NCBI GenBank assembly: GCA_965200875.1
Contig: OZ241456.1
Coordinates: forward strand, 288,001-352,000
Source of the DNA: Bdellovibrionales bacterium
Lineage (GTDB): Bacteria; Bdellovibrionota; Bdellovibrionia; Bdellovibrionales; UBA1609
Direction of reading: 5' to 3'
DNA: 64,000 nt
Shown: positions 1 through 64,000 of the stretch, in pieces
How positions within the stretch are numbered: the stretch's first letter is position 1
How the letters are laid out: the number at the start of each line of letters is the position of its first letter
The notes under the pieces: generated by a model
The model's input: only the letters and a program-made list of their open reading frames with translations
What the model was told of the DNA's origin: nothing
Database searches by the model: none
Position numbers and translations under genes: made by a program

Positions 1-130
1 CCCAATTTTGAGCCACTTCTTGGCTGGAAAACTTCCTCTCCACTTTAAAATTGTCCAAGCCTGAAAATTCATTTTTCAATTCCTTTTCGCGTCTTTCTGG
101 ATCACTTGTAATTCCATATCTTTTTTTCAT
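1..130 (-). CDS. Small GIY-YIG-like protein, truncated by window edge (not in ORF track)
   Basis: Minus strand ATG at 130 after an AAGGAGG RBS reads MKKRYGITSDPERREKELKNEFSGLDNFKVERKFSSQEVAQNW, open to the edge; resembles 475..696. Confidence 0.7.
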   Translation of the reverse strand, partial: MKKRYGITSDPERREKELKNEFSGLDNFKVERKFSSQEVAQNW

Positions 131-474
131 AAAAATCCTCCTTTCTGTGGATTTCTCCTATAATTCATATAGTGTGGTCATTTTCTGAAAAAGCAAGTCG
201 CCAGTTTCATTTTTTTTTAAAAGTTGGGATATTATTTTGGAATAAACAAAGAAATACCAACTTCCAAGGTTGAAGTCGCTCAGAAAGCCAGTTTCAATAT
301 CTTTCATTCAGCTTTAAAAAGCAGGATATAGTTCTATGCTTCATAAGCCTAGGGTTTTATTTTTGTAGTGTTTTCCGCGTCTTTTCCTGAAAAAAAAGTG
401 TCTCATTCGGTGTTATGACTTGTAAGTTTTTTTTTCCAATCGTATAATATGAGCGACATTATAAGGAGTAGCTT

Positions 475-696
475 ATGAAATATGTCGGTATGACTTCCCG
501 TAATCCTTACATAAGGAAACAGGAATGGGAGAATGAAGGTCGGCGTGTGTCAAACTTTGTGATTATTCAAATAGGCTTAACTTATAGTGAGGCTCAAAAA
601 TTAGAAAACGAGTATAAAATACATGGTTATCAGGCTGAACCTGGCGGGCCTGTAGTCCACGGTGCGGTCTACTCTATTTATACTTACGAGTATTAA
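475..696 (+). CDS. Small GIY-YIG-like hypothetical protein (73 aa)
   Basis: AAGGAG RBS; YVGMTSRNPYIRKQEW and EAQKLE resemble the GIY-YIG YxGxT..R and catalytic E elements. Confidence 0.6.
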   Translation: MKYVGMTSRNPYIRKQEWENEGRRVSNFVIIQIGLTYSEAQKLENEYKIHGYQAEPGGPVVHGAVYSIYTYEY

Positions 697-713
697 ACTT
701 ATGGGAAGTTTAT

Positions 714-920
714 ATGACAATAACTTTGGATTTTAATTTATTTACCGGTTTACTTACTCTGATTTTTTCTGTCGGTATCTTTTTATTTGCTTTTCAAACA
801 TTTCTTTTAAAAGGTGTTGAGGCAATGTTAGAGGTAAAGTTTAAGCGTAATAAAGAGGAAATGGTGAAGATTTTATCTGAGGATTCGGATAAAAAATATC
901 AAGAGAGCAAAAAAATTTAG
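714..920 (+). CDS. Small membrane protein, one TM helix plus charged tail
   Basis: ORF directly after 475..696; hydrophobic N-terminal half. Confidence 0.55.
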   Translation: MTITLDFNLFTGLLTLIFSVGIFLFAFQTFLLKGVEAMLEVKFKRNKEEMVKILSEDSDKKYQESKKI

Positions 921-1231
921 CTAAAGTAAAGGTTGCACAAAAGTATAATACAACCGCTTTACAGCTATTGTCTAATGATATGAGACAAGTAAAAGAAAAA
1001 ATGAGGCTTAAAAAAAATCTGAAGCTTAGTGAATAGTGTGATAAAAATTTCTTTTTGAAAATTTAAATAATCGTTTTGACAGGCTATATGAATTGTTTTT
1101 GAAGGATAAAAAAATAAGTGATATCTTCTTTAATATTTCGTCTTCGAAATCAAGGTACAATATCAAAAACAAAGCTCTTTTATGGTGTTGTTTTTAAGTG
1201 TAGACATAAGAGCTTTTGAAATGAGAAAATC

Positions 1232-1642
1232 ATGAATACTTCTTTTCATTTAGCGATTGCAGTCAGTGATCTGAAAAAAGCCAAAGAGTTTTACGGAGGT
1301 CTTCTGGGTGCAAAGGAAATGCGTTCTGGTTCCTTATGGGTGGATTTTAACTTCTTTGGTCATCAGCTGACTTGCCACCAGATTGAAAACAAAAAAAAGG
1401 AAGAGGCTTATTTCAACCCAGTGGATAACATACAAATTCCTATTCCTCATTTTGGAGTGATTCTTCCTCTTCAGGAGTTTGAACATATTGAGGAGAGGCT
1501 TGGAAAACACAATATTTCTTTTTTTATAGAACCACAAATTCGATTTAAAAATCAATCCGGTGAACAGAAAACCATGTTTTTTAAAGATCCTTTCGAACAC
1601 TTTATAGAAATCAAAAGCTTCAAAAAAGGAAAAGAATATTAA
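1232..1642 (+). CDS. VOC/glyoxalase family protein
   Basis: FHLAIAVSDL..AKEFY, WVDFNFFGHQL, PHFGVIL, QKTMFFKDP..IEIK motifs. Confidence 0.9.
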   Translation: MNTSFHLAIAVSDLKKAKEFYGGLLGAKEMRSGSLWVDFNFFGHQLTCHQIENKKKEEAYFNPVDNIQIPIPHFGVILPLQEFEHIEERLGKHNISFFIEPQIRFKNQSGEQKTMFFKDPFEHFIEIKSFKKGKEY

Positions 1643-1670
1643 CCGGCTTTGAGGTGAGGCATGAGCTACT

Positions 1671-1775
1671 CCAAGTTCGGATTTTAGCATGTCACAGCTT
1701 TGGAAAACCCGCGTGCGTGAAGAAACCCCTGCGTATGTGGAAAATCCGCGTGCGTGAAACTTCCGTATGTTTTCG
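1671..1775. repeat. Degenerate copy of dispersed structured repeat family A, with internal tandem duplication
   Basis: AGTTCGGATTTTAGCA..TGGAAAACCCGCGTGCGTG..CGTATGTTTTC resembles 12090-12182 and rc of 27275-27386; TGGAAAAYCCGCGTGCGTGAA occurs at 1701 and 1738. Confidence 0.5.
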
Positions 1776-1798
1776 TCAATACCATTAAAGTTAATCTT

Positions 1799-4700
1799 TT
1801 ATTCCGTTGGCAACATGGGTGGTAAACTGGATTGCAAATCACTCCATTGCGTAAAAATATTTTTAAATATGAGGGCTTCCTGGTCAATGTAATTTGCCAT
1901 ATTGGAATCTTTTATTACACTTTTATTCAATACATTACTGATGGTGGAGCTTAATATATTTACTATGTTGGCCGATTGTCTCAACTTGGCGATTATGGCT
2001 TCACTTTCTTCAGTTTTGTTCTCGAGGAGCTGTGTTAAGGAAGCCATTTCATTTTTGTATTCCATTTTCGCCAGAATAAGAAGCTCTCTGGTTTGTAGTT
2101 TTTTTGCCTCCAATTCCGCCAGTTTTATAATAACTTTCTCCAAGTCCAAATAAAGAGCGTTTACACCTAAGGCAGGTCTTCTACCTTGAGAGTGTGGTCC
2201 ATAAAGAGCAATAACAGCTTCCTTAAAGTCCCTTATGTTTCTTTCTCCTAATTCACCATTTTCTATGGCAGTAATGGTTTTTCTTCTAAGAATGCGTCTA
2301 TCTTGCACATACCTCGAAAATAAATCTGAGAAACGGTTAATAACTTCTTGGTGTTCCTGAAGGAGATGATCCGCTGTTTCCTTTTGAGCTGAAACATTCC
2401 TGTTGGCTGGAGAGGAAGAATCATTATTCGCATCTGATTTCACAGTTTCTGAGGCTTTTTCTGAGGAGGCGTCCTTTAATATCTCCACTGCTATTTTATC
2501 AAATAGCTGTTCCATTTCCCATTGAACCTTTGACAACTCTTCCAACTTGAGTCGGCTCTCTTGATATTCGTTTCTCAAAGAGAGAAGAGGAGTATCAGAA
2601 GATGCTACTATTGCCAAAGCTTCTTTAATGGTTTTTATATAACTTCTGACTTTGTTGAGTAATGTTTTATGTTCCGCTCTTAACTGTTTCTCTTCCGCTT
2701 GAAGTTTTGACAATTCCCTTGTAAGCTTTTTTATGAGCTGAACATTGTCAGTCAAAGATCTGTGAATGTTTTCCACTCTTTTTTCCTTTTTGCCCTCAGG
2801 AATCAGATTCTTTTGCCTCAGCCTTGCCAGATTTGGTACATATTGTCCATTGATAATGTCTTGGATTTCAAAATACCTTTCCAGAAGTGGGGTCAATTTG
2901 TCTGTTATCTTTTTGGGAAGATTTTCTCTATGAGATATAATGTTCAAAGCTGCATTCAGATTTGTTGCAGAAAATATTGCTCTCCTGAGGGGGGATATTT
3001 TCTGATTTTCCGAGTTGTTGGAGCGTATTATCTGATCAGGCCAAACTTTCCTGTATTTTTCCTTTATTTCTCGGGCCTTATTAGTAATTGCTTCAAAATC
3101 TTTTGTTGAAGAGGCTTGTAATAATAAGGATTGCAGGTTTAGCAAATCATTTTTAAGAGTTATGCTATTAATCTTTAAAATAGACACTTCTATAATATGT
3201 TTCATTTCTGATTTCAAAGCTGACAAATACTCTCTGTTATTTTCCATGAGCAGATTCTCAGTTTTTATTCCTTCTAAAAAATAAAATACTCGAATTTGAG
3301 CCGTGTTGTAAGGTTGTATAATATCTCTCACTTTGTTTTGGATTTCCTTGTTTTCATTAAGAAAATTTTTCACATTGACAGTTTTGCTTTCCTTAAAAAC
3401 TTTAGCATCTTTTAAAAAATCCCGGAAAGCCATATTATTTGCAAACTCCTGTACAATATGGATATAATTTGGAATGAGATCCTTATTTTTACTCAGAACC
3501 GGAGTGTTTTTTTGTGTATTAATAAATGTCTGAATATTGGAGATAATCTCTGGTTCCAATCGTTTGAAAGCAGGGTTGTTTGTTAAAGAAAGTTCTATCG
3601 TTTCCACGAGTCGCATCCAATTTAATTCTTTAAGAATAGTCTCTTTGGAGGCAGAGTTGATAGCAGATTGTGTTAATTCTTGGATAATAAAATCTTTAAT
3701 ATCGCCTATCCGAAGTTGCTCCGCAATAAAATCACTGGCTTTTATAAAATTAATGGGTTTTTTTGAGTGTGGATCCAAATAATCCCCCAGTAGATGTCCT
3801 ACTTCTTTGGCCGGACCATTTTTATCTTTTAAATGAGGAGCTTTTTCCAAATAGTGGGTTTGCATATTCTCTTGTCTCCTATATACCCCATATTGAGATT
3901 CATACCCTATATATACTAAAAGATCAGATATACCCACTATCATTTGACCCGGTATCCATTGTCTTCCTCTGTGTGAAGGAAGAGTCTGATCAAGTTGCAT
4001 TAAATTTAACATGGCGACAAATCCTCCAAGAGGGCTTATTTTTCCTTCTCCGATTATATTCCGATGAACCTGTTGTTCCACTTCCGCGCTTTCATGAAAT
4101 CTATTCTGATAAACTTCTTCACGTATTTTATGAAGGGCCTGTAGCTTTTCATGAGGGGATTTTCCCGGAGCAGGATCCACTGCGGTGGACATTATCAAAG
4201 CCCCTTTTAAATTATTATGGAAAGAAAATTCATTATTTGGACGATCTGTCATCATTCTAAGCTGATCTGCAAAAACAGAACCGTAACTATGGCCCCAAAC
4301 AAACAAAGGAACATTTGGAGGAATAAACTTTTTGGCGAAATTACCTAAAATTTTAATTTCAGTCTCGAAATTCACTAATTTTCGATGCCCCTGATTGTGC
4401 CAAGGTAAGTCAATAGCCACCACATCAACTTGTAGATCACTGAAATGATTAATCATAGTTCTTGCTACATGAGCACCTGTGGTTCTTGTACCTCCTCCAT
4501 GTAAAAACAAAATTGCCGCCCGGGCTTTTGATCCCACAAGCCAGTTTTTCTCCCCTTTCATATTATCCAATATTGCTCTCCGGCTGAAGACCACATTTGT
4601 GGCAAAAGATGCTCCTTCGTGTGTATAATGTGCTCGGGCTATTAAAGAGGCTCCTGGTTCATCAAATTTAATAACAACTGGGGAGCTGGGTTCGTATTGT

Positions 4701-4987
4701 TGATATTTGAGAAAGTGAACACCGTCTGGAAGAAAAGCTTTTAATAACTGGGGAGTTTCTGGTTCTTCATTCCAATATTTTTCCCTACTTCTGTCTATTT
4801 TAGGATCTGTACTTGTAGGTTGGAATTTTTCACTGTCTGCTCTCCTTTCAGCTTGTCTTAATTCGTAATCCAACCTAGAGCCTTTAATAAAAGCCTTCAC
4901 ACACTCTATTCCAGGAGCGGAAAAACTAACAAATAAACAAACAAACAAAATAATACTGTGGAAAAACACACGAAAACCAGAAGACAT
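1799..4987 (-). CDS. Large secreted alpha/beta-hydrolase with coiled-coil C-terminal half (1062 aa)
   Basis: Signal peptide; LFLHGGG, AIDLPWH and nucleophile elbow WGHSYG; long helical C-terminus. Confidence 0.8.
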   Translation of the reverse strand: MSSGFRVFFHSIILFVCLFVSFSAPGIECVKAFIKGSRLDYELRQAERRADSEKFQPTSTDPKIDRSREKYWNEEPETPQLLKAFLPDGVHFLKYQQYEPSSPVVIKFDEPGASLIARAHYTHEGASFATNVVFSRRAILDNMKGEKNWLVGSKARAAILFLHGGGTRTTGAHVARTMINHFSDLQVDVVAIDLPWHNQGHRKLVNFETEIKILGNFAKKFIPPNVPLFVWGHSYGSVFADQLRMMTDRPNNEFSFHNNLKGALIMSTAVDPAPGKSPHEKLQALHKIREEVYQNRFHESAEVEQQVHRNIIGEGKISPLGGFVAMLNLMQLDQTLPSHRGRQWIPGQMIVGISDLLVYIGYESQYGVYRRQENMQTHYLEKAPHLKDKNGPAKEVGHLLGDYLDPHSKKPINFIKASDFIAEQLRIGDIKDFIIQELTQSAINSASKETILKELNWMRLVETIELSLTNNPAFKRLEPEIISNIQTFINTQKNTPVLSKNKDLIPNYIHIVQEFANNMAFRDFLKDAKVFKESKTVNVKNFLNENKEIQNKVRDIIQPYNTAQIRVFYFLEGIKTENLLMENNREYLSALKSEMKHIIEVSILKINSITLKNDLLNLQSLLLQASSTKDFEAITNKAREIKEKYRKVWPDQIIRSNNSENQKISPLRRAIFSATNLNAALNIISHRENLPKKITDKLTPLLERYFEIQDIINGQYVPNLARLRQKNLIPEGKKEKRVENIHRSLTDNVQLIKKLTRELSKLQAEEKQLRAEHKTLLNKVRSYIKTIKEALAIVASSDTPLLSLRNEYQESRLKLEELSKVQWEMEQLFDKIAVEILKDASSEKASETVKSDANNDSSSPANRNVSAQKETADHLLQEHQEVINRFSDLFSRYVQDRRILRRKTITAIENGELGERNIRDFKEAVIALYGPHSQGRRPALGVNALYLDLEKVIIKLAELEAKKLQTRELLILAKMEYKNEMASLTQLLENKTEESEAIIAKLRQSANIVNILSSTISNVLNKSVIKDSNMANYIDQEALIFKNIFTQWSDLQSSLPPMLPTE

Positions 4988-5393
4988 GTAAAACTCCTTT
5001 TTTTTAAGTAATTTTTGTTAATCCCTGTTATTATCAGTTTTTCCTGTTTTTTTGCGTAATCGCAACAAAAAGCCGGAAGTGTGACTTTAAGAGGCAAGGT
5101 GGTAAAATTTTCAGTTTCCAGCTCAGAAGAACACTTAAAGCAATAAAAAATTCCGATAAACCAAAAGCTTTTTAAGACTATAGCAAAAGAAAAACCTTTC
5201 TGCTATTTTTTATCTTTAAAAAGAAATTATTGCATTACACTTATGTAAAAATTACAAATGATTTCTGTATTGATTTTAAATCAATCGTCACTCGATCAAT
5301 TTTTTAAAATATATATTATTTTTAATAAGTCTTTGATTTTAATACAATTTTATAACTTTTTTTTCCAGTCTTGGAAGGGTTTTGGCGTCATTA

Positions 5394-5409
5394 TGGCACG
5401 GATTTTGCT
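5394..5409 (+). promoter_or_regulatory. Sigma-54 (-24/-12) promoter upstream of dprA
   Basis: TGGCACGGATTTTGCT matches TGGCAC-N5-TTGCW, 45 nt before the ATG, which has an AAGGAG RBS. Confidence 0.7.
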
Positions 5410-5454
5410 TATACAATTTAAAAAAATCAGAATTAAAACAAAGGAGTATTATAT

Positions 5455-6372
5455 ATGGAGTCTTGGATAGAATATCTCGCTTTTTTAAGCTGGCAATACC
5501 AACCTCTTGATTTAGAAGACTTTAAAAAAGTTTTTCAAAACCAAGAAAAGATACATTCCATTGACCAAATCAAAAATTATGTGTCCCATCCAAAAACCAG
5601 ACATTATTTGCAAAATAAAAAACATTGGTGGAAAGACATGGAAAAAATCAAAAAAGAGCTTACAGCATGCCATGTAAAAACCACTTGGCCTTTTCACCCG
5701 GATTACCCTCTTCAGCTTTTAGAAATGGAAAAACCTCCGCTTATGATCAGCTGGAGAGGAACAAATTGTTGGAAAAACCACTTTCTTTTTTCCATAGTGG
5801 GTAGCAGAAATCCATATGAGGACACTTTAACATGGATGGATATACATTTGAGTGGGTTTTTAAAAAGCCGGAAAGAAAAAGTATGTGTCATGAGTGGAGG
5901 AGCCAGAGGAGTGGACCAAAAGGCGCATGCTTTATCTTTGGCCATCCAAAAACCAACTCTTTGCTTCCTTCCTTGTGGAATAAAACAATATTACCCAACA
6001 GATTTAAAAAAATGGGAAAAACCTCTCCTAGACGGAGGGGGAGCTTTTATAAGTATTTTTCCGCCAAAGTCTTATACGCAAAAACCTCATTTTCATGCCC
6101 GAAACAAAATGCTTGCGTTCTTGTCTCATCTGATACTTATAGCCCAGGCTCAATTCCGAAGCGGAACGATGGTCACTGCCCGCTACGCCCTTGATGCCGG
6201 CACTCCACTTGCTGTGTTGCCAGGAAGCCCTTTATACGCAGGATACAAAGGTAATTTAAGTCTTATTAACGATGGTTGTTTTATGATTCGGGACCATCTG
6301 GATATGGAAACTCTTTTCCAATCCTGTAAAATAAATATTTCCAAAGAGCCGGAAATGTGTAAATTGTTTTAA
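5455..6372 (+). CDS. dprA: DNA-processing protein DprA
   Basis: YPLQL..PP, SIVGSR, SGGARGVDQKAH, FHARN, SGTMVTARYA, GNLSLINDG. Confidence 0.92.
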   Translation: MESWIEYLAFLSWQYQPLDLEDFKKVFQNQEKIHSIDQIKNYVSHPKTRHYLQNKKHWWKDMEKIKKELTACHVKTTWPFHPDYPLQLLEMEKPPLMISWRGTNCWKNHFLFSIVGSRNPYEDTLTWMDIHLSGFLKSRKEKVCVMSGGARGVDQKAHALSLAIQKPTLCFLPCGIKQYYPTDLKKWEKPLLDGGGAFISIFPPKSYTQKPHFHARNKMLAFLSHLILIAQAQFRSGTMVTARYALDAGTPLAVLPGSPLYAGYKGNLSLINDGCFMIRDHLDMETLFQSCKINISKEPEMCKLF

Positions 6373-6384
6373 CCTCCATTTATT

Positions 6385-7464
6385 TTAATATAGGCGATCT
6401 TGTCTCGCCCATAGTACATGATCAGCTATCACCAACCAAGCCATAGCCTCTGCCACAGCCCCTGCACGCGGAACAATACAGGGATCATGCCTGCCTTTTT
6501 TTGCAACCTTCAGAACAGAAGCAGGAGGTTTGAATTTCAGCTGAAGAATAATTTTTTCGCCTGTGGAAATGCCTCCTCTGATACCTCCGTAGAGAGAGGC
6601 TTTTTTTAAGCCGTGTAAATGACTACCTTCCTCCCGACTTATATCCCTTTGAAGGAAAGGGGAATGCTTTTCAGTGGTATTAAAACCCCCGGTGGATTTA
6701 TCCCCTAAAGACACTTCATAGCAGGCACCGATACTCATAAACGCAAAAGCCATATCTGACTTTAATTTTTGAAAAACTGGTTGTCCTAATCCCTCTGGAG
6801 GAGAGGAAATCTCCACTTGAAGTGCCCCCCCATAACTCAAGCCTTCCGCTTTTTTTTGAATTAAAAAAGTTTCCACTTCTTTTGTTTTTTCCCCAAACCA
6901 GTTTTCCGGATCCCATGTCTGATTCAAAGAGGGAGAATCATCAGCCTTTCTGGAAAATGGCCCAATTTGTATAGGAAACACATTGATTCTCAAATCCTTG
7001 TATAAACTTTTTAAAAACATTTCTGCTATAGCCCCCCCCATCACTCGGGCTGTTGTTTCTCTGCCGGAAGCGCGTCCGCCACCTCGATAGTCTGCATGTC
7101 CAAATTTTTTTTTCCATACATCATCTGCATGTCCTGGTCTGGGTTTTTTTTTAATACTTAGATAATCTTCAGACTTGCAATCTGTGTTTCGCACCAACAA
7201 AACTAAAGGAGTTCCCAGGGTGCGACCCTCAAATACTCCGCTTAAAAGTTCTGGTTCATCCTTTTCCTTTCTTGCTGACATCCAAGGAAATTGTCCTGGC
7301 CTGCGACGATGAAGGCGAGCTTTGATTAACTCCCAGGAAAACAGCACCCCTGCAGGACAGCCCTCTACCGCCACTCCTAGAGCCGGGCCATGACTTTCTC
7401 CAAAAGTTAGTATTTGAAAGTGAGTTCCAAAAATATTTGCGCCCATATATTTTTTATAACTCAT
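6385..7464 (-). CDS. aroC: Chorismate synthase
   Basis: TFGESHG, PRPGHAD, RGGGRASGRET, GGISTG, GRHDPCIVPRA. Confidence 0.97.
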   Translation of the reverse strand: MSYKKYMGANIFGTHFQILTFGESHGPALGVAVEGCPAGVLFSWELIKARLHRRRPGQFPWMSARKEKDEPELLSGVFEGRTLGTPLVLLVRNTDCKSEDYLSIKKKPRPGHADDVWKKKFGHADYRGGGRASGRETTARVMGGAIAEMFLKSLYKDLRINVFPIQIGPFSRKADDSPSLNQTWDPENWFGEKTKEVETFLIQKKAEGLSYGGALQVEISSPPEGLGQPVFQKLKSDMAFAFMSIGACYEVSLGDKSTGGFNTTEKHSPFLQRDISREEGSHLHGLKKASLYGGIRGGISTGEKIILQLKFKPPASVLKVAKKGRHDPCIVPRAGAVAEAMAWLVIADHVLWARQDRLY

Positions 7465-7540
7465 TCAAAGAAAAAATCCAGGTTTTTCAGAAATCTGTCA
7501 GTAGCTCAAAAATTCCCTAATATTTAAAATCTAGGGGCAC

Positions 7541-8695
7541 TTACCGGAATGCTCTCTGACAACGGTTTTTCAAAGAGTGTGCAAATTTGGTTAAAAGAGA
7601 TTTTTTTTGAGGCTTGTAAAAAGAAAATATTGATAAAATTTCTGTCGCTTTAAACCTTATATATTTGGAATTGGTATTATCATACACAATATACTTTAAA
7701 GTATCAAAAACAGCCTGTGTTTGAAAAGAGGGATTTTGCGCTATTCGCATAAAAGAATTTATAGCATTTCTTCGCAAAGCCTTGTGCTCTTTTTTATCAT
7801 AAATTATATGTTTTAGGCTTTTTATCACGGAGAGGGAAGTTGTATGATGTTGACTGATTTCTCTAATAACAGCTTCTGCCGAAAGTCTTATTGAATAATT
7901 CTCTTTTTTGTCCAATAAAATTTTCAAAAACCAGTTTACGCGCTCAGGAGAAATAAGAAAGTGTTTTGCTCCAAAATGAAAAATTTTAAGGACAGTTTTT
8001 CTTAACTGTTCATCTTCTTTTTTATCAACCACAATTTGTCCTATATTGTCTATCACGGAATCCGGTAAAGGAGAGAGTTTTGCCCACTCTACCAGAGGAT
8101 ACACTGCTTCTTTTCTGATCTCCAAGTGTTCCTTTTTATCAGATATGATCTTTACAAGGGTATGTACTTTGACAGTGGAAGGAAAGTATTTTTGTATCTG
8201 TTCTTTTAAAATTTTCATCAGGGTTAATCGAACATGGTGAGATCTGCTGTAATCCTGCAATATTATCTCTATTTTGGATATTATGTTTTCAGGCATTGGG
8301 CTCCATTTTGTGGCTTCCTTCAAGGCTCTCACGGAAAGCTCCTGGAAAAAATCATCTCCTCGGTTGATAATATAAATTAACAGGTTTATAATGGCATCCG
8401 GCAAAGGTTTTTCTTTGGCAATTTTTCGTAAACTTCTTAGGGCTTTTTCCTTTTCTTTCATGGGATTATTTTGATTGAGCACAGATTCCAGATAACTTGT
8501 TTGTTCTAGGGCAAGCTCCCCTGCTAGAAAGTCAGCCGGGCCTATGGGAACTTCAGGATTTTTTTCTCCAGAGAAAGGAAAGACGAAAAGTTCTTTCGCA
8601 CTTTCTTCTCCCGGAAGAGTTTGTGCGTAAGCGGTGTTTGCGTCCGTTAAAAAAGAAAAAATCATCAAATAAAAAATACCAGTTAAAAAACTCAT
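7541..8695 (-). CDS. Secreted HEAT/ARM-like repeat protein inserted in the aro cluster
   Basis: Signal peptide (AYA-Q); ~40-aa helical repeats with I..DKKE...R..A; ends CQRAFR. Confidence 0.7.
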   Translation of the reverse strand: MSFLTGIFYLMIFSFLTDANTAYAQTLPGEESAKELFVFPFSGEKNPEVPIGPADFLAGELALEQTSYLESVLNQNNPMKEKEKALRSLRKIAKEKPLPDAIINLLIYIINRGDDFFQELSVRALKEATKWSPMPENIISKIEIILQDYSRSHHVRLTLMKILKEQIQKYFPSTVKVHTLVKIISDKKEHLEIRKEAVYPLVEWAKLSPLPDSVIDNIGQIVVDKKEDEQLRKTVLKIFHFGAKHFLISPERVNWFLKILLDKKENYSIRLSAEAVIREISQHHTTSLSVIKSLKHIIYDKKEHKALRRNAINSFMRIAQNPSFQTQAVFDTLKYIVYDNTNSKYIRFKATEILSIFSFYKPQKKSLLTKFAHSLKNRCQRAFR

Positions 8696-8905
8696 CTTTT
8701 TTTTACAGTTTAAAACTTTTCAGTTCATCAGAGTGGGAGTGCGGAAGGCACCCTCTTTTCTCTGGCAAGAGCCTGAATCTTCAGGCAGGTCTTTTATTTG
8801 TGCACAAAAATCAACATAATACAAGAACCATTTTAAGTGTGTATGGTTTTGATACACTTACATGTATAAGCCAAACATATTGGCCCGGCAAAGTTTAGTG
8901 GTTTT

Positions 8906-10864
8906 TCAAAACCGAGTTAATGGATATTGTCTCAAAAAAAGACTTTGTTGTTTTTTTGCCTGTTTTACGAACAGGGCTTTTCCTGGGATATATTCAGCTC
9001 CAACCTTTAAAGCATATTCTAAACCCGGGGAGTTTTCCTCGTAGTTCAGATCCACCACCAATCGGGGTTTCCAAGAAGAGCTTGGAAACATACAATCCAC
9101 CTGCCGGGAGCGACCTACAGCCCATATTACACCCAGAGGATTTTTATTTATTTGGGTTTTGCCATGTTTCTTTCCGGTCCTTGCAGAATAAAAGTCTGCA
9201 AAAGGTAGCTCCTTTTCCAAGACTTTTTTCAAACCCCCTCCTCCCCATACCACTAAAGATTTTTGATTTTCTTCAGATTTTCTTATTCCTGCCCTCTTAA
9301 AAAGCTCCCTTAAGCCATATTGATCTGTATTGCCACCCATCCACTTTTGGCCCTGAAGTATCAAAGTATTGACGGACTGAAAAGACCTAGCAGAAAAATC
9401 CGCTTTATCACAAATTTGAAAAGCTTTTTTCTTTAAAGGGGAGGTTACAGCAGAGAAAACAAGACCTAGTTTTCGCAAAATACATAGATTCTCTTGGGTA
9501 AATTCTGCTTCTCTTATTGGAATTTTAACAAAAATCATGCCATATTTTCTGAAAAATTCTCTGTGAAAAGCCGGACTTGCAGAATGAACCACTGGACTTC
9601 CTAAAATAGCGGCAAATAATTTTTCTTTATTTTTTTTTTCGTCAACACTTAAAGAAAGCAAATGCTCGTATAAAAATGGTTGATCGGTGATTCCTGATCG
9701 GGATTCTCTGATGAAATGCAGTTTCATTTGAGGTCCAAAAATCTGTCGATACCAGCGCCATACCCCTGGTATTTCTCCATCTGGAGATACTGGCAGAAAG
9801 GAGCGATGCTTCGGATCTTCTAAAAACCACAAATGCCCCAGCATAAGCTCTTTAAAGGAGTAAACCGGCACCGCCAATTTAAAATGATGAGCTTTGTATT
9901 GTAAAAGTTTATTACAGAGTTGTTCAAATGGTTCTTTTTTTCTTTCGTGCAAAGACAAAACAAAGGGAGAAGCAGGTGGTTTTCCTTTCTCCAAAGGCCA
10001 ATCAAAAACCGGCAAAGGAAAAGTTTTTTTCAAACTCTGGTGGGATTTTTCTAAGTTGGGTTTATTCCTTTTTAAACCAATTAGGTTTAAAAAAAGAGAA
10101 TCCCCTGACTTCCGAAAACTTAGTAGCTGTTTTTTCTGTGGAATGATTTTTAATAAAAGCTTCAATTCCTTGGAGTTTAATTGATCATCTCTCAGTTCGA
10201 AAAATGAAAAACCCCAGGAAATTCTTTTTTTTATAAATTCTGCCCATTTTTCTGAGCGGATCGGTAATTGATGTCTGTTTAAAGTGATAATGGATTTTAA
10301 ATGGGGGATGGTTTTCAAGCTAAACAACAATTTTTCTGCCTCGTTAAATTTAAAGTCCCACTCCGGCAACACAAAGCTTTCATCTCTGATATTTTTGTAA
10401 AAATTTTCCCGATCGGGATAAAGTAGGCAATACTCTTTATAGGGAGTTTTATTTTTCCTCAACCGCGGACGATCCAAAAATACCCGCCCGCAAATATCTG
10501 TTTCCCGAATAAGATGAATAACATGACAAAAAAACGGTAGTTTTTGTTTAAAACCCGCTCCTATGGCAATGAATACTCTCTGCTTTTGATCTTTATATTT
10601 ATCAATCAGCTCCATAAGGGTTTGGTTTTCCACTTCGCGAAAATTTTTTTCCAGGTTTTCAGAACCCACAGATGACAAATTATTTTCTGAAAAAAAATCA
10701 CTCACATTCCGGTTGGTTTTTTTCTCTATTTCTTGATCCAGATCCAAAAATCTGTCCAGTGGATCTGATGAATGTGTTTTATGAAAATTTTTAAAAAGTT
10801 TTCTTACTTTTTCAAGCCAGAGGGTTTTTCCAACCCCTCGATGACCCACAATCAGATATATCAT
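8906..10864 (-). CDS. Fused shikimate kinase / type I dehydroquinase-like / shikimate dehydrogenase
   Basis: GHRGVGKT, DLDQEIE, FREVE (AroK); ELRDD, LSLHE, FKLAV (AroD-like); LGSPVVHSASPAFH, VTSPLK, SVNTL, NTDQYG, DLNY (AroE). Confidence 0.85.
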   Translation of the reverse strand: MIYLIVGHRGVGKTLWLEKVRKLFKNFHKTHSSDPLDRFLDLDQEIEKKTNRNVSDFFSENNLSSVGSENLEKNFREVENQTLMELIDKYKDQKQRVFIAIGAGFKQKLPFFCHVIHLIRETDICGRVFLDRPRLRKNKTPYKEYCLLYPDRENFYKNIRDESFVLPEWDFKFNEAEKLLFSLKTIPHLKSIITLNRHQLPIRSEKWAEFIKKRISWGFSFFELRDDQLNSKELKLLLKIIPQKKQLLSFRKSGDSLFLNLIGLKRNKPNLEKSHQSLKKTFPLPVFDWPLEKGKPPASPFVLSLHERKKEPFEQLCNKLLQYKAHHFKLAVPVYSFKELMLGHLWFLEDPKHRSFLPVSPDGEIPGVWRWYRQIFGPQMKLHFIRESRSGITDQPFLYEHLLSLSVDEKKNKEKLFAAILGSPVVHSASPAFHREFFRKYGMIFVKIPIREAEFTQENLCILRKLGLVFSAVTSPLKKKAFQICDKADFSARSFQSVNTLILQGQKWMGGNTDQYGLRELFKRAGIRKSEENQKSLVVWGGGGLKKVLEKELPFADFYSARTGKKHGKTQINKNPLGVIWAVGRSRQVDCMFPSSSWKPRLVVDLNYEENSPGLEYALKVGAEYIPGKALFVKQAKKQQSLFLRQYPLTRF

Positions 10865-10899
10865 GAGTTTTACATCCTTTATAGTAAGAGATCAAAATC

Positions 10900-12075
10900 T
10901 CAGGCTTTGACGATAGACCAGAAATCCGGAAAACTTTTATTTACCACTTCTGGGTGTAAAGTTTGAATAGGCAAACCAGCCCTTTGCAAAACCGAGCAAG
11001 CCATTGCCATACGATGATCTTCTTTCGGATCAAAGAAAATTAAAGGCTTTTTTTCTCCAGAAAAACCAGGTTTCCCCTTTATGATCAATCCGTCCTTTAA
11101 AATTTTAACAGTCCGCCCGGCTTTTCGCAACAGTTCCGCGGTTTGTTGAATACGATTGGATTCTTTATAAAGCAGATGAGGAGCCCCATAAAGATGGCTC
11201 ACCCCGTTAGCTGTGGCACAAAGAGCGGATAATACAGGAAACATATCTGGAAAATTTTTTAAATTGAGCTTAATGGGTTTTAAAGTGTTTTTGATAGCTG
11301 TAACTTTTAAAGTGTTTTTTTCTGAACTGATTTGAAACCCCATGTCCTTCAGCACGGAAGGAAAAATAAAATCCGGCTGAGAACTTTCCCGAGGCCAGTC
11401 CGTAAATACGACTTCTCCTCCTGCCAAAGCCTCTGCTGCGAGTGCAAACAAACAGCTCATATCCGGTTCCGGTTCATAGAGATATTGACTGATTTTTTGA
11501 TGGGCAGGAATCAAATACTCTCTATTATCTCCTTCAATTTGCATTCCCAGAGAACGCAAAAAAGAAAGTGTCATTTGAAGATAAGAATAAGAAACCATAT
11601 CTCCTTCTATACTGATAAATAGGTCACGGTCTAAATTCCAGCTGTTTAAAAACACAGAAGATGCAAATTGACTGGATCGGCTGGCGGAAAGAGTAAGAGC
11701 GTCTCCTGAAAGAAACCAACCCTGGCTTTTTAAAATCATCTGGTTTCCCTTGAGGCTTGTTTTACAGGCCACCTGATTTAAAATCATCTGCAATTCCTTA
11801 AGAGGTCTGCTAAACAAAGAGGGAGATCCGGTTAAGGTAAAATCCCCCTTTTCCCGGCTGGCCCTTAAAGCCAAAAAGCGTAAAACCGTGCCTCCTTGTC
11901 GGCAGTTTATAGTGGTGTGGCTTTTGAGACTTTTAAGACCCGATTTCAGGGAAAGCACATCATCACATTCACTTACGCCCGTGATTTTCAGGGTTGGAAA
12001 ATAGCTTTGCACCAGCAGAGCGCGTAACAACAGGGATTTTGAAAAAGGTCCTTTCCCCACGAAATAAAAAGACAT
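10900..12075 (-). CDS. aroA: EPSP synthase
   Basis: SKSLLLRALL, GTVLRFL, SSQFASS, KESNRI, DHRMAMA, VNKSFPDFW; start set at ATG 12075 because the track's extension lies in a repeat element. Confidence 0.95.
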   Translation of the reverse strand: MSFYFVGKGPFSKSLLLRALLVQSYFPTLKITGVSECDDVLSLKSGLKSLKSHTTINCRQGGTVLRFLALRASREKGDFTLTGSPSLFSRPLKELQMILNQVACKTSLKGNQMILKSQGWFLSGDALTLSASRSSQFASSVFLNSWNLDRDLFISIEGDMVSYSYLQMTLSFLRSLGMQIEGDNREYLIPAHQKISQYLYEPEPDMSCLFALAAEALAGGEVVFTDWPRESSQPDFIFPSVLKDMGFQISSEKNTLKVTAIKNTLKPIKLNLKNFPDMFPVLSALCATANGVSHLYGAPHLLYKESNRIQQTAELLRKAGRTVKILKDGLIIKGKPGFSGEKKPLIFFDPKEDHRMAMACSVLQRAGLPIQTLHPEVVNKSFPDFWSIVKA

Positions 12076-12089
12076 ACCTTTGTACCTAT

Positions 12090-12182
12090 GGCGAGTTCGG
12101 CTTTGAGTAAATCGCGACTGAAAGTCGCGCACATGGAAAAAAATCGCATGTTTTCACCCTAGCGGTGAAGTTTTGGTAAAAA
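12090..12182. repeat. Dispersed structured repeat family A, copy upstream of aroA
   Basis: GGCGAGTTCGGCTTTGAG..CGCGACTGAAAGTCGCG..CGCATGTTT..AGCGGTGAAGTTTTGGTAA aligns with rc of 27275-27370. Confidence 0.8.
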
Positions 12183-12198
12183 CCCCCACTAAACCAAC

Positions 12199-12615
12199 CT
12201 ATTCGAGGGTCGACTCTATGGTTTCCACTTTATTTTTTATGGTTTTTATGGTTGTTTCCAAGTTTTGAAATAACAACAGTATGTTTTTGATGTTTTTTTG
12301 ATTGTCTTTTATTTGTGATTCCATACGAACTTGATTTTCTTTTAATTCTGATTCCATACGGGCTTGATTTTCTTTTAACTCTGATTCCATACGGGCTTGA
12401 TTTTCTTTTATTTGTGATTCCATACGGGCTTGATTTTCTTTTATTTGTGATTCCATACGGGCTTGATTTTCTTTTAATTCTGATCCCATACGGGTCATCT
12501 GTTTTTCCAGTGCATCTTTTGAGGCATTAATGAGAAAATACATAACTCCAAATATCACTGCTAAAAAAGCACATACTGAAATAACGGATTCCGGGTGGAT
12601 ACTATCTAGGTTCAT
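12199..12615 (-). CDS. TM-anchored coiled-coil protein with 11-aa tandem repeats
   Basis: AAGGAG RBS; N-terminal TM; about 6x ENQARMES(Q/E)(I/L)K. Confidence 0.8.
   Translation of the reverse strand: MNLDSIHPESVISVCAFLAVIFGVMYFLINASKDALEKQMTRMGSELKENQARMESQIKENQARMESQIKENQARMESELKENQARMESELKENQVRMESQIKDNQKNIKNILLLFQNLETTIKTIKNKVETIESTLE
12299..12494. repeat. 33-bp coding tandem repeat (~6 units)
   Basis: TGATTCCATACGGGCTTGATTTTCTTTTA recurs every 33 nt. Confidence 0.9.
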
Positions 12616-12938
12616 TGGTATTCTCCTTTATAAAATATAACATACGACTTTATTAATAGTCAAAATCTTATGAAACCTTTGTTTTTTTAAGATCAACACA
12701 TTTATTTATCACAATGCTAAATAATTCAAAGAACCTTTATCTGAGGATTCTTTTTTCAGAAAATATGATAATTTTTGAGTCTAATCAGTTACTTATGTTT
12801 AATCTCCGGTTATTGATTATATTGTTTTTTCAGTTGCTCAAACTGGGTTTTGTTGCTATCTATAGGAATCATTGGTCCTTGATTCAGGGCCGGCTTTGAG
12901 ATTGAATGTTAGTAAAAAGGGATAAGGAATATATACAA

Positions 12939-13568
12939 ATGGGTAACAGTGTAAAAACAGCTCGTTTTCGAATACAAAGAAGGTTGGGAACAGAATTGCC
13001 GGGATTGGGTAAACCAGGTGCTTTGGAAAGGCGAAACTATCCGCCGGGGGAACGTAGCAATAAAAGAAAGAAATATTCAGATTATGCTCTTCGTCTGGAG
13101 GAAAAACAAAAATTGCGCTTTCATTATTGTTTGAAAGAACATCAGCTAAGACGTTTTATCAGGAATGCCAAAACTGGCCAGAGCGTAAACTGGATTAGCA
13201 AATTAATTGGCTTGTTGGAAAGAAGGCTTGACAATGTAATTTTTCGTATGGGTCTTGCACCCAGTATTCCTTCTGCGCGTCAGCTGATTTCACACGGTCA
13301 TGTTCGCGTGAACGGGCAAAGAGTTAACATTCCTTCTTTTGTCTTAAAACCTGGGCAGGAAGTGAGTTTGAAAAATAAATCAGAAAAAAATCAAATTGTT
13401 TTAACAGCTTTGCAAAAACCGCGGATGGAAACTCCAGACTTTATTAAAAAACAGGAGAAAAGCGGTGTTATTACCGGGACTTTACTATCAATACCCGGTA
13501 TAGAGTATGTTCCTTTTAATTGTGACACCGGTTTGTTGACGGAGTACTACGCGGCGAGAAAAACCTGA
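12939..13568 (+). CDS. rpsD: 30S ribosomal protein S4, lacking the N-terminal Zn-binding Cys cluster
   Basis: YPPGE, SDYALRLEEKQKLR, LERRLDNVIFRMG, ARQLISHGH. Confidence 0.97.
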   Translation: MGNSVKTARFRIQRRLGTELPGLGKPGALERRNYPPGERSNKRKKYSDYALRLEEKQKLRFHYCLKEHQLRRFIRNAKTGQSVNWISKLIGLLERRLDNVIFRMGLAPSIPSARQLISHGHVRVNGQRVNIPSFVLKPGQEVSLKNKSEKNQIVLTALQKPRMETPDFIKKQEKSGVITGTLLSIPGIEYVPFNCDTGLLTEYYAARKT

Positions 13569-13584
13569 ATAAGGAGAAGGTCTT

Positions 13585-13764
13585 TTGGCTAAGAAAAAAG
13601 GAAAAAAAATAGTGACTTTAGAATGTACGGAAGCACGCAAAGAAGGCAAGCCTCCTTCCCGTTACACGACCCGGAAGAATGTTCAGGCTCACCCTGAAAG
13701 GTTGGAAAAGAGGAAGTACAATCCCTTTTTAAGGAGACATACTTTGCATAAGGAAATTAAATAA
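13585..13764 (+). CDS. rpmG: 50S ribosomal protein L33, Zn-free type (59 aa, missed by ORF track)
   Basis: AAGGAG RBS, TTG start: [59 protein letters not shown]. Confidence 0.95.
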
Positions 13765-13831
13765 TTGAGCAGGAGAAAGTTTTTCTGACTTTTTATCACA
13801 GCTCAGCAGATGGATAAGCAAGGTATATGTA

Positions 13832-14461
13832 ATGGAAAATCTGTCGGTTTTAAAAGATAAAGATCCCATAAAGATATTTGAACAATGGTGGCAAGAGGCG
13901 GAGAAACACAGGGAAATACCACAGGCTAATGCTATGGTGTTATCTACTGTCGTGTTCGGTCATACAGAGTATGATGTTAAACCTGTGTCTCGTGTTGTTT
14001 TATTGAAAGAAATCCATGCTGGCGAGTTGATTTTTTACACAAACTACAGAAGTGCTAAAGCTTATCAGTTAAAACATGATTCCGCTCTTAATTTTTACTG
14101 GCAGGTTTTGGGTCGACAGGTGCGTATGGAAGGAATTGCCGGCAAAATAAATCGGGAAAAATCCGTAAAATACTGGAAGACCCGACCTCGGGAAAGCCAG
14201 ATAAGCCAATATATTTCTGAGCAATCTGAAAAACTGGATAGTCGAATGACATTGGAGAAAAAATGGCAGGAGGCTGAAAGAAAATTTGCCGGAAAGGAAA
14301 TACCTTGCCCAGATCATTGGGGAGGTTATGGTTTTTCACCAGATCTGATTGAGTTTTGGGTGGAAAAATCGCATCGTTTGCATGACAGACTTGTGTTCAA
14401 GAAAAAGCTTTTTCATGGGTTCTCAAAACAAAAGTGGAAATCCCATCTTCTGTACCCTTAA
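13832..14461 (+). CDS. pdxH: Pyridoxamine 5'-phosphate oxidase
   Basis: RVVLLK, FYTNYRSAK, RQVRMEG, RPRESQI, WGGY, EFW..RLHDR. Confidence 0.96.
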   Translation: MENLSVLKDKDPIKIFEQWWQEAEKHREIPQANAMVLSTVVFGHTEYDVKPVSRVVLLKEIHAGELIFYTNYRSAKAYQLKHDSALNFYWQVLGRQVRMEGIAGKINREKSVKYWKTRPRESQISQYISEQSEKLDSRMTLEKKWQEAERKFAGKEIPCPDHWGGYGFSPDLIEFWVEKSHRLHDRLVFKKKLFHGFSKQKWKSHLLYP

Positions 14462-14544
14462 GTCAGATGGGGAAAAAGCTTTTAACAAAGTTGTTACTGC
14501 TTGATTTTTTACTGACAATTTATTTTTAAGGAGATTTTTATATT

Positions 14545-15462
14545 ATGAAGCGTGTCCTCTCTGAATATCAGCTGATTCTTTGTTTGCGAGATTATTTTAA
14601 GCTCACTAAATCCGGAATTGTGTTTTTTGCTTTGTTGAGCGCGGGTGCGGGATATGCTTTGGCTTTGCGGGCGCGAGATCTGAGTTCTGATTTTGTTTCT
14701 CTTGATTTTCCTTTCTTGTGGTTACTGGCGGGCTTGTATCTTGTGGTAAGCGGAAGCTTTGCTTTGAATCAGGCTTATGAGTGGCGACTGGATAGTGTCA
14801 TGAAGCGCACAAAAACCCGGCCAGTTCCTTCTGGTAAACTCACAGCCCTTCAGGCTTTTTCTCTTGGGATTACAGAAGTAATACTGGGTTTGTTTATACT
14901 TTTGAGCTTAAAGCCTTTAACAGCCGGTTTGGCCTTATTGGCTGTTTTGCTTTACAATTTATTTTACACAGTCTTTTGGAAAAAAAAATGGATATTTGCG
15001 GCAGTTCCTGGAGCTTTGCCTGGGGCTTTGCCAGTGATGATAGGATATTCTGTTCCTTCTTCTTTTGTTTTCTCCATAGAATGTCTTTATTTGTTTTTTA
15101 TTCTCTTTTTATGGCAAATGCCTCATTTTTGGTCTCTGGCCTTGCATTATAAAGAGGATTATAAATCCGCAGGGATTCCTGTTCTCCCTCTTCACCTAGG
15201 TTCAGAAAAAACTCTCTATTATATGAGTTTTTATTTGCTATCTTATCTGGGGCTGGCTCTGATTTCTCCTTTGTTTTTTAAAATGAATATTGTTTATATC
15301 TTTTTGCTTATTCCTTTTTGCGGAAAAGTGTTCTTGGAATTTATCAAATTTTCCAGAAAATTAAATTGGAAACCATTTTTTTTGTGGCTTAATTTTAGCG
15401 TTTTGCTTTTTCTTTATGCTCCAGTTTTCGACCTCTGGTTTTATTCTCTTATCCGCTGGTGA
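14545..15462 (+). CDS. cyoE: Protoheme IX farnesyltransferase
   Basis: LTKSGI, LNQAYE..D..MKRT..RPVPSG, GALPGALP, LWQMPHFWSLA..DY..AGIPVLP. Confidence 0.95.
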   Translation: MKRVLSEYQLILCLRDYFKLTKSGIVFFALLSAGAGYALALRARDLSSDFVSLDFPFLWLLAGLYLVVSGSFALNQAYEWRLDSVMKRTKTRPVPSGKLTALQAFSLGITEVILGLFILLSLKPLTAGLALLAVLLYNLFYTVFWKKKWIFAAVPGALPGALPVMIGYSVPSSFVFSIECLYLFFILFLWQMPHFWSLALHYKEDYKSAGIPVLPLHLGSEKTLYYMSFYLLSYLGLALISPLFFKMNIVYIFLLIPFCGKVFLEFIKFSRKLNWKPFFLWLNFSVLLFLYAPVFDLWFYSLIRW

Positions 15463-16738
15463 TTTTTTTAGTGAATTTATAGATCAAAAAGCTGATTATT
15501 AAATTGGCACTAGCCAGAAACAAAAAAATTTCCGGTTCCTTTAAGCCAAAGTTAAAAAGTAAAATCAATAAGAGAGCCGAGCTGGCTATAAAGAAAGCAT
15601 CAAAAATATTTCCTGCAGAAATGATTCTGGATAAATGCTTCTTAGGGGAAATCGTTTGCAGGAAAGTCATCAGAGGCACAAAAAGCAAACCTCCTGAGAA
15701 GGAAGTCATAGTTAGGTCAAATATAATTCTGAAATTTTGAATATTTTTGATAAAATCCATAAAATGAATAACTGTTTTGTGGTTATCTTTCGTAAAATAA
15801 GCTTGAAGGGACAAATCAAACAAAAACACACTTAAACCCAAAGCACCTATGGGTGCGAGACCTAGTTTTAATCCTCGCCCGGAAATTTTTTTACAGACCA
15901 TGCAACCTAAGCCAATGCCTATGGAAAATAAAGTTAGTAAAAAAGTGACGACTTGTTCGTTGCCACCCAATATTTTTTTTCCGTATCCGGGAAGAAGAGC
16001 CAGAAAAGTCGCTCCATAAAACCAAAACCAAGCTAATCCTAAAAGAGTGTAAAGAATGTGCTTTTTAGGAAGGACATAACGAATTAAATTCCAAGTGGAA
16101 GTGAAAGGATTGTATTGAAAACTCAGATCTGGTGTTAGAGAAGAAAGCTTTAAAACAAAAAGGCTGAAAAAAAGGCCGATAACAGACAAGCCCAAGACTC
16201 CCAAACTGGTGTAAAATATTCCCTGATGGGGAATGGCGATCACAAGACCTCCGAAAACTCCGCCCAGTAAAATAGCCAAAAAGGTGGAGCTTTGCAGTAA
16301 AGCATTGGCAGATATCAGCTGATCACTGGAGACTTGTCTTGGCATATAGCTATATTTTAGAGGGCTGAAAAGAGTGGACTGAAGGCCCATTAAAAATAAA
16401 GCTAGCAAAAGCAGAGAAAGGTTTTTTGTTAAAAAACCTGCTCCGGCAAGAATCATTACAAAACATTCCAAAATTTTTATATAAGTAATCAGTCGGGATT
16501 TTTCATATTTATCCGCGATTTGTCCCGCAATTGCGGAAAATAAAAAAAACGGAAAAATAAAAACTCCTCCGCAAAAAGCTATCAGCTGCTCTGAACTCAG
16601 TCCCCAAAGTTTGAGAGATTGAAAAGTGATTAATATAACCAGAGCGTTTTTAAAGAAATTATCGTTAAAAGCTCCAAAAAACTGAGTGGCACATAAAGGC
16701 CAAAACTTTCGATTCCCCAATAAAAATTTATTGTTCAT
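15449..16738 (-). CDS. MFS transporter (LplT/Aas-MFS-like)
   Basis: TQFFGAFNDNFFK, PFFLFSAIAGQIADK, FSPLKYS; many TM segments. Confidence 0.9.
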   Translation of the reverse strand: MNNKFLLGNRKFWPLCATQFFGAFNDNFFKNALVILITFQSLKLWGLSSEQLIAFCGGVFIFPFFLFSAIAGQIADKYEKSRLITYIKILECFVMILAGAGFLTKNLSLLLLALFLMGLQSTLFSPLKYSYMPRQVSSDQLISANALLQSSTFLAILLGGVFGGLVIAIPHQGIFYTSLGVLGLSVIGLFFSLFVLKLSSLTPDLSFQYNPFTSTWNLIRYVLPKKHILYTLLGLAWFWFYGATFLALLPGYGKKILGGNEQVVTFLLTLFSIGIGLGCMVCKKISGRGLKLGLAPIGALGLSVFLFDLSLQAYFTKDNHKTVIHFMDFIKNIQNFRIIFDLTMTSFSGGLLFVPLMTFLQTISPKKHLSRIISAGNIFDAFFIASSALLLILLFNFGLKEPEIFLFLASANLIISFLIYKFTKKITSG

Positions 16739-17390
16739 TTTTTTTTTGGGGGCTGTCGGGTTGTGCAGATGGATGTGCTTTTTGAAAGGCGGGCAGGGTT
16801 TGACATATCTGTTCTAGCTTTAAAAGCCTTGGGAAATTGTTTAAATTCACATTAAATCTTTTGGCATTGTACATTTGAGGGATGATAAAAAGCTCCACTG
16901 CGGTCAGGCTTCGGCCTACAGCAAAAGGGCTTTGTTTGTTCTCTTGTATTTTTTTTTCCACATTAGCAAGTCCTTCGTGAATCCAAAACTGGCTCCATTT
17001 TTTTTTCTCAGATTCTGTTATTTGCCAATTTTTCAGATATTTCAGAACTTTTAAATTTTGTAAGGGTTGAGTACTACTGTTGATGATTTCGCTTATGCTG
17101 ATTATTTGGGTTTTTAGAAGGATTGGGAAAAGTGCTGGGCGGGGACATATATCTTCCAAATATTGTAAAATAGCCATTGTCTGTGTGATAGTTTGATTTT
17201 TATGTGTGAGGCAGGGAACTGTTCCTTCCGGGTTGAGTTTTTTATAGGGTTCACTATTTTGCTCTCCTCCGTTTTTCAACAGGTGAATGGGAATGTATTT
17301 AAATGGAATGTTTTTTAAGTGGAGCGCGATGCGCACCCGGTAAGAGCAGGAGCTTCTGTAATAACTGTAAAGCTTTATATCGTCTTTCAT
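16728..17390 (-). CDS. maiA: Maleylacetoacetate isomerase (GST zeta)
   Basis: LYSYYRSSCSYRVRIAL, QPLQNL, PQMYNAKRF, AHPSAQPD. Confidence 0.93.
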   Translation of the reverse strand: MKDDIKLYSYYRSSCSYRVRIALHLKNIPFKYIPIHLLKNGGEQNSEPYKKLNPEGTVPCLTHKNQTITQTMAILQYLEDICPRPALFPILLKTQIISISEIINSSTQPLQNLKVLKYLKNWQITESEKKKWSQFWIHEGLANVEKKIQENKQSPFAVGRSLTAVELFIIPQMYNAKRFNVNLNNFPRLLKLEQICQTLPAFQKAHPSAQPDSPQKKNEQ

Positions 17391-17467
17391 ACTTTCTTTA
17401 TGGCTTTTTTCAGGTTTTTTCCATATAGGGTTCTGATTGTTACATATTTTTACCCAGTATTACAATG

Positions 17468-18445
17468 TTAAGCTGTACATTTTATTCGTTTGGAGCAGGC
17501 TTTTTCCAATCGGTTCCATATTGCTAGCCAAGGTCCTCTGTTTTTTTTGGTTTTAGATTTTATAACATAAATGACATGGTTTGAGTTTTGAGAAAGTTTT
17601 TTAAGTTGGTGGTAAAGCAAGCGGGCACTGAGTTCTGCAGAAGTGTTTAATTTTAATTCTTTAAATGTTTTTCCCGGGAAAAACTGCTTGAGTTTTTTTT
17701 CTACATCTTTTTTTCGAGGGATCACCAAACCTTCTGTTTCCATTAACACTAAAGGTCTTGCTGGCTGATAATGTTTTTTTGATTGTCCTGGACTCAGAGA
17801 GGAAGAGGCCAGTTCCACTTGCCATCCCGTGCCGGTGTTTTTTTTAAGCCAGTTTTGTAATTGATTTTTTGAAAAGCCTCCTGGTCTTAAAATTTTTAAG
17901 AATTTGTTTTTAAAGTCAGGTTCTATAACAGTGGATTCAATACCCATTTTGCAGGCACCTCCATTCAAAACTGGAACTTTTCCTTTAAAGATGTCATGAA
18001 TATGATCTGCCCGGGTGGGGCTTAGTTGACTGAACAAATTGGCACTGGGGGCACAAAGTGCACCAGTGTTTTTTATTAATTGTAAAGTAAGAGCGTGTTT
18101 TGGTATTCTTAAACCCACTTTCGCCTGTCCTGCGGTGATAATAGGATGGATGGCGTCGCTTTTTTTAAGCACAAAAGTTAGGGGTCCTGGAGTAAAATGT
18201 GAAATCATTTTCCAAAGCAGAGGATGATTTACAGTATGAAAATCACTCATTTGTTCAGCACTTTCACAATGAACAATTAAGGGGTTAAAAAGCGGTCTTT
18301 TTTTTATGTGAAAAATTTTTTTTAAGGCGGAAATCTTTTGAATAGAACCTGCCAATCCATATACAGTTTCCGTGGGGATAGCCACCACTCCCCCGTTTTT
18401 TATTATGTGGCAGGCAGAATTAAAGGATATATACTTTTGTTTCAT
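17468..18445 (-). CDS. sua5: Threonylcarbamoyl-AMP synthase, Sua5 type
   Basis: VAIPTETVYGL, KKRP.FNPLIVH, PGPLT, APSAN, GIESTV, SPGQ..KHY. Confidence 0.95.
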   Translation of the reverse strand: MKQKYISFNSACHIIKNGGVVAIPTETVYGLAGSIQKISALKKIFHIKKRPLFNPLIVHCESAEQMSDFHTVNHPLLWKMISHFTPGPLTFVLKKSDAIHPIITAGQAKVGLRIPKHALTLQLIKNTGALCAPSANLFSQLSPTRADHIHDIFKGKVPVLNGGACKMGIESTVIEPDFKNKFLKILRPGGFSKNQLQNWLKKNTGTGWQVELASSSLSPGQSKKHYQPARPLVLMETEGLVIPRKKDVEKKLKQFFPGKTFKELKLNTSAELSARLLYHQLKKLSQNSNHVIYVIKSKTKKNRGPWLAIWNRLEKACSKRIKCTA

Positions 18446-18587
18446 TATAAACAATTATAAACACTCTGCTTCCTGTCTGACTATTTTAATTATGATATTT
18501 TTCCAGGTGGTGGTAAAATCCTGTAGGTCAAAAAGCCGGAGGAGTTTGGTTTGGACCTGCCGGGGTTTTTATGAGGTTGAAAAGAAT

Positions 18588-19487
18588 ATGGAAACAGTTT
18601 TATTTTCTTCTGTAGAGGGTAATGGCCAGTGTCTAGACGGAGGGGCTATGTTTGGAAATGTTCCACGGGCACTTTGGTCTCGTTGGCAGGCCCCGGATTC
18701 TAAGGGGCGTATTCGTCTGGCCTGTCGCGTTTTGGTTATCGAAGCGGGAGGGCTTAAAATTTTGTGTGAAACAGGAATTGGGGCTTTTTTTGATCCAGCC
18801 TTGGCGGAAAGATACGGTGTACAAAATAGTGAAAGTCACGAATTGCTAAGAAATTTGAAAAACCTTGGTCTTCAGGAGGAAGATATTGATTATGTGATTT
18901 TATCGCATTTGCATTTCGATCACGCAGGTGGCCTACTTCCCTCTTATCAGGAACAAAAAGAAGGGAAAAGAGATCTTTGCTTTCCTCGTGCTTGTTATGT
19001 TGTGGGGAAAGAGGCTTTTGAAAGAGCGAGCATGCCTCATTTAAGAGACAAAGCCTCTTTTATTCCCGGTCTTACAGATAAACTAAAGCAAACCAACAGA
19101 TTGATAATTGTTGAAAATAATAAATTGCCTCATGTTTTGGGAAAAAATCTTTCTTTTGTGTTTACAGATGGGCACACCCCTGGTCAGATGCATGTTTTTT
19201 TTGAAGGGGAAGGAGGGGAAAAGATTTTTTTTGCTGGAGACTTGATTCCCGGTAAGGCTTGGGTGCATTTGCCGATCACGATGGGGTATGATCGTTTCCC
19301 GGAAAAACTTATAGAGGAGAAACAAAACATATACCGGAAAGCTGAAAAAGAAAACTGGATGATTTTTTTTACGCATGATCAAAACAAAGCTTTAGCGAGC
19401 ATCAGAAAAAATCAAGCTGGCCGTTACGAACCCTATAAGGAAAAAAACAATTTTGTAAAAAAAAGTTTAAGGGAATTGGCTGAATGA
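18588..19487 (+). CDS. MBL-fold metallo-hydrolase
   Basis: LDGGAMFG.VP, SHLHFDHAGG, GHTPG, GDLIP, MGYD; start moved to ATG 18588. Confidence 0.9.
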   Translation: METVLFSSVEGNGQCLDGGAMFGNVPRALWSRWQAPDSKGRIRLACRVLVIEAGGLKILCETGIGAFFDPALAERYGVQNSESHELLRNLKNLGLQEEDIDYVILSHLHFDHAGGLLPSYQEQKEGKRDLCFPRACYVVGKEAFERASMPHLRDKASFIPGLTDKLKQTNRLIIVENNKLPHVLGKNLSFVFTDGHTPGQMHVFFEGEGGEKIFFAGDLIPGKAWVHLPITMGYDRFPEKLIEEKQNIYRKAEKENWMIFFTHDQNKALASIRKNQAGRYEPYKEKNNFVKKSLRELAE

Positions 19488-19491
19488 AGAA

Positions 19492-19965
19492 TTATTTTAA
19501 AAGTGTTTTTTTAAGTTTCTCCAAAAGGTGAGAGCAACCATCTTCCAATAAAGAGATAATGTTTTTGAAGCTTTCTGTTTCTCCATAATAGGGATCGGGA
19601 ATAAAATCACAGGTTTTTCTTTTGCAAAAACTGGCCATTTTTAAAACTTTTTTTTCCTGTTCTGTATTTTGAGCTAAAGACAGGACATTTTCGTAGTTAT
19701 GATCATCCATTGTGATAATCCAGTCAAACCGGTTAAAATCCTCTTTTTCAAAAGTTCGGCTCAGGCTTTCAATATTGTGTCCTTTTGTTTTGGCTTCTTG
19801 GATCATTCTCGGATCTGCCGGGTGACCTGCATGATGCTCTGAGGTGCCTGCAGAATCGCAGGTGACCTGTTTCGTCAAACCTTCTTTTTCAAGAAAGGTA
19901 TTCATAATGGCTTCTGCCGCAGGGGAGCGACAGATATTTCCAAAACATACAAATAATATTTTCAT
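19492..19965 (-). CDS. Low-molecular-weight protein-tyrosine phosphatase
   Basis: ILFVCFGNICRSPAAE, DSAGT, IPDPYYG; start at ATG 19965 right after the icd stop. Confidence 0.95.
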   Translation of the reverse strand: MKILFVCFGNICRSPAAEAIMNTFLEKEGLTKQVTCDSAGTSEHHAGHPADPRMIQEAKTKGHNIESLSRTFEKEDFNRFDWIITMDDHNYENVLSLAQNTEQEKKVLKMASFCKRKTCDFIPDPYYGETESFKNIISLLEDGCSHLLEKLKKTLLK

Positions 19966-19966
19966 C

Positions 19967-21418
19967 TTAATTGTTTTGTGTAGCTGTAGAAAACCCGGGT
20001 TTTTCATCAAATAAGTATAAGTTTTCTGTTTTAATAAAATCCATATTGTTTTTCTGAAAGTCAGACAGCAGTTTAATAATATTTTCAGATTCAATGGGAG
20101 GGAAGTTGTCGTCTTTTATGAAACGGCAGCGCCAATGATCCGAAAGCAACACTTGGGAGGATTTCGTGGGCCAGACATTCACTCCTCGAGAGGAAATAGC
20201 CTCCAGTTTTAAAGAGTTTGTGATTTTTTGTATACTTTTTGCCAGTTCTTCAGGAGAGATGGGAGAGGCATCCATAAAAACATCCACCCCCACTAATGTT
20301 TTTTGTTCTTTTTTGTCTTTTTTTAAAGGTCTCAGGGTTGTTGTTGTTTTTTGGCTTGGATAGGAAACAGCCTTTAATTTTTTTGGTTTTTCCCCCAGTC
20401 GTTCTATTATAGCTGAAACAAATTCTTTTGTTCCCACTTTTTTTTGGCTTAAATTTTCCTGATAAATATCGTAAGTGTGTATGCCATCCTCTAGGGTTTT
20501 AAGCCAGGCATTCTGTATGCTTTCCGCCCGATCTTTTTGTTCGATATGGATCAACATTAAAACCGCAGCTTGCAGAAGACCAGAGGGGTTGGCTATGTTT
20601 TGTCCAGCTCTTCGGGGGGCTGAGCCGTGGATGGCTTCAAACATGGCATATTCCTCTCCAATGTTGGCAGAACCAGCCATACCCACCGAACCGCTGATTT
20701 GAGCGGCTACATCGGAAAGAATATCACCATATAAATTGGGCAAAACTAGCACATCAAAATTTTCCGGCGAATCAGCCAGTTTAGCTGAGCCTATATCCAC
20801 AATCCAGTGTTCTTTTTCCAGTTCTGGATATTGTTCCCCCACTTCCTCAAAAATTTTCCGAAAAAGCCCATCTGTTTTTTTCATAATGTTATCTTTCGTG
20901 AAGCAGGTGACTTTTTTACGCTTGTGTTCAAGTGCGTATTCGAAAGCAAAGCGATTGATTCTTCGGGAACCAGATTTGGAAATCAACTTAAGACATTGGA
21001 ACATTTCCTGGGTTTGCTGGTATTCAATACCGGTGTAAAGATCTTCTTCGTTTTCCCGGATAATAATCACATTCATGTTCGCGTGTTTGGTGGGAACAAA
21101 CGGATGGTAAGAAATACAAGGTCTTATGTTGGCGTAAAGGCCAAGTTTTCGCCGAATGGTTACATTCAGACTTCTAAAACCTCCTCCTTGGGGAGTGGTA
21201 ATAGGTGCTTTTAAAAATACTTTTGTTTTATAAAGGGAGTTCCATGACTTTTCTTCGATGCCAGTTTTAACGCCTTTATGATAAACAGTTTCACCAATTT
21301 CAATCACTTCTGGTATAATATCAGCCCCAGCCGCCTCCATTGTTTTTAACACAGCTTCCATGATTTCTGGCCCGATTCCGTTTCCATAAGCGACTGTTAT
21401 AGGTACTGATTGAGACAT
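19967..21418 (-). CDS. icd: NADP-dependent isocitrate dehydrogenase
   Basis: GIGPEI, KAPITTPQGGGFRSLNV, RENEEDLY, KDNIMK, NLYGDILSD, FEAIHGSAP. Confidence 0.96.
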   Translation of the reverse strand: MSQSVPITVAYGNGIGPEIMEAVLKTMEAAGADIIPEVIEIGETVYHKGVKTGIEEKSWNSLYKTKVFLKAPITTPQGGGFRSLNVTIRRKLGLYANIRPCISYHPFVPTKHANMNVIIIRENEEDLYTGIEYQQTQEMFQCLKLISKSGSRRINRFAFEYALEHKRKKVTCFTKDNIMKKTDGLFRKIFEEVGEQYPELEKEHWIVDIGSAKLADSPENFDVLVLPNLYGDILSDVAAQISGSVGMAGSANIGEEYAMFEAIHGSAPRRAGQNIANPSGLLQAAVLMLIHIEQKDRAESIQNAWLKTLEDGIHTYDIYQENLSQKKVGTKEFVSAIIERLGEKPKKLKAVSYPSQKTTTTLRPLKKDKKEQKTLVGVDVFMDASPISPEELAKSIQKITNSLKLEAISSRGVNVWPTKSSQVLLSDHWRCRFIKDDNFPPIESENIIKLLSDFQKNNMDFIKTENLYLFDEKPGFSTATQNN

Positions 21419-21552
21419 TATTTGAATCCTTTCTTTCAGATTTTTCTTAACCTCTATAAAAACAAATTTTATAGGGCATAATCAAGATAAAAATATTTTT
21501 TATCTTGAAAAGTGTTTCAAAGTACTTTATCACAGGTGGTTCGTTTAATGAT

Positions 21553-22803
21553 TCAGATGTTATAATCCACTTGTACAATGCGGGATTTTGGCAGGGCCTG
21601 ACAAGTAAGAATTTCCTGTTTTTCCATATTTTCATCTTCCAATATACCTCTTTCCTCTTGATGGATTTGTCCTTTTTTCAATACCGCCAGACAGGACATA
21701 CAGGAACCGGAAAGGCAGGAAAAAGGTGGAGAATATCCTGCAGAAAGCAGTTGTTCTAAAATGGGAATATCAGGAAGAGCTTCAATTTCAATTATTTCTT
21801 CGTTGAGAGAGGCCCTTATGATTTCCGGGTTGGCGGTTTCACTTTCTCCCTCTTTTCCCATGAGTAAAACCTCTGGTTTTTTATTCTGTTCCTCAGAGCT
21901 GGTGATTGGAGTTTCAAGGGATTGAGTGGACTTAAGGGATTCTTTATTATGTTCCGGTTCAGGATTTTTTTTTGTTGGCAAAGATAAAGCCTCGGAAGAT
22001 TTTTTTTGTGTTTCAGAAAGTTTTCTTTTTTGCTCTGCTGTGAAAAAGCTTTCCGTTTTAATTTGCTCTTTTTTTACTTGTTTTAAAAAGTTTTGCGCAA
22101 TTTGCATAAAACCCACCGGCCCACATAAATAGTACAAGCAATCGGGATGGCAAGTTTCAATATTTAAAAAATATTTTTTCAGATGTTCTGTTTTGAGTCT
22201 GCCGTAAAAGTGTTGTCCGGTTTTTTTTTCTCGGCTTAAAATATGTGTGATACTGAACCGGTTGTTAAAACGAGCGGACCAGTCCTTCAGTTCTTTATGA
22301 TAGATAATGGAGGATTCATCTCTATTGGCATATAGTAAATGAACTTTATTTTCCGGATCACTGATAAGAACAGTTTTAATAATGGAGAAAAGAGGGGTGA
22401 TGCCACTTCCACCCGCAAAGAGAAAATAGTGCTTTGGCTTAAGATCTTTTGGAGGTTTGAAAAATCGTCCGGCTGGTTTTCGAGATAAAATACTGTCTCC
22501 CGGTTGTAAATGATCTATCATGTAATTGGAAACCACCCCTTCCGGCACTCTCTTGACAGTGGTTTTCAGTTCCTCGTTTAGAAGGGGGCAGGAGGAAAGA
22601 GAGTAGCTTCTTAAAAACCTCTCACCTTTGATTTTGAAGTCAAAAGTAAGAAATTGAGCGGGAGTGTAAATAAAAAGAGATCTGTATTCCTGAGGAATTT
22701 CAAATACGAAAGAAAAACTGTCTTTTGTTTCTTGTATTTTCTTTTTGATTTTTACAGAATAAGTTTTTAAAGCCGGTCTTGCCGGTGGATTTTTTGGCCT
22801 CAT
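21553..22803 (-). CDS. FAD/NAD-binding oxidoreductase with C-terminal 2Fe-2S ferredoxin (PaaE-like)
   Basis: RSYSLSS, AGGSGITP, YLCGP..FM, FSCLSGSCMSC..LTCQA; ATGA overlap with dapF. Confidence 0.9.
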   Translation of the reverse strand: MRPKNPPARPALKTYSVKIKKKIQETKDSFSFVFEIPQEYRSLFIYTPAQFLTFDFKIKGERFLRSYSLSSCPLLNEELKTTVKRVPEGVVSNYMIDHLQPGDSILSRKPAGRFFKPPKDLKPKHYFLFAGGSGITPLFSIIKTVLISDPENKVHLLYANRDESSIIYHKELKDWSARFNNRFSITHILSREKKTGQHFYGRLKTEHLKKYFLNIETCHPDCLYYLCGPVGFMQIAQNFLKQVKKEQIKTESFFTAEQKRKLSETQKKSSEALSLPTKKNPEPEHNKESLKSTQSLETPITSSEEQNKKPEVLLMGKEGESETANPEIIRASLNEEIIEIEALPDIPILEQLLSAGYSPPFSCLSGSCMSCLAVLKKGQIHQEERGILEDENMEKQEILTCQALPKSRIVQVDYNI

Positions 22804-23669
22804 AAAGTATCTGCTCCTTTTTTTAAATATATTGCTTTTTCCTCTATCCATTTTACAGGGGACATAAGAGAGATTTCATTATCAGAATGAAAACTGATTT
22901 TCAACCTCCCCCCCGGCATTTCCACAAAAACAGACTCTAGATCAACATTCTGTTGGCGACATACTTCCGCTACAGCCAACGCACCAGTTCCACAGGCTGG
23001 GGTAAAATCCTCCACGCCTCTTTCAAAACTGCGCGCAAAAACTTGCTCTGGCAGTGAGATATTTTCTTCTTTTTTCAGCCAGTAAAAAGACACATTCATT
23101 CCCTTTTTATGGTGGGTGGTTTGTTTTCTTAAAAATTTTGCCAAACTCTTCTTCTGTTCCCAGTTTTTTTCTTTACAGTTCAGAGAATTTTGAATTTTAA
23201 TTACGGCATGTGGAACTAAGCTGTTTATAAATTGATATTGTATTTTTTTATTCTGAAAACCTATTTCAAAAGGTCCTTGAATGTTTGGCTTCCATCCAAG
23301 AAAGATACGTGCAGAGCCTTTAAACAAATCCCCTTTTATTTTACCAGCTTTGGTTTCCAATGAAAAAAAAGAATTTTTTGAAGATATCAATTTTTTTTTA
23401 AACACATAATCTGTTACACAACAGGCGGCATTTCCACACATTTCCGCAGAAGAACCATCCGCATTGTAAAAAAGCCATTTGAAATCACAAGTGTTTGAGG
23501 GCTTTAAAATCACCAGCCCGTCCGCTTTTTTAAGCTGGCAAAGGGTTTTAGCGATCTGTGGGCCGGCTTGTTTCAAATCGTAAGCAATAAGGGGAAAATA
23601 GGCAATCCAAAAGCTATTTTCGGCCCCACTCATTTTTGTCCATATTGTTTTATCTTTACGGGTGAACAT
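22800..23669 (-). CDS. dapF: Diaminopimelate epimerase
   Basis: KMSGAENSF, ADGL, NADGSSAEMCGNA, PHAV, FERGVE..TPACGTG. Confidence 0.93.
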   Translation of the reverse strand: MFTRKDKTIWTKMSGAENSFWIAYFPLIAYDLKQAGPQIAKTLCQLKKADGLVILKPSNTCDFKWLFYNADGSSAEMCGNAACCVTDYVFKKKLISSKNSFFSLETKAGKIKGDLFKGSARIFLGWKPNIQGPFEIGFQNKKIQYQFINSLVPHAVIKIQNSLNCKEKNWEQKKSLAKFLRKQTTHHKKGMNVSFYWLKKEENISLPEQVFARSFERGVEDFTPACGTGALAVAEVCRQQNVDLESVFVEMPGGRLKISFHSDNEISLMSPVKWIEEKAIYLKKGADTL

Positions 23670-23815
23670 GGTTTGTATATCTTTCGTTCCTTATTTTGGT
23701 TTTTTATGGCTAAATCCACGGGTTGCTTTAATTTACCTTTTCTGCATGGAAAAAGCAAAGTCAGGAAACCCTCTGCAAAATTGCTTGAAAAAACAATGTG
23801 TTTTTCAGATAAAAT

Positions 23816-23842
23816 TAAATTTTCATAAAATAATTCCGATAA
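23816..23842 (+). promoter_or_regulatory. Sigma-28 (FliA)-like promoter
   Basis: TAAA-N15-TCCGATAA, about 100 nt upstream of the lipoprotein gene at 23941. Confidence 0.55.
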
Positions 23843-23940
23843 GAAAGTATGTGTTGAGTCACTTTATGCAAGCTTATTTTGCTAGACAAAAAGCAAAGCC
23901 CGGCAGAATATGAGTTTTATAATTTTTTAGAGGTGATTGA

Positions 23941-24312
23941 ATGTGGAAAAATCGCATTTTTATTTTTTTGAGCATTTGTCTTTTTTTTGGGTTTTTATTT
24001 CATAACTGTGCTCCTTTAGCGGAGCAAGGGGGATTTCAGGATCCAAAAATAAGTATATTTAATTCGGAAACTCCTAAAAAAAACAATCAGGATAATGACG
24101 AGGAAGGTGATGACGAGGAAGGTGATGACGAAGAAGAAGGTGACGAAGAAGAAGGTGATGATAAAGAAAATGACGACAAAGAAGATGATGAAGATAGTGA
24201 TGAAGAGGAAAGTAAAGATGACAAATCCGGAAACGATGAACCAGGGCCTGAGTTTTTTGATTCAGAAACAGCAGAAACCGGATCACCCCCCGGTATAAGT
24301 AGTTTATACTAG
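23941..24312 (+). CDS. Small lipoprotein with acidic low-complexity repeats
   Basis: Hydrophobic signal ending FHNC; DDEEG repeats. Confidence 0.7.
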   Translation: MWKNRIFIFLSICLFFGFLFHNCAPLAEQGGFQDPKISIFNSETPKKNNQDNDEEGDDEEGDDEEEGDEEEGDDKENDDKEDDEDSDEEESKDDKSGNDEPGPEFFDSETAETGSPPGISSLY

Positions 24313-24330
24313 TGGCCCGTGAAAAAGTCT
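24310..24330. repeat. Solo terminal inverted repeat end of MITE-like family B
   Basis: TAGTGGCCCGTGAAAAA matches rc of TTTTTCACGGGCCATTA (39873-39889) except one base. Confidence 0.55.
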
Positions 24331-24341
24331 AATTTTTACAT

Positions 24342-24689
24342 TTATTGTAAGTAAGGAAACCTTTTAAAATGTTCCATTTGCATTTTTCTTACGGGAGAGT
24401 CTATATGGTTTATTAATTGTCTAATGACATTTTTTGCTTTATTTTTTGCGTTTTTGCAAACATCAAATAAATTATCCCCTTCAGATTGAATTTTAATGTT
24501 AAAGGCTGAAGGTGCTAAAATAAAAGTTAAAAAATATCTTGGCTGGTTTTCGGGGCTTTGGTTTTTTTCCAAAATTACGGCGATAGATCTTCCATCTCTG
24601 GTTGGAAGAGGCTTTAATTCCAAAGCTTGTTGATATACAAAAGCTTTTTCCTCACCGGAAGGTTCTATTAAGTTATTTTTATTTTTCAT
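24342..24689 (-). CDS. Hypothetical protein
   Basis: 115-aa ORF with GAGGG RBS filling the intergenic gap. Confidence 0.65.
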   Translation of the reverse strand: MKNKNNLIEPSGEEKAFVYQQALELKPLPTRDGRSIAVILEKNQSPENQPRYFLTFILAPSAFNIKIQSEGDNLFDVCKNAKNKAKNVIRQLINHIDSPVRKMQMEHFKRFPYLQ

Positions 24690-24914
24690 TACCCTCTAAA
24701 CATGGGTGCTTTCAGCTATTTTGTCAAGTTTTACCGTTGGCTTCGGTGTTTGATAATAAATAAAGTGACAATATCCTGCCTTTTTGATAATCAATCCTAT
24801 AAAAATTATACACGCATGTAATTTTTACTCAAGGTGTGGTAAAAAACCGCTTTATAATTTTTCAGTCGTTTCCCAAGTGAAAGCTTATTTTGGCAAAAAA
24901 CATTTGGAGGTTTT

Positions 24915-25613
24915 ATGGAACAGGATCAGGTGCGTTTATCTAACAGCTGGAAACAAAGATTAATACCAGAGTTTCAACAACCTTATATGCGGGATCTGAA
25001 AAAATTTCTCATTCAGGAAATAAAATCAAAAAAAGTTATTTATCCTCGTCCTCATGAATATTTTTCTGCTCTGGATGCTGTATCTTTTGAAAATGTAAAA
25101 GTGGTGATTCTCGGCCAGGATCCTTATCATGGCCCTGGACAGGCTCATGGCCTTTGTTTTTCTGTTCGTCCTTCTGTTTCCCCTCCCCCTTCTCTTGTGA
25201 ATATTTTTAAGGAATTGCAATCTGATCTCAAGTGTTCAAAGCCCCGGCATGGTTGTTTGAAAGCCTGGGCCCGTGAAGGAGTGTTGCTTTTAAATGCCAC
25301 TTTAACAGTAGAGGCTTTTAAGGCTGGCTCTCATCAAAACAAAGGATGGGAGACTTTTACGGATCGGGTGATTCATCTGCTGAATGAGGAAAGGGAGCAT
25401 TTGGTGTTCATGCTCTGGGGCAGTTTTGCTCAGCGAAAAGGGGCTTTTATTGATGCGAAAAAGCATTTGGTATTGAAAGCTTCACATCCGTCTCCTTTTT
25501 CTGCGGAAAAGGGTTTTTTCGGTTGCGCTCATTTTTCCAAAGCTAATGCCTATTTAAATCTGCACGGAAAAGGAGAAATTGATTGGAGGCTCCCTGAAAA
25601 TGAAGGGCTTTAA
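24915..25613 (+). CDS. ung: Uracil-DNA glycosylase
   Basis: VVILGQDPYHGPGQAHGLCFSV, PPSLVNI, GVLLLN, HPSPFS. Confidence 0.98.
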   Translation: MEQDQVRLSNSWKQRLIPEFQQPYMRDLKKFLIQEIKSKKVIYPRPHEYFSALDAVSFENVKVVILGQDPYHGPGQAHGLCFSVRPSVSPPPSLVNIFKELQSDLKCSKPRHGCLKAWAREGVLLLNATLTVEAFKAGSHQNKGWETFTDRVIHLLNEEREHLVFMLWGSFAQRKGAFIDAKKHLVLKASHPSPFSAEKGFFGCAHFSKANAYLNLHGKGEIDWRLPENEGL

Positions 25614-27243
25614 GTTGGTCAAAAAAAAGTTTTTTAAGTTTTACCGGTTATTTGCGGACTTCAGGTATTTCAGGTCTTTTTGGTGTTTGGTGCTTTTTTC
25701 CGGGTTTTGTTTCGGGGAAACCAGAAAGCTGGTTTATTGTGCAGAGGGAAGTCCCAGTTTTTTTAACCCTCAAATGGCCTCAGATGGTCCCTCTCTTGTT
25801 ATTGGTATGGGAATGTATGATCGTTTGGTGGAGTTTGAAAAACAAATAGGTGGTGTCAAGCCCGGATTGGCGGTTTCTTGGTCTGTTTCTAAAGATCAAT
25901 TAACTTATACTTTTCGTTTACGAAAAAATGTGTCTTTCCATACCACCTCTTATTTTAAGCCTACCCGTTTCTTTAATGCGGATGATGTGATTTTTTCCTT
26001 TAACCGGCAAATGGATAAAACAAATCCTTATCATTTGATAAACGGAGGTGGTTATTCTTATTTCAGCTCTTTGGGTATGGGGACTTTGATTAAGAGGGTT
26101 TTAAAAAAAGATCCTTATACTGTACAAATTGTTTTAAACAAAAAAGATGTGACCTTTTTAAGGAATTTGGCAATGGAGTTTTCCAGTATTTTATCAAAAG
26201 AGTATGCGGATTATTTGTTGAAGATCAAAAAACCTGAGTCTTTGGATTTTCGTCCTATTGGAACAGGCCCTTTTGTGTTTAAGCAATATATCAAGGATAG
26301 TGTGGTTCGTTTGGAAAATCATCAAAAATATTTTCGGGGAGCTTCGAAGTTGGGAGGGATTGTTTCCGCTATTGTTCCGGAAAGCAGTGTGCGGTTTCAA
26401 AAATTAAAAGTGGGGGAATGTGATTTAATGCTACAGCCATCTCCTCTAGATTTGCCATCCGTGAAAAAATATCCTCGTATGAAATTGGTGAAAGGAAAAA
26501 GCTATAATGTTGCTTATCTGGCTATGAATACACAAAAAGGTCCTTTCAAAAAATTAAAGGTGCGAAAGGCTGTTCATCATGCTCTTAATCGCCAGCTTTA
26601 TATTAAAGCCATTTATCAGGGCTATGCGGAGGTGGCGAAAAATCCTTACCCTGCCGGCCTGTGGTCTTACAATCATCAGGTGAAAGATTATGAATACTCC
26701 GTTAAAAAAGCTAAAAAACTGTTAAAATCAGCAGGGTATGAAAAAGGCTTTAAAACCACTATGTGGACTTTACCTATTGCTCGCCCATATAATCCGAATG
26801 GAAAAAAAATGGGGGAATTAATGCAGGCGGATTTGGCAAAAGTGGGTATTGATGTGAAGCTTATCAGTTATGACTGGCCCACTTATATCAGCCGGGCGCG
26901 TAAAGGGGAGCATGATATGATTCAGTTTGGCTGGATTAGTGACAATGGAGATCCGGATAACTTTTTAAGAGTTCTTTTAAGTTGTGGTTCTGTTCATTCT
27001 GGAGTGAATGTGGCTCGTTGGTGTTTTCCGCCTTTTGATCGTATAATCCAGAAAGCTCTTCAGGAAACGGATCAAAAAACTCGATCGAGCTTTTATAAAA
27101 AAGCGCAAATTCTTTTTAAAGAGCAGGTTCCCTGGGTGACTCTCTCGCACACTTATAATTATGCCGTTATGTCAAAAAAGGTACAGGGTTACACACCAGC
27201 CCCTTTTGGTTCCACCTCTTTTTATCCTGTTTATTTTCAATAG
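25600..27243 (+). CDS. dppA: Dipeptide ABC transporter substrate-binding protein
   Basis: VYCAEGSPSFFNPQ, PGLAVSW, PIGTGPF, RPYNPN, GWISDNGDPDNF; GGAGG RBS before ATG 25600. Confidence 0.93.
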   Translation: MKGFKLVKKKFFKFYRLFADFRYFRSFWCLVLFSGFCFGETRKLVYCAEGSPSFFNPQMASDGPSLVIGMGMYDRLVEFEKQIGGVKPGLAVSWSVSKDQLTYTFRLRKNVSFHTTSYFKPTRFFNADDVIFSFNRQMDKTNPYHLINGGGYSYFSSLGMGTLIKRVLKKDPYTVQIVLNKKDVTFLRNLAMEFSSILSKEYADYLLKIKKPESLDFRPIGTGPFVFKQYIKDSVVRLENHQKYFRGASKLGGIVSAIVPESSVRFQKLKVGECDLMLQPSPLDLPSVKKYPRMKLVKGKSYNVAYLAMNTQKGPFKKLKVRKAVHHALNRQLYIKAIYQGYAEVAKNPYPAGLWSYNHQVKDYEYSVKKAKKLLKSAGYEKGFKTTMWTLPIARPYNPNGKKMGELMQADLAKVGIDVKLISYDWPTYISRARKGEHDMIQFGWISDNGDPDNFLRVLLSCGSVHSGVNVARWCFPPFDRIIQKALQETDQKTRSSFYKKAQILFKEQVPWVTLSHTYNYAVMSKKVQGYTPAPFGSTSFYPVYFQ

Positions 27244-27274
27244 CCGAGCCTGAATAAGTCCATGTGGAAAAGTA

Positions 27275-27386
27275 CTCTTACCAATACTTCACCGCTCGGG
27301 CTCAAACATGCGTTTTGCCACGCGCGCGTCTTCCAGACGCGCCGTGCTCAAAGCCGAACTCGCCTCGCGGTGAGTATCGGTAAGAG
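27275..27386. repeat. Dispersed structured repeat family A, most complete copy
   Basis: CTCTTACCAATACTTCACCGC pairs with GCGGTGAGTATCGGTAAGAG; inner hairpin GCGCGTCT-TCC-AGACGCGC; GC-rich against an AT-rich background. Confidence 0.85.
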
Positions 27387-27468
27387 CTGTTTCACTGATA
27401 CTTTTTGCAAGAAAACAAAGGTTGTGTTGTAAAACATTGCAATTTTTTCCGAATCTTTCCGTGGGGAT

Positions 27469-27729
27469 TTAAAATGAACCGGGTTCGGCACATGTTCCAT
27501 CTTCCAATGTGATATAACAGCCATCAGGGTTTCGAACAGGAGAGGGTGGTCCTCTCGTTTTGGCAGGCCCCCGTGTTGCATCTCTCCCTGTGGCTGAATC
27601 CTTTTTTTCAGAAATGTATATTTGATATAAATACATACAGCCTGATAATATTCCAAAAGAGATAATACAGGTTAAAAAATATTTAAAAATTGTATTTTTA
27701 AGTTCCATTATTGTATTTTTAAGTTCCAT
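27469..27729 (-). CDS. Small putative lipoprotein between dppA and dppB
   Basis: MELKNTI duplicated, hydrophobic stretch ending LSGC, C-terminal Cys pair. Confidence 0.5.
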   Translation of the reverse strand: MELKNTIMELKNTIFKYFLTCIISFGILSGCMYLYQIYISEKKDSATGRDATRGPAKTRGPPSPVRNPDGCYITLEDGTCAEPGSF

Positions 27730-27790
27730 TTTATCATTTTCTTCACTGTCAGGCAACAAAGGTCATGGAACAAGGGCCAGAGAGTCGTTC

Positions 27791-28861
27791 TTGACAGGTT
27801 ACAGAATATACAGCCAAAATAAGAAAAAGTCAGAGGTTCTTTTGTTTCGTTTTTTATGTCGAAGATTTTTATCTGTAATTTTCACTTTATTGGTTTGTAC
27901 TGTTTTGGTGTTTTTTATCGTGAGATTGATTCCAGGGGACCCTGTGGATCATTTATTAGGGGAAAGAGGGGCTGATCCAGAATTAAAACAGGAGCTGATA
28001 GTCAAATGGGGTTTGGATCGCCCTTTGTATAAGCAATACTTTATTTTCATTTTTCGAGGGTTAAAAGGGGACTTAGGTCATTCTCTTGTTTCGGGTCGCT
28101 CTGTATTGGAGGAGTTTAAAAGTCGCTTTCCCGCTACAGTGGAGCTTTCTTTTTTTGCCCTGTTTTTTTCTTTGTTGGTGGGTATTCCATTGGGTTTTTT
28201 ATCTGCTTTAAAAGCGGATTCTGTTTGGGATTTTATCTGTTCCGGCTTTTCTCTTATGGGTTATTCTGTATCGGTGTTTTGGTGGGGGTTGATTTTAATT
28301 CTTTTCTTTTCCGTGTATTTGGGTGTTACGCCTGTTTCTGGGCGTATGGATGTTCTGTATGAGATAGAACCTGTTACAGGTTTTATGTTGATAGACTCTT
28401 GGTATAGCTCGGATGGATTTTTGGCTTTTAAAAGTGCGGTCCGGCATTTGATACTCCCTGTGTTAACTTTGGGCACAATTCCTCTCGCTTATTTCACACG
28501 TATAATTCGGTTTAATGTATTGGAAATTCTTAAAGAAGACTTTATCCGCACCGCTAAAGGAAAAGGTCTTGGGATATATCGTGTGTACTTTGTACACGCC
28601 TTTGGAAATGTTTTCATTTCTCTGATTACGGTGACAGGTTTGATGTTAGGAACATTACTAGCGGGAGCAGTTTTGACAGAAACTGTATTTTCTTGGCCGG
28701 GAATAGGCAGGTGGCTAGTGCAGGCGGTTTTAGCCAGGGACTACCCGGTTTTGCAGGGAGGGATTTTGCTTGTTGCCGTTATTGTAGTGGTGGTTAATTT
28801 GCTTGTGGATGGACTTTATTTCCTAGCGGATCCTCGTATAAAAACTTCTTTGGAGGGGTGA
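27791..28861 (+). CDS. dppB: Dipeptide ABC permease
   Basis: LIPGDP, GLDRPLY.QY, FPATVEL, FIRTAKGKGL, TETVFSWPGIG, RDYP; true start probably slightly downstream. Confidence 0.93.
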   Translation: MTGYRIYSQNKKKSEVLLFRFLCRRFLSVIFTLLVCTVLVFFIVRLIPGDPVDHLLGERGADPELKQELIVKWGLDRPLYKQYFIFIFRGLKGDLGHSLVSGRSVLEEFKSRFPATVELSFFALFFSLLVGIPLGFLSALKADSVWDFICSGFSLMGYSVSVFWWGLILILFFSVYLGVTPVSGRMDVLYEIEPVTGFMLIDSWYSSDGFLAFKSAVRHLILPVLTLGTIPLAYFTRIIRFNVLEILKEDFIRTAKGKGLGIYRVYFVHAFGNVFISLITVTGLMLGTLLAGAVLTETVFSWPGIGRWLVQAVLARDYPVLQGGILLVAVIVVVVNLLVDGLYFLADPRIKTSLEG

Positions 28862-29760
28862 AAAAATATAATGTGCAGACTGAAAGTACGGTCTCAGAAA
28901 GAGGAGTTGTGTTTTTTTTAAAAAAAGTTTTTTTTATAGTGAGAGTTAATAAATTTGCCGGTTTCAGTTTTGCCTTTCTCTTGTTTTTTTTCTTTGTGGC
29001 TTTGTTTGCTGATGAATTAGCTCCTTATTCTTTTTCAAAAGTGCATCCAGAATTTTTAAAGCTTCCTCCCGCTTGGATGGAAGGGGGGAATATGCAGTTT
29101 TTACTTGGAACAGATGATCTGGGTCGGGACTTTTTATCCCGTTTGATATATGGGGCTCGTATTTCCATAAGTTTGGGTTTGATGGTGGTTTTTTTGTCGG
29201 TTCTCATAGGCGGGTCTTTGGGTTTGGTGGCTGGTTATTATGGAGGGCTTTTGGATCGAATAGTGGTATCGGTCGTGGATATTATGATGTCTTTTCCGAG
29301 TATTTTACTGGCTATTTTGATTGTGGCTATTTCAGGTCCTGGTCTTTTTAACACAATTATAGCTTTGAATATTGTGGCCTTGCCCGCCGTGATCCGCCTT
29401 GTGCGGGGGGAAACCTTAAAAGAAAAAAACAAAGAATATGTGTCCGCTTTAAAAGGTGTAGGTGCTGGATCTTTTTATATTGTTTTCAAGCATATTCTTC
29501 CCAATGTTTCCGGTTCTTTGATTGTACAGGCTGTGTTGGGTTTTAGTGATAGCATTTTAAATATTTCTGCTTTGGGTTTTTTGGGCTTGGGCGCGCGTCC
29601 CCCTCTTCCAGAATGGGGTGTGATGATAAGTGATGGACGGGATTTAATGACTACAGAATGGTGGTTAGTGGTATTTCCTGGCCTTTGTATTTTCATAGTG
29701 GTTTTGTGTTTTAATATTTTTGGAGGAGTGTTGAGAGATAGTTTTGATTCAAAAACATAA
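28858..29760 (+). CDS. dppC: Dipeptide ABC permease
   Basis: LGTDDLGRD.LSRLIYGARISI, HILPN, LGFLGLG..PP.PEWG. Confidence 0.94.
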   Translation: MKKYNVQTESTVSERGVVFFLKKVFFIVRVNKFAGFSFAFLLFFFFVALFADELAPYSFSKVHPEFLKLPPAWMEGGNMQFLLGTDDLGRDFLSRLIYGARISISLGLMVVFLSVLIGGSLGLVAGYYGGLLDRIVVSVVDIMMSFPSILLAILIVAISGPGLFNTIIALNIVALPAVIRLVRGETLKEKNKEYVSALKGVGAGSFYIVFKHILPNVSGSLIVQAVLGFSDSILNISALGFLGLGARPPLPEWGVMISDGRDLMTTEWWLVVFPGLCIFIVVLCFNIFGGVLRDSFDSKT

Positions 29761-29900
29761 AGTAGTTTTAAAAGTGCAGGGTGTAAATATTCGTTTTTGA
29801 CAGGTTGTATAAAACACTTTTAAAAGTTGGGAACAGAATAAGCTCTTTTGGTCCAGTTTTTATTTGTAGTTTTTTAAGACTTTGTTTTATAGTTGGTATA

Positions 29901-30689
29901 ATGAAAATCAAGATTCTGCGATTTGTTTATTTGTTTATACTGTGTTTCCTGTTTTGTTTTAAGGCATTTTCGGAAAAAGACCAAGGAAATACCAGTTTAT
30001 CAAATACTTTCCGTGATAGCCCTTTAGAGGCAAATAAGGAAAGCTCTGATTCGTCAATCCTTCCTGTAAAAAAAGATGAGCCTCTTTTAAAGTATGTGGA
30101 GATTTCCCGATTTAATATAAAGGTGGGTGTAAAAAACCTTTTTACCAGATTTGCTGACTTTAAAGTATGGCAATTCCCGGTTCTTTTGGAGTTTCAGGTG
30201 CCTATTCTGACGGCAAGTGGCAATGTTAGATGGCTTGCTGAGGCTGGCGGGGGTTGGATGGAGCTTTTGAAGGAAAGTCAGGGTTGTAGTGAGTTCTTTC
30301 ATGGGCCTGCTCCTAAGCCACCTGCACCTCCTTTTGATGATGAATTTTTTCAAAGGATTCACAGAACTAAGTTAAATGAGTATGAACAGAATTGTATCTT
30401 CAAAGCATGGGATACAGTTTATTCCTTTCCTTACATGGTTTTTCAAACCGGACTGCAATATAATTTTCAGCCTGTGACTCTCTCTTTACTAGGGGGCACT
30501 GTGGTGGGTTTTGGTGGACCGCAAACTATGGGCTTTACAGGCAGTGTATTATTGGGTTGGAATATTTCAGATGTATTTTATTTGGATCTGGGAGCAGAGT
30601 ACCTGCATTATGATCGGGATTATATTGGATTTTCTGTTTCTATGGGGTTTACTCTTAAAAAATGGTGGGAAAAAGTTTATTTTAAATGA
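29901..30689 (+). CDS. Exported protein, possible outer-membrane beta-barrel
   Basis: Signal peptide (AFS-E); amphipathic aromatic-rich strands in the C-terminal half. Confidence 0.55.
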   Translation: MKIKILRFVYLFILCFLFCFKAFSEKDQGNTSLSNTFRDSPLEANKESSDSSILPVKKDEPLLKYVEISRFNIKVGVKNLFTRFADFKVWQFPVLLEFQVPILTASGNVRWLAEAGGGWMELLKESQGCSEFFHGPAPKPPAPPFDDEFFQRIHRTKLNEYEQNCIFKAWDTVYSFPYMVFQTGLQYNFQPVTLSLLGGTVVGFGGPQTMGFTGSVLLGWNISDVFYLDLGAEYLHYDRDYIGFSVSMGFTLKKWWEKVYFK

Positions 30690-30855
30690 AAGTTGTTTTA
30701 TGAAAGTAGTTTTAGCTGAATTTTTATTTTTTGTAAGAGAGTCTTGAAAGGACTTATTCAGTCAGACTGACTTTCTGGCTTTAACAGAAGGAAAAACCAA
30801 TAAGTGTGGAGTTTTAAAATAAGAAGAAAAACCTTTAAAGGAGGAGGTAAGAATT

Positions 30856-32277
30856 ATGAATTGGTTCCATAAAATTTACAAGCTGGGTTTAAAAACCTTT
30901 GAAGAGGATTTTTGGGTAGCTTTAATCACTATCCTTTTACCCGGGCTTTTATTCTTAGGCTTAACCGGTTGTGCTTCAACAGCCCTTAAAAGGCAACATT
31001 GCGAGTCTTTGAATGTGTATAAACGAGGATATACAGATGGGTCAAAAGGGCTTCCTTCCCGATTTTTTGAATCTTACAGCCAGGAATGTGGTGAGTATGT
31101 GGAGGAGGTCATGCAAAAAGAGGTGGAATACGAAAAAGGCTGGAAAAAAGCGGTGAATGATTTTTGCACGAAAAAAAACGGTCATGAGTTGGGCTTAAAA
31201 GGAGGCCAGTATCACAATGTGTGCCCTAAGGAGATTGAATCGGAATTTTTAGCAGGATACAAAGAGGGGGACAGGAAATGTCTTTATGAAGAAGGGTATC
31301 AGGCCGCCATGAGTGGTAAAGAGGAGTCTTTTGCGCAAAGTGTTTGTAAGAAACTGGAAGGGGAATTGAGTGAAAGAGAATACCGGGCTGGTCACTTGGC
31401 GGGAATAAAGGTTTTTTGTGTTTATAAATCCGGTTATTCCCTGGGTTTAAAAGGGGAAAAATATCCAAATGTGTGTACTGAAAAACCCAAGTTTTTTAAA
31501 GGCTATAGAGCTGGAGACAGAAAGTGCCTTTACAAATCCGGTTATGAGCAAGCCATGAAGGATAAGCATGCCCATTATGATCAAAGTGCTTGTTCAAAAT
31601 CAGAGGGAAAACGTAGTAACAAAGAATACAAGAAAGGACGTAGAGCAGGGTTAAGGGTTTTTTGTGGCTATAAAAACGGCTACCAGCTGGGGTTAAAAGG
31701 CACTTCTTATCAGACTATATGTTCTAAAAAGACCAGATTTTTTAAAGGCTACAGAGCAGGAGACAGGAAATGTCTTTACACTGTTGGCTATGATCACGCA
31801 GTTAAAGGTATGTCCAGTGCTTTTGAGAAAAGCCGTTGTAAGCGTTTAAGCGGAAATAAAAAATCATACAGAGCAGGTCGCGTGGCGGGCGTAAAAAAGT
31901 TTTGCACTTATAAAAATGGTTTTAACTATGGTTTGAAGGGTTATCAGTATAACAATATATGCCCCAAGAAAATGGAAGAAAATTTTTTTAAAGGTTACAC
32001 TTTAGGTTATCAGGAGTACAGGGCGGATAAACGAAAAGAGGAAATTTTAAATATAGAAAGAGCACGTATAAGAGCTGAGGAAATATCCAGACAGGAGGCC
32101 TTGGCCGTGGAACGGGAGCGTATAGCTGTGGAACGGGAGCGTGTGGCTGTGGAACGGGAGCGCGCAGATGCAGAACGAGAGCGTGTAGCCGTGGAACGGG
32201 AGCGTGCAGATGCAGAAGAAAGAGCCCGACAGGAAGCTTTGGAGCGACAAAGAAAATTTTATCGAAAGAGAAGATAG
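30856..32277 (+). CDS. Lipoprotein with tandem DUF2799-like Cys/Gly/Tyr modules and an AVERER coiled-coil tail
   Basis: AGGAGG RBS; LTGC lipobox; ~4 repeats of FC.YK.GY.LGLKG..Y..VC..FFKGYRAGDRKCLY. Confidence 0.75.
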   Translation: MNWFHKIYKLGLKTFEEDFWVALITILLPGLLFLGLTGCASTALKRQHCESLNVYKRGYTDGSKGLPSRFFESYSQECGEYVEEVMQKEVEYEKGWKKAVNDFCTKKNGHELGLKGGQYHNVCPKEIESEFLAGYKEGDRKCLYEEGYQAAMSGKEESFAQSVCKKLEGELSEREYRAGHLAGIKVFCVYKSGYSLGLKGEKYPNVCTEKPKFFKGYRAGDRKCLYKSGYEQAMKDKHAHYDQSACSKSEGKRSNKEYKKGRRAGLRVFCGYKNGYQLGLKGTSYQTICSKKTRFFKGYRAGDRKCLYTVGYDHAVKGMSSAFEKSRCKRLSGNKKSYRAGRVAGVKKFCTYKNGFNYGLKGYQYNNICPKKMEENFFKGYTLGYQEYRADKRKEEILNIERARIRAEEISRQEALAVERERIAVERERVAVERERADAERERVAVERERADAEERARQEALERQRKFYRKRR

Positions 32278-32446
32278 AAATTTAAGAAAGAGTGCAAAGG
32301 CTTAGGGTATTTTTTCTTATTGATCGTTCGAGCTTTGAATTATATACGGTAGTTTGAATATCACTCTTAATGCAATAATGTAGTTTATTTCAATGTTTCT
32401 CCCCAGAAATAAAGAAAATATATATCCTATGCCATGAAAGGACACT

Positions 32447-34258
32447 ATGGATCTGGTATCGCTGATAATAACTGCCACCTTTATTGTTATTATCATTTAT
32501 ATAACTGTTTTTGGTTTTTGGCCTCTTAATAAGAAGTTGGGCTTTTTCAGTATTTTGTCTTTTTGGAGAGAAACTAAGAAAATTAAAAAAAACCTTGAAG
32601 AGGCTATCGAAAAACTTCCTGATAAAGATCATAGAAATGAATTTACTCGCAGATATCAAAGAGAAATTGATCCATATTTTAGTGAACAAGGGGCTTTTTT
32701 CACTCATCTTTGGATAGAGTTTAAAGAACAGCTTATAGAGCCAGGTGAAGAAGAAGCTGTTTTTCAAAACAGTATGCGACCTAAGGAGTTTTTTATTTTT
32801 GATGATTTGCTGAAAAAACAAAATCTCAATTTTAAACTGATTGAATCCATGCCAGGTATCCTCGTGGGGCTTGGGGTTTTAGGAACTTTTACAGGGCTTT
32901 CAATATCTATTCTGCGTGCTATGCCTAAATTACCTAGTCAGGGGGATATGGGTAATATAAGTGAAGCTGTTAATTTATTAATTTCAGGTGCTGGAGTAGC
33001 TTTTTTCACTTCTGTGGTAGGTCTGCTGGCTAGTTTAATATTTAATTTGATTTCAGATAAAAGGGTCTCGCTCTTACAAAGTCTTTTAAATAAATTCAAT
33101 TCTCGATTGGAAAAAAGTCTTAAGTTTGTAACAGAAGAGCATTTGTTGGTCGAGTACTTAAAGGAAGTAAAACAACAGGGAAAACATTTGGCAAATATGG
33201 ATGAAAAACTAGCTTTAAAAATTGGAGACAGAATTGAAGAAAGCGTAAAATCAATGGGAAATGCCATTCATAGTGCCATCTCAGAAAGCCATCAAAATAT
33301 TTCGGAGAGATTTTTTGAGGATATATCCAGTAAGATGACTGATGGAATGGGAGATTTTTCCACTAAACAAAGAGAAAACCTAGAAAAAACCCTTAGCTCT
33401 ATACAAAATAATATTCCACCTCTTATTTCTCGGTTGGAGCAATCTCAAAAACAAAACGAAGAGACGACAAAAAATCTTATAAATCAAATGAGCGTGGTTA
33501 ATATAAAGAGCCAGGAAAAGATTAATGAATCTCTTGCAGAAACCACCCGCCAGATGAAAAGTGACTTTTCAGAAATCACAAAAAATCTAAAAGAAGGCAT
33601 GAGTCAAACTCTTTCGGATTCTTCAGGTGAGCTAAAAACTCTTATATCCAGCCTTGGAAACATCAGTAAAGGACTTATCTCTAACTTGGGAAGCGTCAAT
33701 AAAGATATTTTGGAGAAAACAACCAAGGCGCAGGCTCTGTATAAAGAGCATTTTGATGAAACTTTGAAACACTTAAGTTCTTTCGCGGATCGCCTCGAAA
33801 GAGCAATCTCAGAAGTAAATACTGTAACCACAGACAATATCAAATCCGCCGGAGAAAAATTTAATCAAGTGGTGGAAAGTCAAACACATATTATGGAGCA
33901 AAATCAAAAGTATATTCACTCTTTAAGTCAGCTCTCAGAAAAACTGGAATCTGTATCCCTTTCTGTTTCGGACATGACCCATAAAATGCCTGAGTATATG
34001 CAACAAATAAACAGCTCCAATGAATATCTGAAAGAAATATGGCAAGGATATGAAAAAAGATTTGAAGCCGTTGATGAAAAAACCGCAACACTTTTTGAAA
34101 ATGTAAAAGCCGGTTTGGAGTCTATTTCTACACAGAGTATGGAGCATGTCGGGAAATTGAATCAGCAGTTTTCTAATATATCAAAACATGTTGCCAGTAT
34201 GGTTGACGACTTAAAAGAGGGTGTTGAGGAATTTGGAGAGACTATTAGTAAATTATGA
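32447..34258 (+). CDS. zorA: Zorya ZorA (MotA-like TM domain plus long helical tail)
   Basis: HLW.EF.EQL, MPGILVGLGVLGTFTGL, AFFTSVVGL, long heptad-rich tail; first of a four-gene operon. Confidence 0.92.
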   Translation: MDLVSLIITATFIVIIIYITVFGFWPLNKKLGFFSILSFWRETKKIKKNLEEAIEKLPDKDHRNEFTRRYQREIDPYFSEQGAFFTHLWIEFKEQLIEPGEEEAVFQNSMRPKEFFIFDDLLKKQNLNFKLIESMPGILVGLGVLGTFTGLSISILRAMPKLPSQGDMGNISEAVNLLISGAGVAFFTSVVGLLASLIFNLISDKRVSLLQSLLNKFNSRLEKSLKFVTEEHLLVEYLKEVKQQGKHLANMDEKLALKIGDRIEESVKSMGNAIHSAISESHQNISERFFEDISSKMTDGMGDFSTKQRENLEKTLSSIQNNIPPLISRLEQSQKQNEETTKNLINQMSVVNIKSQEKINESLAETTRQMKSDFSEITKNLKEGMSQTLSDSSGELKTLISSLGNISKGLISNLGSVNKDILEKTTKAQALYKEHFDETLKHLSSFADRLERAISEVNTVTTDNIKSAGEKFNQVVESQTHIMEQNQKYIHSLSQLSEKLESVSLSVSDMTHKMPEYMQQINSSNEYLKEIWQGYEKRFEAVDEKTATLFENVKAGLESISTQSMEHVGKLNQQFSNISKHVASMVDDLKEGVEEFGETISKL

Positions 34259-34356
34259 ATAAATAAGTGTTTCTGATATATACTCGGTTCTGAATAAATC
34301 AGTTTTTACTATTCATCATTTCCGCTCAGGATTTGATTTTTTAAAGAGAGCTTTAT

Positions 34357-35205
34357 ATGAAAAAAAATTCCCATTATGCCCTTTCCATCAGTGACTTGAT
34401 AATGGGGCTTTTGTTTATTTTTATACTAATTTTAATGAAGTTTATGTTGGAATATCAAAGTAAAAAAGAAAATCTTTTTCAACCTTTGGCGGAAAGAGAT
34501 AAGCTTCTCGAAGAACTGAAAAAAGAAATGAAGAAAAAGAATATACAAGTTGAAATTGACAAAGAAAATGGAGTGTTAAAATTATCCGGCACTCATTATT
34601 TTAATAAGGGTAAATACAGTTTGAGTGATACCGGAAAAAATACCTTTAAGAAAATAAAAAAAATATTTGATAAGTTATTAATATGTTATTCTGCTCTTGA
34701 GCATAAAAAAACAAAAAACCGGTGGCCTTCTTCCAAAGTCAGAAACAAAAAAAGTAATTTAAAGCAATGGCAAAGTTACTGTAAGAAAAAATATCCAAAA
34801 AAATCAGCTTTGATTGACTCTATTTTAATTGAAGGTCACGCGGACTCCACACCGATCAGTCAATATTCCAAAGGGATAAAAACCAATCTGGATTTGGCTG
34901 TAAAAAGATCACAGACAGTATTTGTTTTTTTGTTGGATTACAAAGAGGAAACCAAAGGGTATGATCCTGTGAAAGGTCTAATACATACGAAAGAATCTGG
35001 CAATCATTTATATGCTTTGGTCAATAAACAAGGAAAACCTTTATTTGGAGTGACCTCTTATGGTAATTTAAGAAGAAGTGAGCTTCTGAAAAATAAAGGA
35101 AATCAAGATCAGCAAAAGTCAGACCGGCGGGTTGATATACGATTTATCATGTCTCAACCAGAAGATTTAAGTGAGCAATTAAAAAAACCGTTAAAATCGG
35201 ATTAA
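34357..35205 (+). CDS. zorB: Zorya ZorB (MotB/OmpA-like)
   Basis: SISDLIMGLLFIFIL TM with conserved Asp; IEGHADSTP, NLDLA..RS, SYG, DRRVDIRF. Confidence 0.92.
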   Translation: MKKNSHYALSISDLIMGLLFIFILILMKFMLEYQSKKENLFQPLAERDKLLEELKKEMKKKNIQVEIDKENGVLKLSGTHYFNKGKYSLSDTGKNTFKKIKKIFDKLLICYSALEHKKTKNRWPSSKVRNKKSNLKQWQSYCKKKYPKKSALIDSILIEGHADSTPISQYSKGIKTNLDLAVKRSQTVFVFLLDYKEETKGYDPVKGLIHTKESGNHLYALVNKQGKPLFGVTSYGNLRRSELLKNKGNQDQQKSDRRVDIRFIMSQPEDLSEQLKKPLKSD

Positions 35206-35239
35206 TATGCCCAGTTTATTTATCACTGAAAGGTAACTG

Positions 35240-36712
35240 ATGAAATACTTTCTGCAGGATTTTTTTAAAGAAAATTTTAAAGCAAAGCTTTTTGATAGGA
35301 AATGGGAAAAATATCAAAAGAGTATAGAAAAATATCAAAACCAAATAAAAAGAAATATTAAAAGACTTGGAAACTTGGAAGATATGAAATCCCCTGACTC
35401 TCAGAGTTTAAAAATCATTTACGAGGAAAGCCAGAAGTATTGGAAGCAACATAAAACCTTTAAAGGAATGTCGAGCAGAAAATTAAGAGAATTGTTTTTT
35501 ATTTTATTCCCAAACCCAAATGATGGGGTTCGGCAAGGTATATATGAAAGTCCAGAGCAATTTGATGATTTTTTGAATATTCAAAAAAACAAGCAATCAG
35601 CTTTAAGAAGGCTTATGTCAGTATTGCTTCATTTTTATCCTGAGGAAAGCAGTTTGTTGTTTAAAAGGTTGGACAAGGTGTATAGGGCTTTAGAGAAAAA
35701 TAAAAAAAGAAATGCACTTTTGATTACTGCAAATAAAAAATTCAAGCTGATTGAAAAATCAGGCCCTGAAATCATCGCGAGACAAATATTGAACCCAAAC
35801 AAAAATATGGATGATCTCCTTCAGGAGATTTGGATAAAAGAAAGAGATTTATCTCATGGTATAGGAAAAAGCATTTTGAAAGAGCTTTGTCAGCTGGCTT
35901 GGCATAATATTGCAAATGAAGCTATATTGGATCGTTTCTTGGAGTATTTATCTGGAGAGAGCATAAACTCTCCTTCCGGTTTTTCTGTTCAGTCTTTCTC
36001 GGAAAATGAAATATCTGGCAGATATAATAACATTAAGCCTGTTGTTTCCACTTTATTGCTTCCTTTTGAAAACAAAATACCTGCACCTTCTTTTAAGAAA
36101 AAAATCACTTGGTTTTTGGATAAACATATCGGAGATCCGCGCTTTCAGTCTGAGAAGTGGATAGCTTTGTCAAAAGAAAAGGAGATTTTTCAAAGCTGGA
36201 AAGTGGGGGAAACCATACAGGATTTTTTTGCTCTTCTGGATTATACTGCTAAAACAAATCCCACTTCTGATAGAATGTGGCCTTTAAGAAAAAAATTTAT
36301 AGAGTTTTATTTGAACGCTGGCCATATAGTATCTGCTTGGATTGTCTTGGGGAAAGAGGCTTACAAGAATCGTTTGGAATTTTTGAAAGAAGGTGTTAAT
36401 GATTATGGAACTATCACCCGTGGGGCCAACCCTATTCATTCGGTTCTGCTTTTTCAGATAAGCGATCTTGTGCTTTCTGAATGGAACTATAATGGGAAAG
36501 TAAGAATTTGGAATAAAGCTCATCCACAAGTACCGAGGTTTTATAAAAAACAATATGAAAGAGAAGGCTTGGTTAAAGACCCTGAACAGGAGATAATTCA
36601 TCATCATTCTGAAAAATATTACTGGCAAAAAAATCTGAGTGATTATATTGAAAAATATACCGGCATTCCCTGTCCAGAAGATTTACAAAAAGAAATTGAT
36701 AAATTTAGATAA
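35240..36712 (+). CDS. zorC: Zorya ZorC (EH-signature domain)
   Basis: IGDPR..W, MW..RKKF...Y, AWIVLG, SEWNYNGKVRIW, HH..YYWQ; position between zorB and the SNF2 gene. Confidence 0.85.
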   Translation: MKYFLQDFFKENFKAKLFDRKWEKYQKSIEKYQNQIKRNIKRLGNLEDMKSPDSQSLKIIYEESQKYWKQHKTFKGMSSRKLRELFFILFPNPNDGVRQGIYESPEQFDDFLNIQKNKQSALRRLMSVLLHFYPEESSLLFKRLDKVYRALEKNKKRNALLITANKKFKLIEKSGPEIIARQILNPNKNMDDLLQEIWIKERDLSHGIGKSILKELCQLAWHNIANEAILDRFLEYLSGESINSPSGFSVQSFSENEISGRYNNIKPVVSTLLLPFENKIPAPSFKKKITWFLDKHIGDPRFQSEKWIALSKEKEIFQSWKVGETIQDFFALLDYTAKTNPTSDRMWPLRKKFIEFYLNAGHIVSAWIVLGKEAYKNRLEFLKEGVNDYGTITRGANPIHSVLLFQISDLVLSEWNYNGKVRIWNKAHPQVPRFYKKQYEREGLVKDPEQEIIHHHSEKYYWQKNLSDYIEKYTGIPCPEDLQKEIDKFR

Positions 36713-36731
36713 GAAAGCAATGGAGATATTT

Positions 36732-39700
36732 ATGACCTATGAAGTAAAAGAAGGATATATAGTGATTTATTTCCAAGAGCTGACAGAGGATATTAAAAGT
36801 GTGTTCAGTAGAGCCTCAGCAGAAGTCCATACAGAGAATCAAAAAGCCTTGATAAAAAATGAACACATTGCGGATTTGAATATCCATGAAATTAAAAAAC
36901 TGGGCCTGCCTCCCGTATATCCTCATCGTTTGAGAGTAAACACAAGAGGTGTGCCCACTACTCCAGCTTTTTCTTATGAAGTGAAGTATTTGGATGAGAA
37001 GTCAAGGCAATTTTATCAAGTAAAAAGAACAGGCCCTGTTTTAAATTTAGATGGCCAGTTATTCACTCTGACGAATCCTCATTTTAGCTTTTTGGAAAAT
37101 TTGCAAAAGTTATCCTCTAAGGTTAAAACTCCAGGTGCGCGTTTAAAGATTTGGTCTCAGATCATTAAGCATATTCCTAAAGAAGCTTTGGATAACAAAG
37201 AGCTTTTGAATATTTGTTTTGTAAAGGCGGATCGTTTTTGTGTGGATCGAAAAAAATTATCAGATAATGACTTTCATATTACACCAGAGTTGATTTATAG
37301 TGATGAGGAAAATAACGAAGAAAAATCTTTTACCCATCAACTTTCCAGTGGAATCTCTCAGGATTTTAAAGAGGCTTTTTTAAATATAAACAGTGTGGAT
37401 CCTTATTATAAAGTAGGTAACCATTATATACAGGTGTCAGAACCTTTAAGGGCTTGCCTGAAGATTATCAAAAAAATAAACAGAGAGCCGTTGGCAAAGA
37501 AAAAAGCTTTTTATTTAAACCCTATGGAAAGAATTAAATCAGAATTGCCAAATAATCTGTCAGAAAAATTGCTGGAAAATATTTTTTTTGAAACTGAGCA
37601 GTTTAAAAGCTCTCGCATTTCTCATCTTGGAAAATGGGTGCCAAAAGTGGGAATTTACATTGACCCGGATAATAAAAACCCCTGGTTTCCAAAAGATGAT
37701 ATTGCCGTAAAAATAAAAGACAGCTTATTTCATTTCGCGCCGGATGATATGGACACTTTACTTAAAGATCTTGAAAATGCAAAAAAAGAAGGAAAGGATA
37801 ATGTTTATTATAAAGATCAGGTGTTGCCGGTGGATGATGCTGTTATTTCTGAATTAAAAAATGTGAAAGATAACATTGTTAAAGAATCCCAAAAAATTAT
37901 TTGTTCATCTGAGGAGAAAGAAGAGAAACAAAAAATCTCCAAACTGGTGGCTATCATTAAGGACAATATTGATCATCTGGAATATCAATCTGTTTTGAAA
38001 CCTCGACTTGATCTTGCAAAAAATATTCCTCAAGAGCTAAAAAGTAAATTCATTAAATACCCGCATCAAAAAGAGGGTGTGTTGTGGCTGGAGGAAAATT
38101 TTATACAAGGTAGGCCCGGTGCGCTTTTAGCAGATGACATGGGTCTTGGAAAAACCTTTCAAGCCCTATCTTTTTTATATTGGTATAAGAAAAATTATGT
38201 AACAAAAAGAAAGCCTGTTTTAATTGTTGCTCCAACCGGGCTTTTGAAAAACTGGCAGGATGAACATGAAATACATTTATTTGAACATGGAGGCATAGGC
38301 AGGAAATACAAAGCGTATGGTGAATCATTCCGGAAAGCCCGAAAAGAAAGTGAATTACAAGTCATTAAGGAGATGGAAAAATCAGACTGGGTTTTAACCA
38401 CTTATGAGGCTCTAAGAGATCATCATACAAAATTTTTTATAAAAATTTCTTGGGGTGTTTTAATATTTGATGAAATACAAAAAATCAAAAACCCTAACTC
38501 ATTGATGACAGATGCTTCCAAAGCTCTTGAAAGTGACTTTTCCATTGGTCTTACAGGCACTCCACTTGAAAACAGCTTTATTGATTTATGGTGTGTATCA
38601 GACTGCTTATATCCAAAAATTCTTGGTTTGTTAAAAGATTTTCATGGTAAATATATAAAAAATAAGCCAGACAATTCTGCCCGGGAAATTCAAAAAAAAT
38701 TATTTCAAAAAAATCCTCCCTTTATATTACGCAGGGTTAAAAAAGATATATTAAAAGATTTACCGGAAAGAAAAGTCATTCCGAAAAAACTGGATATGAC
38801 AGATGTGCAAAAGGATATATATTCAGAAGTAATAAGGAAAGCAAAAAATCGAGAATATACCAACAGCCTTCAAGCTCTTTCTTTGCTGAAGAGGTTTTCC
38901 ATTTATGTTCAGGATTGTTTTGAAGGAACTGATGATGAGTTTATTGATTCCAGCGCGAAGTTAAAATTTCTTTTTAAGACTTTGGAAGATATAAAAAATA
39001 AAAAAGAGAAAGTATTGATTTGTGTGGAAAACAGAAATTTACAGAAAAAAATAAAAAGTATTTGTGATGCGAAATGGAGTCTCAATGTAAAAATTATCAA
39101 TGGGGATATGCCAGGTGAGAGACGAAAAAGCACTGTGGATCAATTTGGTAAGAAGGATGGATTTAATATTATGATTATTTCACCCAGAGCAGGTGGAGTG
39201 GGCCTTAACATAGTGTCTGCAAATCACATTGTTCACTTGGAAAGATGGTGGAATCCGGCAGTGGAAGATCAGAGCAATGATCGTATTTTCAGAATTGGGC
39301 AAAAAAAACCGGTGTTTGTTTATTATCCTTTGGCGGTTCATCCTGATTATCGGGATGAAAGTTTTGATATAGTTCTGAACCGCCTTTTGGAAAATAAAAA
39401 ACAAATGAGAGAGCAGACATTAATCCCTTCAGAACCCGATAAGCAGGAGCAAAAAGAGTTTTACCGAACTGTTGTCTCAGGTGAAGAAATGTATACTGAT
39501 GGTACAGAGTCTTTTTATAAAACTGAAGAATGGAAGGCTTTACGGAGACAGGTGTTTCAGAAATATCCGCCTCTTTGTGGTCGTTGTGGCAATAAAAATA
39601 ATTTGGATGTAGATCATGTTAAGCCTCGGTCTAGGTATCCTGAGCTGGAACTGAACTTTGATAACTTGCAAATTTTATGCAGAGACTGCAATCTGCTTAA

Positions 39701-39743
39701 AGGAACCAAAGATTCCCAGTCCTGGGACTTCAGAGATAAATAG
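36732..39743 (+). CDS. zorD: Zorya ZorD-like SNF2 ATPase with C-terminal HNH endonuclease
   Basis: ALLADDMGLGKT, FDEIQKIKN, LTGTPLEN, AGGVGLN, RWWNPAVEDQ..DRIFRIGQ; tail CGRCG..LDVDHVKP..NLQILCRDCNLLKG; GGAG RBS before ATG 36732. Confidence 0.9.
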   Translation: MTYEVKEGYIVIYFQELTEDIKSVFSRASAEVHTENQKALIKNEHIADLNIHEIKKLGLPPVYPHRLRVNTRGVPTTPAFSYEVKYLDEKSRQFYQVKRTGPVLNLDGQLFTLTNPHFSFLENLQKLSSKVKTPGARLKIWSQIIKHIPKEALDNKELLNICFVKADRFCVDRKKLSDNDFHITPELIYSDEENNEEKSFTHQLSSGISQDFKEAFLNINSVDPYYKVGNHYIQVSEPLRACLKIIKKINREPLAKKKAFYLNPMERIKSELPNNLSEKLLENIFFETEQFKSSRISHLGKWVPKVGIYIDPDNKNPWFPKDDIAVKIKDSLFHFAPDDMDTLLKDLENAKKEGKDNVYYKDQVLPVDDAVISELKNVKDNIVKESQKIICSSEEKEEKQKISKLVAIIKDNIDHLEYQSVLKPRLDLAKNIPQELKSKFIKYPHQKEGVLWLEENFIQGRPGALLADDMGLGKTFQALSFLYWYKKNYVTKRKPVLIVAPTGLLKNWQDEHEIHLFEHGGIGRKYKAYGESFRKARKESELQVIKEMEKSDWVLTTYEALRDHHTKFFIKISWGVLIFDEIQKIKNPNSLMTDASKALESDFSIGLTGTPLENSFIDLWCVSDCLYPKILGLLKDFHGKYIKNKPDNSAREIQKKLFQKNPPFILRRVKKDILKDLPERKVIPKKLDMTDVQKDIYSEVIRKAKNREYTNSLQALSLLKRFSIYVQDCFEGTDDEFIDSSAKLKFLFKTLEDIKNKKEKVLICVENRNLQKKIKSICDAKWSLNVKIINGDMPGERRKSTVDQFGKKDGFNIMIISPRAGGVGLNIVSANHIVHLERWWNPAVEDQSNDRIFRIGQKKPVFVYYPLAVHPDYRDESFDIVLNRLLENKKQMREQTLIPSEPDKQEQKEFYRTVVSGEEMYTDGTESFYKTEEWKALRRQVFQKYPPLCGRCGNKNNLDVDHVKPRSRYPELELNFDNLQILCRDCNLLKGTKDSQSWDFRDK

Positions 39744-39889
39744 TCGGGCGTGAAAAAGGTGTGATATTTTTCTGGATTCCCGTTTTCACGGGACTGAAAG
39801 CCAACAACTTGGCTTTCAGTTTCCAAGGGAGATCTTTCTCTTTAACAGGTAAGTAACCTGTTTTATCAGAGGTTTTTCACGGGCCATTA
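39741..39889. mobile_element. MITE-like element family B, copy 1
   Basis: Ends TAGTCGGGCGTGAAAAAGG and GGTTTTTCACGGGCCATTA form an imperfect IR; inner hairpins TCCCGT-TTTC-ACGGGA and ACTGAAAGCCAA-CAAC-TTGGCTTTCAGT. Confidence 0.65.
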
Positions 39890-39948
39890 TAGTAGTTTCT
39901 TAAGTTTTTTTTTGCGGAAGGTTGTTTCCTGAACCAATAAGAGCTTTT

Positions 39949-41419
39949 TTAATTTTTTAAAAAATATAGGGGAATATGAGTAAGTAATTGAAGCTTGCTG
40001 TCTGTGGTGTCATATAACACATCCAATAAAGGCATTGAATGTTTTGTAGTTCCAATTCTCACTAACCCCAAGTGAAGGCTCATTGGTCGCACCTGTTCCC
40101 AAAGATGCAATCTGAGTGTGCTTAGCACTGGTGGATTTCCAGCTAGTAGGTGATCTAATTCATTATGCACATAATTCGTCAACTTGATAAATCTCGTGCT
40201 CAAAGATAGTGGGGTGCCATATATTTTACGAAGAGGCATTGCTACTTTTGATAAGCCTGTAAAATACAGCTGATCAGGAGAGGCCCTTAATTCATTATGA
40301 ACAGCTACAACCAACCTCTCCGGGATTATTTGATAGCTGTCGCCATCAATATTTTTTATAGACTTATTATATTCAGGAGCTTTTGGGTAAAGTACAGGGT
40401 AATGAATTTTATTATCCAGTGATTTTTGTATTTCAACTTTAAATCGAGTGTTTGGTCCGATGTTATCATCATGTATATATAATATTTCACTTTCAGAATC
40501 TGCTAAAGTGATCGGCTTTGATGGATCAGATTGTTTGAGTGGTGTTTCCCTGAAGCCTACTACGCATACAGCATGATCTCCTTGGTATTGTTGGTTGACT
40601 TTTAGTTTTCCTAAAATAATTACTGGATAACCAGAGCGAATATAGGAGGCGATTGCACTCATAAAGTGTTCTTTTGGAGAAAAAAGTTTTTGGGTGGTGT
40701 TATAGAAACCAGTTTGGATCATAGGAGAAAGTTTTAGCTCTTTTATAGCTTCATACAGTTGAACTTCAGTTAAACCCTTTGATGGAAAAGTTTTTTCTCC
40801 GAAAGAGGCTATCTTATGTGCGGCTTTGGTAATTTCCGCAGTAGTGGGTATAGAATGAAAATCATCAAAAGCGGAAGATTGTAGTGCCGACCACAAAGCG
40901 ATAGTGACGCAGGCCCCTGCGCCTGCATCTTGTTGTTGCCATGCCAAACCTTTTATATGTAATTCAATCCCAGCAACATGACTTTTATAGTTTCTTTGTA
41001 CTGTTATACGCGAGCTGTTTTGTTCTCTATTTTTATACCATTTTAAAACTGTTTTTCCCAAACGAGCTTGTATAGGTCTTAAGACACAAAATCCCAGATA
41101 GCTTTTAGTTAAGATATCTATAGCATTTAAGTCGCCCCCAGTGGCTTTTGTAAAAAATTCACGGGTTATATTTAGGTTGGAAAAAAAAATGAACTCTTCG
41201 ACAAATATTTTTATATCCGAAAGCACTGGTCGAATAAAACTCTGAAAACTCAGACAAGTAATCTCGATCAAAATAATTTGGTTCTATCAGAATTTTTTTA
41301 GCTGAAAGTCCTTTCAGATAATTGATCAAATAATTCCCTTGCTGGGAGTTTTTGATCTTAGATAAAATATTACTTTCTGTTTCAAAGTTTGAAAATTCTA
41401 GGGGTTTTGGAGTGTGCAT
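39949..41419 (-). pseudogene. Papain-like Cys-His-Asp protein split by a 1-nt frameshift in a T9 run (489 aa if repaired)
   Basis: ORF 41159..41419 (..CRRVHFF) joins ORF 39949..41271 (FFSNLN..) if the A9 at 41181-41189 is A8; QQQDAGAGAC, GDHAVCVVG, HDDNIGP. Confidence 0.75.
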
Positions 41420-41692
41420 TTAGTATTCTTCTTCTGGCTTTGAGAATATAAATTTTTCCGGTTGAGGTTTGAAACAATTTGCTAGTCTTTCTATTTCCTT
41501 TGCCAGCTTTTCTGTTTCCGGGTCAGACTGATGAATATCAGTCTTATTTTCTTTTATATCTTTAAAGACTTTGTCCAATTCCTCTTTTGAGGGAAAAGAA
41601 ATGTTTTTTATATCTTCAAGAGTTGTGTCTATATCTTCAAGAGTTGTGTTCCAAAGGGATGTCCCTTTACGCATTCCTTCGTCTTGCTCCAT
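41420..41692 (-). CDS. Small acidic hypothetical protein coupled to the papain-like gene
   Basis: GGAGG RBS; TAA immediately followed by the next ATG; internal TTLEDI duplication. Confidence 0.7.
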   Translation of the reverse strand: MEQDEGMRKGTSLWNTTLEDIDTTLEDIKNISFPSKEELDKVFKDIKENKTDIHQSDPETEKLAKEIERLANCFKPQPEKFIFSKPEEEY

Positions 41693-41850
41693 TATTCCCT
41701 CCGTCCTTTTTTTATAATATACTCTCTCTTAAATAACTATTTTTTTTTAGGATTTGTCAATACTTTGGATTGGCATTGGACTACGTTCTGAAAATTGGCT
41801 GGGTTTTGTTAAAAGTTTAGTGTGGATTTGCCAGTCTCTTCATTATAGAC

Positions 41851-43020
41851 TTGTATGTCGTCAAAAAGTCGTGCAAAATGACGATTATGTATGCAAGATC
41901 TTTAAAACCTCCTAATCAATCTTTTTTTCTGTTAGGCCCTCGTGGAGTCGGAAAAAGTACATGGCTCAATCAGCACTTTAAGCAAGCTCAATTTATTAAT
42001 TTGTTGGATGACGCACTTTATCAAAATTATTTGGAGGATATTTCTCTATTTTACGAAACGCTTAAAGTGCTTAAACCTCGTTCATGGGTTGTGGTGGATG
42101 AAATTCAACGTATGCCGACTTTATTAAATGCCGTTCACCGCCTTATAGAAGAAAAAAAACTTCGGTTTGCTTTAACAGGATCCAGTGCCAGAAAATTAAG
42201 AAAATCAGGTGTTAATTTATTGGCCGGGCGCGCTCATCAGTATTTTATGTATCCTTTAACCCCTAAAGAGCTGGCTCAGGATTTTAATTTTAATCAGCTT
42301 CTTTGCTATGGTTCCGTACCTTTGATTCAAGTGCAGAAAAACAAAAAAGCCACTCTTCAGGCTTATTCTCAAATGTATCTTAAAGAGGAAATCAAATCGG
42401 AGGCTTTGGTTAGGAATTTATCGGGGTTTGCCCGATTTCTTCCCGTGTTGGCACTTTATCATGGACAAGTTCTTAATATTTCAGCAGCAGCGCGTGATGC
42501 AGGGGTATCACGAACCACTATTAATGGTTTTTTAGATATTTTGGAGGACACTTTGCTGGTCAATAAACTGCCAGCTTACGAAGCTCGTTTGCGGGTCAGG
42601 GAAAAAAAACACCCTAAAATATATTGGATAGATCCTGGAATCGTTAGGGCGTGTAAAAAACAGACAGGTCCTGTTGTTGCAGAAGAGAAGGGAAGCTTAT
42701 TTGAAGGTTATATGTATATGTGCCTAAAAATGAAAATGGAATATGAAAATGAATATGACGAAATCAATTACTGGTCTTCTGGTGGTTCTGAAAATGTTGA
42801 AGTAGATTTTCTGCTAAGGATGGGGCGTGAGTTTACCGCCATAGAAGTAAAAACCGGAAAAAAAGTTAAGGCAGAAGATTTAAAAGGGCTTAAAGCTCTG
42901 GCAGATTTAAAGGGTGTAAAAAGAAGAATTTTTGTTTATCAAGGGCCTTTCCTTATGGAAAAAGAAGGAATTGAAATTATGCCTTTTCCTGTGTTCTGTA
43001 AAAAGTTTTTAACAGTTTGA
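41851..43020 (+). CDS. AAA+ ATPase with C-terminal DUF4143 (PD-(D/E)xK-like) domain
   Basis: LLGPRGVGKST, VVDEIQR, LTGSSARKL..NLLAGRA, PKIYWIDPG, EVDFL..AIEVK. Confidence 0.9.
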   Translation: MYVVKKSCKMTIMYARSLKPPNQSFFLLGPRGVGKSTWLNQHFKQAQFINLLDDALYQNYLEDISLFYETLKVLKPRSWVVVDEIQRMPTLLNAVHRLIEEKKLRFALTGSSARKLRKSGVNLLAGRAHQYFMYPLTPKELAQDFNFNQLLCYGSVPLIQVQKNKKATLQAYSQMYLKEEIKSEALVRNLSGFARFLPVLALYHGQVLNISAAARDAGVSRTTINGFLDILEDTLLVNKLPAYEARLRVREKKHPKIYWIDPGIVRACKKQTGPVVAEEKGSLFEGYMYMCLKMKMEYENEYDEINYWSSGGSENVEVDFLLRMGREFTAIEVKTGKKVKAEDLKGLKALADLKGVKRRIFVYQGPFLMEKEGIEIMPFPVFCKKFLTV

Positions 43021-43117
43021 TATACCTTTAGACTCTCTGGTCTCCATAAATTTACTGAACTTCACAAACACTATCTTTAAATCATCGCTTGGATTTTCAT
43101 TTTTCTTTTTGACTATT

Positions 43118-43262
43118 TAGTACCCCGTGATAAAGTATGTTTTCTTAAGGAAAAAGAATGAAACATCTCCCTAAAACTCAACAAGATTCCCATTTTCACG
43201 GGACTGAAAAGCCAACAACTTTGCTTTTCAGCTGTATAAAAAAGGTTTTTTACGGGCCAGTA
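43118..43262. mobile_element. MITE-like element family B, copy 2
   Basis: TAGTACCCCGTGATAAAG..GGTTTTTTACGGGCCAGTA; core GATTCCCATTTTCACGGGACTGAAAAGCCAACAACTTTGCTTTTCAG nearly identical to copy 1. Confidence 0.65.
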
Positions 43263-43314
43263 TTTATCCCAGCTTGGCTTAAAATTCTCGGCATTATTAG
43301 TGAAGGAGGAAAAA

Positions 43315-43737
43315 ATGATAGAGGAAACCCCACGAAGATTGATTGTTCTGGAAGATAATTATTATTACACCCGGACACACGAATGGATTTCATTGGATGA
43401 TAAAAATACAGTCACTATTGGTATTACTTATTATGCCCAGGATCGTTTGGGGGAAATTGTAAGTTGGAGATTGCCAAGAAAAGGCCAAAGTTTTGAGAAA
43501 AAACAGGTTTTTGGTTTGGTGGAGAGCAATAAACATGTCAGTGATTTGTATATGCCTATTTCTGGCGAAGTAGTGGAAATAAATGGCAGTTTGACCCCCG
43601 GATTGATTAGTGATGATCCTATGAGAGATGGTTGGTTAGTGCGCTTAGAGATGAGTCGGGAGGGAGATCTGGTGGATTTATTGGATCCTGCCGCTTACAG
43701 AAAAATAATAGAAGAAGAGATTAAAAGTCTTGAATAG
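43315..43737 (+). CDS. gcvH: Glycine cleavage system H protein
   Basis: YTRTHEWI, IGITYYAQDRLGEIV, VESNKHVSDLYMPISGEVVEIN (lipoyl Lys); AAGGAGG RBS. Confidence 0.88.
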   Translation: MIEETPRRLIVLEDNYYYTRTHEWISLDDKNTVTIGITYYAQDRLGEIVSWRLPRKGQSFEKKQVFGLVESNKHVSDLYMPISGEVVEINGSLTPGLISDDPMRDGWLVRLEMSREGDLVDLLDPAAYRKIIEEEIKSLE

Positions 43738-43770
43738 CGTTTAAGCCGTTTTTTTCGAATTTATCAAAAA

Positions 43771-43856
43771 GCCCGGCTGGCGGAATTGGCAGACGCGCAT
43801 GACTTAGGATCATGTCTCTTTGCGAGGTGGGGGTTCAAGTCCCTCGCCGGGCACCA
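43771..43856 (+). tRNA. tRNA-Leu(TAG)
   Basis: GCCCGGC/GCCGGGC acceptor stem plus ACCA; anticodon arm CATGA-CTTAGGA-TCATG; long variable arm; GGTTCAAGTCC. Confidence 0.97.
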
Positions 43857-43929
43857 GAATTGGAGTGAGAATCTCTAAAAATTATTGACAACACTCCTAA
43901 TTCCTTGCGTCAATAAGAAAGGAATACAA

Positions 43930-44655
43930 ATGAAGAAAAAGTTATCAATAAATGATTTGCAATCCATAATGGAAAGTGCGTTTTTGGCCTTGGGTCGTCC
44001 TTTGTCTTCCCAGGATTTATTAAAATTATTTCATCTGGAAAAAATTCCTTTATCAGAAATTAAGTCATCATTGGCTTGTTTGAAAGAAAAATATCAGGCT
44101 GATAATTCTTGTGGGCTGGAATTAAAAGAAACAGCGGGAGCTTATCAGCTGAGAACAAAAGAGGAAAACAGGGATTATATCCGCCGGCTGATTAAGGGAC
44201 GTTTGTTTCAGTTATCTGCCCCGGCTTTGGAAGTGTTGGTGATTGTGGCTTATCGTCAGCCCTGTAAAAAAGTGACAATAGATGGAATACGTGGCGTGGA
44301 ATCAGGACATTTGCTTAAAACACTTATGGAAAAAAACTTGGTTTGTTTCGGACCAAAGAGTGCAGATCCAGGAAAGTATATAACCTATAAAACCACTCCC
44401 CGATTTTTAGAGGTATTTGGTTTGAAAAGTTTGAAAGATCTGCCATCATCCAAGGATATTCGGGAGCTTTTAGCAGATGAAAATCAATCTGAGGAGGAAA
44501 CAAAGGACTTAAAAAACCTTCTTGGTCGTTTTAAAAATTCTGGAAAATCTTTTTCAGAACAGAAAAAAATTCTGGATGAACTGGAATGGGTGTCTGAAGA
44601 AATCAGCTCCATAAAACCCAAAAAACAAGCAGTTTTCAGTCCTGATCAACCCTGA
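43930..44655 (+). CDS. scpB: SMC-Scp complex subunit ScpB
   Basis: AGAYQLRTK, LSAPALEVL.IVAYRQP, IRGVES, Y.TT..FLEVFGLKSLKDLP. Confidence 0.93.
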   Translation: MKKKLSINDLQSIMESAFLALGRPLSSQDLLKLFHLEKIPLSEIKSSLACLKEKYQADNSCGLELKETAGAYQLRTKEENRDYIRRLIKGRLFQLSAPALEVLVIVAYRQPCKKVTIDGIRGVESGHLLKTLMEKNLVCFGPKSADPGKYITYKTTPRFLEVFGLKSLKDLPSSKDIRELLADENQSEEETKDLKNLLGRFKNSGKSFSEQKKILDELEWVSEEISSIKPKKQAVFSPDQP

Positions 44656-44678
44656 TCAGCATGTTGAACTTGTAAATT

Positions 44679-45413
44679 ATGTCAGGTGTGAAAAAAATAA
44701 TGGGAAAGAAAATTAAAACTTCGGCGGTTTTTAAAGGCCAAATCAAGAATAAAAAACTTCGTGGAGTTTTAAAGCTGTTGCTGTCTTTGTTTATTTTGTA
44801 TCATCTAACGATGACATTTGTTACACCTCACTATATGTCCATAGTCCATGAAAAAATGATGCCCTATTTTAAAACTTATGCTCATACCTTGTCTTTTACC
44901 ACCAGCTGGGATTTTTACGCTCCCAACCCGAGTTATTATAATTACTTTGAATATGAGGTCGTTCACTCGAAGAACAAAGTGGAGACTTTTCGTTGGCCTC
45001 TTTCTCGAAAGGAATCCAAACAGATATATTTGAATCACAATCGTCTGATTTATCATTCCCGTTTTTTTATGGTCTTAGGGAAGAGGTATATCATAAAACA
45101 TTTTATACCTTACCTTTGTAGTCTTCATCCTTTGGCTAATGAGATTACTGTAAAAGTTATGGTGGAAAACAGACCGCACTTTAAAAAAGCAAAAGTTTTG
45201 GATCCCAATACTTTTTCATCTGATAACAAGAAAAATATGCGTAAATGGTTTTCTGCCTCTTCCCGGTGCAGGAAACAGGTAAAATCCAGAAATATAAACA
45301 CTGCCGATGATGATTTTTTGTTAAATGAGGAAAACGCGAATGAAGATAATACAGAAAATGATACAACCGATAATGAAAATTTCCAAAAATGGGAACAGGG
45401 TATGGATGAGTAA
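44679..45413 (+). CDS. Membrane-anchored protein, DUF5819/SdpA-like
   Basis: Single TM then SWDFYAPNP motif; directly upstream of the HTTM gene. Confidence 0.55.
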   Translation: MSGVKKIMGKKIKTSAVFKGQIKNKKLRGVLKLLLSLFILYHLTMTFVTPHYMSIVHEKMMPYFKTYAHTLSFTTSWDFYAPNPSYYNYFEYEVVHSKNKVETFRWPLSRKESKQIYLNHNRLIYHSRFFMVLGKRYIIKHFIPYLCSLHPLANEITVKVMVENRPHFKKAKVLDPNTFSSDNKKNMRKWFSASSRCRKQVKSRNINTADDDFLLNEENANEDNTENDTTDNENFQKWEQGMDE

Positions 45414-46343
45414 ATGCAATGGATAAAAAATAAAATTTTTTTGGGCCTTGGAAAATGGGATGTTTTTTGGTTTAAACCTGTTGATACGATTTCTTTATCC
45501 TGTTTTCGATTTTGTTTTTGCTCCACTTTGCTGGTTATGTATTTAATCCGCTTTTTTGATATACGATTGTTTTTTTATGAAAATGGCTTAATGAGTGGTG
45601 CTGACGCCAAAGCCTTATACAAAATGTATGCGAAAACCGCTTTTAATTTAATACCTTCGGTGGACGCTCTGATATATGTGCTTTATCTGTGTTTTATTAC
45701 AGCTTTATTGCTCATGGCTTTGGGTATTTACAATCGCTTGATCGCTCTTATTACTTTTGTTTTGCATATTATTTTTTTACAAAGAAATCCAAGTATTATA
45801 TTTGGTGCTGATGTGATAGCCACTTTTTGGCTGTTTTATTTGATATTTGCCAATGCCAACAAACAAGTGAGGTGGGTGCATTACTTTTTAAACAAGCGAA
45901 AAGGTTTAATTTCTGAACGGGCGGAAAAAGGAGATTGGTTAAACACTATTTCTCTGCGTTTTGTACAAATTCAATTATGTGTTATTTATATGTTTTCCGG
46001 TTTGGAGAAACTAAAAGGTTTTTCTTGGTGGGAGGGGACAGCAATATGGGAAGCTCTTTCGTTTTATGATTTCACTTTGATAGATTTTTCTTTTCTTCTT
46101 TCCCTGCCTCTGTTGGCCGGGGTGATAACTGCTTTTACTGTATTATTTGAAATTTACTTTCCAGTATTGGTATGGACAAAACTCAAAAAGATTCTTTTGA
46201 TTCTGGGTTTGTGTTTTCATACAGGTATTGCTATTTGTTTGAATATTTACTTTTTCTCTCTCATTATGTTGTCTGCGTACATTGTTTTTATTCCTCCAGA
46301 AACCCTAAGGAGATTTTTTGTCAAGCTGAAACTTGCAAAATAA
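45414..46343 (+). CDS. HTTM-domain membrane protein (VKGC/SdpB-like)
   Basis: RN..IIFGAD, QIQLCVIYMFSGLEKL.G..WWEG.A, FEIYFP, FH.GI..FFS..M. Confidence 0.85.
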   Translation: MQWIKNKIFLGLGKWDVFWFKPVDTISLSCFRFCFCSTLLVMYLIRFFDIRLFFYENGLMSGADAKALYKMYAKTAFNLIPSVDALIYVLYLCFITALLLMALGIYNRLIALITFVLHIIFLQRNPSIIFGADVIATFWLFYLIFANANKQVRWVHYFLNKRKGLISERAEKGDWLNTISLRFVQIQLCVIYMFSGLEKLKGFSWWEGTAIWEALSFYDFTLIDFSFLLSLPLLAGVITAFTVLFEIYFPVLVWTKLKKILLILGLCFHTGIAICLNIYFFSLIMLSAYIVFIPPETLRRFFVKLKLAK

Positions 46344-46377
46344 AAAGCTGATTGGCAGTCTCAGAAAAACCTCTGGC

Positions 46378-46435
46378 TAGTAATCCATGAAAAAATTTGT
46401 TATTTCCCTGGATTTCCGTCTTCGTGGAGATGGCC
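46378..46435. repeat. Degenerate fragment of MITE-like family B
   Basis: TAGTAATCCATGAAAAAA..CTGGATTTCCGTCTTCGTGGAGA parallels the left end and first hairpin of copy 1. Confidence 0.4.
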
Positions 46436-46475
46436 TCCCTTGGGAAAATATATGAAAAAAAGTATAACCCATTCG

Positions 46476-47384
46476 TCAGGAAAGAAGAGCGAAGGCAATC
46501 ACTTTGTTGTTATAGGGATCAGATGTAATCACTCCTGTATGGGTTTGTTTTCTTTTAAGAATACAGTCGTTAGAGCTAGGGTCGGTTTTTAATTCCTTCA
46601 GCTTAAAGCAACATACATAACCTTTTCCACTTGGAGAGTTTTCGTTTCCAGCTGAAAGGTCCTTGTATGAAGGCGGGTACTTTGGATGTTTAGCGATTGA
46701 TGAACCTATGTGGTTTGTTTGTGTTACTTTAAATTTATAATCATATATTTCGAGTGCATATTTTTGATGGGTTGTTTTTTTTAGGAGGGAAACAAAGGTT
46801 TTTAAGTATTCTTCTCTTTTCTGATACGGTAGTAGCCTCCAATGAAAAACAAATATTTGTTTGATGGAAATTTTCGGAGTATTAGGATATTGGCTAAAGC
46901 TTTTATAGGCAGATTCTTTTGCAGACCATAAAGCGGAAGAAGAGGGAGCGTGGTTTAATTCCTCTTTATGGGAAATACGTAAGACTGTTTTTTCACTAGC
47001 TCTTCCCCATTGTTCCAGATCAAAACCTATGCTTTGCCGGAAAGGAGCAATAATAAAACCTCCCATAAAAGTCGAGTGAGAAAGAGATATGGAGGCAAAA
47101 GAAGTTTTTGGAGGAATACCGGGCTTTAGCAATATTTTTTTTTGTTCCTGGGAAAATATACCTTTTTGATCTGAAGCTCCGAGAATGGTTGATTTCAGAT
47201 TTGCCGGAGTTTTTTTCAGTAGTGCTGGATTTCGCTTTTCCAGCTCGTGGAGTAAAAACCGGCGTAGTTTTTTTCTTTGTTCCATTGGAGAGTTTTTTTT
47301 GTCAAAAGTCATTAAGTGGCATGTTAACTTGCAACCAAGCCTCTGGCTGTTTTTCTCCACTATGTGTTCAAGATTTTTCAACAT
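46476..47384 (-). CDS. 4'-phosphopantetheinyl transferase superfamily protein
   Basis: SISLSHS, IGFDLE, LWSAKESAYKS. Confidence 0.75.
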   Translation of the reverse strand: MLKNLEHIVEKNSQRLGCKLTCHLMTFDKKNSPMEQRKKLRRFLLHELEKRNPALLKKTPANLKSTILGASDQKGIFSQEQKKILLKPGIPPKTSFASISLSHSTFMGGFIIAPFRQSIGFDLEQWGRASEKTVLRISHKEELNHAPSSSALWSAKESAYKSFSQYPNTPKISIKQIFVFHWRLLPYQKREEYLKTFVSLLKKTTHQKYALEIYDYKFKVTQTNHIGSSIAKHPKYPPSYKDLSAGNENSPSGKGYVCCFKLKELKTDPSSNDCILKRKQTHTGVITSDPYNNKVIAFALLS

Positions 47385-47392
47385 AAACTATC

Positions 47393-48190
47393 TTACCAAG
47401 GTTGGTAACTTCCTTTTTTTAAAGTCCATATTGCTGCAATATGAAATAGCAGTAACCCCAATAAGGAGATCCAAAAGGCCACATTAATAGGCACATCTGA
47501 AAGCCCCAGCACTCCATAACGTACTCCGTTTATAAAATAAAGCAGTGGGTTAAAGTAAGACACTTTAATCCAAAAAGGGCTTAAGTTTTCCAGAGAAAAA
47601 AACACTCCCCCAAGGGAAATCAAAGGCAAAATAATAAACCCGCCGATAGCACTTACATGGTCAAAGCTTTTAGCCCAAAACGCCACTGCGATTCCAAGCT
47701 TGGTAAAAGCCAGTCCTCCAATGACACAAAAAAGCACAAAGTAAAAAGGATGAGCAGGGACCAACCAAGCACTTTCGTGGAAATAGTAAAAAAGCTCTCC
47801 CGAAAGCAAAACAACCAATCCCACAACCAATCCCCGGAATAACCCTCCTAGGGACATGGCCCATATAATTTGCTGGATTGTCAGCGGGGAAGCTTTAATA
47901 TCCACGATTTCCCCGGTAAATTTCATACCTAATAAAGAGCTGGAACCATTTTGATAGCTGTTGTTCATACATCCCATCATCACCAATCCGGGTATTAAAA
48001 ACTCCAAATAAGATAACTCCTCTAACACCTGAATATTTTTTCCAAGGCTGACTCCAAAAATAAGCAGGTAAATGAAAGAATTAATGGCAGGAATAAAAAT
48101 AGTTTGAGCGAGTACTTTGATGAATCTTTGCACTTCCCGGTAAAGCAATATGAAAAAAGGTGTCCATACCAGATCTTGTTTTTTATTCAT
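47393..48190 (-). CDS. ABC-2 permease (YadH-like)
   Basis: REVQRF, YLEFLIPGLVMM, LGGVFFS, NPLLYFINGVRYG. Confidence 0.92.
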   Translation of the reverse strand: MNKKQDLVWTPFFILLYREVQRFIKVLAQTIFIPAINSFIYLLIFGVSLGKNIQVLEELSYLEFLIPGLVMMGCMNNSYQNGSSSLLGMKFTGEIVDIKASPLTIQQIIWAMSLGGLFRGLVVGLVVLLSGELFYYFHESAWLVPAHPFYFVLFCVIGGLAFTKLGIAVAFWAKSFDHVSAIGGFIILPLISLGGVFFSLENLSPFWIKVSYFNPLLYFINGVRYGVLGLSDVPINVAFWISLLGLLLFHIAAIWTLKKGSYQPW

Positions 48191-48195
48191 ATTTT

Positions 48196-49104
48196 TTAAA
48201 TATCTCCTTTGTTTAGCACATATTTAAAAGCTTCTTCCAAAGTGCCTTCCCGGATTTTCATATCCAATATGTTATGGCTTTGAAAATTTACTTCAGAAAA
48301 AAATTGTCCAATTTCTAGGGAATAGGGTACACGAAATTCCAAAATATTATCGTGGCTTTTTACAAGAGTGGGATGCACGCACTTCATCTTGTTTTTCAGG
48401 GTGATTGTTAGATGACGGGAGGTAAGTTTTTGGACCAGTTTTTTTGTGTTTCCCTGTTTTTGGATCTGTCCTTTATGGATAATGGCCACTCGATCACAAA
48501 GTTGTTCCGCTTCTTCCAGATAGTGTGTGGTGAATAAAATGGCCACTCCAGTTTTTTTTAATTGTAACACCTGCTCCCAAATGGAGTATCTTAATTCCAC
48601 ATCCACACCGGCTGTAGGTTCATCCAGCAAGAGTAATTTTGGGGAATGCCCCAGAGCTTTGGCGATCATTAATCGACGCTTCATTCCTCCGCTGAGTTGA
48701 CGAACTTTTTTATGTCTGTGTTCCCATAGTTCCAGCTGTTTCATTAATTCCGGGATTTTTTTGTTGTGGGAAAAACCATAGTAACCAGAATGAAAATTTA
48801 ACACCTCAGACACATTAAAGTATCCGTGGGTAATAATCTCCTGTGGCACCACACCTGTTATGGATTTAACAGCTCTTTCGTTTTGTATAATATTCATATC
48901 ATTTATGGTGATTTTGCCTTTAGTGGATTTTTCCAAAGTGGTGATCATGGAGATGATGGAAGTTTTACCAGCTCCATTTGGGCCAAGAAGACCAAACACC
49001 TCTCCTGAGTGCACTTCAAAAGACACCTGATTGACAGCACAAAAATCGCCATAGTTTTTTACCAAGTTTTCAATTTTTAAAACAGCCATAATTTTTTGCT
49101 CCAA
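48196..49104 (-). CDS. ABC transporter ATP-binding protein (YadG-like)
   Basis: GPNGAGKT, LSGGMKRR, LLLDEPTAGVD, TTHYLEEA. Confidence 0.95.
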   Translation of the reverse strand: MEQKIMAVLKIENLVKNYGDFCAVNQVSFEVHSGEVFGLLGPNGAGKTSIISMITTLEKSTKGKITINDMNIIQNERAVKSITGVVPQEIITHGYFNVSEVLNFHSGYYGFSHNKKIPELMKQLELWEHRHKKVRQLSGGMKRRLMIAKALGHSPKLLLLDEPTAGVDVELRYSIWEQVLQLKKTGVAILFTTHYLEEAEQLCDRVAIIHKGQIQKQGNTKKLVQKLTSRHLTITLKNKMKCVHPTLVKSHDNILEFRVPYSLEIGQFFSEVNFQSHNILDMKIREGTLEEAFKYVLNKGDI

Positions 49105-49186
49105 TCTTACTTTATCTCTGGCTTTCTGGGAAGGAAATGGTTGTTTACGCTAGTCCACCGCACGCGCAATTTTTTTTAAATAAGTC

Positions 49187-49213
49187 TAAAGTCCACAAAA
49201 AACGGACCGATAA
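49187..49213 (+). promoter_or_regulatory. Sigma-28 (FliA)-like promoter inside a 36-bp block repeated at 57179-57214
   Basis: TAAA-GTCCACAAAAAACGG(15)-ACCGATAA. Confidence 0.65.
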
Positions 49214-49344
49214 GCTAATTAATCGCTTTTTATGGCACTTTTGAGGAAAAAGAAGGGTAAAATGGACGACAATAAAGAATCCACAAACAGTTAGTCGACT
49301 TAAAAAATAAAAAAACAACATAGGGAATCATATAAGAAGCTATA

Positions 49345-50268
49345 ATGTTTGAAAATGATAAAAATAACCCCGCTTTATATCAAATAGTGAGTTTTTATCG
49401 TTTTGTTTCTTTTCCAAAGCCCGTTTTAAAACAAATGAAGGAAACTCTGATAAAAACCGGTGCGGAAAAAAACATTGTGGGCTTGATTCTCCTAAGTGTG
49501 GAAGGTATCAATGCCACCATTTCAGGAAATAAAGACAATGTAAATGACTATTTGCGGACAGTGGAACAGATTACGGGTATCGATAACTTTTTTTATAAAA
49601 AATCTCCATCTCCCATTCCAGCTTTTAAAAAGTTAAGGGTAAAAGCGAAACAGCAGATTATTTCTTTTAGGAAGTCGCAAAGCGTCACAGCGGATTTTGG
49701 ATTTCATAATTTGGAACCCGATGAATGGGAGTCCTTGTTAAATGAAGAACAAGTGACTGTTTTAGATATTAGAAATGATTATGAAATAGAAGTGGGTCAA
49801 TTTAAAAGATCGAGAAATCTAAAGTTAAAAGAATTTAGTGAATTTTCTGAAAAACTCAAATCCTCCACTTTGCCTAAAGCACAAAAGACATTGCTCTATT
49901 GCACAGGAGGCATTCGGTGTGAGAAAGCCATACTGGAAATGAAGAAACAGGGTTTTAAAGAACTGTATCAACTTAAAGGGGGTATTTTAAATTATTTAAA
50001 AACATTTCCAAACAGGAGTTTTGAAGGGGAATGTTTTGTTTTCGATCATCGTGTCGCAGTGGATCAAAACTTAAAAGCCTCCAGTAAATATGCCCTTTGC
50101 CCTCATTGTGGCCAAGCGGGAGGAAAGACTATTGATTGTCTGCACTGTGGAAAAAAATTTAAAATCTGTAAGCACTGCTTAAAAAAACAAATTAAATATT
50201 TAATGACTTGCACAAAAAACTGCTCGCATCATTTTCGTATGGGACATAAATGCAAAAAAGTTTTTTAA
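49345..50268 (+). CDS. trhO: Rhodanese-domain tRNA uridine(34) hydroxylase (UPF0176)
   Basis: EGINATISG, LDIRNDYE..G.F, YCTGGIRCEKA, LKGGILNY, GECFVFD.RV. Confidence 0.9.
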   Translation: MFENDKNNPALYQIVSFYRFVSFPKPVLKQMKETLIKTGAEKNIVGLILLSVEGINATISGNKDNVNDYLRTVEQITGIDNFFYKKSPSPIPAFKKLRVKAKQQIISFRKSQSVTADFGFHNLEPDEWESLLNEEQVTVLDIRNDYEIEVGQFKRSRNLKLKEFSEFSEKLKSSTLPKAQKTLLYCTGGIRCEKAILEMKKQGFKELYQLKGGILNYLKTFPNRSFEGECFVFDHRVAVDQNLKASSKYALCPHCGQAGGKTIDCLHCGKKFKICKHCLKKQIKYLMTCTKNCSHHFRMGHKCKKVF

Positions 50269-50316
50269 AGGAAAAACAGTTGCATAAACTTTGCTTTAAG
50301 TCTTAGACTAAAAAAT

Positions 50317-51240
50317 ATGTGGTTTGGAATATTAGCTTTTGTTTTTTGTTTTTCTTATTTTGCAGAAGGTGCGGATTGGTTTTCCGGGAAGAATATGACC
50401 TTGGAAGAGAAAATAAAATTGACAGAGCGTATAAGAATACAAACAGTGAAACAAAAAAACTCTTCAGCCCAAAAACATAAATATATGCGGAGCAATAATA
50501 AAAAATCATCTGTTCACTCTCCTTCTCGTTTATATGTTTCGAAAAAAGATCGTCATAATGTCAGAATGATTTTAGCTCTTCCTTTGGAAAACAGAAAACA
50601 GGCTTTATGGAATTACGGAGCACGGGGTTTTCTGGCTTTAAAGTATTTGGTGTTTTCAAAAAAAGAGCAAATGTCTGTTCGTTGGAAGGCTTTAACCAGT
50701 TTGGCGCGTTTATACCCGGAAGAGGCCCTCCCTATTTCCAGAAAGGCTCTTCGTAGTTCTGTTTGGTTCTTAAGGAATGCTGGTTTAATAGCCATAGAGA
50801 TCATAGATGTAAAAGAGAGTATTCAGAGGGCGGGGGATTTGTTGAACGATCCTTCTTTAATTGTCAGAACAGCCGCTGTTGATGTCCTTAAAAGAAATAA
50901 AGCCAGCCAGTATAAAATTCAGCTGATGGAAAAGTTAAATGCCCCTGATAGCTTTTACAAAAACAAGAGCCTTTGGATTCGTCACCATATTGTGTCTGCT
51001 CTGGCCAGTTTTTGTGAACCCGGGGAGGAAAGAATGTTTATTGCTTTTCTTAAGGATCCGGATGAAAGATTGCATGCTTATGCTATTTCCGCTTTGGAAA
51101 CATTAACAGGAAAGACATTTCGCACCACTGGCGACAAACGGAAAGTGGCTGAAAAAACACAAAAAAATAAATGGATAAGTTGGTGGACAGAAGGTCGTTA
51201 TAACTCCAAAACCCACTCTGAAATTTCCATAAAGCTCTAG
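50317..51240 (+). CDS. Exported HEAT-repeat protein
   Basis: Signal peptide; VRWKAL..L, WFLRNAGL, LNDPSLIVRTAAV. Confidence 0.75.
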   Translation: MWFGILAFVFCFSYFAEGADWFSGKNMTLEEKIKLTERIRIQTVKQKNSSAQKHKYMRSNNKKSSVHSPSRLYVSKKDRHNVRMILALPLENRKQALWNYGARGFLALKYLVFSKKEQMSVRWKALTSLARLYPEEALPISRKALRSSVWFLRNAGLIAIEIIDVKESIQRAGDLLNDPSLIVRTAAVDVLKRNKASQYKIQLMEKLNAPDSFYKNKSLWIRHHIVSALASFCEPGEERMFIAFLKDPDERLHAYAISALETLTGKTFRTTGDKRKVAEKTQKNKWISWWTEGRYNSKTHSEISIKL

Positions 51241-51253
51241 TTTTTTTCATTTT

Positions 51254-51852
51254 TTACATATCAATATTCGGTACGCCACCATAAGCTCCGGCCAAATATT
51301 TTTTAAAAATATTTTCATCATTTCTTATTCCTGGAAATTCATCTAATCTGTATACTTCACTTTCGCATTCCTGGTTTTTTTGAACTAAAAATATCTGATA
51401 TTTAGAGAGCACGCTCATTAAAATCGGCGTATGTGTAGCACAAATGAGTTGAGCACCTTTTGGATTGGTTTCTTCGGAAGTAAATAAATTAACCAAGGTT
51501 GGCAATATATTGGGATGTAAGTTGCGCTCTATTTCATCGATTAAAAACACAGAGCCTTTTTTTAAAGTTGGAAATATAAAACTTAGCAGATTGTATAAGT
51601 GTTGAGTCCCTCCTGATTCAAGAGGTAAAGGAAGCTTGAATGTTTTATCTTTACTTTTATGTATTCCATACGGGAAAAAATGTTTCTGTTTATTCCCTCT
51701 GAAAAAACAGATGACACCTTGGAGAATCGATCACCTTCATTACACAAACCAAAATGACTGGTTTTAGGGGCATTTTCATTGACCAAAAAATTCATTTTCA
51801 CCTCTTCTTTAAAAGAGTAAAAATTTTTGAGTCCAATAGAGATGATTGTCAT
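51254..51852 (-). pseudogene. Internally deleted AAA_21 (AbiEii/RloA-like) ATPase remnant
   Basis: N-terminus KNFYSFKEE stops before Walker A; another frame carries ESGGT..VFLIDEIERNLHP..AQLICATH..YLAGAYGGVP. Confidence 0.8.
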
Positions 51853-52105
51853 TTGAAACTCCTTTTTGCAAAACACTATAAAACTGGTTTATTTTAGATT
51901 ATTTTAACGAAAAATCTTATATTATTTATATAAATAATATATAAGCTATAATATAATCTTAATTTCAACAAAAAATCGTTAAAAGTCAACTTTTTATTGT
52001 TGATTTTTTTCCCTTAAAGGGGATTTCTCCTGTTTAATTCAGTTTTTGGGTCATAGGTAAAGGGATAATAGGGGAAAAATAAAGCTTTTTTATTGCTTTT
52101 TTATG

Positions 52106-52600
52106 TTAGCTTGCAGAAGATCTTTTATGGTGGTTGGTGATAGCTCGTTCTATATTAATTTCCCGGTGAATGCGATATAAAATGGATCGTTCTTCCAGAC
52201 CATTTGAGGGTATTCGTTTGGGGTTTTCTATAAAGCCTTTTTGAAGAAGTATCTTTTTTAAGACAGTTACTTTTACAGCAGGTCGGGATTTGGACTTTCC
52301 TTTTATCATTTTTATATGGAGGGTGTATTTTGCGGCCGCTAAGGTGTCATTTCTTTCCACCGGGAATTTCCATATTGTTTCTACAGGAATACTTTCTGTT
52401 TTTAAATATCCTTTTTCATTGTTTTCCGCTTCTATGGGATAGTCTTCCAGAGCTAACATGGTCGCACTCCAGATTTTTTGATAATCAGCCTGGAATATTT
52501 TTGAAATCGGGTGCATAATATTAGCAACCGGGTCTTTAGTCGCGCAACCGGATAACAGGAAAACAGAAAAAAGTGAAAACACCACATAAAATATTTTCAT
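52106..52600 (-). CDS. Lipoprotein of unknown function
   Basis: LLSGC lipobox; W.A...ALEDYPI..N.EKG.LKT. Confidence 0.75.
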   Translation of the reverse strand: MKIFYVVFSLFSVFLLSGCATKDPVANIMHPISKIFQADYQKIWSATMLALEDYPIEAENNEKGYLKTESIPVETIWKFPVERNDTLAAAKYTLHIKMIKGKSKSRPAVKVTVLKKILLQKGFIENPKRIPSNGLEERSILYRIHREINIERAITNHHKRSSAS

Positions 52601-52701
52601 ACAAAGTCTCTATATTTCTCAGTTTATTTTTATCAATAAATCTCCCCTGAGATTGACATATTAGTATAAAACCAAGACAATAGTTTGGCAATTATTATTA
52701 T

Positions 52702-52775
52702 GGCGGGGTAGCTCAGGTGGTTAGAGCAGCGGAATCATAATCCGCGTGTCGGGGGTTCAAGTCCCTCCCTCGCTA
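52702..52775 (+). tRNA. tRNA with CAT anticodon, probably elongator Met; CCA not encoded
   Basis: GGCGGGG/CCTCGCT acceptor stem; GCGGA-ATCATAA-TCCGC anticodon arm; GGTTCAAGTCC; lacks initiator features. Confidence 0.92.
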
Positions 52776-52895
52776 CTTTACTTTAAAGTGACAACTTCCC
52801 GCTTTCGGGGTCGATCCCACTTTTGTTTTTCAAGAAAGTCTTAAAAAATTCCGATTCTTGATATAACTGGTCCAAAATATTGAGAGTATGGAGAA

Positions 52896-54587
52896 ATGAA
52901 CCGAAAAACAAATAATATACGCGCATTAAAAATCAGATCTGTTTTTTTCTGTTCTGTTTTTTTCTGTTTAGCTCTTTGGCTGGGGCTGAACTTGCTTATA
53001 CGATCCGGGTCGGAAACGGAAAACACTTCCAAGAGTTTTGTTTTTGTTCGGGATCCTGCCAATGCTTTGTTTCCCGCCAGCCCCGCTGTGATACCAGCCG
53101 GTACACAAATGATGATACCTCCTTGGGTGTTGCAACAATACCACCTAAGTCCGCAAAATTCTCTGTATGGGGACCCTTTAAATTTTTTGATATATAACTA
53201 TGGCAAATCTGCTCCTTCTGTTGATAACGAAGATGAAGATGACATATATGTTCCTCTCACACGTTATAAAAGTGAAAATTACTATCGGGGTTATGATGAT
53301 TATGATGATGACGATTATTATGATCGTGGAAGAGATGATACAGTTATGATGTCTGTAACTCATTTGCAGGTAGCACCTGATTCCGCACCGGGAGGAGCAG
53401 AGCCACCGGGAGCAGGGTTCGCACCGGGAGCAGAGCCACTGGGAGGAGCAGAAAGTCCACCAGCAGAGGACGAAAAACCACAAGGCCCAAATGGCCCTGT
53501 TTTTGTTACGACAGAATCTGTTGATACCAGTCAAGTTCCTGAGACTCCTGCACTTCGCCCGGAGGAGAATTTATCTGCTACATATCCTGCCACTTGTGAT
53601 ACCACTGATGATGCTTTGTCAGATACAGAAGCGTCTGCACCTTGTGTGAATTGCGAGGATCAGCAACAGGGTTTTTTAACTCAAGTTGGAAAAGAGGTGA
53701 ATAGAATTGCAAGAGGAAAAAAATTTCCATTAGTCATAAGAAAAATTTGTGACAAATGTTCTCAAGTGGATATAAATGATTTAGTGGGATATATGGAACA
53801 AAGATCCAAGAGTGAAAATGTGCCTCCAGAAATTATGTTTGCTATTATGCTTCGTGAATCCAATGGAGATTGCGATGTGAGCGGGGATAGTGATACCAGT
53901 TTTGGTTTATTTCAACTCAATGTAAAAAACAGCTCGAAACTTAGGGTTTGTGAAGCCAATGAATTAAAAAATCAAACTGCAAGCGCACAAAAAACAGCCT
54001 GTAAAAATGGTGCTTATAGAAAAAATTCTAACTATGAAAATGTGCAGTATAAGAGTCAAGGAGGTCCAGATTTTAATCAAAGGCCAAGTATTGGAGTAAA
54101 TGTGTGTTTAAATAACCCTTATTGTAACTTTGAGGAGGCTTTGCATTTGTTGAAAGGGGAAAAGTGGCAAATAGGAAATAATAGAGGAGAGAGAGACAGG
54201 AGCAAGCACAAGCAAAAACCTCGCGGAAAAAGCTGGCAGGAAATGAGTGGAGAAGAAAGAAATCTATGGAGAAACGCTATTATTGCCTATAATGGAGATT
54301 ATTATCATTGGCAAGCTAAGGGGGCTATGGAGAGTGCTCAAGTGTCTGCTGAGCATTTTGATGATTGGGAGCGAAAACGAATATATTTTTTGCGACAATA
54401 TTTGAATATTGGAAACCGAAATAATAAAACTGATTCGCAAAACCGCCAAGCGCAAAAAAATCTCATCCATAATCTGGCTTATGTGGAAAGAATTACGGGC
54501 CGGGAAGCACGCGGGGGTTTGGTGGGCTCTTCTATCTGCCAGTGGACTAAATTCAGAACAGAAAATGCAAAACTATCCTGCAACTGA
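52896..54587 (+). CDS. Membrane-anchored protein with SLT lytic transglycosylase domain
   Basis: N-terminal TM, acidic Pro-rich linker, AIMLRESNG (catalytic Glu), SFGLFQL, AIIAYNG. Confidence 0.8.
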   Translation: MNRKTNNIRALKIRSVFFCSVFFCLALWLGLNLLIRSGSETENTSKSFVFVRDPANALFPASPAVIPAGTQMMIPPWVLQQYHLSPQNSLYGDPLNFLIYNYGKSAPSVDNEDEDDIYVPLTRYKSENYYRGYDDYDDDDYYDRGRDDTVMMSVTHLQVAPDSAPGGAEPPGAGFAPGAEPLGGAESPPAEDEKPQGPNGPVFVTTESVDTSQVPETPALRPEENLSATYPATCDTTDDALSDTEASAPCVNCEDQQQGFLTQVGKEVNRIARGKKFPLVIRKICDKCSQVDINDLVGYMEQRSKSENVPPEIMFAIMLRESNGDCDVSGDSDTSFGLFQLNVKNSSKLRVCEANELKNQTASAQKTACKNGAYRKNSNYENVQYKSQGGPDFNQRPSIGVNVCLNNPYCNFEEALHLLKGEKWQIGNNRGERDRSKHKQKPRGKSWQEMSGEERNLWRNAIIAYNGDYYHWQAKGAMESAQVSAEHFDDWERKRIYFLRQYLNIGNRNNKTDSQNRQAQKNLIHNLAYVERITGREARGGLVGSSICQWTKFRTENAKLSCN

Positions 54588-54588
54588 T

Positions 54589-57162
54589 TTATCTGCATAT
54601 ATTTTTATAGTTGTTATTATGTGTGCCAATATAGATTATCTGAATAATGCCATTTTGATCTTTCTTCCAACACACAACATACTTTTTTCCACTTATATGG
54701 GCATGATAAACATGTCTGTCTCTGAATCTAAATCCTGTTGAGGGTTTACTTACTCCTCTTGGTAGTGTTTCGTTTGGAGGAGGTGATAATCCTGTTCTTC
54801 GTAAAATATTCATTAATTGTGTAAGCTCGTTCAATTTCTCTGGTGGGAATTTATTGCCTTTGTGACCTATATTATTTGCTCTATTGTATGGAAGCATTAC
54901 TATGTGGTTTTCTCCTGCTCTTCTTTTTATCCGTGTTAAACCATTTAATAATTCTTGTATTTGTGTTTCGTCCGTTCTTGCTAATAGATTGCTGAGGATA
55001 GTTACTGTCCGCTCTCTTTCCTGTTCCAGTGTTTGTGGTGGTCTGTTGTGTCCAACCACTCCATCTTCCATAAGTGCTCTTACTTGTGAGGCTATAAAAC
55101 CAGCTTCTCTTAGTATTGTGGCTTTCTGTCTGATTTCAGGTCGGGTATAGACAGTGCGAGCTTGGTTTATCCAATTAGTGACTCTACTAAGCCTTTCTTC
55201 TCCTACAAGATGTGCTCTGTGGATGGCTCTTACTTGATCATTGCTTAAAGTTTGCCCCAAGCTTTCTTCTGCTGATTTTCTGAGTCTTCGTAAGTCACTT
55301 ATTTTTTCAGAAGTTTTTTGAATCGTACGAGCTAAAGCCACAGTCCCGGGAACAGCAACTGGGAGAGATAGCAAAGCCACATTCATCAGGCAGGATTTGT
55401 AATTTGCCTTTAAAGTGGCTGTCTCCTTGATTTCTTCACTACAGCTGTTGTTAGAACTTTGAAACTTAGCTCCCTCTATCCGATTCCAGTTTTCATTGCA
55501 TTCGTCAAAAGTGTCTTGTACATGATCCATTGAAGCCAAAACTTCCGCACTCAATAAAGCCCCCGTCATGCCTCGTGTTGGCTTGGTTGCTCTTCCTGCT
55601 GAAAGCACTCTTGCCACTTTTACTGCCGCTTTTCCTCCTAAAGCGATTCCTGTAAGTCCTAATGTTCCTGCCATCAACAAAGCATCTAAAGCCAGACCTT
55701 CCATTAAGTCATTGGCACTTTCTCTTTTGTCTCTGGCCTCTTCCCGGCATTGCGCCGCCTTGAGTGCAGAAAGCGAAGAGTCCCTCAGGCCATAGCTGTT
55801 GGGGCTTTCCAAATCATCCAGCTTAGGAGAGCTGGCAATAACCTGCAAAGTATTTTGACATTGTTCAGGATCATAAACTTGACTGTTCAAACATTTTAAA
55901 GCTTGTTTTTGCTCTTTCAGTGTGTCCATCAGCTCGAGACTGGTCACCTCTGCTTGATCTTTAAGTAATCGAACCACCTGTTGAGGAGACTCCTTTTCCT
56001 CTTCCAGAAGATCCGAAAGCCCAGACTTAAATTTATTGCCGTTTATCCAAGGGTAAAGCTCATCAATCATCCCTATTGTTGAAGTTAGTTTTTTTTCCTG
56101 ATCTGTCAAAGATTTCAAATCCTCACTCAGCACTGATAAATTCTCTGGAGCTTCAGAGTTTTGCCGGTCTGGTCTGGTTTTGGACCAAGCCCCTGTCCGG
56201 TTTCTTTGAATATACTGATCTGCTACAGAAGTTATTTGCGGGCGAACAGATTTTTTAAGCTTATCCTCTAAAAGCTTTTTGGCCTGAAGGGCCTGTATGG
56301 TTTGTTCAGCCACATCAAGGGATTTTCCAGGAGCGGAACATTGTTTTAAGTTCTCGCACTTTTCAACAAGTGCGGGAAATTCCTGAAAATCACAAGCCAC
56401 TTCAGGGAGCAGGGAGTGGCCTTCTTCTCCGACCATTTCACCTAAACTGGCAAGGCTGGTCAAAGTTTGCTCAATGCCTCTTTCAAGTTTCTTCATGGAA
56501 TAATAGTAATCGGCCACAAATCGTGTTTGATCCTTGGTTGTAACTGCTCTTCCACTTATCCTGCCACGCCGGCCTCTTCCGCTTCTTCCACCGACCCGGT
56601 TTGTTGTCTGAGGAAGACAGTCAGGGGAGCTTACAGGTCTTAGGGGAATAAACGATTCAATAAAATCAGCTTGATTGATATCAGCTTCCAGATGAGAGGG
56701 GTTTGGTTTTGCTCCATCGGTTTCACATTGGGAAATAGGTGAAGAGACTATCCCCAGATGAGAGCTTTTTTGATCCTGAGACAAAAATGTTTTTAAAATG
56801 TTGGGACAGCCAAAGAGAGCCTGGTTTTCTAGGCAAACTCCGGCGCAATTTTCTTCCAAAGGATCTCTTATGGAATTAATTTCCAAAAGAGTGCTCATTT
56901 GTTCTTCGGCAAACTGGTTATGGCATTTCCGCTTTTCCGATTCCTGATTTAAGTTTATAAATTCCTCTAAAGAGGGACAAAAGCAACCCGTTTCTGTATA
57001 ATAAACTCCACCGATCTCAGAACACTGTCTGGTGTTGTTTCTTTCTTCACGGGTTTGTTGATCATCCTGGAGAGATGATCTGTCTGGTTGAGCCAAGGCT
57101 GTTGTTATTATCAACATCCAAGTTGTAAGAGTCATAATCATTTTTACGAGAATCATAATCAT
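54589..57162 (-). CDS. Secreted multidomain protein with C-terminal RelE-like domain (putative toxin/effector)
   Basis: Signal peptide (ALA-Q), Cys-rich body, two hydrophobic helices, C-terminus YHAHISGKKYVVCWKKD..IIQIIYIGTH. Confidence 0.6.
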   Translation of the reverse strand: MIMILVKMIMTLTTWMLIITTALAQPDRSSLQDDQQTREERNNTRQCSEIGGVYYTETGCFCPSLEEFINLNQESEKRKCHNQFAEEQMSTLLEINSIRDPLEENCAGVCLENQALFGCPNILKTFLSQDQKSSHLGIVSSPISQCETDGAKPNPSHLEADINQADFIESFIPLRPVSSPDCLPQTTNRVGGRSGRGRRGRISGRAVTTKDQTRFVADYYYSMKKLERGIEQTLTSLASLGEMVGEEGHSLLPEVACDFQEFPALVEKCENLKQCSAPGKSLDVAEQTIQALQAKKLLEDKLKKSVRPQITSVADQYIQRNRTGAWSKTRPDRQNSEAPENLSVLSEDLKSLTDQEKKLTSTIGMIDELYPWINGNKFKSGLSDLLEEEKESPQQVVRLLKDQAEVTSLELMDTLKEQKQALKCLNSQVYDPEQCQNTLQVIASSPKLDDLESPNSYGLRDSSLSALKAAQCREEARDKRESANDLMEGLALDALLMAGTLGLTGIALGGKAAVKVARVLSAGRATKPTRGMTGALLSAEVLASMDHVQDTFDECNENWNRIEGAKFQSSNNSCSEEIKETATLKANYKSCLMNVALLSLPVAVPGTVALARTIQKTSEKISDLRRLRKSAEESLGQTLSNDQVRAIHRAHLVGEERLSRVTNWINQARTVYTRPEIRQKATILREAGFIASQVRALMEDGVVGHNRPPQTLEQERERTVTILSNLLARTDETQIQELLNGLTRIKRRAGENHIVMLPYNRANNIGHKGNKFPPEKLNELTQLMNILRRTGLSPPPNETLPRGVSKPSTGFRFRDRHVYHAHISGKKYVVCWKKDQNGIIQIIYIGTHNNNYKNICR

Positions 57163-57182
57163 TCAGTTGTTTGCAGGCTAGC

Positions 57183-57209
57183 TTATCGGTTGTCTTTTTG
57201 TGGACTTTA
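57183..57209 (-). promoter_or_regulatory. Sigma-28 (FliA)-like promoter of the 857-aa secreted protein
   Basis: Minus strand TAAA-GTCCACAAAAAGACA(15)-ACCGATAA, 20 nt before the first ATG. Confidence 0.7.
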
Positions 57210-57467
57210 GACTTTTATCTTAATTTTTTTAATGAAGCTCAAAAAAATCGTTTATTTTCCCAGACCATTAAATGCGCTCTCTCTTCCTTTTAAATGTGCG
57301 CACTCTTCCTTACAGGAAAGAAATGTTTTTTGAGTTTAGTCTTAGGTCCTGAAGTTATCTTTGGTCTTAATTTTTTTTTAATATATGTCGAAACAGTAAT
57401 AAGAGGCAGTCGTTCTTTAAGCCGTGAAGCGATGTTTTTTAAATTGTGAATATGAGGTAATTTGTAG

Positions 57468-58841
57468 ATGATATTACGAAAAATGTTGAGAAATAAAGTC
57501 ATTATGGTGGTTGGTGTTTTAATCAGTTTTTTAACTTTGGCTTTTCTTTTTTCTTCCTGTGGTTTTGTGAACAAGGGAGGGCCAGGTTCTTTTCAGGTGG
57601 CAAGCCAAGGAGGGCCGGGGGATGGAGAAACGCCCACTTTAGGCCCCCGCTTGCGGGATAACCCCCAATTGGCCGAAGAGAAGTGTGAGGATAATGATCG
57701 TTGTAAGGAGACCTGTCGGGATATGTACCCTGATAGCTATAAAGAATGTTATGGCCTTACCATTCAACAGGTATCCGATGTGGAAAATGTTTTTTATGCT
57801 CTCGTAAACGCAGATTCCGAAGAGCTGGAAGATATCGATGGCGATCATCTAAAAAATTATCTGAAGATTGGTTTAGATAGCTGGCAAGAAAGAGTGATCG
57901 AAAAACTGACCAGTAAAGATAATCGAAATGCCCGATTTTCCAATATTCTAACATGGATTGTAAACGAAGAAAAAGATGTAGTTCCCCTTTTGGAAAAAGA
58001 AGATCCGAAAAATGAAATTCTTGAACAAATTGTGCTGAAATATTGTAATGTGGCAGATAGTGGCAGATGTGGAAACACGGATAGTGCAAATCCCCACACT
58101 GGAGTTAATAATTTTCCGACAGGTTCTTGTGCTCTTAAGATAACAACCTCCACTGAGCCTAGTTATCGTTTTCCAAGTACTCCTAGTTGTACGGCTGGTA
58201 GCCCTGCTACTCACTATGTTTGTCCAGAGCTTAGTTATTTCCCGGAATACTCCATTGCTCATTCATTTACTACATTTAACGAGAGTGATGTTAGTATTGT
58301 TACTCAAGATAACCGGGGTTTTGCCTATGGTAACACTCAAGATGGTAAAGATGGTGTGGTGTTTGATTATGCGGATGATGGGGGATTATATTATTGCTAT
58401 CATTTAGCAGTCAAAACATCAGATCCTACCAAATGCTCAGGTGGGGGCTTTAATACTAACTTTATTGGTGACGATTACCCTTGTATCACTTTAACGCATA
58501 AAAAATTGGCTGAGATAGAAGATGATGACGATAAAGATCTGTTTATGTCTTTGGTGGGAGTGGGAAAGGTGTTTTTTAACAAAGCTGCTGACGATCTCAA
58601 AACAAGTGCTTTTGCTCTTGGGCATAAGCTTTTGGAAAAAGCCTGTAGTGGAGGCACTGATACATCTCTTACTCAATGTATGAGTGTGTTTTATTGCTGG
58701 TTAAATGATCATATAGGTGACGCAGAGATTTCAACAGGTACAGACAGTGAAAAATCATTCCTAAGAAACTCTGATCTTCAGGAAAAAATAGAACTGAGGA
58801 TTGCTGATTTGGAAGAGTGCGATTATAGCAATTTTGACTGA
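57468..58841 (+). CDS. Cys-rich lipoprotein, paralog 1
   Basis: FSSC lipobox; CEDNDRCKETC..CY and LGHKLLEKAC..C..FYC shared with the next gene. Confidence 0.75.
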   Translation: MILRKMLRNKVIMVVGVLISFLTLAFLFSSCGFVNKGGPGSFQVASQGGPGDGETPTLGPRLRDNPQLAEEKCEDNDRCKETCRDMYPDSYKECYGLTIQQVSDVENVFYALVNADSEELEDIDGDHLKNYLKIGLDSWQERVIEKLTSKDNRNARFSNILTWIVNEEKDVVPLLEKEDPKNEILEQIVLKYCNVADSGRCGNTDSANPHTGVNNFPTGSCALKITTSTEPSYRFPSTPSCTAGSPATHYVCPELSYFPEYSIAHSFTTFNESDVSIVTQDNRGFAYGNTQDGKDGVVFDYADDGGLYYCYHLAVKTSDPTKCSGGGFNTNFIGDDYPCITLTHKKLAEIEDDDDKDLFMSLVGVGKVFFNKAADDLKTSAFALGHKLLEKACSGGTDTSLTQCMSVFYCWLNDHIGDAEISTGTDSEKSFLRNSDLQEKIELRIADLEECDYSNFD

Positions 58842-58911
58842 ACTTTAACAGAGCGATACTTAAAATGATAATGCTCTTTAAGGAATAAATAGTGGGAAGG
58901 AGAGTAAAAAA

Positions 58912-60285
58912 ATGCAAAAAATCAGTTTAAAATCAAAGACAAAGTGTGCTTCTTTTTTTAAAAGAGAAAAAAAGAGCTTAGGATTTTATCATATCCGTTT
59001 TTTCTCTGGCAAAGGTATGGGAGGTCCATCTTGGAGAAAAATTATCACTTTTTGGCTTCTTATTTTTTCTTTGGGTAGTCTTTTTTCATGTGGGCTGGCC
59101 AATTATAATTTTGGTTCTTCTAATTCTTCTGCGACTGTTCTGGATTCTCGATCTAATGATGATTCCACGGGAGAGTTTAATTCTCCTAAAGGTCGTCTGG
59201 AATCCTCTGACACTTGTTCCAAGAGTGAGGACTGCAAAGAGCTTTGCGATTCCATGTTGCAAAGATTTTCCTTCCAGAAAAAATGTTACGAATATAAGGA
59301 AGTGGAAGTGCAGTCTTTTAGAGATGTTTATAACCTTTTAGCAGTGGGAAATCCCAGAAAGCTTTCGCGGGTGGATACAGAGAAGATGGAAAAATTTTTA
59401 ACTTTCGGCCCTGAGCTTTGGCAAGATGCCATTTACGGATTTGAAAGACAGAGAAAAGAAGATTGTACACCCAATGACGGGGCTGATGATCCCACAGAGC
59501 GTGAGGATTGTAAGCTTGAGGGTTATTATAAACAGGAGGGTTACTGGAGTGGTGGAGCTTTGGCCGCTTTAGAGTGGATCGCAAAAAACGACTGGCTGGC
59601 TGAGCTTATTGTAAGGCATGATGAAGACCTTGTAATTATGACAAGCCTCTTGGATGTTTTAGCTCATGGAGGAGGAAAAGTTTTTAAAGACCCAGATAGT
59701 GCTATAGAAACCCAAGACAATAAAAACAAAACTTGCAACTTGAATCTCATAGAATTGGATCTGAATGCTAATAGGAATTGTGACAAACCAGCCACCGCTA
59801 ATAATGAGGATTTTAACAAAGATAACGAATGTAGCTTTAAAGACTCTGATTTTGCAAATTTTCACGGCAGGCTTTCTCCTAACTCAGATATCAGATTGGG
59901 TAATACACCCACCAGTATTTCCGTAAATTTGGAAAAACATTATAAGGCTTTTGGTGCAGACTGTGTAAGTGATGATCGTGAGAACTATTTTATCATCGCC
60001 GTGGCGGAAAAAAACAAAAACTCATTAACCTTGGGTCATCAGATGGTGGATAAACTTTGCTCTGACGACATCACTTGCATCCGGTATTTTTATTGTCATA
60101 TTAAAAATGGGTTCAAACAGGGTGACTTGATCTCAGCCACAGACCGTTTCACTACAACAGGCACCCCACCAAAATCTGAACCCAAACCCGCCCAAGAAGG
60201 CACAATACTGCATTACATGGATGATAATAAAGGATCGATTAGTGGCTTTAGAGCTAACACTTACAATAATTGCTATTTTCCATAA
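58912..60285 (+). CDS. Cys-rich lipoprotein, paralog 2
   Basis: LFSC lipobox; CSKSEDCKELC..CY and LGHQMVDKLC..C..FYC; start may be downstream. Confidence 0.75.
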   Translation: MQKISLKSKTKCASFFKREKKSLGFYHIRFFSGKGMGGPSWRKIITFWLLIFSLGSLFSCGLANYNFGSSNSSATVLDSRSNDDSTGEFNSPKGRLESSDTCSKSEDCKELCDSMLQRFSFQKKCYEYKEVEVQSFRDVYNLLAVGNPRKLSRVDTEKMEKFLTFGPELWQDAIYGFERQRKEDCTPNDGADDPTEREDCKLEGYYKQEGYWSGGALAALEWIAKNDWLAELIVRHDEDLVIMTSLLDVLAHGGGKVFKDPDSAIETQDNKNKTCNLNLIELDLNANRNCDKPATANNEDFNKDNECSFKDSDFANFHGRLSPNSDIRLGNTPTSISVNLEKHYKAFGADCVSDDRENYFIIAVAEKNKNSLTLGHQMVDKLCSDDITCIRYFYCHIKNGFKQGDLISATDRFTTTGTPPKSEPKPAQEGTILHYMDDNKGSISGFRANTYNNCYFP

Positions 60286-60419
60286 TCTTTGATACAAATA
60301 CCTTATTATGGGAACAGCTTTAATCAAAATCGAAAACACATTGGCCACTAAATTTGATATATCATCAGTGTTCATGCTCTTCAGTTTGTTTCCTGTTTTC
60401 CAGCTCTGTCGTCGCTAGG

Positions 60420-61040
60420 TTATGAAACGAATCCTAATACAGCAAATCCAACGATTATCAGACTTCCTAGAATACCCACTAAATTCAATGTGAGGTCTTT
60501 TTTTAAGAGAGACATATCTTTTTTGATTTCCAAACGCAAAAGTTCTATGTCTTTTTTTACATCAGCGATATCTTTTTTGGTTTCGTTGCGCAGAAGTTCT
60601 ATGTCTTTTTTGGTTTCGTTGCGCAGAAGTTCTATGTCTTTTTTTACATCAGCGATATCTTTTTTGGTTTCGTTGCGCAGAAGTTCTATGTCTTTTTTGG
60701 TTTCGTTGCGCAGAAGTTCTATGTCTTTTTTTACATCAGCGATATCTTTTTTGGTTTCGTTGCGCAGAAGTTCTATGTCTTTTTTGGTTTCGTTGCGCAG
60801 AAGTTCTATGTCTTTTTTTACATACTCAATTTCTTTTTTTACATCAGCGATATCTTTTTTGGTTTCGTTGCGCAGAAGTTCTATGTCTTTTTTTACATAC
60901 TCAATTTCTTTTTTTACATCAGCGATGTCTTTTTTAGTGGCCATTACATTTTCCTGAAAATAGATCAGGGTATTGGCTTGTTGTTCTGTGAAGCCGTTTT
61001 CTTTAAGATATTCCACTTGTTTGATTAAAGCAGTAGCCAT
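60420..61040 (-). CDS. DUF1640/Bdr-like coiled-coil repeat protein with C-terminal TM anchor
   Basis: L.ENGFTEQQA, ATKKDI, mixed 7- and 11-aa KKDI repeats, C-terminal hydrophobic helix. Confidence 0.85.
   Translation of the reverse strand: MATALIKQVEYLKENGFTEQQANTLIYFQENVMATKKDIADVKKEIEYVKKDIELLRNETKKDIADVKKEIEYVKKDIELLRNETKKDIELLRNETKKDIADVKKDIELLRNETKKDIELLRNETKKDIADVKKDIELLRNETKKDIELLRNETKKDIADVKKDIELLRLEIKKDMSLLKKDLTLNLVGILGSLIIVGFAVLGFVS
60513..60935. repeat. Mosaic coding tandem repeat of 33-bp and 21-bp units
   Basis: GGTTTCGTTGCGCAGAAGTTCTATGTCTTTTTT and TACATCAGCGATATCTTTTTT recur. Confidence 0.92.
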
Positions 61041-61286
61041 AGTAAGTTACTTGTATCAGTATTTTGCAAAAAAGTCAATATTACTTAGAAATCCTGGAAA
61101 AAGCTGTTAACGAACTGTTATTACTTGATTTTTTTATAAAAAATGTTAAAAATAATTAGCTTGAAAAACCCTTAACACTTGATAAGAGGTGGAAAGTGGT
61201 ATAGCTTTTTAATCAGTAGGGTGAGTAAAGTGATCATTTGTAAACTTAGGGGTAAAATATTAAGCTCATATAAGGAGGAATGGCAA

Positions 61287-61601
61287 GTGTCCACAGAAAA
61301 TCATACAGAAAACCATATAGTATCTTTTTCTCTTTACACAAAGGTGTTGTCCACTTTACTGGTTTTGACAGTTTTAACTGTGTTGGTTGCTCAAATGGAT
61401 TTTGGCGTATTTAATGTTCTGATTGCAATGGGCATTGCTAGTGTCAAAGCGGTTTTGGTTTTGCTTTTTTTTATGCACCTGAAATACGACAATAAACTTT
61501 TCCCGGTGATTTTTTTTACCGGAGTATTTTTTTTGGCAATTTTATTTTTATTTTGTGAGTTTGATATTATCACTCGCATTCCTGAATTTTCTGTATTGTA
61601 G
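61287..61601 (+). CDS. Cytochrome c oxidase subunit IV family protein
   Basis: AAGGAGG RBS, GTG start; LLVLTVLTV, IASVKAVLVLLFFMHLKYD. Confidence 0.9.
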   Translation: MSTENHTENHIVSFSLYTKVLSTLLVLTVLTVLVAQMDFGVFNVLIAMGIASVKAVLVLLFFMHLKYDNKLFPVIFFTGVFFLAILFLFCEFDIITRIPEFSVL

Positions 61602-61648
61602 CATTGTATAAAATGTCTTTCACAAAGCTACTCACCTTGTATGCCTGA

Positions 61649-64000
61649 CTAATTTCGATACTGGCAAGTTCGGCTTATTGGGTCATAATAAGTACCGGGT
61701 GGGCAACAGGTGTTGTGTGTGCGATCATACACAGATCCGTTTGGACAGCAAATATTGCCTGTGCCATGATTATAGTTCCATCCGTTTGGACAACAGGTGC
61801 CGTTTGAGAAATTATATCCGTCTGGACAACATGTTCTACCTCCTACGGAATAATATCCGTTTCTGCAACAACCAGAATCAATAGAATGTCCCAAAGCACA
61901 AGCCCTATTGTTTTTAACACATAATACTGTTCCTGCCGGAGTGTTTATATATTCGCCGGCTCTGGCAACCTTGCGAATATGTCCAGGCATACAGCAAGCT
62001 CCACTGGAACTTGGACAACAATTTCCATTACGGAGGTGTGGAGCGGTGCGAGGACATCGCTCACATCTATCACCATAGCGTAAATGATTTCTCGGACAGA
62101 ACCAGCACTTATTGTCGTATTCGTGTTGTCGCCCCCTCGGACAACGGTTGCAACTGTTGTTATAGTGCCAGTATCTGTTACGCGGACACTGGCGACAGTA
62201 TCCGAAATAATGGTGTCTTCTGTCACGATGGCAACGGTTGCATTTCCCATCGTAAAAATACTCAGCTCTGCAACTATGACATCCTCCATTGTGTTCATAT
62301 CGTCTATACACCGGACAACGGTTGCAACTTCCCCAGTAATAATGTTGCCCCCTCTGGCAAGTGTTGCATCTTCCATTGTAGTAGTGCGGAACATGTCTTG
62401 CACATTTATTACACCGGCCATTATAATAATACCTTTCATTGAGGGGACAGCGGTTGCAGGTTCCCCAGTAGTAATGTTGCCCGCTCGGGCACCGGTTACA
62501 AGTCCCGCTATAATAATGTTGTCCGCGTGGGCATTGGTTACACCGACCTCCATAATAATACTTCCTAGAGCTTGGGCAACGATGGCAGGCCCCGCTATAG
62601 TAATGTTGCCCTCGTGGACAGCGATTACATCTGTTATTATAGTAATGTCTTTGGTAGCTTGGACATTTGTTGCAGGTTCCTCCATAGTAATACTTCCTTG
62701 AGCTGTTGCATCGGTTACACCGGCCATTATAATAATATCTTTCATTGAGGGGGCAACGGTTGCAAGTTCCACTATAGTAATGTTGCCCGCTCGGACATTT
62801 GTTGCAGGTTCCATCATCGTATTTATAGGGTGTGGAGCTTGGGCATTCGTGGCAACTCCCGTCGTAGTAATGCTCTCCACTGGGACATTTATTGCATACA
62901 TTACTGTGGTAGTGTGGAGTCCCCTCAGGGCATCTGTTACACACATTACTATAGTGGTGTGGAGTCCCCTCAGGGCATTTGTTGCATTGGCCATCGTAAA
63001 AATGAATTTTATTGGCTGGGCAGGTGTTACAGCTCCCATTATAGTAATGTTCTCCACTTGGGCACATATTGCAGGTTCCACTATAGTAATGTTGCCCGCT
63101 CGGACATTGGTTACATGTTTGATTGTGATTGTAGTAATAGGGTTTATCTGCTGGACAAGCACATTCCTGATTTGGAGGGGTTCCTCTGTGCCGAGTTTCC
63201 CCTACGCATACACATTCCGCGCTTTCTTGATCCCACCTCTGCCTTGTTTCACAAACCCCCGCACATTCCAGTTCCCCGGAGGATTTTACACTTACCACAA
63301 TTTGCCCCTCTGGACATGCCATATTCTCTGAACTACTGGCATGAATCAAAGCCGAACATTGGATATTATCACCACCTGTATAAGCAGATGGTGAATCAGA
63401 ACAAGGATCATAATCAACACAGTCAGGTGTTCCATCGGGCTTAAATCCACGAAAATGTTTATAAGGCCCTTCGTCCTCACAACTCACACTCTGGAAGCCC
63501 TTTCCGGTATGACAATCTAGGGGAACACACTTATCTTCAGTGCCATCACATGCCTCATTCGAACACTTGTAATCCAACACACAGGTTTGATGATAACAAC
63601 CGGTTTTATCTGTGGCGGAACAACCCCCACCCCCTAAAGTTTCATTACCCCTAAGATAAGGCTTTGTGTAAAACACAATTAAAAGTCGCTTTGGGTGATC
63701 CTTATCAATATTCACTTCCTTTTTCAGCTCAATCCCCTGAATGGAAATAAAATCATCTTGTGTAAACTGTCCTATGGATGTAAGGGGATCTGAGAGATTT
63801 CCTTCATCATCCAGCTCATGCAACAAACCACTTTGGTGTTCTTTGTCGCTCTCCGAAAGCCGGGCAGGCTTTGTTATATCCTTGCAATTAATTTCATTAC
63901 TTAAAAACTCTTTTGTTCTGTGAGATAAAACCTGCTCTGCCAGATTGGTTCTGATTACCTGCTCGGACTTTACCGATATTCCTATTATTTTTAATGTGCT
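61649..64000 (-). CDS. Large Cys/Tyr/His-rich repeat surface protein, 5' end outside the window
   Basis: Frame is open from 64000 to the stop at 61649; more than 20 units of CN.CP....HYY.G then CCP.G units. Confidence 0.8.
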   Translation of the reverse strand, partial: STLKIIGISVKSEQVIRTNLAEQVLSHRTKEFLSNEINCKDITKPARLSESDKEHQSGLLHELDDEGNLSDPLTSIGQFTQDDFISIQGIELKKEVNIDKDHPKRLLIVFYTKPYLRGNETLGGGGCSATDKTGCYHQTCVLDYKCSNEACDGTEDKCVPLDCHTGKGFQSVSCEDEGPYKHFRGFKPDGTPDCVDYDPCSDSPSAYTGGDNIQCSALIHASSSENMACPEGQIVVSVKSSGELECAGVCETRQRWDQESAECVCVGETRHRGTPPNQECACPADKPYYYNHNQTCNQCPSGQHYYSGTCNMCPSGEHYYNGSCNTCPANKIHFYDGQCNKCPEGTPHHYSNVCNRCPEGTPHYHSNVCNKCPSGEHYYDGSCHECPSSTPYKYDDGTCNKCPSGQHYYSGTCNRCPLNERYYYNGRCNRCNSSRKYYYGGTCNKCPSYQRHYYNNRCNRCPRGQHYYSGACHRCPSSRKYYYGGRCNQCPRGQHYYSGTCNRCPSGQHYYWGTCNRCPLNERYYYNGRCNKCARHVPHYYNGRCNTCQRGQHYYWGSCNRCPVYRRYEHNGGCHSCRAEYFYDGKCNRCHRDRRHHYFGYCRQCPRNRYWHYNNSCNRCPRGRQHEYDNKCWFCPRNHLRYGDRCERCPRTAPHLRNGNCCPSSSGACCMPGHIRKVARAGEYINTPAGTVLCVKNNRACALGHSIDSGCCRNGYYSVGGRTCCPDGYNFSNGTCCPNGWNYNHGTGNICCPNGSVYDRTHNTCCPPGTYYDPISRTCQYRN

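Follow-up and report, generated by a model that had tools for sequence, protein, structure and literature searches.

Gene content and type assignment of the operon

The analysed stretch of DNA (the window; 64,000 nucleotides) contains four co-oriented open reading frames on the + strand in the canonical type I order zorA-zorB-zorC-zorD. The first, zorA (32447..34258), encodes 603 aa with a MotA-like membrane head and a long coiled-coil tail (PADLOC ZorA1, E 2.6e-41). It is followed by zorB (34357..35205), whose product of 282 aa combines one TM helix with an OmpA-type peptidoglycan-binding domain (ZorB1, E 4.1e-52), and by zorC (35240..36712), which encodes an EH-signature DNA-binding protein of 490 aa (ZorC1, E 1.4e-78). 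The open frame of zorD (36639..39743) comprises 1034 aa when read from a GTG codon and carries an N-terminal domain, a SNF2 ATPase and an HNH domain (ZorD1, E 2.1e-244). The best PADLOC models for all four proteins were thus those of type I (ZorA1, ZorB1, ZorC1, ZorD1). With both ZorC and ZorD present and no match to a ZorE model, the locus is not of type II.

Residues that are essential in the E. coli system EcZorI are kept across all four proteins in our alignments (roles from PMC11946911). In ZorA, E91/E94 correspond to E86/E89 of EcZorA, and P136, T147 and S189 to P136, T147 and S184 (alignment count). The two glutamates are Ca ligands of EcZorA, and the latter three residues belong to its ion filter (Hu et al., PMC11946911). 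The ion-filter Thr/Ser, the MotA-like head and the long coiled-coil tail are therefore all present, and the protein matches PDB entries 8VVN and 8QYD. The conserved Asp of the ZorB TM helix is D13 (nt 34393); ZorB matches 8VVN_B with E 4.4e-15, and its OmpA domain (PF00691) has an E of 4e-5, which lies under Pfam's own cut-off. ZorC matches the Pfam family EH_Signature (E 1e-29), and its EH pair E414/H454 corresponds to E400/H443 of E. coli-type ZorC, the alignment partner being a close E. coli-type homologue and not the exact published protein. A preliminary description of this DNA had reported a zorA-zorB-zorC-SNF2 order with intact motifs, and both the type I models and the residue alignments bear it out. 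The four genes are confirmed as a complete anti-phage operon of Zorya type I, in which all tested motifs are intact.

The start of zorD is probably the ATG at 36732 (1003 aa) and not the GTG at 36639, because a GGAG lies 6 nt upstream of this ATG and the proteins of relatives start there. Scans of the operon for promoters (24 found, 25.4 expected by chance), terminators (6 found, 5.0 by chance) and repeats (chance level only) gave no signal above background. The operon resides in a genome of 1.87 Mb with 37% GC. A close strain occurs in run X3, labelled as a sponge metagenome, where the matching pieces reach 631 bases and differ at few positions. No RNA run was present among the sequencing runs listed as holding operon sequence.

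The ATPase core of ZorD

Both the ZorD-type N-terminal domain and an intact SNF2 ATPase are present in this ZorD. The ATPase core (38064..39299, + strand) was recognized by Pfam (PF00176, PF00271), by alignment to the EcZorD structure 8QY7 and by its invariant columns. Pfam places SNF2-rel_dom at residues 476-743 and Helicase_C at 774-887. The Walker A motif GLGKT starts at nt 38142 and motif VI, RIFRIGQ, at nt 39282; Walker B (nt 38469) reads DEIQ, and its EcZorD counterpart DEAQ. E542 aligns with E651 of EcZorD in 8QY7, which is the best PDB match of this protein both by sequence and by Foldseek. An AF2 model based on an alignment of 120 sequences reached a mean pLDDT of 88.5. The NCBIfam equivalog model for ZorD scored 383 bits and thereby missed its cut-off of 1500, as expected for a divergent member of the family. 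The ZorD1 profile match covers residues 50-960. Since ZorD1 profiles end at residues 910-975, the HNH domain falls outside them.

A C-terminal HNH domain

The C-terminal HNH (beta-beta-alpha-metal) domain spans 39513..39740 (+ strand; about 76 aa). Pfam assigns residues 980-1023 to HNH (PF01844) with 41.8 bits (cut-off 21.4; E 1.2e-10), and all motifs on which the preliminary description had based its HNH assignment of the last ~75 aa are present: FYKTEEW (nt 39513), CGRC (39576), DHVKP (39612), NLQILC (39663) and CRDCN (39678). A PADLOC and Pfam scan of the four proteins, which that description had proposed, thus gave type I models as the best ones and both SNF2 and HNH in ZorD. By motif, the Zn ligands are C980/C983 and C1014/C1017, forming a [CxxC]2 Zn finger, and the catalytic positions are D992-H993, N1009 and N1018 (H-N-N form). 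The best family of the tail is PHROG 144, HNH endonuclease (E 8.4e-21), and the closest PDB sequence is 5H0M, the HNH protein of phage GVE2 (E 8.6e-6). In the alignment with GVE2 HNH, H993 pairs with H93 and N1009 with N109; mutation of H93 lowers nicking by 94% and mutation of N109 by 60% (PMC5304195). The third catalytic position is Asn in the ZorD tail and His in GVE2; the Asn form has been noted for other HNHs (PMC5304195).

In the full-length model, the HNH domain has a pLDDT of 86-95 and consists of a helix, two short strands and a further helix. A single-sequence model of the isolated domain (pLDDT 63) matched GVE2 HNH (5H0O) with Z 2.8 at rank 2, while the hit lists of a fold search with the full ZorD model were filled by ATPase matches. 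According to Pfam, this ZorD lacks the Mrr domain PF04471 and carries HNH in its place. The effector swap put forward in the preliminary description fits this arrangement in so far as HNH sits where many ZorDs bear Mrr; the altered DNA-target specificity also put forward there would be hypothetical.

The junction between ATPase and HNH is bridged by a Logan contig of run X1, which covers 38135-39801 with 0 differences; X1 may be the source sample. Independent support for the fusion comes from other genomes, as these carry the same ZorD-HNH fusion.

Conservation and distribution of HNH-tipped ZorD

The motif CxxC..DH..NLQ.LCxxCN is complete in 66 of 66 HNH-tipped homologues, some of which are just 33% identical overall to this ZorD. 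Compared to genome G081, the HNH domain shows dN 0.13 and dS 1.0, and the ATPase dN 0.11 and dS 1.17. Against three other relatives, the values for HNH are pN 0.18-0.24 and pS 0.81-0.89, with synonymous sites saturated. Judged by these substitution patterns, the HNH domain is under purifying selection. With residues 560-1034 as the query, the 120 best homologues comprised 53 HNH-tipped, 28 Mrr-tipped and 39 tail-less proteins, the HNH class being favoured because the query contained HNH. An assembly artefact or chance read-through was rejected, since the fusion occurs in these 53 homologues and in nine other genomic copies.

A survey of the genus found the full-length gene in 4 of 15 genomes and 3' stubs in 2. 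Across the order, 19 of 301 genomes contained a ZorD1 model match at E <=1e-100, and the 13 of these that were examined yielded 10 HNH-tipped copies in 9 genomes. Nine copies, in eight genomes of this one order (G000, G081, G044, G102, G415, G480, G494 and, twice, G490), belong to complete zorABCD-HNH operons with differing flanking genes; the tenth is interrupted by a contig end. One of the G490 copies has an internal deletion that removes ~270 residues of the N-terminal domain. Tail-less SNF2 proteins were found in G009, G049, G512 and G558, and G527 holds an additional copy with a tail that is Mrr-like by eye. In a sample of the phylum, matches extended through HNH in 2 of 401 genomes (G000, G415), so the HNH variant is patchy and uncommon. 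A named member of the HNH clade is WP_419172625.1 of Halobacteriovorax sp., a genus of Bdellovibrionota, and on this basis the host of the operon is probably a member of that phylum.

Two orphan HNH frames, in G094 and G082, were considered as donors and rejected: they keep the ZorD C-terminal helix ahead of HNH and are hence zorD remnants. A third orphan, in G085, consists of the last 69 residues only. No ZorC1 match was obtained in G094, G082 or G085. An exact-pattern seed search of genome contigs gave no HNH-tipped locus among the 20 loci checked of 80, and none of the best 30 of 36 records from a plasmid search reaches into HNH.

Diversity of ZorD tails and phylogeny of the core

The preliminary description had suggested surveying the C-termini of ZorD homologues. 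A profile built from 30 HNH-tipped proteins was run against 1.84 billion representatives, and the best 150 were classified. Of these, 68 have no tail, 57 have Mrr, 12 have HNH, 9 have a tail with the pattern DPY...HDR, 1 has another tail and 3 are truncated; 5 of the 150 assignments were changed by eye, and HNH-tipped proteins are favoured by the way the profile was built. Tail-less proteins thus make up about 45% (68/150) of the ZorD families nearest to this one. For most representatives only the protein is available, with genomic context absent. Among the 11 best named loci with such ZorD homologues, zorB, zorC or both lie close by in 9, while 2 begin at the locus edge. The DPY...HDR tail may resemble MIT_C, a PLD-like domain (Pfam E 0.0028 in one of three; Atlas 0.89-0.92), which we treat as a lead only. 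On the basis of these assignments, ZorD tails are modular, with at least four predicted states (none, Mrr, HNH, MIT_C/PLD-like).

Phylogenetic trees were calculated from the ATPase core with the tail removed. A FastTree phylogeny of 157 rows (10 skipped for motif mismatch, the 3 truncated proteins left out) placed 27 of 27 HNH rows in one clade with a support of 0.95. IQ-TREE with 57 rows (LG+G4 without mixture; rooted on E. coli-type ZorD) likewise recovered 23 of 23 HNH-tipped rows in one clade (UFBoot 99 / SH-aLRT 98), and the sister of this clade is a tail-less protein (100/94). Mrr and tail-less states undergo about 10 changes each on this tree. The core-only trees thus support a single origin of the HNH-tipped ZorD core, in which HNH may either have taken the place of Mrr directly or have been gained once Mrr had been lost.

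Origin of the HNH domain

The tail matches 111 phage records with up to 49% identity and is 43-53% identical to free HNH proteins of 145-240 aa from metagenomes. The top 25 of its 59 PADLOC matches are PtuB and PDC-M01B. A phage or mobile free HNH gene is the likely donor, as far as can be read from these similarities. A tree of HNH alone, a short domain, is weak: it names no donor and is compatible with more than one HNH replacement.

The preliminary description had also considered a type I/II hybrid, in which ZorD would have received its tail from the HNH of a type II ZorE. A donor would be available in principle, as a type II locus with the order zorA-zorE-zorB is present elsewhere in this genome (G000:C1:1728290-1731057). 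However, one PADLOC ZorE model, PDLC00642, and the NCBIfam ZorE model match only this type II locus and not the ZorD tail, and the tail shares 21-23% identity with the genome's own ZorE, compared to the much closer free HNHs; nor is ZorE among its leading PADLOC matches. An origin from ZorE was therefore rejected. Since the tail is nearer to free phage-type HNHs than to ZorE, the operon is not a type I/II hybrid; the sequence comparisons largely refute this reading already, and we regard it as extremely improbable.

Possible function of the HNH domain

Taken together, the locus probably represents a Zorya of type I in which the intact HNH of ZorD is the predicted DNA-cutting part and likely stems from the capture of a free HNH gene of phage type. 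By homology to E. coli Zorya, the ion-driven ZorA5B2 motor would be switched on where the phage injects, and the ZorA tail would recruit the DNA-binding ZorC together with ZorD. This recruitment would free ZorD from autoinhibition by its N-terminal domain. In the variant described here, the SNF2 ATPase could then engage or track double-stranded DNA, while the tethered Zn-finger HNH would nick it repeatedly near the entry site, so that the incoming phage genome is destroyed. A phage HNH domain of 76 aa is known to act as a portable nickase with a preference for short sites once it is joined to a different DNA-binding protein (PMC3592412).

The main rival to a cutting role of the HNH follows from the fact that ZorD works without a tail. 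The HNH could be active but auxiliary, with the ZorD core being essential as in EcZorD and the HNH widening the phage range or speeding up degradation. Tail-less EcZorD confers defence, and the half that contains its ATPase breaks down DNA in vitro (PMC11946911). This and the abundance of tail-less proteins among the 150 representatives mean that a tail nuclease is not universally required, and the sister of the HNH clade is itself tail-less. On the other hand, no tail-less member occurs inside the HNH clade among the sampled rows, whereas Mrr and tail-less states alternate ~10 times, a contrast to which the search profile, itself derived from HNH-tipped proteins, contributes in part. We consider an auxiliary role unlikely, but it deserves serious attention. 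Somewhat more doubtful is that the HNH, once activated, acts chiefly by nicking the chromosome of the host and so confers abortive immunity at the level of the population, as reported for ZorE. Mariano et al. (PMC11890865) describe single-strand breaks in host DNA with ZorE and likewise upon over-expression of Zorya I or ZorCD. Small HNH nickases read only 3-7 bp (PMC3592412) and would thus meet their sites in host DNA too. Type I systems, however, give direct defence with cell survival and recruit ZorD locally (PMC11946911). Nicking of the host and the phage-directed cutting that we favour are compatible with each other.

A modification-dependent, McrA-like restriction module, by which this Zorya would prefer modified phage DNA, appears very unlikely. 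Among the matches listed, the name '5-methylcytosine-specific restriction endonuclease McrA' is attached to 10 of 74 free HNH relatives and to 2 of 30 phage hits. But these names are automatic and stand on proteins of 145-240 aa, whereas the ZorD tail is only ~76 aa long and Pfam finds no modification-reading domain in it. In enzymes of the McrA type, the modification is recognized by a domain of its own.

Beyond the reading of the HNH as the cutting part of this ZorD, a broader interpretation can tentatively be proposed, although we would not yet put it above its alternatives taken together: ZorD may be a motor on DNA that offers a socket for exchangeable nucleases, into which a phage-type HNH nickase was captured once in this clade and where it is now the obligatory cutter, which would make these operons an undescribed type I subtype.

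Comparison with known systems

The operon is a real, conserved variant of type I Zorya and not a new system. In the openly accessible text of the Zorya papers and reviews searched, we found no ZorD-HNH fusion, and hence nothing that would make HNH-tipped ZorD an already described common subtype, as the preliminary description had allowed for. The portions of these papers available to us tie HNH to Zorya only via type II ZorE (PMC8565338, PMC10952713, PMC11232893, PMC12278908, PMC12458937, PMC12904381, PMC12939059, PMC13434031, 10.1101/2024.10.26.620412, 10.64898/2026.05.12.724681, 10.1101/2023.12.18.572097), and the words 'Mrr' and 'HNH' are absent from the main text of Hu et al. (PMC11946911) and its preprint. 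Within this literature, the ZorD-HNH variant is apparently undescribed so far.

Exchange of nucleases on defence helicases is not a new principle, since the tails of the YprA family are already described as variable (PLD, Vsr or none; PMC12458937). This family and HmaA, which joins SNF2 to NOV_C (PMC11232893), are likewise defence helicases with a C-terminal nuclease. In the accessible text, a variable nuclease tail is described for the YprA family but not for ZorD, and HNH is not among the tails named there.

Type II ZorE is an HNH nickase too, and an effector recruited by ZorAB (Mariano et al. 2025, PMC11890865). In contrast to the ZorD tail, it stands alone as a protein of ~280-360 aa, with neither an ATPase nor ZorC, and its HNH is of a different subfamily. 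The closest relatives of the tail, GVE2 HNH (5H0M), PHROG 144 and the Septu/retron protein PtuB, share its [CxxC]2 + DH..N core. Unlike the ZorD tail, GVE2-type HNHs and PtuB are free proteins of 130-240 aa with no motor, and GVE2 has the H-N-H form compared to H-N-N here.

Mrr-tipped ZorD, which accounts for 57 of the 150 representatives, has the same N-terminal domain and SNF2 core with a nuclease at the same position, but its tail is PF04471 and not HNH. Mrr is of the PD-(D/E)XK type and unrelated to HNH in fold and chemistry. PADLOC labels ZorD as 'SWI2/SNF2 helicase, Mrr-like nuclease', and PMC11890865 credits Mrr-tipped ZorD to Doron et al. 2018. The statement in the preliminary description that an Mrr-like nuclease forms the end of characterised type I ZorD does not hold for EcZorD: the CHARACTERISED ZorD (EcZorD) has no Mrr, and its end (8QY7) is where this HNH begins. 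An Mrr baseline therefore agrees with the annotation label and with many homologues but fails for the protein that was tested, and we do not treat an Mrr tail as defining Zorya type I. Our tail survey corrects the common annotation in that Mrr is one of four tail states.

The closest comparison is with EcZorI itself (PMC11946911; ZorD 8QY7/8QYC, ZorAB 8QYD). The two systems share the zorABCD order, the ZorA filter and Ca ligands, the ZorB Asp, the ZorC EH pair, and Walker A/B and the E651 equivalent of ZorD. They differ in the length of ZorA (603 aa here, 729 in EcZorI), and ZorC here is shorter at its C-terminus than the E. coli-type protein, by ~70 residues. Residues 21-1079 of EcZorD (8QY7) align structurally with residues 4-921 of our ZorD model, which end just ahead of HNH, with a high rmsd because the domains are arranged differently; the sequence alignment runs to residue 1067 of the 1080 aa of EcZorD and likewise stops before this HNH. 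EcZorD thus stops directly behind the ATPase, with no nuclease domain named for it, while the ZorD described here continues for ~86 more residues, which hold the HNH. Motif VI is followed by 58 residues in an NCBI-named E. coli plasmid ZorD and by 146 here.

A fragment comprising residues 503-1080 of EcZorD has nuclease activity, which is lost with D730A/E731A or E651A, and all of these are residues of the ATP site (PMC11946911). In the text available, the nuclease activity is thereby placed in a fragment holding the SNF2 ATPase only, with the catalytic site for DNA cutting left unnamed (PMC11946911). In HNH-tipped ZorD, the predicted cutting site can be mutated apart from the ATPase, so that the roles of motor and nuclease are separable in one experiment. 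The variant therefore allows a clean distinction between the parts of ZorD that could do the cutting. If ZorD is indeed a motor with a socket for different nucleases, its comparison with the tail-less ZorD of E. coli would show where, and whether, the SNF2 core itself cuts DNA.

Genomic surroundings of the Zorya loci

Directly upstream of zorA in the type I operon lies a gene encoding a 473-aa protein with four DUF2799 repeats (window 30856-32277), which contains a 21-base tandem repeat (window 32089-32217); no such gene was found next to zorA in relatives. On the other side, only 7 bases separate the zorD stop codon from a repeat ∼140 bases long and bounded by inverted ends (GTGAAAAA...TTTTTCAC), found in the window at 39750-39890 and 43185-43227. 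A BLAST search yielded 89 matches to this MITE- or REP-like element genome-wide, most of them partial. Further downstream of the operon follow a 440-aa ORF on the minus strand (window 39949-41271), without match in Pfam or PADLOC, and an AAA_14-DUF4143 gene on the plus strand (window 41851-43020), assigned by PADLOC to PDC-S01 (E 5e-55).

The same genome (G000) harbors a second Zorya locus outside the window (G000:C1:1728290-1731057; L105). This locus is of type II, with the non-canonical gene order zorA-zorE-zorB and a short ZorA of 360 aa. Four small, near-identical coiled-coil genes are arranged in tandem nearby (G000:C1:1722108-1724404). Palindromes are strongly avoided across the whole genome: ACGT reaches 0.21 of its expected frequency, and the six-base palindromes GAGCTC, CATATG, CCATGG, ATGCAT, and GAATTC reach 0.06, 0.07, 0.10, 0.13, and 0.14, respectively, suggesting many restriction systems, present or past.

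Variation at the ZorD C-terminus

Orphan 3' stubs of HNH-tipped zorD occur at three loci (L100:6274-6936, L101:6594-6917, and L102:11822-12130), in genomes without any ZorC1 match. At L100 the stub takes the form of a 219-aa ORF whose N-terminus is new, and restriction-modification-like genes adjoin two of the three stubs.

In a Polyangiaceae genome, a tail-less ZorD is directly followed by two genes that, by eye, are McrB- and McrC-like (L002:10416-14291). This pair could possibly provide the nuclease in trans; such genes were not seen downstream of the other tail-less ZorDs checked. At L149:977-8280 and L150:7945-14779, ZorA/ZorB-like genes lie downstream of a tail-less SNF2 gene, an arrangement again recognized by eye and giving the order zorD-zorA-zorB.

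A fourth tail type is marked by DPY...HDR motifs, and its carriers (homologues P0225, P0229, P0232, P0244, P0249, P0262, P0264, P0265, and P0267; loci L006, L009, and L011) form one clade. In Erythrobacter (L009), the gene for such a ZorD is located within a zorABC operon. This tail may weakly resemble an MIT_C/PLD-like domain.
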